A stretch of 63,953 bases of DNA, counting the filler, from Collodictyon triciliatum (taxonomy: Eukaryota): NCBI GenBank assembly GCA_043381765.1. It is 7 parts of 7 records of this genome, joined end to end, with 100 filler letters (N's around TTAATTAATTAA, not from the genome) between each part and the next. Parts side by side here need not be neighbours in the genome. Positions count along the whole stretch, not along the records: positions 1 to 9,373 come from JBHJMP010003044.1; 6 more parts are not named here. One strand, 5' to 3'. This document shows positions 1 to 63,953 of this stretch, piece after piece. Both the position numbers and the translations under genes were made by a program. A model generated the notes under the pieces. The model was not told the DNA's origin and made no database searches. It saw nothing but the letters and a program-made list of their open reading frames with translations. How positions within the stretch are numbered: the stretch's first letter is position 1; the number at the start of each line of letters is the position of its first letter.

Positions 1-75
<75 letters not shown>

Positions 76-127
76 GCTGTGATTGTTGTCTTCTACTACC
101 AGCGCAACACAACCACTTTTATTGTAG

Positions 128-2880
128 AGCTCAAAAGTGCTTCCGATGGAATCGCACGTCCCACACTCCCACTATCCTGTATGGATCGCCACTATTGAAG
201 CGAACGTCCCACGCGGAGAGGACCGCTATCTGGTGCACACACAGGATCATGTGGTGTCTGTTATGGGTATGTTTTGGCTTTTGATTTATTATCCGTATTT
301 TATTTGTCACTCAACTAGGAATTATTTTCTGAATAACCAATTCGCTTTGCAGCGGGCTCTCTTTCTTTAACAAAATAACGTACAAAAAAAAAAAAACATG
401 TTAGATGCTCATTTCTGTTGTTACTAGTCATTTCACGCGGTCATTATATCTATGTTCCTATTTTACACATGATCAGCAGTTGAAAATGTCATTTGTCCCA
501 CTATATACCAACCTGTATAGATGGTCATGGCGGTTCCCTTGTGGTGGATTATGTCGAAAAGAATCTTGTAGAGACCTTGAAAGTTCAATTAGAGGCAACA
601 AATGGGTCAGTATCTTTGTTCTGATTTTTCTCTCTCTCAGAAGTCCCCATTCACGCCGAAATCACCTAATCATACTGATATGATTTGTGGCGCGACTTAT
701 GTATTGATATGTGCATTCAGGAACATTGCTCAAGCACTTACTGACACTTACCGAAGTCTGGACGAGCAAATGCTGAAGAATTTGGATATCAACGAAAAGT
801 CGATGTATTCTGGTACTTGCATAAATACACTGTATGTGGATACGAAAGACGGGAGGATTTACATCGCAAATCTTGGTGACTGTCGATCTGTGGTGGGGCA
901 AAGGAGACAGCATACGTATGTGTATTGCACACAGATAGCGAGAAATAATTTATTTCATTTTTATTTGTCATTCTCCAACAGTGGGAGAGATAGAGAGGGG
1001 AGAAAAAAAGACTTCAGCTTCACTTAGTGAAATCTTCTGGTTGTAGACCGGAACCGCAGTACGAAGCCTTCCCACTGTCTGTCGACCACAATTGCTACAA
1101 TCCCGAAGAAAAAAAGAAAACAATAGCCCGCTCAGGAGATAGAAATGCAATTCGGTGCAGCCCCCAGGATATAAGAGCTGGTTTGCTCATTACGATAAAA
1201 TGCATTGATTGTTTCGTGCTATTTTCCAAGATTTGTTTACGAGCAATATGTGGTTTAGGTAACTCAAAGGCGATACCGAGAGTGGCAGGATATTTAGCTG
1301 TGACGAGGAGTTTGGGAGATTTTTATCTGAAAGAGCAGCAACATGCAAAGTTTGTTCGTGTTCTTGATAATACATATTATTAGGACATATAATTAATATA
1401 CTTTATTTGCTTAAAGTCATTCTACGAAATTATGTACTCATTGTTAAAATCCTTTCTTCTACAGGAAGGCCCAGCTCCGTTTTTTCCCCTACCTAACATC
1501 CGAACCTGACATAACTGTCCACACAATTGATCCTGGCATGGATTTTATCGTGATGGCCTCTGACGGTCTATGGGAACACATGAACTCTCAGGAGGTATGT
1601 TTCGCATCCTAGCGATTAATAATTCTTTCTGTTTTTTTTTTTTTTTGGCGTATGAGCTTGCTCATTTTCAATTCGATATGAATAATAACAACATACGTAC
1701 CGCCGTAGGTTGTTGATTTTCTAACACCTGTGGTCGATGATTTGCTGAAGAAAATATTTGAGTACATTATCATCTTTTGAAAAATAATTTAAATACGAAT
1801 CCCGTTTATGATATCTTGTTATTACAATTTATACAAATGCATCAGCAACACCCCCTCCTCCTCATATATACACATCCTCCCCAAACCTATTTAGGGAGAA
1901 TCAAGGAGAGGATGCAACAGGAAATGATAGCTCCACAGATGAAATCGAAAATATGGTGTCAAATTCAGAGCTTATCCTCCAAGCTATTCAATCTCCCCCT
2001 GTTGCGATCAGCTATGAACAAGGAAGGCGACTAATCCAAAGTCTGAACATCGAGCCCCTGATGCAAGAGGTCAAGGCACCTGCTTGCACCCCCATGGCCA
2101 TTTCAACCGACCCATCGGAGTCTTCGTTCAGCGCAACATCTGTTAGACTTTTGACTATCTTTCATCACCATATGAACCCCAAACATTTTTATTTCTTTTT
2201 ATCTAATTATACACACCCACTTCTCCTCTGGAGGGAAGCTAATATATGAATGTTCTTCAAATAGTCTGCTCCCAGCTCTGTAGCCAGCTCGCCCCCAGAG
2301 CCGCAGTGTAGCAAATCCATTGTTTCTGGTGAATTGCACTCAGACCCAACATCATGTAAGGCTTCAGCATTATATAAATTCACTTGTCCGCTTCTACAAT
2401 TGCTTATGCATAGCTGTTCACATGGTGAATGAAACCATTTCATTTTTCTCAAAGTACCAGAAAACCCTTCTCCTATGGGAGGAAATCAACTGGAGACCAA
2501 CAGTGAAATCTCTCCACTTTCTCCTCCTTTACCACCTTCCCCAGCAAATGCTTCTGTACAATCACAAGCCCGCCTGCCGAGAAGATTGCGCCCCAATATA
2601 GATGTATGGCCCTGTCTTAAACTTGAAAGGCATAAATACCTGACAAGTATGTCTCACACTAATATATGTTGCCAACTGACGTTGCCCTGCCTCTATGGGG
2701 TTTCCCTCCTTCACCCAGGCAACTACCCTGCAAAATCCCTCTGCCATGCTGCTCGAAGAAGTGCTTCGCAGAATAGCCCAAAAAAGCCACAGCACGGTAG
2801 CTATGTTGAAAAGCCTTCCACCAGGAGCTCGGCGCTATCTATTTGATGATATAACCATTGTGGTTCTTCTAATCGCTTAA
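128..2880 (+). CDS. PP2C/PPM-type protein phosphatase, about 11 exons, 5' end probably outside the window
   Basis: GT-AG spliced exons give PPM motifs in order: RGEDR, VSVM-DGHGG (521), SGTC, IYIANLGDCRSVVG, LSVDH, RVAGYLAVTRSLGDFYLK, PYLTSEPDI, FIVMASDGLWEHM, and the final exon RRYLFDDITIVVL* (stop at 2880). Confidence 0.93.
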
Positions 2881-3658
2881 GAACACCCCTTGATTTATTT
2901 TTTTTTTTTTTTAAAAAAAAAAAAACGGAAACAAAGAATATTATAATGTAAGCTGTTTCTTATCTTTTTTTTCCTTATCTTTTTTTTCTTCTCTCTCATT
3001 CTGATCTATTGTGAAAGAGAAAGGAGTTTATGAAAAGTTCCAGTCCCGTGTGCACAATCATTTTTGTGCACTTTTTTTTAACCACACCTATGTCGCATTT
3101 ACGATATTTTTGTTTCTTTCCTACGTTTGGGATTTTATTCGTTAAGTTTTGCGCCACTACATGGATAATTAACAGAATCTTTTTTTTCTCCACTAATGCC
3201 AAATAACTCACATAAATGAATAAACAAAATGATAATCAAAATAATACTTGCCCGGGAGTGTAAATGGTGATACCCTTGCTCGATTAATTAAAATACATAA
3301 AACGGCCAATGAAAGCCGTATAGCGGTTATTTATTTTTGGTTTTTCATTGTCTGTTGCAGGTCGTAACAGACGGGTTAGGTATCTTTCTCCTTTTAATCC
3401 CATGTACAATATTAAGCACAATTAATACTATTGCATGATGCAAAGAGAATTTTTATAAATAATCACGGCACTTTATATTAATTTTCCAGATTTGTTTATA
3501 AGGTTTTCTTTTTCCGTTTTGCTGTTTTATTGGCTTTTCTTTCCATTTTTTCTGTTTTTATTTTTAAGAGAAGAAAAGGAAACTAAAAGAGAAGCAAAGA
3601 AGGAAAGAATCCAAGGATTTGAGTTGAATAACACTCTATTTCGCGTCGCAGTACGGCC

Positions 3659-3772
3659 ATGAAAAAAATCCTTGTTGCAAACCGTGGAGAGATCGCAGTA
3701 CGCATCCTTCGTGCCTGTCAGGTTGATTTTACACCCACGATTCCTTGTGATCCTAGAGTCTTTTTATTATTT

Positions 3773-3807
<35 letters not shown>

Positions 3808-6800
3808 TTATTATTTATTATTATTATTATTTCTTTTGATTTTCTAGTCCTTTGCAGCATCTCCTTTCGCTCACCCGAATCCATTCCTTGCACTGAATTT
3901 TTGTATGGTTTCTTTTCAGCAGTGAGTTTTTTTTTTTGGAAAACTTTCCAAGTTGAGAGGCAAGACAGTAACTGCGAAAAATATTTGTAATAGGAGGCAG
4001 GCATCCTCTCCGTAGCAATATTTTCTTTGTCAGATAACGATAGTCTTCACCGGAGCTTCGCGAGCGAGTCTTATCTCTTGGTCAGATAACTTCATGTGTT
4101 TTTTCTTTCAAAAATTTCTCAATTATCACTTGATGGTAGCTTCTTTTTTTTTTTTTTTATAAAAAAATACAATAAAATAACACTTCGAGTATTATTGTTG
4201 CTTATATTAGAGCGACACTATTGATGGTCCGGCTGCATACCTCGATATCAATGCTATCATATCTATAGCAAAACGGTCGAACGCTGACGCAATCCATCCC
4301 GGTATTTCATATTATCATATCATCTTCTCGAGATTTTGAGCAATCCAGGAAATATATAAATTTCTGGTCTACTAATTCCAAAGGCTATTTTGAAAATGAA
4401 ATCTAAAACATGACACAGGATATGGATTCCTTTCAGAAAATCCTGATTTTGCCGAGGTACTAATTTATTCATTTTCAATATTTGTACTCGCTATCTCGAA
4501 ATGAAATGATCAAGAAAAACCAGTCAATTGTCTATGTCAAGCCTTTGAATCAAATGGAGCGAGAAATATCCCAGAAGCCAGCACCGTCTTATAGGAGATG
4601 AGAAAAACTAAATCAACGGATGAACTTAAAATATCATTCTATAGGCTTGTAGAGCTGCCGGCATCAAATTCATCGGGCCGTGTCATTCAGCAATCAAATC
4701 TCTGGGCGATAAGGTTTTACCTCGTTAAATCAAGGGAAATTTATATAATTTCCATGATATTCGATTAAAACACTTGCGTTCTCTCCTTTTGCAACATATT
4801 TTTGTGAGTGACCTGTCAGTATGCAACAAAACTCAATCCCATCAATAGGTAGAAGCGAAGAAAATAGCGGAGAAACTCAATATCCCGGTGCTTCCATTTA
4901 CCATAGCACAAGAATCACTCACTCCCGAGCAAGTACTTATTATGCTTTTTTTTTCTTTGTTCTTCCTTCCCTTTTGTGTAATATGATGTAGGGTTTGGCT
5001 TTGAAAGACTTTTTTTGCTATTCAATATTTTTTTTTGGTGCAACATAGTTCGATATGGTTGTCAAAACTAAAATATCTAGAAATTATAATCCAATGGAGA
5101 AAGTAGGACCTAATTTCTTTTTTGGCTTGGCCTATTAACAGAGAGAATACATCCAAAGACAAATCGGATTCCCTGTTCTATTGAAGGCTGCTATGGGTGG
5201 CGGTGGCCGTGGAATCCGAGTGGTTCACAACGAGGCAGATTTATCAGAGTCATTCGCTCGCTGTTCATCTGAAGCCAAAAAATTCTTTGGAGATGGGCGA
5301 GTTTTCGTCGAAAAGTACGTTTATTCGATGATTATAAATCTTGAAAAGATGGGTAATTAGAGAGAAAGAAGTAAGGAGATGGGTATATCCAGAATTATTT
5401 TAATTTCTTAGTAATTCAAAAATAAATTAATGTCAATATGAATTTATTCTCGACATTTATGCGATCCTATCTTATTCGATTGTCTTGCTTTTTTTTTTTT
5501 TAATCCTGCTCGCTTGAATATCCTTGATATAGATATATTGCCATGGCGAAACATATTGAAGTGCAAGTTATTGGGGATGGAATTCGAGTAGTACATTTGT
5601 ATGACCGTGATTGTACGGCTCAAGTAATCTTTTAACTCTGTAACTTATTTGACGTGTCAGATGACATTCTCTTTAATCTATGTAATCGTTTGATAAATAT
5701 GTTTGGATGAAATCTTGTCCCGGTATTGCATGACACTTTCGAGTTAACTTGTTAGAGACGACAGCAAAAAGTTGTGGAATTTGGTCCCTCTTTTCACCAA
5801 AATGAAGATATGTATCAACATGCCTTGGTTCTTGCGAAATCTGTCGAATACACCAGCGCTGGTACAGTTGAATTTATCGTTGACCTCGAATCAGGAAAGT
5901 ATTATTTCATGGAAATGAACCCTCGTCTGCAGGTAATTTGCGGTTCTTCTGAATGATTTACAGCATCATTTTTGACACATATTCACTTGTCCCTTCGCTA
6001 TTCTTATTTAGCGACTTGAAAATTAAAGTATCGTTGTTTCAGCACCAAATTTTCCATTCTTTTTTTAATAATTTGTTGATTATCATAGGTAGAGCATACA
6101 GTAACTGAGCTTATCACTGGTGTGGACATAGTTAAAACACAAATTTCAATCGCTCAAGGACAAACACTCCAGGCACTTATTTTCTATTCGGTCGTCAAAA
6201 CTCACTCAACATACTTTTGGAAGTCCTAGTATATGCACGATTTTCTCACATGCCTCGATATATCATTTTATCTACGTGTACTTTTATGAATATAACTAAG
6301 TTTCCATTTATTTACTTCTTTGAGTTTCATACTCACTAAAAAGTCACAATAAATAAATCACCAAATAGTCTTTGGGTCTCATCGACTCTTCAGGGAATTC
6401 TTTGATATCAACTAATGGCTTTGCAATCCAATGCCGTGTATTGGCAGAAAATGCAGAGACTGGCTTCACTCCAACCACGGGTATCTTATTTTATTTTTTT
6501 TACATCAAGGAAAAGAAGAATATTGCCTCTTCGATTTTACCTTCTTTCTTGCCTTGGTTTTCCATAATTTGAGTATTTCCATAAAGGTAATCGAAATGAT
6601 GCCGATAATTTTACATGCATATATACTTTCACGTCTAACAGTACATTCCAGGAATAATCGAGCAGTACGCTCCACCAACAGGTGCTTCTCTTTTTCCTTT
6701 TTTGACAGCCTCGCTTTAGCATTTTCTGTTTATTTTTACAAACTGTTCATTTTTCAGTCGAAGCTGACTGTAATTTTTTTATTTTAAGAGTGCAATTTAC

Positions 6801-8704
6801 TTTATAATATCAATTATTTGCTGATAGACTTTGGTTTCATGGATTTTAACCAACACAATCACGCAGCCATACTCTTGCAACTAGCCTAATATACGCATTC
6901 ATAGGCCCTGGTGTTCGAGTTGATTCGTTTATAAAGATTGGACAACAAGTCACATCTCAATATGACCCTCTTCTCCTTAAAGTAAATACATGTTTGTTCA
7001 ATTTACTGGCTTGTTGTTAATGATTTAGACGCTATCAGTGATGTGATGTTTTGACAAGGACATTGCTTTATACGGATCATTCATCTTAAAATATTTTCCT
7101 TAAAAAAAACCCCCCACTGGGGTTTATTGTGTATTTTACCAAGGTTATATGCTGGGATAAAACTTTCCACGAATGCGTGCGTCGTACTCTGGGAGCTTTG
7201 AGGGAGCTACAGATATATGGTGTTAGAACAAACAAAAGCTTTCTGATGAGCCTTTTGTCATACACGCCCTTCCTCGACCAGCATTTGAATACAACAACCT
7301 TGGAAAACAAAATCGTAATGATTGTTTGCATATATGTAAATCTGATTGAAACCCAGATTTTGTTATAGTTTATAATATTAATGATAATAGACTTTGCTGA
7401 TCTTAAATTTTCGTAAATCTATCCATTTCCTCGAAAATACACTTCTGCGTTAGAGCGATATCGCAGCAACACAACCGAATGTATCTCAACCCTCATTTCA
7501 TCAAGACTTCAACCACCATACCATCTTCCCTGGTGACCAATTTGCATTAAGCTCTGGAGAAGGCCATGTTTGAATATTTTGACCCAATGTCGAGATATTC
7601 CATTTTTTTCATAGAATATCTGAGACTAATACATTCATATTCTTTTTGATAACCCTGTTTACTAATTGAGGCCTATTAATCAGTCTCATCGTGTGTCTAT
7701 CCGTGACTTGAGGAAGGACCAGGATGGGGGTGATAATGTCCTTTCAGTAGAACTCGATGGAAATTACAAGTCATTCACATTTGCCAGGACAGGCGATGCA
7801 AAATCAGTGGGCAATCGGTCGGTGAATACTTAAGATGAGCAATATATATATATATATATTACACCGCAACATGAAGTATTTTTATGAAGACAAATAATCT
7901 CTGAAGATTCGATGTTAACACTCTTGTTGATGTCATTCCTGTCTTGTGTAACAAATATTTAGTTTGGCTGGGAAAGTACGTGAAAAATGCTCCAGAGGGA
8001 ACATAGGCCATGTCGGAGCCCCATATGATGGAGCTGTTGTTGAGGTAAAGCGAGGCATTCCTAGCAAATCTCTGTGCAATTAACCGGATGTATCGGCCCC
8101 GACGCTGTGTTTAGCATTATCTGTTTTACGAATCAATATCCTTGTTCTGCTGTTTCAATTATTGATATTATACTTCAGTCTACATCAATTTGCAACATGC
8201 GGGTTGTTTAACTCCTCCTCCTCCTCCTCCTTCCTGAGATATCATTTATGGTGTGTAAGAATGTGTAATCAATAACAAAATGCAATTGTTCAACGGCAGG
8301 TTTTGAAGCCCATCGGCAGTCGTGTGAAAAAGGGGGACGGTCTAGTTGTTGTTTCGGCTATGAAAATGGAAACAGTTCTATCTTCTGTTATAGACGGATT
8401 GGTAAACCCTTAGATCGACCTTGTCTTCAGTGGCCAAACGATGTTTTGTCTTTCCCAAAGTTTACTCCTAGTTGTCGCTTTATATAATTGTCTATCGAAC
8501 GCGCGCTCGACTTACCCCCCTTTTTTTTTCTTCTCTTTTTTGGTTAAAAATCCAGAAACATATAATAGCAAATGCAAGAGACATACTTGAAATACAAACA
8601 CACTCACGATACTATATCAGATAACGAGGGTATGCGTATCAGCCGGGGATATCATCACACAAAATGATTTGTTGGTTGATGTCACGCCAGGTTCCAAGCT
8701 GTGA
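3659..8704 (+). CDS. Biotin carboxylase plus biotinyl (BCCP) domain protein, pyruvate-carboxylase-like, with no carboxyltransferase domain and a C-terminal SKL
   Basis: About 19 exons: MKKILVANRGEIAVRI, AIHPGYGFLSEN, FIGP, GFPVLLKAAMGGGGRG, HIEVQ, HLYDRDCTAQRRQQKVVE, EMNPRLQVEHTVTE, GFAIQCRV, GPGVRVDS, YDPLLLK, GVRTN, then GHVGAPYDG...SAMKMET (biotin Lys at about 8363) and DLLVDVTPGSKL*. Confidence 0.92.
6173..6368 (+). other. Probable GC-AG intron in the carboxylase gene
   Basis: CAG|GCACTT...AAATAG|TCT joins AQGQTLQ to SLGL in frame, matching the usual G-x-x-L-x-x-LGL spacing. The next GT donor would insert 6 extra residues. Confidence 0.65.
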
Positions 8705-9278
8705 CCAATGCCCAGGCTTGTGTTGGGTAAAGAAAAGAAAAGAAGAGAAAAGAAAAGAAGAGAAGAGAAAAGAAAAGAAAAGAAAAGAAAAGAAGCAGCA
8801 ACAAACAAATAAACAAGCAAATAAATAAATAAATCACAGCCTCCTCGTCTACAAACACCATGCCTCTATCACCAGGGCAGTTGCCCAACATAACAAAAGG
8901 AAATAAAATTACAGAGACACTATCCTTAATAAAATATCGTATTGTCCCATCGCCAAGGAAATAAGGATTTATGTTCCTTAATTTCAGCTATTATCTTTTG
9001 TATATTATTAAGCGTCAAATCATGGTAATTAGTTAAGAGGAGGGTTAGAAGTGTATGGAAAATGTTTCTTGTAACGAGACAATCGTAATAGAGGAGAAAC
9101 ACTGTCGTTTATCATGACCAATGCTCAACTAGGTTGCTTCATTAGTCTTTTTGGAAGGACAGATGTAATTGCAGAATGCCAGTCCATTCCAGAAGATTTT
9201 AGCGCAATTATATGAAACACTATCCATCCATCGTAAATTTCATATAAGTTCATCGAAAACAATATGTGTGTATATTGT

Positions 9279-9373
9279 ACATACATACATACATACATAC
9301 ATACATACATACATACATACATACATACATACATACATACATACATACATACATACATACATACATACATACA
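9279..9373. repeat. (ACAT)n microsatellite
   Basis: Perfect tetranucleotide run ending at the contig break. Confidence 0.95.
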
Positions 9374-9473
9374 NNNNNNNNNNNNNNNNNNNNNNNNNNN
9401 NNNNNNNNNNNNNNNNNTTAATTAATTAANNNNNNNNNNNNNNNNNNNNNNNNNNNNNNNNNNNNNNNNNNNN
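9374..9473. other. Assembly linker N44-TTAATTAATTAA-N44 (also at 24553-24652, 34019-34118, 43479-43578, 52938-53037, 62394-62493; plain N gap at 19755-20200)
   Basis: An identical 100-nt cassette with stops in all six frames, always next to microsatellite or homopolymer runs. Confidence 0.97.
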
Positions 9474-9495
9474 TTTTTTTTTTTTTTTTTTTGTC

Positions 9496-9577
<82 letters not shown>

Positions 9578-11138
9578 TCTTTTTTTTGTCTTTTTTTTGT
9601 CTTTTTAGTCCTTTTGTCTTTCTTTGTCTTTCTTTGTCTTCTATTTTTCTATGGAAATCTTAGGACTTTTTAGTGATACAACCAATTGCAAAAAACTTTT
9701 GGCGCAATATTTGAGTCAGATATGTTCTAAATGTAACACATGTACTGCTATTAGTCCCTCTTAATCTTAGAGACATTCCATATAACTTGAGGAAAGTATA
9801 ATTTATCTAATAAATGAAACTCCTAGCCGAAGCTGGATAATATGAAATATTTCCCCACATAGCTTGATATACCGTCATCGCTTTGTCTTCTGATGAATTC
9901 CCAACCATCTTTGAACTAAAGAGCCCAACGAGTTCAATGAGAGACCCTTTTTCACCAATTCCTCAGCCACATATAGGTCACAACATCATTCCTAGCATAA
10001 ACAATCCTCGCATCATGGAAGAATCTAAATACCAGGGTGGTCTTTCCGCTAAATCAGATATTGGCTTTCAGAAGAACGGCGTGACAGACGAAGGAAGTGA
10101 ATGTGTTCGATTTAAGGTTTGTAGGCTTGGCTTTGAATCTGCTGGTCAAGAATCCAAGATGAACTGTGCAAGCCAATCGCAACATTTTAAAAAAGACCAA
10201 AACAAAAGATAATCCCAATAATGAACCACCAAATATAATGGAACAAATAAACTTTTCTCCATGAATCATAGAGTCTTAAGGTATGCCATAGGATTGTCTT
10301 TTTGGGTTGTATATCACTCTTATGTGCTCACTGTCTTTCCTTTTGTGTTTTTCATCATAATATTTTGATCCGCTATGTTCTTTAGGATCAATTTTTAGAA
10401 TATGATCACCTACCACATTTTTGTTGTAACTCTCGTTTTCATATTATGTACATATGCCCTTCCACACACACCCGTAGCCATCAATGGTCTTTCACATACC
10501 CCTTTGTAAAAGTATCTCCTATCTTCGGCACGCTGACCTACCAAGTCATCACCCATCAAACTATTCTCAATCATGCCAATAAAGTGAAAGGAACCCGAAA
10601 ATTGCTCAAGATAATTCAAATAACATGTAAACAACGAAAAATACTTCGCATTATGGCATCCTCTCGACTGATGGGACACCTGCAGCGATTCTAAAGTGGT
10701 TCATCTCTTTGGCATTTATTTCATATCCACGAGTTACTATCTTCCTTATTCCATGAATTCAGGGGCATGGATGCAAATAGCTGGAAGAACAATCCAATTT
10801 GCTTTCATTTCCAATATGACAGATGTTTATGCTACAAGTTTCTTAGTTCAGGAATCAAGAAAGTACTTGAAGTACCAGATAATTTTTTTTTTGGAAACCT
10901 CGCGGATTTTATGTCGCTTGAAATAATGCGCAATGTGATGACTAATGCATCGAGCATTTGAGATACTACTATTATCGTCCTTTTTTCAAATATTATACAA
11001 CTCTTTATGTGGAGTATATATTTTCCTAGGACTATAATCACGTCCAATTTTTTTAAAAGAATATAACGGAAAGTAGAATATGCATGGATTTTAGACTAGC
11101 TTAGGTACGAAATCTGAATGTGATATGCTCTATTTAAG

Positions 11139-11640
11139 GGTAACACATCTTAATACCATTACAGAAGAAATCGATTCGACCTTGGAGCAACTTGTTCTGA
11201 GAGAAATATTCCATCGATATCCAAGTCTAAAGAGTTTTCTTGAATGATACGATAAGGATTTTTTTATATTCCATCATAAGTTTCAGGTTGCATCGGTGTA
11301 ATCTTCTTTTAATGACATAGTTTCAATAGGTTATATTTATCCCGATAATATTGTTTCTGAGTTAGCCGATTGCGGGCTGCACCACTTTCAAGCCATTCCA
11401 GTCCATGGATCAGGCTATATTCAATATCATGATTTAACTTCCTATCGAGTTGGTCACCCAAGTAATATCTTTAAAGATAGAGAATTACCTTTATGGGCTT
11501 CAAGTTCATGTAGTTAAGGCACAGAGGTACAATTTTAATCCAAAATTAATCGTGCAATAGACCTCGGTGACTTAAATGATTATTTGTATCCACACATACT
11601 TTTTGGAGAAATGTTATGGGTTGGCAGGAGTGCTGAGTAA
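11139..11640 (+). CDS. 3' exons of a hypothetical protein; upstream exons unresolved in 9660-11100
   Basis: Three GT-AG exons with compatible phases give VTHLNTITEEIDSTLEQLVLREIFHRYP-SYIYPDNIVSELADCGLHHFQAIPVHGSG...GHP-NLGDLNDYLYPHILFGEMLWVGRSAE*. No family recognised. Confidence 0.4.
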
Positions 11641-12691
11641 TCAAGTAGTCGCCCAGAAAATACTTTTCTGATAAACTTCTTCAATAGTACGATGATAATT
11701 ATTACATCCCTTTTCTTTTTAAACTTATTTGGTAATTTTTTCTTAATACCCTAATTACATAATAATATACCGAAGCATAATTATTCACCACCCTTTGACA
11801 CGATAAATAGTTAACATGAAGACTTTATCACACATCTTAGTCCATGTTTAGGGGAGATAAAGAACATCTTAGATGGGTTCTATTCTAGGGTGAACTCAAT
11901 ATTCTTTTCGCACGTATATGAAAACTTATGTTAAAGAGAAAATGGCATGTTCCTTTTGAATTCAATTGGACCTGTATCAGAGTTAAAAAAAAAAAAAAGA
12001 AGAGAATGAGAATGAGAAAAGAACATGTCTGAAAAACAATTTGTATTTTCAGGTACAAAAAAAAAAAGGTTTCGTTCGGAGTTTACTCTAAAAATTGTTA
12101 GTAAAATGTGCATAGAAATAAATCAAACACACCTTATATAATAAAAAAAATACATATAAATTTTTTTCTTGTAATATAGAACTAGTTGATTGGACTTGAA
12201 AAAAATTCTGTGAAAATATGCAATATTTTCGTTTCAGAAAAAGCCTTCGTGTACCAATAAAAATAATGCATTTTTTGTTTTGTCAAGTCACAGAAAGCAA
12301 GCAAATAAAATATTAACGAAGGCGTCCCTTTGAAATCCAAGAATCTCATTTCTCGCTCATCTATTTTTAATCACCCAACTTAAGTGACGCATTGCACAGC
12401 TAATAAAGACCGTTAATTTTGACCAAATTTCGATTAATGATATTTAATAAAGAATATTTCAATATTAAGAGGTCACAAGCAGAGTTTAGATTCATTTAAT
12501 TATTGAGTAAACCATTTTGTGTGATTCATAATGGGCAAAATAAATGGCTATTCTTATTACACATATATTACATGTCAGTAAAATGATATAATTTAGATTA
12601 TGAATCGTTCATATTCGTTATAAACTTTGTAGATACACAGAGTTCTCTCTTCACATTTTTGAATCAACGGCTTTTTTTTTTTTATTATAAA

Positions 12692-18579
<5,888 letters not shown>

Positions 18580-18721
18580 CTTTTTTCTGTAAGAAGGATT
18601 TCATAAATTATAAAGGTTCATAGCATTCGTTATTTTCTACTGCGCTCGAATGGATAATACGGAGGTGACAATCAATATGCACCCTGGTTGTGCTCAAATA
18701 AAACAAAACAACCAACTTTTC

Positions 18722-19004
18722 TTTCTGTTTCTGTTTCTGTTTCTGTTTCTGTTTCTGTTTCTGTTTCTGTTTCTGTTTCTGTTTCTGTTTCTGTTTCTGT
18801 TTCTGTTTCTGTTTCTGTTTCTGTTTCTGTTTCTGTTTCTGTNTCTGTTTCTGTTTCTGTTTCTGTTTCTGTTTCTGTTTCTGTTTCTGTTTCTGTTTCT
18901 GTTTCTGTTTCTGTTTCTGTTTCTGTTTCTGTTTCTGTTTCTGTTTCTGTTTCTGTTTGTTTCTGTTTCTGTTTCTGTTTCTGTTTCTGTTTCTGTTTCT
19001 GTTT
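18722..19004. repeat. (TTTCTG)n hexamer microsatellite
   Basis: About 280 nt near-perfect run with no synonymous-type variation. Confidence 0.95.
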
Positions 19005-31807: not shown

Positions 31808-33582
31808 TTATTTGTCCTCCAACGCCTTCTTGATGGCAGCAAAGACCCTGAACTCGTCAGGGACATACACAGGCTCAAAGACAAGAGGGAAGGGCGTGTC
31901 GTAGCCGCAGACACGCAGGATGGGTGCTTCCAAGTGGTAGAAGCATCGCTCCTGAATGGAGGCTGCGATTTCGGCACCGAATCCGCTGGTCACGGGAGCT
32001 TCGTGGCTGACAATCAGGCGACCTTTGAGGGCATATCAAGTCATCTCACTGCGTAAGGAACAATCTCTCATTTTTATACAAATATGTATCATCTTTTGCT
32101 TTTTGCTTCTCTTTTCCGTATGCAGAGGAGACATGTTCATTTGTTCAAAGAAAAAACCCCATCACGATATCTTCAAGTGCAAATCACCAACCTGTCTTTT
32201 TCACGGAGCTCTCAACCAAGTCCACATCCCACGGAAGAAGTGTACAAAGGTCAATAAGTTCACACGAGATTCCTACCTCTCTGGCCATGTTGCAAGCCTT
32301 CTCTAGGACATGAATCTATGAACAAAGCTGCTATTAATGTCAGACTCAAAATATATACATTCCAAGCAAAAGGGTCTTTGAATTTTTCATCTTGCTGCAG
32401 CCCTCGAAGATGATTGTGGAGAATCATGATGGCCTGTCAATCATATGAATTTTCATATTGATACCTGGGCACCCCAGCCAACTATGGTCACATCAAACCC
32501 CTCGCGAATGATATCTCCTTTTCCCAGCGGGATTGTGTAGTCGCAAAGGGGCACTTGTGCGACAGATGACCGGTAAATCCACTTGGGCTCTAAGAACACA
32601 ACGGGGTCTTGCTCACGGATGGAAGCCAGCAAGAGACCCTTGGCCATGGCTGGGTTTCGCGGAACAACCACCTATAACCAGCATGTGTATATTATCAAAT
32701 ATACATTTTTTTGGGGATAAGAGGTTTTTGTTTTCCTCTTCTTCTTTTTCTTCTTTAGGGTATTGTCTCGTTCATACCTTCAGTCCGGGGGTATGTGTGA
32801 AATACGCTTCAGGCGACTGGGAATGATAATGCGCACCGTGACCAACAGCACCATAAGGAGCGCGGAAAGTAAGCTTCCCGACATTAAATTCATTTCCTGA
32901 GCGATATCGGTACTTTGCAGCCTCATTTACGATCTAATCCATGAGGAGATATCGAGTATTCGAAAGTAATTTTAAGTGAAATTGAACGAAAAAAATTGCT
33001 TGATATGTATCCTTATCTACAAAGATAAAAAAATATATACAACTCTAGGTTTCACTGACATAAGATTTATCATAGACATTTCGATTGATTCCTAAAAAAA
33101 AATATATATATTAATGATAATTTATTGAATCACTTGGTCAAAAGCTGGAAAAATGTAATCGGCAAATTGTATTTCAGCGATGGCAGTGGCACCTTCAGAG
33201 GCCAAACCTATGGCAAATCCAGCGATACCTACGTTATTAAAGCAGCTTTTGAGAAGAGTAAGAAAATTTGCTCAGACACTAAAACCTGCTCACAGACATA
33301 CAGAGATTGAATATTCAGACAAAATGTAAGGGGAAAAAAGAGAGGGAATAGTATGTCCATAATGAAATATTGCTTTTGGATGATACCTTGTTCGCACAAT
33401 GGCGTGTTGAACACTCTGTGAGCTCCAAACTTTTCTCTCAGATCTACAGTGCAACGAAAGACACCACCAAAGGCAACATCCTCGCCGAAGATGCATGCAG
33501 TTGGGTCACTTTCAAGAGCGATTCTCATGGCATCATTCACAGCTTGGAAGAGATTCATTTTCTTTGTGTTGTTTATGTCATC
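31808..33582 (-). CDS. BCKDHB: Branched-chain alpha-keto acid dehydrogenase E1 beta subunit; 5' exon(s) probably lost in the gap
   Basis: Six exons: [118 protein letters not shown]. Confidence 0.97.
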
Positions 33583-33863
33583 CTTGCGTTGAATCGAATA
33601 AAGTTAAGTGATTGTGTAGTTATTTAAGCTAAGCTAAAATAGCAGAAGTAGAGGATAAAGGAAACCAAGACACGCGTGGATTGGTAGAAGAAAAATAAAT
33701 TTTAAGTTTATAGAGACAAGTTAAATATATAAATTCCTATCAAATTTCATCGATGTCTCACAATGTGCTAATATTCATACAAATGTGATAGAATAAATAA
33801 AAAGGCTAGTCATGACAGTCTCTTATGACTGTCAAAAAAAAAAAGGAGAAAGAGAAAAAGAAA

Positions 33864-34018
33864 GAAAATGAAAATGAAAATGAAAATGAAAATGAAAATG
33901 AAAATGAAAAGAGAAAGAGATAGAGAAAGAGAAAGAGAAAGAGAAAGAGAAAGAGAAAGAGAAAGAGAAAGAGAAAGAGAAAGAGAAAGAGAAAGAGAAA
34001 GAGAAAGAGAAAGAGAAA
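33864..34018. repeat. (GAAAAT)n followed by (GAAAGA)n microsatellite
   Basis: Compound hexamer run ending at the contig break. Confidence 0.93.
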
Positions 34019-34118
34019 NNNNNNNNNNNNNNNNNNNNNNNNNNNNNNNNNNNNNNNNNNNNTTAATTAATTAANNNNNNNNNNNNNNNNNNNNNNNNNN
34101 NNNNNNNNNNNNNNNNNN

Positions 34119-34181
<63 letters not shown>

Positions 34182-34271
34182 AAAAAAAAACAAAAAAAAA
34201 CAAAAAAAAACAAAAAAGAGGGTTGAAGAAACCACGCGGGAAAGGCAGCCCAACGAATCCACACCTGGCAT

Positions 34272-37200
34272 ATGCGGATCTCCACGCAGTCGTCTTTGTC
34301 TCTTCTCTCTGCCTTTGGACTTTTGCTCTTTGCAAGTTCGGTTTTCTGTCGCTGCCCGACGCCACCGCGTGGTTGGACTTGCGAGGCGAGTCTGTACAAC
34401 TCCGGCAAAGAGTGCAACTGTGGATGCGGCTTATATGATCCTGACTGCGACATACCAAACTTGCCCATGCTTTCCTGCGAAGCCGGTGAATACTGTGCTT
34501 ATGACGGGACCTGCGCATCCTGTAGCAACACCCTTGTTTCTGGCCAGGGCATATATTTGCCTGTCACTGCAAGTAATTTTCCTTTGTAATATGTTCTCAG
34601 CAAATACAGTCTCTACTCTTCAAGATTTCTTCTTTATCTGGATCCAAAAAGAAAAAGAAAAGAAGACAAATTACGATTGTTTATGACACATGACTGTTTT
34701 TTTTCTTATGAGAAATCCTTTTATAATCAAGTGAAGAATTCGCAGTATTTTTTTTTTTTGGATATGAGGTGATACTGCATAATTTTTTTTTTTGAAAAAA
34801 ACAAGAAACCATCGCCAATAAATGAACCCTTTCCTGACATATTTGCACAAAGTTCTTACAAAAAACTGAATCAAATATGAAAATATCTTTTAAGCTTCCG
34901 GTAATACATGTTGCATGTTGAGCATCCCAAGAAGTCATGCACAAAGATGTAATACTGAATAACTCTCCAATTATTCTCAATTAGGCACTCATGGGATATG
35001 TTTCGTCTCATGTTCCCCTGGGTTTGCAGGGATTTCTTGTCAATCCCCGTCCAAGCCGCCTGCAAACTGGGAGTGTCCACCTCATCATTACAACGGAAAC
35101 GATGGCTGCCACTGCAACTGCGGTGCACCTGATCCAGATTGTGAGCTTGATAGGGAAACGGTATTTTTATTTATAACTTTGTCTTTCACATATGAGACAT
35201 ACATGGTCCGATATAGCTTTCTCCACTTTTTTCGACACTCCCATATAAATTTCGAGATCGATGTGGATGATGTATCGCTTATTAAAACACGATGAATGGA
35301 AGCCACACTTTGTGATCATTTGCATTCATGGTTCAACAACAAATAAAAAATCGGGTACCTTGGCCTGATACCTGAACATAGGTAATCGATGGTTGCACTG
35401 TTGGAGAGTACTGTAATGTTGAGACAGGAAGATGTTCTTTATGCAAAAATAATCCTGTTCATGGTTTGATTTCTTTTTCGTAATAAACAAAAACACTCGA
35501 CATTTCATACACAGATTTGCACATATAAATTATGCATAGCAGTACACAATCGTTCATGTAAGTAATCTGGTATACATATCGTCTTAGGTGATTATGCAAA
35601 AGATGGGTTTAATGGTCTAGCAATAAGCACAATCGGGATTTGTAGTGTCGATTGTCATTTTGGATTAGGGGGCAATAATTGTGATGATTATTGTCAATTC
35701 CAAGCCTGTGAGGTACGGTTCCTCAGACTTATCCATGATTCTATTTTCTTATCCTTGATGAGGAAATATTTAAATTCTGAGAAACAGAGCCATGCACAAT
35801 TTACAATTTAGAATTATCAATCATTTATGTTTGATTCTCGAACTCTTTTTCCCCAAATATCTCTAGGTCATCTCCTTTGAAAAATTTAGCTCGTGCCTGA
35901 ACCAAGTGATTATTTCTTTTGCCTACCATCGAATGAACAGTTTGATACATTATTTTGATTGGAGACATTTAAATTTTTATTTAATACATATTGTTTTCTC
36001 GAAATAGAAACGATTAAAAATTATAATTAGAGGTATTCGTTTGCTTTTCAGTTAATATTGGTTTATATGAGGTGCTACCTTGAATTGCTCATGGTTCTAT
36101 TCACTTTTTTTTTTTTTTGCATAATTTTCTTGCTCTTCGAATCTATGAATAGATTCCATTCTCTGATGACACGCGCAAAAAAACCCTCGATTCTCTGGCG
36201 TTTGGGTTGAATATGTATGTCTTCAAGGATATCATTGCAGAACCACCACAACCAGAATATTTTCCTGATAAAGTCGATGTGAAGGAAATACTAGAGGGAT
36301 TTTATGTGAAAAATTACAAGTATTTACCATTCACATATCTCTAATTGAATTTATTTATGATACTACATTTACAATATCTACTTATCACACTTTTACTAAC
36401 CCATCTACTATACTACACCAGTAACGATAATGATTTCCAGGTATACGAATGAAATATTATTTTGAAATAACCATTTTGATTTTTCAAATGAAGCCTTCCA
36501 AAAATCTGAAGTTGGGGAAATCTGTCATAATAAAACAAACACTTGTGTTTATCTAGGAAGATTTGGCTGAAGCTTTCATCCCACTTTATGATGCTCACAC
36601 CCTATACATCAAACCAAGCAGCTACCGAGACCTTTATTTCATGCTTCCCATCAACATCGTCTCTGTGGTTCATTTCAATATCTTTTTCTTACTAGTTTTG
36701 GAGATTGTGTGCTTTTTTCTCCCTCTACTGATCAGTACATAAGATTTTTGTGGTGCATCGGATATGATAATTAAAGACAAAGAATGCTCGTATGCTTCTT
36801 TAAGCGAAACTACATCATCGACCATAGAAAAGCTCCTTTTTTTTTTTGTTTTTATTTGATTCCACATGATTTATTCCCCTTTACTCGATTCAAAGTGGTT
36901 TGATTCCACATGATAAATCATACAGGATGAATCCGATGAAGAGGAGATACATATGTCGATATTCATATCATCTGTGGCTCAGTTGGCAGGATGGGATGAT
37001 GTGATATCGCCGATTGATCTAAAATCTCTCATAGGTCAACGGGATATATCAATAATTACACTGGACACAAATAAGATGGGCTAATTGATATATGTTTTGT
37101 AAAAAAAATTGCTAATATGCTAAGTTGAATTTACTAAAGATCGGTAGTTGTATTCGCCTTTTCTTATAAACAGGTGCTCGAGTGAACAAAATAGATGGAA

Positions 37201-40200
37201 TTGCGGCGATTGAGGTAAATGGTTAATTTGTTGATGGCACACAACGTCAGAGGATATATTTGTATTCATATCAAGCTTTAATATGCGGCTTGGATATTTC
37301 ACCGTCATGTAATGAAAAGTATTTGGTCATCGTAATATTTAAACTAAAAAACAATCTTTCCGCATCCTATACATATTTTAGTATCTGCAAAAGTTTTCAG
37401 ACTCAGTTGTCGGCTTATCCAAGGACCATGGAACCAGATTTAATATTGCAACCAGTACTTATCTCGTAGTCTCGTTATATAATCATATATTGTCTCAAAA
37501 TATTTTGAAATTACAAATTCAAGTATTCAGTCTAATTCTTTACAAGGCGGTTCATTTGTTTTGCGATCTCTTATTGTGCGATCAAAACCTGATTCTCCTT
37601 ATGTAACTCTAAGGTTAATACATTTACTGCGATTATAGAAATTATATTGTTTTGATCAGAACACACATTTTTACGATTAAAATAGGAAAATTGACTACTC
37701 ACTTGTTTTTCATTGAAAAGTTGCACAAACGCTACGTCTTCACTCCCGTTCACAGTGGAGATTCCCTGGGTTGGATACTCGAGAAAGAAGATTGCAAAGT
37801 TTGAGCAATTACTCGCGCAATATGCAATTCCTAACGCGTAACTACATTGATAACTATTTATTCTACTCCATTCAACAATTTAAAGCGAATACTTTTCCTT
37901 TTTATTTTATCGCATTGTTTCCGCATCTATATCTCAATTTCCAAGCCTAGAAATCAATACACCTGGTTTGAACTATACCAGGAGAAAAATGATAGGGGCT
38001 GAGTTCCAAGAGAACACATACTTAGAAGAAATCACACCAGTCGTTGAGACTATCCGAGAATCTATAGGGATGAAGCCCAAAAAATCATCCAATCCACACC
38101 ATGTTGGGAATCTTAATTTTATTCTCTCTGTGACAGAAACGAAGCGAAAAAGACATACAGAATTCTGTCACATATTAACCATTGAAATAATCACAACAGA
38201 TCTTCCCGTTGACAACGATAGTGGATGAAAGTGATGTTAAATTTTTCAGGTTGCAAATTATGCGAAGGATACCTTCCCAGCCACATTTTATAAGAAAACA
38301 TGAACTCCAATCTAGCTCTACTTTACTTTTTTTTTTTTTTTTAAGAATTTTCTACGCAGTGAAATGACCACCTAGCCCCCAATTTATTGATAGCTTATAC
38401 ACCATCCTTGACATTTTTATATGCTAATAGATATTTCAACATTTTAAAAGGATTTCGCTAGACGCAGGTGTTTTGAAAATTAGCACGTTTCTCCCCCAAA
38501 ACTTGAATACATTTCGATACGCCGTCGTGGACTCTATGATGAAAGCACAGAGCCTCGGAATCAAAAAATTGATGAGTACTGTATCGCCTTTCTATTGATT
38601 TGGAGGGATACTTCCGCATGTTTTCGATCCTGGAAATGTTTCTTAAAAGAAAAAACCGGTCGATTAGTTGATTTCCGCGGAAACGGTGGCGGTTATATTT
38701 GCCTGGGATATGCTCTATTGAAGTACCTTGTTCCTACTATCGACTTGTACAACATGTATGATATGCTTGCGCATCCAACTTTTGGTAAGAATGCTTCTAT
38801 GATATAAAGTGTTTTCATAATTCATATGAGAGTCTTCATTAGATCTATTTTTATATTCTTTTTATAATTCTAATTCTTTGTATTTTTATTTTTACAATTT
38901 CAAATCCTTAGTTGACCTGGCCAAAAGGGCGACCCTCACTGACCCGCATATGTGGAATCCGCAAACATGGGCCAACGGTGCTCACATTTTTACGTTTCTT
39001 TGTTCCAAAAAGAAAAAAACATAAAATTCTGTGACAATTTTTCTCCTTTGATATTTATGTTGCCTTCATTGTCCGTGATGTAGCAAAGGGAGTTCCATTT
39101 GAGGATGCTAGTTGGATTACAGAATCAGTGAAAAGAAAATGGGGTGATAACGAATCTGAATATTCCAGCGTATTTCGTGACTATTGCGAGCAATTTATGG
39201 AGGATTGGCCGATTACCAGGTGAAAACCAACCACTTGAATATCTTATTTATCTGGGTAATACCAATTAAATGCAGAAGCGTTATTTCAGTAAAATATTTT
39301 GTAAAATATTAATTTCAGTGGTGTTCCACTTAGAAAAGAATGTTATGAACACCAAGAATCTTAGATATACATAGCCTTACTGAACATATTATGTTGAAAA
39401 TCATTTAAATTATCCAGCCAGCCTGCTTTCTCTCCATCTAATATTTTGGTGGTGACGGATGGATACTGTGGAAGCACATGGTATGATGTAGTGATCTATT
39501 TATCCCATTTCCTTATACCCACATAATATATACCTCTCTTTTTTTTTTAAAGAATAAATGATTTAAATACCATTCAGAAGATATACTATTTTAGGTGAAT
39601 CCTATGATTGACGTATATCATAATTATGGTCATGGGTGTTGTTATTTGAATTGATTGAAATGACTGACCACGAATGATTCTTAGTGCGGTTTTTACTCTC
39701 GCTCTTCAAGAGGCGCAGGTTGCGAGGACTCTTGTCTTTGGCGGGCTTCCTGAAAAAAAGCAGATGCCCGGTTCATTTCCTGGCGGACAAGTGATTTATT
39801 TTTCTACACACGATGATGAATCTGGAGTTTATTTGGTCAAGAATCATGATTCTCGATACATCTTTTAAAAAAAGAAGCAGAAATAAAACTATTTCTACGT
39901 AGAACGATATATATGTCGACCTTCCATGATTTTAAACTTTTTTTTTTTTTTTTAACGAATGATTTCATGCCCAGGTTTACACGCTTAACAGATTGATACA
40001 GGATATGCACAGTTTAAACATCACAGATTCTGTAAATATGCCACCATCCCTCCCTACCTCTGCCGATTTTTCATTCACTATCCGAGAGGTTTTCAGGTTG
40101 CCGATGGCCATACGTCCAATTTAAAAATTCCTCTAAATATAATTCTTTGGATGATTTAAAACATAAACCCATATTTCTAAGTTTCAATCTATTTCTTATT

Positions 40201-41131
40201 CACTCGCTCTGTCATGGGGAGATTACTTCTTGTGCAACATCGAAGGCACTTCTTTGTTTCATCGGAGATGGAAAAAAATATTTATCTTAATCCTTTTTTT
40301 TTTCTTGTCCGTAACCCCTACAGTCGACAGCCGAAGTTTTCAAATATCCCATTGGAATATGTGTGGAACCCATCAAACTTTCGGATTCTTTATACCATCT
40401 CCAGTGCAACAGACAACACAATATTTTATCAGGAAGCCGCACGATTTTTCGAATTTTGTCGAGCAGACGAAACCAGACCTTGCAGCATAGAAAGTAATCG
40501 CGTTCCTTTTATTTTTTCCCATATCCTCTTTTCGCCTTTTCGCTTTTAGCCAAACATGACGTTTCTTATCAATCAATCCTTTTTTTTTTTTATATGTATA
40601 TATATACATTTTATTTTCGATAAGGGTACATAAAGAATTGATGATTGTGACGATAACTGCAGATGGTATCGGGGTGCAGAAGTGCTCATCAACTGGGACA
40701 TTCTCAGAGAAGTGCACGATTGTCGTCTGTGATGATGGATTTCAGGAAAGCGTAAACTCATGTTTGGAGGATGAATACCTCACATGGTATACATCACGCC
40801 TCTTTTAAAATCCAAAAACTGATGAATGTAAATAAATCTTAAAGGAATTCAATTGTTATTTTTTTTATTTCAATAAATAGCCAGCTTTATCCATCCCAGT
40901 TTCCATCATGCATCTATAAACCAATTTTTCTTTTTCGCACAGGAGAGATTACTTTGCATATGCGTTCCTGGTAATCAGCGGAATCGGATTCTTTGTCTTT
41001 CTCTATCGCCGGTGGAAGCAGCGTCCGGAAAATCTTCGTGCGCACTTTATGAAGTGCGAAATCTTGTTTTGATTATTTCATCACACTTTTATCAGAGTCT
41101 TTTATCATTCAACAGCAACATTGCTAAGTGA
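34272..41131 (+). CDS. Type I membrane S41-family (CPAF/fungal-type) peptidase with N-terminal Cys-rich repeats
   Basis: Signal peptide; two W-x-C...Y...C-x-C-x-CG-x-x-DPDC repeats; CLNQIPF, LYDAHT, SKDHGTRFN, VLKISTF, LMIDFRGNGGG, ILVVTDGYCGSTCAVF, FGGLP, SFPGGQV, FSFTIRE, IPLEY; a C-terminal Cys-rich module, TM YFAYAFLVISGIGFFVFLY, then RRWK. Confidence 0.85.
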
Positions 41132-42050
41132 CGCATTTTACAATTTACTCATTAATGAACCCCACTGTGTAGAATCATGAATCTCACAAATCCATATGCC
41201 ATCGTTCGATTCAGCAAGGACGGCATACTTGGGGAAGAGCTCTCGGACGCATCTGAAGATTCCAACACACGCGTATAAGAAAGACTCTGAAAAGGAAAAG
41301 AAAATAAAGTACAAATCAAGAACGGATGTAATGATGATTGTTTCCAAAGCCATCATCGCCATTGTCTTCCTCCAAAGAACAGAATACTTATTGTCTAATT
41401 AGATGAAGCAATAACTGTATACTGAATTATTTATTTTTTCTGGCAATTACAAGCGCTTCTTGCAGTCTAGTAAAAAAAAAAATCCAAACAATGGAAGCAT
41501 ATTCACCCGCCCCAACCCAATAGTTTGTTATTCGGAACGCAGTTTATTTATTTTTTTAAAAGAAAAAGAATGTGAAGAAAATTAGATGGGTGTAAAATAA
41601 TCACACACGTTCGCCTGATTCAATTTCTGATTCGCCAGCACTCTTTTTCGTTCAGGTATATGAAGGAATTGTATCACTTGAATGAGTCTATTAAGAATTT
41701 TTTTAAATTATTTCCTCATCGATAACATCTCTTAATTCGCTGCTGTAAAAAACAAAACAAAACACACAAAAAACAAAACAACAAAAAAAAAACACACACA
41801 AAAAACACACAAAAAACACACAAAAAACACAAAAAAACACAAAAAAACATACAAAAAAAACACAAAAAACAACACAGATAATGAGCGAGGTTATTTCACT
41901 TTTTTTTTTTTAGAGAACAAGAAAAAAGAATGAAAAAAAGAAAAGAAAAAGGAGAGAATGGAATTTTAATATGAAAGAGTTTTTAGAAATTAAGCGAAAG
42001 GTGCCGAACAAAGGACAAGAAACGAAAGACAAGAGACAAAAGACAAAAGG

Positions 42051-43342
<1,292 letters not shown>

Positions 43343-43578
43343 AAGTCAGTTATGTGATGGCATATCCCTACTATCGGGATGCTGACCAGGTTTATGGATG
43401 AAAAACCAATAAAAAAAACCAATAAAAAAAACCAATAAAAAAAACCAATAAAAAAAACCAATAAAAAAAACCAATAAANNNNNNNNNNNNNNNNNNNNNN
43501 NNNNNNNNNNNNNNNNNNNNNNTTAATTAATTAANNNNNNNNNNNNNNNNNNNNNNNNNNNNNNNNNNNNNNNNNNNN

Positions 43579-44827
43579 CCAATCCCAATCTCAGTCTCAA
43601 TCCCAGTCTCAATCCCAATCCCAATCTCAATCCCAGTCTCAATCCCAATCCCAATCCCAATCCCAATCCCAATCCCAATCCCAATCCCAATCCCAATCTC
43701 AATCCCAATCCCAATCTCAATCCCAATCTCAGTCTCAGTCTCAATCTCAGTCTCAATCTCAATCTCAATCTCAATCTCAATCTCAATCCCAATCTCAGTC
43801 TCAATCCCAATCTCAGTCTCAATCCCAATCTCAGTCTCAATCCCAATCTCAGTCTCAATCTCAATCTCAATCTCTGTCTCAGTCTCATTCTCAGTCTCAA
43901 TCTCAATCTCAGTCTCAATCTCAGTCTCAATCCCAATCTCAGTCTCAGTCTCAATCTCAATCTCAATCTCAATCTCAGTCTCAATCTCAGTCTCAATCCC
44001 AATCTCAGTCTCAGTCTCAATCTCAATCTCAATCTCAATCTCAATCTCAGTCTCAATCCCAATCCCAATCTCAGTCTCAATCTCAATCCCAATCTAAATC
44101 TCAATCTCAATCTCAATCTCAATCTCAATCTCAATCTCAATCTCAATATCAATCTCAATCTCAATCTCAATCTCAATCTCAGTCTCAATCTCAATCTCAG
44201 TCTCAGTCTCAGTCTCAGTCTCAATCTCAATCTCAATCTCAATCTCAATCTCAATCTCAATCCCAATCTAAATCTCAATCTCAATCTCAATCCAAATCCC
44301 AGTCTCCATCCCAATCGCAATCCCAGTCTCAATCCCAATCCCAATCCCAATCTCAGTCTCAGTCCCAATCTCAATCCCAGTCTCAATCCCAATCTCAGTC
44401 TCAGTCCCAGTCTCAATCTCAATCCCAATCTCAGTCTCAGTCTCGGTCTCAATCTCAATCTCAATCCCAATCTCAGTCTCAATCCCAGTCTCAATCCCAA
44501 TCTCAGTCTCAATCCCAATCTCAGTCTCAGTCTCAGTCCCAATCCCAGTCTCAATCTCAATCTCAATCTCAGTCTCAGTCTCAGTCTCAGTCTCAGTCTC
44601 AATCTCAATCCCAATCTCAGTCTCAATCTCAATCCCAATCTAAATCTCAATCTCAATCTCAATCTCAATCTCAATCTCAATCTCAGACTCAGTCTCAATC
44701 TCAATCCTTTTCGAAATCCCAATCTCTGTCTCAAACATCTGATCAAGTTGTATCTGAACATCAATCCCAGTCTCAATCCCAGTCTCAATCCCAATCCCAA
44801 TCCCAATCTCAATCCCAATCTCAGTCT
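43579..44827 (+). repeat. Coding hexamer repeat (TCY CAR)n = (Ser-Gln)n, about 200 units, open to the gap
   Basis: Units vary almost only as TCT/TCC and CAA/CAG and run in frame into SPSIEVTPTP...IPT domains. Confidence 0.9.
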
Positions 44828-47800
44828 CCGTCAATCGAAGTCACACCGACTCCATCATTTTCCCAGTCAAACTCTCAAACTCCGCTGTGTGATCCAAGTA
44901 CGGCGGTAATCGATTCCATTAATGTCCTCACAGGCCCGGCAAGTGGCGGTACATCATTCATTATATCTGGAAGCAGCTTTTGCTTTACTCCTGGGTCCCT
45001 CATCAGTGTTAAAATTGGTGATATATTCGCACAAGTAGTAGAATTTGATGCTGGGAAAATTGTATGCTTGTCTCCATCTGGGGTTGGTCGAGATCTCCCC
45101 GTCGTTGTAATTTTACCTGATGGCACTGTAGTCAGCAACCCTTTGCTGAAGTGGGCATATGACGCACCCGTAATCTATTCGCTAGATCCTAGCACGTCTT
45201 CTCTTGTTGGTAACATCCCGCTGACAATATCCGGTCTAAACTTTGGCCCTGTTGACGAAAGAGAGAGTTTCAAAGCTTTAGTTAAAATTGGGTCCCTTTC
45301 GTGCTCGCCAGTGTTTAAGATAAGCAACTCTCAGCTAGTATGTGTAGTTCCTCCCCATGATGTCATCGACAGTTATCAAGTCACTGTAACAATAGGTGGA
45401 CAGCCATCTTTAAATGCAGAAACTTTTACCTATTATGATTCTGGGGTATCCTCTTTAGAGCCTAACATAGGTCCATCCTTTGGAGGGACTCGTGTTAATG
45501 TCGTTACCATCGATAAGTCTACCGGAGATGTTCATATATACATTAACCATGATATTGGAAGCATTGACCCTGGTAGATTATTACTCGTTTCGAGTGTAGC
45601 AAATGGTCTTATATCGTTCACGATCCCTCAAGATATCTACACGCAAGGAGAAGCGCACGTATGGACAAAAAAAAATATTTTTTTTCCTCTATTCGATTCA
45701 AAGATGGACATAAAATTTAATTTATCATATCTCGGCCTTAATTTTTTTTTTTTCGTCAATTACATAATCACAACAATATCCTCGTTTGCATTTTTTTTTA
45801 ACAAAATATGTAAATCTTACCCTTTTGGCACATCTCACCAATAGCTTACTTTCGTTGTGAAACTTGGTTCAAGCGATCAAAAAACACTGGGCCCAGAACT
45901 ATTCACGTTCTATCAGAACTTTACCATTTCTAGTCTATCCCATACGAGATATATTTACGAACAATCGTTCGTCCTCGGGCTATTTGGGGACAATTTTGTT
46001 CAATTTTATCCACAATATGCAAAATGCAATGTATCAGGTCAACTTCTGGTAAGTTTTTACTATTTTGTCTTTAATCTCTTCCTGGGCTACATACAGCACA
46101 ATTCATGCGAAATTCACGATTATTTTTTTAAATAGGGTCAATTAGATGTTGTTAATTCTACATACGCAAGATGTACACTGCAATCTGTATCAAGGCCGAT
46201 ATTTACATCTATCAGTATATCGTTCGATTCTCAATACTATAACAAAAGCCCCTTCGATGTCGCTCGATTCGGTAATTATTGGAATTTACCCTGTTGAACT
46301 TATATGTAATGATTAAATGCATTGGTACTAAAATCAGATGTTTCCCCACAGAACCGCCTCCAAACTTTGTGAAAGCATATTACTCTTCCAGTCTATCTTC
46401 TATTATCCTGTTGTTTGATGCAAGTACAAATGGAGAGGATTTGATAGTTACCTCCAACTGTGAACTATTCATTACCTCGGCATCGCTAAGCCAATTCACC
46501 AATCCCACGTGCAAGTGGACAGATTCCCTTAATTTGGTAATATCGGCCACCAGACTCCCCTCTCTCAATTACCTGATAACCCTTGTCAACACGGCCATAT
46601 ATGGAGCTAAAAGAGACAGTCTTAATCGAGAATTATATCCTTTTGTGACTGGCTCCCAACCCACCGTCATTGTCGATGATATATCACCTATAATTGTCAT
46701 TCAAGTATGTGGCCTCGTTTATAAGGAATCTGCATTACAAACATACAACTACTTTAGCCTATTTTTTTGAACGTTTGCAAATACAAAACAACGGCATTAT
46801 GTTCGTCGATTGAACTTTTTTTTTTCACCTTAGGGAAACTCTGCAATCAGCTACTGCGTACCCTTTAATTTGCAAGTCTATCAAACTTATAAAACGGGTG
46901 GTCAGGCTCTTACGTATAAGTGGTCACTTTTGAACAATGCCCCTATTGGTTCTATGTATGCGGTTAATTACTACCCCCATGACTACCATCACCGCCTCTT
47001 TAATAATTAATACTACTCAATTTGATATATAATTATTTCACTGAGTTTTGTAGTCACTAGATAAGCCAGGAAGCTCGGTTGAAACCATAACCCTCTATAA
47101 ATTACATTAGAATGGCTGAGCTGTCTAATATCGTTTCGAAGACCACCGGACCTGTGATGAATATCGACAAGATTAACTTTCCTGCCATTTATACCCTTCC
47201 CAACAATACGGAATATCGTTTCAGAGTGATTGCCTTCAACTATCTCAATGCGTTCACTACAAAGGACATTTCTGTTTTCAGGGCAGAGGAATCCACTCCC
47301 CCTATCTTCATTCTTGGAGGCCTGACGCAGGTAGAATATTTTATTTAACAGGGAGGCTTTTCGACTCATTCAACTAGGTATTTGAATAATCCAACTAATC
47401 AAAATATCAATCAACAGTTTGTTTACCCATGGAGAGAGAATATATTCTTATCCAGAAGCGAGTCCACTGAATGTTTTTCAAACGGTAATCTAAAGTACCG
47501 ATGGACCATTAAAGATCTGACCTGTAAAACAGATGGAACCAAAGTATGTTTAGAGTGATTATCTTGTCAGTATGAACTCATCAAAGAGACAACATCACCT
47601 AGAGAAACAACGACTGATATGCTCTTGCCTAGGTCGATCAGCACGATCTTACCTTTAGACCCTTCCTTTTCTCTGATTGCATTGGCCAAACTTTTACTCT
47701 CGAAGTTCAGGTTTGACATCGCCAAAGATAATAATAATTCATTTTTGTTACATTTTTCTTAACACATGTTACCTTTTATTTGTTTGTTTGTAGTTGGAAA

Positions 47801-62569: not shown

Positions 62570-63610
62570 GCGGTGCTCCTTTCGACAGACGGAACTTCTT
62601 TGGAGATAGAAATGGTAACGAAGCAAACCAAATGTGACCGTAGAGGAGAGTCCATTATTTCACGAATGTTGGTTGTGAGTTTGAAGGGAACTTGTTGCAC
62701 AAACTAGGTATAGTAGGTGAAATTGCGCATAAGATTAATCAAAATCAACTGGACTCAAGGCGGAAAAAAAATGAAATGAGCTATGTTTTCGAATTCAGTC
62801 TCACTTTTTGTTTCCGAAACGGGATAAACGAGACGTTTCTTTTCAATTTTGGGGAATTAGTGTCATCAGGTGGGTTGCTGGAAACTGCCTAGACAGAATA
62901 GAATCAAGGTGATTGATGACTTTAGTTAAAATGTTTCTTGATACATGTGAATCACATATTATCTCGACGATTTATTTTGTTCATGTTATTCCTATAAATT
63001 GTTTATTTGGTATTATAGTGTTGCAAATACTTACTTGAACAGCACGGGGGAATCCAACGTATGCATACATGTACATCATCGAAGAAAAGAGAAGGACACA
63101 TATTAACATTTCTTGTATTGGGGCTAATTAAAAAAAAAAAACATGTGATAAATGGTTCAATATTACTATCACTGAGCCCGTCGATAGACACATTATCATC
63201 ATTCAATATAGAATCCGTCAGTATTCTTGAGTCGTCATCAACAGTCTATGAAATAAAGTGGGTCAATCATGTGATGCCAAATATGTGCTATACTGAACGT
63301 GATTTGGAATTCATGGGACCTGTCGTGATTCAGCTCGGCCTTTTTTCTTAGGTTTGAATGCCACCGGCACAATCCCTGATTCGTCTGGAAGCAAGGATGA
63401 CTCTGCTAACGAAGTGGTATTTGCCTCTACTACTGAAGTCGTGGGAGGCAGCTTTGGAAAAGGTTTCACAGATGGAGGCGACAGCGGGTTTTGCCTGCGT
63501 TCTGATATGAAAGACTTTTGAGGTATCGGTACAATCCACTCGCCAGGCCGCGGGATTTTTGTTAGTTCAACTTCAAAGCTTGCAGGATGTGGAAGTTTCT
63601 GAGACTCGAT
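62570..63610 (-). CDS. Internal exons of a hypothetical low-complexity protein
   Basis: CAG|IESQKLPHP...KPKKKGRAESRQ|GT...TAG|TVDDDSRILTDS: compatible phases, no recognisable domain. Confidence 0.35.
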
Positions 63611-63689
63611 CTGAGTATGGAAGATTCAGATTAGATAGAATACTTAGGTTTGATAACTTGGGTCAATAGAAAGAATGGGTGGTGATATG

Positions 63690-63953
63690 GCTCTTGTTTT
63701 GCTCTTGTTTTGCTCTTGTTTTGCTCTTGTTTTGCTCTTGTTTTGCTCTTGTTTTGCTCTTGTTATTCTTCTTGGTATTCTTCTTGGTATTCTTCTTGGT
63801 ATTCTTCTTGGTATTCTTCTTGGTATTCTTCTTGGTATTCTTCTTGGTATTCTTCTTGGTATTCTATTGTTTTATTATTGTTTTATTATTGTTTTATTAT
63901 TGTTTTATTATTGTTTTATTATTGTTTTATTATTGTTTTATTATTGTTTTATT
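63690..63953. repeat. Three consecutive minisatellites: (GCTCTTGTTTT)n, (TATTCTTCTTGG)n, (TATTGTTTTAT)n
   Basis: Abutting 11-12 nt tandem units up to the end of the window. Confidence 0.9.

Follow-up and report, generated by a model that had tools for sequence, protein, structure and literature searches.

Within the window, i.e. the whole 63,953-nt stretch of Collodictyon triciliatum DNA analyzed here, a first-pass annotation described a biotin-dependent carboxylase subunit that has no mitochondrial presequence and ends in SKL, and proposed a peroxisomal carboxylation system. SKL is the prototypical PTS1, and proteins can enter peroxisomes in the folded state. To our knowledge, mitochondria, cytosol and plastids are the only locations from which biotin-dependent carboxylases have been described. 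The locus raises the question of whether such an enzyme could be directed to peroxisomes, which type of carboxylase it derives from and whether it would work alone. Our best explanation, to which we give an even chance, is that the gene encodes a peroxisome-targeted, catalytically intact subunit made of biotin carboxylase (BC) and a biotin carrier domain (BCCP), which stems from a pyruvate carboxylase (PC)-type ancestor and needs a separate carboxyltransferase (CT).

Gene structure and expression

The gene occupies positions 3659-8704 on the plus strand of a 9.4-kb unplaced contig. Its 19 exons (Table 1) join into an open CDS of 1863 nt, and the 620-aa product starts with MKKILVANRGE at ATG 3659 and ends in TPGSKL-stop. 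Of the 18 introns, 17 have GT-AG borders and one has GC-AG borders, and the GC content is 45.0% in exons versus 31.3% in introns. In the last exon, the acceptor tatcag is followed by ITRVCVSAGDIITQNDLLVDVTPG-SKL-stop, of which TCC AAG CTG TGA takes up 8693-8704 (SKL codons 8693-8701, stop codon TGA 8702-8704). Exons 1-13 and the 5' end were modelled on gap-free colinearity with P0001, a protein of Diphylleia rotans, and RNA covers exons 14-19 only. A first gene model with a GT-AT intron 7 was dropped, and the GT-AG solution yields an identical protein. An extension of exon 10 by 7 aa, to a GT donor at 6194, was also dropped, as the alignment with P0001 is gap-free at this site, and the GC-AG intron results. 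Comparison of the segments of the window with each other revealed no similarity, and a window-wide duplication was therefore rejected as the origin of its regularly spaced N blocks.

A spliced cDNA contig of 658 nt with a template-switch-oligo-like loose end was found in public run X1, one run listed for the gene (share 0.06) and not on record as RNA. Its pieces (7247-7314, 7454-7567, 7684-7816, 7962-8042, 8298-8400 and 8620-8727) are connected by five GT..AG joints that agree with exons 14-19, i.e. with the last five introns. A single C>T at 8002 in exon 17, read as a third codon position (AAC>AAT), is synonymous. The last piece shows 0 differences to the genome, reads through SKL-stop and extends beyond the stop codon, in agreement with the annotated SKL end of the terminal exon. 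The further suggestion that an alternative donor at 8691 might switch targeting was not borne out, as the single available cDNA contig contains no splice there. The gene is real and expressed.

Table 1 Exons and sequence features of the gene, with positions in the window
Feature	Position	Strand	Evidence
Exon 1	3659..3721	+	Start codon ATG 3659-3661; same Met in the Diphylleia orthologue
Exon 2, BC N-terminal domain	3994..4080	+	GT-AG borders; gap-free alignment with P0001
Exon 3, BC N-terminal domain	4211..4301	+	Pfam Biotin_carb_N, E 7.5e-5
Exon 4	4419..4456	+	Gene model
Exon 5	4645..4713	+	Gene model
Exon 6	4849..4932	+	Gene model
Exon 7, ATP-grasp, glycine-rich loop	5142..5314	+	Pfam CPSase_L_D2, E 2e-15; border revised to a GT-AG intron, protein unchanged
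Exon 8	5533..5623	+	Gene model
Exon 9, ATP-grasp catalytic core	5756..5932	+	Pfam CPSase_L_D2, E 1.5e-12; 68% identity with P0001
Exon 10	6089..6172	+	Followed by the sole GC-AG intron, 6173-6368; border based only on gap-free colinearity with P0001
Exon 11	6369..6480	+	Gene model
Exon 12	6652..6681	+	Gene model
Exon 13, BC C-terminal domain	6905..6981	+	Pfam Biotin_carb_C, E 1.8e-4
Exon 14, BC domain end	7144..7314	+	Pfam Biotin_carb_C, E 2e-9; cDNA over 7247-7314, joined to 7454
Exon 15, poorly conserved linker	7454..7567	+	cDNA joints 7314>7454 and 7567>7684; without Pfam family
Exon 16, linker	7684..7817	+	cDNA joint; matches four predicted beta-strands of the P0001 model
Exon 17, linker end and BCCP start	7963..8044	+	cDNA joints
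Exon 18, BCCP with AMKM	8300..8401	+	Pfam Biotin_lipoyl, E 1.4e-6; biotinyl-lysine codon AAA 8363-8365 = K581; cDNA joints
Exon 19, BCCP end, tail TPG, SKL, stop	8621..8704	+	cDNA over 8620-8727, 0 differences, runs on
CCAG/GTTCCA, proposed alternative donor	8687..8696	+	GT 8691-8692; no cDNA joint there

Domain composition and catalytic positions

P0001, a 617-aa EukProt protein with a 'complete' transcript ORF, aligns with the 620-aa protein from end to end (350/620, 56% identity, 3 gap positions) and has the same start Met and the same SKL end. It is the only full-length relative found, and conservation as described below is based on this one comparison of two members. A word-index search with the C-terminal 178 aa of P0001 retrieved, from 1058 candidates, only P0001 itself and one partial PC. 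The known occurrence of the family is so far confined to Diphylleia-like protists (Diphyllatea, CRuMs), and CRuMs are a deep, little-studied eukaryote lineage. A different contig of the window positions the host beside Diphylleia.

The 620-aa protein consists, in order, of BC, a poorly conserved linker of ~95 aa and BCCP with an AMKM motif. Pfam matched 7 of 16 exon translations (Biotin_carb_N, CPSase_L_D2 in three exons, Biotin_carb_C in two, and Biotin_lipoyl). The N-terminal, ATP-grasp and C-terminal domains of BC are present, and NCBIfam and PDB matches span residues 1-447 of P0001. The BC and BCCP matches, together with AMKM, confirm the annotation as a biotin-dependent carboxylase subunit. 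The CT domain (HMGL-like plus PYC_OADA) is absent between BC and BCCP of the 620-aa model, and the cDNA contig links exons 14-19 directly, with no CT-coding stretch between BC and BCCP. Moreover, the precomputed Pfam list of P0001 contains no HMGL-like, PYC_OADA or carboxyl-transferase family. CT is not on the same chain, as had been proposed, and a separately encoded CT partner would therefore be needed.

Across 52 homologues, 95 columns reach at least 90% conservation. Of these, 91 are kept in each orthologue, and the five conserved positions changed across both orthologues are I>V, D>S, E>D, S>T and Q>E/N. The biotinyl lysine K581 of AMKM lies 39 residues before the C-terminus (family median 37, range 33-53, n=177). 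The best reading of these positions is that the BC-BCCP protein is probably catalytically intact. It is quite unlikely, in our estimate, that a duplicated PC gene lost CT, has no carboxylase partner and survives here as a decaying or non-catalytic relic, serving for example as a regulator or a biotin store. Such a relic would fit the long stem branch of the pair in the BC tree (0.74 changes per column) and the rarity of the family, for which an exhaustive phmmer search gave no second full-length cluster (best non-self 444 bits vs self 1368.8). It would also fit the lack of a CT partner among 51 long ORFs on the other contigs of the window, a weak test as these contigs are unrelated. However, both species keep the 91 conserved positions with conservative changes and retain the AMKM biotinylation motif, the ORF is intact across 19 exons and complete in Diphylleia rotans too, and the gene is expressed and correctly spliced over exons 14-19.

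Relationship to pyruvate carboxylase

All of the 19 best PDB sequence matches of P0001 are pyruvate carboxylases. The match to human PC (468.6 bits) covers BC over residues 1-446 and includes a second stretch, 514-611, aligned with PC 1083-1177. In NCBIfam, the two PC equivalogs score highest for P0001, with 651.6 and 569 bits, and AccC follows with 499. Both PC scores miss the cut-offs of the models TIGR01235 / NF009554 (651.6 vs 965, and 569 vs 1114.45). The best matches of the C-terminal 171 aa of the model are full-length PCs as well, just before and within BCCP. Andalucia godoyi mitochondrial PC (P0139) shares 45% identity over 77 aa of this part, P0125, P0138 and P0048 align with it over 116-145 aa, and PC fragments have 47-48% identity to the 620-aa model.

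In the BC tree, the orthologue pair (support 100) belongs to an 18-row group that contains all 10 full-length PCs and has an SH-aLRT value of 92, below the 95 mark. The pair is placed outside a 29-row group (support 95) in which 25 of the 26 ~650-aa BC-BCCP alpha-type rows are found, among them those named MCC or PCC alpha by their sources. The stem of the pair is long, and the BC tree settles no place among the PCs. Judged by sequence, both halves of the protein are closest to PC, not to PCC or MCC alpha subunits. Owing to this affinity of both halves, the originally suggested disposal of propionyl- or branched acyl-CoA is without specific support.

In the linker, the two orthologues share only 26% identity. 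With the linker alone, phmmer against about 270 fetched proteins gave nothing significant except the orthologue, and no significant match to BT or to PT, the tetramerisation/allosteric domain of PC. Colinear matches to the PC region preceding BCCP are weak and non-significant (E about 1-9). A PCC/MCC-type acyl-CoA carboxylase alpha subunit relocated to peroxisomes, where it would dispose of propionyl- or branched acyl-CoA, is in our view rather unlikely, even though the protein has the same BC-linker-BCCP architecture as alpha subunits. Over the whole chain, Foldseek ranks human MCC and PCC alpha highest (8j7d_A, E 1.7e-60; 7ybu_A), a whole-model match that is dominated by BC and BCCP and so does not discriminate PT from BT. 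The language-model features of the linker (Atlas) are nearest to BT-domain clusters (0.88, under the 0.9 lead level), and P0220 and P0251, metagenomic single-chain BC-BCCP-acyl-CoA-CT enzymes, share the 18-row group with the pair. Opposed to this assignment are the sequence affinity of both halves to PC, the placement outside the alpha-type group and the absence of a Pfam match to the BT domain (PF18140 / PF21139) in the exon translations or P0001. Moreover, the linker corresponds to four beta-strands predicted at 479-518 of the P0001 model (block mean pLDDT 51-73), not to the larger barrel of the BT domain architecture.

C-terminal SKL and predicted localization

The NRGE motif begins at residue 8 in the 620-aa protein and in its orthologue, and an in-frame TAA (3629-3631) lies 30 nt upstream of ATG 3659. 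The named mitochondrial PC, MCC and PCC examples examined carry 17-141 residues ahead of NRGE. The protein thus has no N-terminal extension, as first described. At the other end, conservation of SKL was checked, and the only orthologue also ends in SKL, which is therefore present in 2 of 2 known members.

Given the composition of the protein, a C-terminal SKL would arise by chance with p = 3.5e-4, and any [SAC][KRH][LM] with p = 2.2e-3. None of the 269 fetched BC-family homologues ends in a PTS1-like tripeptide, and this holds for all 177 among them whose BCCP is C-terminal. The orthologues agree at 62% of positions in BC, 60% in BCCP and 26% in the linker, SKL is identical at 3/3 positions, and the residues preceding it (P-G/A) are likewise kept. 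Since the linker has fallen to such low identity and no homologue is PTS1-like, SKL looks to be under selection. SKL lies ~2-3 residues past the usual BCCP end, and if it is counted as part of the domain (60% identity), the chance of its retention by descent is ~0.2.

Alternatively, the protein might be a cytosolic BC-BCCP subunit with a separate CT and an inherited, unused SKL, for example one hidden by the BCCP fold or within an oligomer, a possibility that we consider doubtful. The tail after the biotinyl lysine is short (39 residues vs the family median of 37), the last residues of the model have fairly high confidence and form a helical turn instead of a free tail, and conservation of SKL is supported by one orthologue only, all of which would suit an unused signal. 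In contrast, solved carboxylases show BCCP as a mobile and exposed domain. The absence of PTS1-like ends in the homologues, the canonical SKL retained in both species despite the divergence of the linker, and the kept P-G/A also speak against an unused signal.

Proposed pathway and implications

We infer peroxisomal import from the sequence, and likewise the activity of the protein and the existence and nature of a CT partner. In the peroxisomal reading, a PC-type ancestor would have lost its CT domain to give BC, a short linker and BCCP. Cytosolic synthesis would yield a protein that lacks a mitochondrial presequence and becomes biotinylated at K581, and the PTS1 receptor would recognize the conserved SKL, so that the folded protein could be imported into peroxisomes. 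There, BC would carboxylate the biotin of its own BCCP using ATP and bicarbonate, and BCCP would pass the carboxyl group to the separately encoded CT subunit.

A conserved PTS1 on an apparently intact BC-BCCP protein would predict ATP-dependent CO2 fixation in the peroxisome, and the protein may represent the first case of a biotin enzyme at work in a peroxisome. Peroxisomal carboxylation would extend the metabolism known from the organelle and would depend on ATP and bicarbonate in the peroxisome as well as on import of a holo-biotin protein. A more specific scenario, which we regard as unlikely, is that Diphyllatea split PC and relocated both parts to peroxisomes, BC-BCCP via SKL and a PC-type, separately encoded CT via its own signal or by piggy-back, with oxaloacetate made inside. 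If this were true, oxaloacetate would feed a glyoxylate-cycle or gluconeogenic, glycosome-like microbody, and such a biotin-dependent, ATP-driven carboxylation would be without precedent in peroxisomes.

Comparison with known systems

Like PTS1-bearing peroxisomal matrix proteins, the 620-aa protein has a canonical SKL at its extreme C-terminus, conserved in the orthologue and present in the mRNA. In contrast, full-text literature searches found no biotin-dependent carboxylase among peroxisomal proteins, and peroxisomes of Diphyllatea or of any other CRuMs did not come up in the literature searched. The passages of PMC13343957 and PMC8611851 on these enzymes describe non-peroxisomal PC, MCC and PCC.

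With PCC and MCC alpha subunits (BC-BT-BCCP; PDB 7ybu, 8j7d), the protein shares domain order, a similar length, the need of a separate CT (beta) subunit and the best whole-chain structural matches. However, its BC lies outside their clade, no BT family is detected, and its linker is shorter and poorly conserved between the orthologues. Moreover, PCC and MCC reside in mitochondria, and the examples examined carry presequences of 45-93 residues.

In the two-subunit (alpha4beta4) PC and 2-oxoglutarate carboxylase of bacteria and archaea (PDB 1ulz, 7kct), BC and CT are also on different polypeptides, and the BC similarity is high (388 bits for 1ulz_A and 381.7 bits for 7kct_A). These enzymes are prokaryotic and have no organelle signal, and their BCCP is fused to the CT subunit, whereas that of the 620-aa protein is fused to BC.

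Single-chain PC (human mitochondrial PC, PDB 7wta; P0139) has the closest BC by sequence, aligns with the C-terminus and has AMKM in common. In contrast to it, the 620-aa protein lacks the whole CT domain (about 550 aa) and a mitochondrial presequence and ends in SKL, and the NCBIfam scores of P0001 fall under the PC cut-offs. For carboxylase evolution, the family would thus represent a natural experiment, a PC without its CT domain that has nevertheless kept 91/95 conserved positions.

Gene model and transcript of the carboxylase

The carboxylase gene (3659-8704, +) was modelled by reading 3600-8710 and joining exons by their coordinates in a script, which gave a 1863-nt CDS of 19 exons encoding 620 aa, with a GC content of 45.0% in exons and 31.3% in introns. 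Translation starts at ATG 3659 (MKKILVANRGE) with an in-frame TAA 30 nt upstream, bearing out the first-pass annotation, which had placed the start there with no N-terminal extension, and the last exon (8621-8704) terminates in DLLVDVTPGSKL-stop, again just as that annotation read it. After one border correction that left the protein unchanged, 17 of the 18 introns are GT-AG and one is GC-AG; an alternative GT donor 21 nt downstream in the latter would give 7 extra residues. Exons 14-19 are covered by a 658-nt cDNA contig from X1, the sole public run found for this stretch, and its five GT..AG joints coincide exactly with model introns 14-18. Exons 1-13 are supported mainly by an end-to-end alignment to P0001, the Diphylleia rotans orthologue (350/620 identical, 56%; 3 gap positions, none at exon junctions).

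The cDNA contig continues across the SKL codons and past the stop into an A-rich 3′ region, confirming the SKL-stop end proposed earlier. No splice joint at CCAG|GT (8691) was reported in this one contig, so the alternative donor suggested there finds no support. The contig has a single mismatch to the window, a C>T at 8002 read as a synonymous third codon position, and carries a loose end resembling a template-switch oligo at 7247. The 3′ UTR (8727-8800) contains an (AAAAG)n-like tract where the contig leaves the genome sequence; this departure may reflect internal oligo-dT priming or length polymorphism.

Relatives and affinity to pyruvate carboxylase

A word-index search with exon 9 retrieved 153 proteins at E ≤ 0.001 among 337 candidates, the best being P0001 (617 aa; EukProt EP00002, transcript ORF marked 'complete'), with 68% identity within that exon. 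Both proteins begin with the same residues and end in SKL. When P0001 was run exhaustively with phmmer against 1.84 billion representatives, 48,408 proteins matched at E ≤ 0.001 but no second full-length relative appeared: P0001 itself scored 1368.8 bits and the runner-up 444 bits, over the biotin carboxylase (BC) region only. The last 178 aa of P0001 retrieved only itself and one partial pyruvate carboxylase (PC) among 1058 candidates. Because these searches gave no second full-length relative, the family is known from two organisms, and the protein is so far confined to Diphyllatea.

Sequence comparison of P0001 with the PDB gives PCs for all 19 best matches, headed by human mitochondrial PC (468.6 bits), which aligns in two stretches, the BC and residues 514-611 against PC 1083-1177. 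PC equivalogs rank first and second among NCBIfam models (651.6 and 569 bits, both under cut-off), followed by AccC (499), a ranking as in true PC fragments and unlike that of most ~650-aa alpha-type proteins scanned. The model BC shares 47-48% identity with the PC fragments P0122 and P0124. For the last 171 aa of the model, the best matches are to the ends of full-length PCs, including the Andalucia godoyi mitochondrial PC. For 55 BC domains, a quick maximum-likelihood tree with arbitrary root puts the orthologue pair (support 100; long stem, 0.74) in an 18-row group that contains every full-length PC (SH-aLRT 92, short of the 95 mark, a placement to group level), and outside a 29-row group (support 95) that includes 25 of the 26 ~650-aa alpha-type rows. 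Given these BC and C-terminal affinities, the PCC/MCC-type role in acyl-CoA disposal envisaged in the first-pass annotation is not supported. Whole-chain Foldseek searches matched MCC/PCC alpha subunits and PCs alike.

Domain architecture

Pfam matches were found in 7 of 16 exon translations: Biotin_carb_N, CPSase_L_D2 (three exons), Biotin_carb_C (two) and Biotin_lipoyl. Each orthologue keeps 91 of 95 conserved columns (at least 90% conserved among 52 homologues) with conservative substitutions, and by sequence the protein appears to be a functional biotin carboxylase with its biotin carrier domain (BCCP). The 620-aa model has no carboxyltransferase (CT) domain, in line with the earlier proposal; its introns (116-272 nt) are too short to hide one, and exons 14-19 are joined directly in the cDNA with no CT between. 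Among roughly 270 fetched proteins, the interdomain linker has no significant sequence match except the orthologue. In the AlphaFold model of P0001 (mean pLDDT 90.6), this linker forms four beta-strands (479-518; ten-residue block means 51-73 across the strands) flanked on either side by disordered stretches. Judged by language-model features, the linker leans weakly towards BT domains (0.88, a lead only), and it may be a PT or BT domain in reduced form.

The C-terminal SKL

SKL is the canonical C-terminal peroxisome import tag (PTS1). Given the protein's own composition, the chance of a C-terminal SKL is 3.5e-4, and none of 269 fetched homologues ends in [SAC][KRH][LM]. P-(G/A)-SKL ends both orthologues, while linker identity falls to 26%; at the linker's neutral-like rate, three residues would be kept with a chance of ~0.02. 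The carboxylase also lacks an N-terminal extension, whereas NRGE is preceded by 17-141 residues in those named mitochondrial PCs, MCCs and PCCs that were checked. However, the tail exceeds the usual length by only some 2-3 residues (39 past the biotinyl lysine vs a median of 37), the chance of SKL being kept rises to ~0.2 at the 60% identity of the BCCP, and its conservation rests on an n=1 comparison. The sequence carries the predicted peroxisomal signal first proposed, shared with P0001.

Window composition and host placement

The window consists of several unplaced contigs separated by 44 N + TTAATTAATTAA + 44 N and is not a single locus. Comparison of its segments with one another found no similarity; gene neighbourhood across the linkers is meaningless because the contigs are unrelated in sequence. 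The first contig (1-9373) opens with a 74-base T run (1-74), ends in a (CATA)n microsatellite (9279-9373) and carries the carboxylase gene and, immediately upstream, a PP2C-like gene whose long C-terminal part is low-complexity and Pro/Ser-rich. The PP2C ORF on another contig is intronless, which is unusual for the window. The N-terminal BCKDH E1-beta exon (33382-33558) shares 97% identity with Diphylleia rotans and 92% with Rigifila ramosa; therefore the source organism, on the assumption that all contigs are from one organism, is by sequence a CRuMs protist close to Diphylleia.

Coordinates of features in the window and in the carboxylase protein
Feature	Position	Strand	Remark
Contigs, in order			9373, 15079, 9366, 9360, 9359, 9356, 1460 bases
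Filler linkers	9374-9473, 24553-24652, 34019-34118, 43479-43578, 52938-53037, 62394-62493		
PP2C-like phosphatase gene, multi-exon	about 128-2880	+	Pfam PP2C matches ORFs 593-1024, 994-1380
Single non-GT intron	6173-6368	+	donor CAG|GCACTT; border set by gap-free alignment to P0001
cDNA contig blocks	7247-7314, 7454-7567, 7684-7816, 7962-8042, 8298-8400, 8620-8727		last block spans SKL codons and stop
BC domain	residues about 1-449		
Interdomain linker	residues about 450-544		
BCCP	residues 545-614		AMKM motif, K581
C-terminal tail	after BCCP		TPGSKL
316-aa uninterrupted ORF, full PP2C domain	21552-22499	+	PF00481, E 1.2e-40; other contig
BCKDH (branched-chain 2-oxoacid dehydrogenase) E1-beta exons	31811-32035, 33382-33558	-	other contig
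REJ-domain ORF	49227-49646	+	E 1.6e-6; other contig
PX-domain ORF	57965-58312	+	E 1.6e-15; other contig

Proposed role and comparison with known carboxylases

Taken as its sequence reads, the protein derives from a PC, has BC and BCCP but no CT, and bears a conserved predicted PTS1. The full explanation we favour, a PTS1-imported, PC-derived BC-BCCP subunit served by a separate CT, has in our judgement about an even chance of being right. The protein would be made and biotinylated in the cytosol, imported as a folded holo-protein via PTS1, carboxylate its own biotin using ATP and bicarbonate, and pass the carboxyl to a CT encoded by a separate gene. By inference, this partner could be PC-type, acyl-CoA-type or another, at roughly one third each; the 51 long ORFs on the window's other contigs included no CT (a weak test). 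The first reading is thus supported in part: the predicted peroxisomal signal and the missing CT stand, and the PCC/MCC-type role and the alternative donor find no support.

Full-text literature searches gave no case of a peroxisomal biotin or pyruvate/propionyl-CoA carboxylase with PTS1, and nothing on peroxisomes of Diphylleia or CRuMs. P0220 (1141 aa) and P0251 (647 aa, truncated) are metagenomic single-chain BC-BCCP-acyl-CoA-carboxyltransferase enzymes, whose BC domains cluster in the tree with PCs and the Diphyllatea pair, not with ordinary alpha subunits. PC and MCC serve as endogenous biotinylated controls in an excerpt of one study (PMC13343957); an excerpt of another (PMC8611851) states no location in peroxisomes for PC and gives PCC a signal for import into mitochondria.
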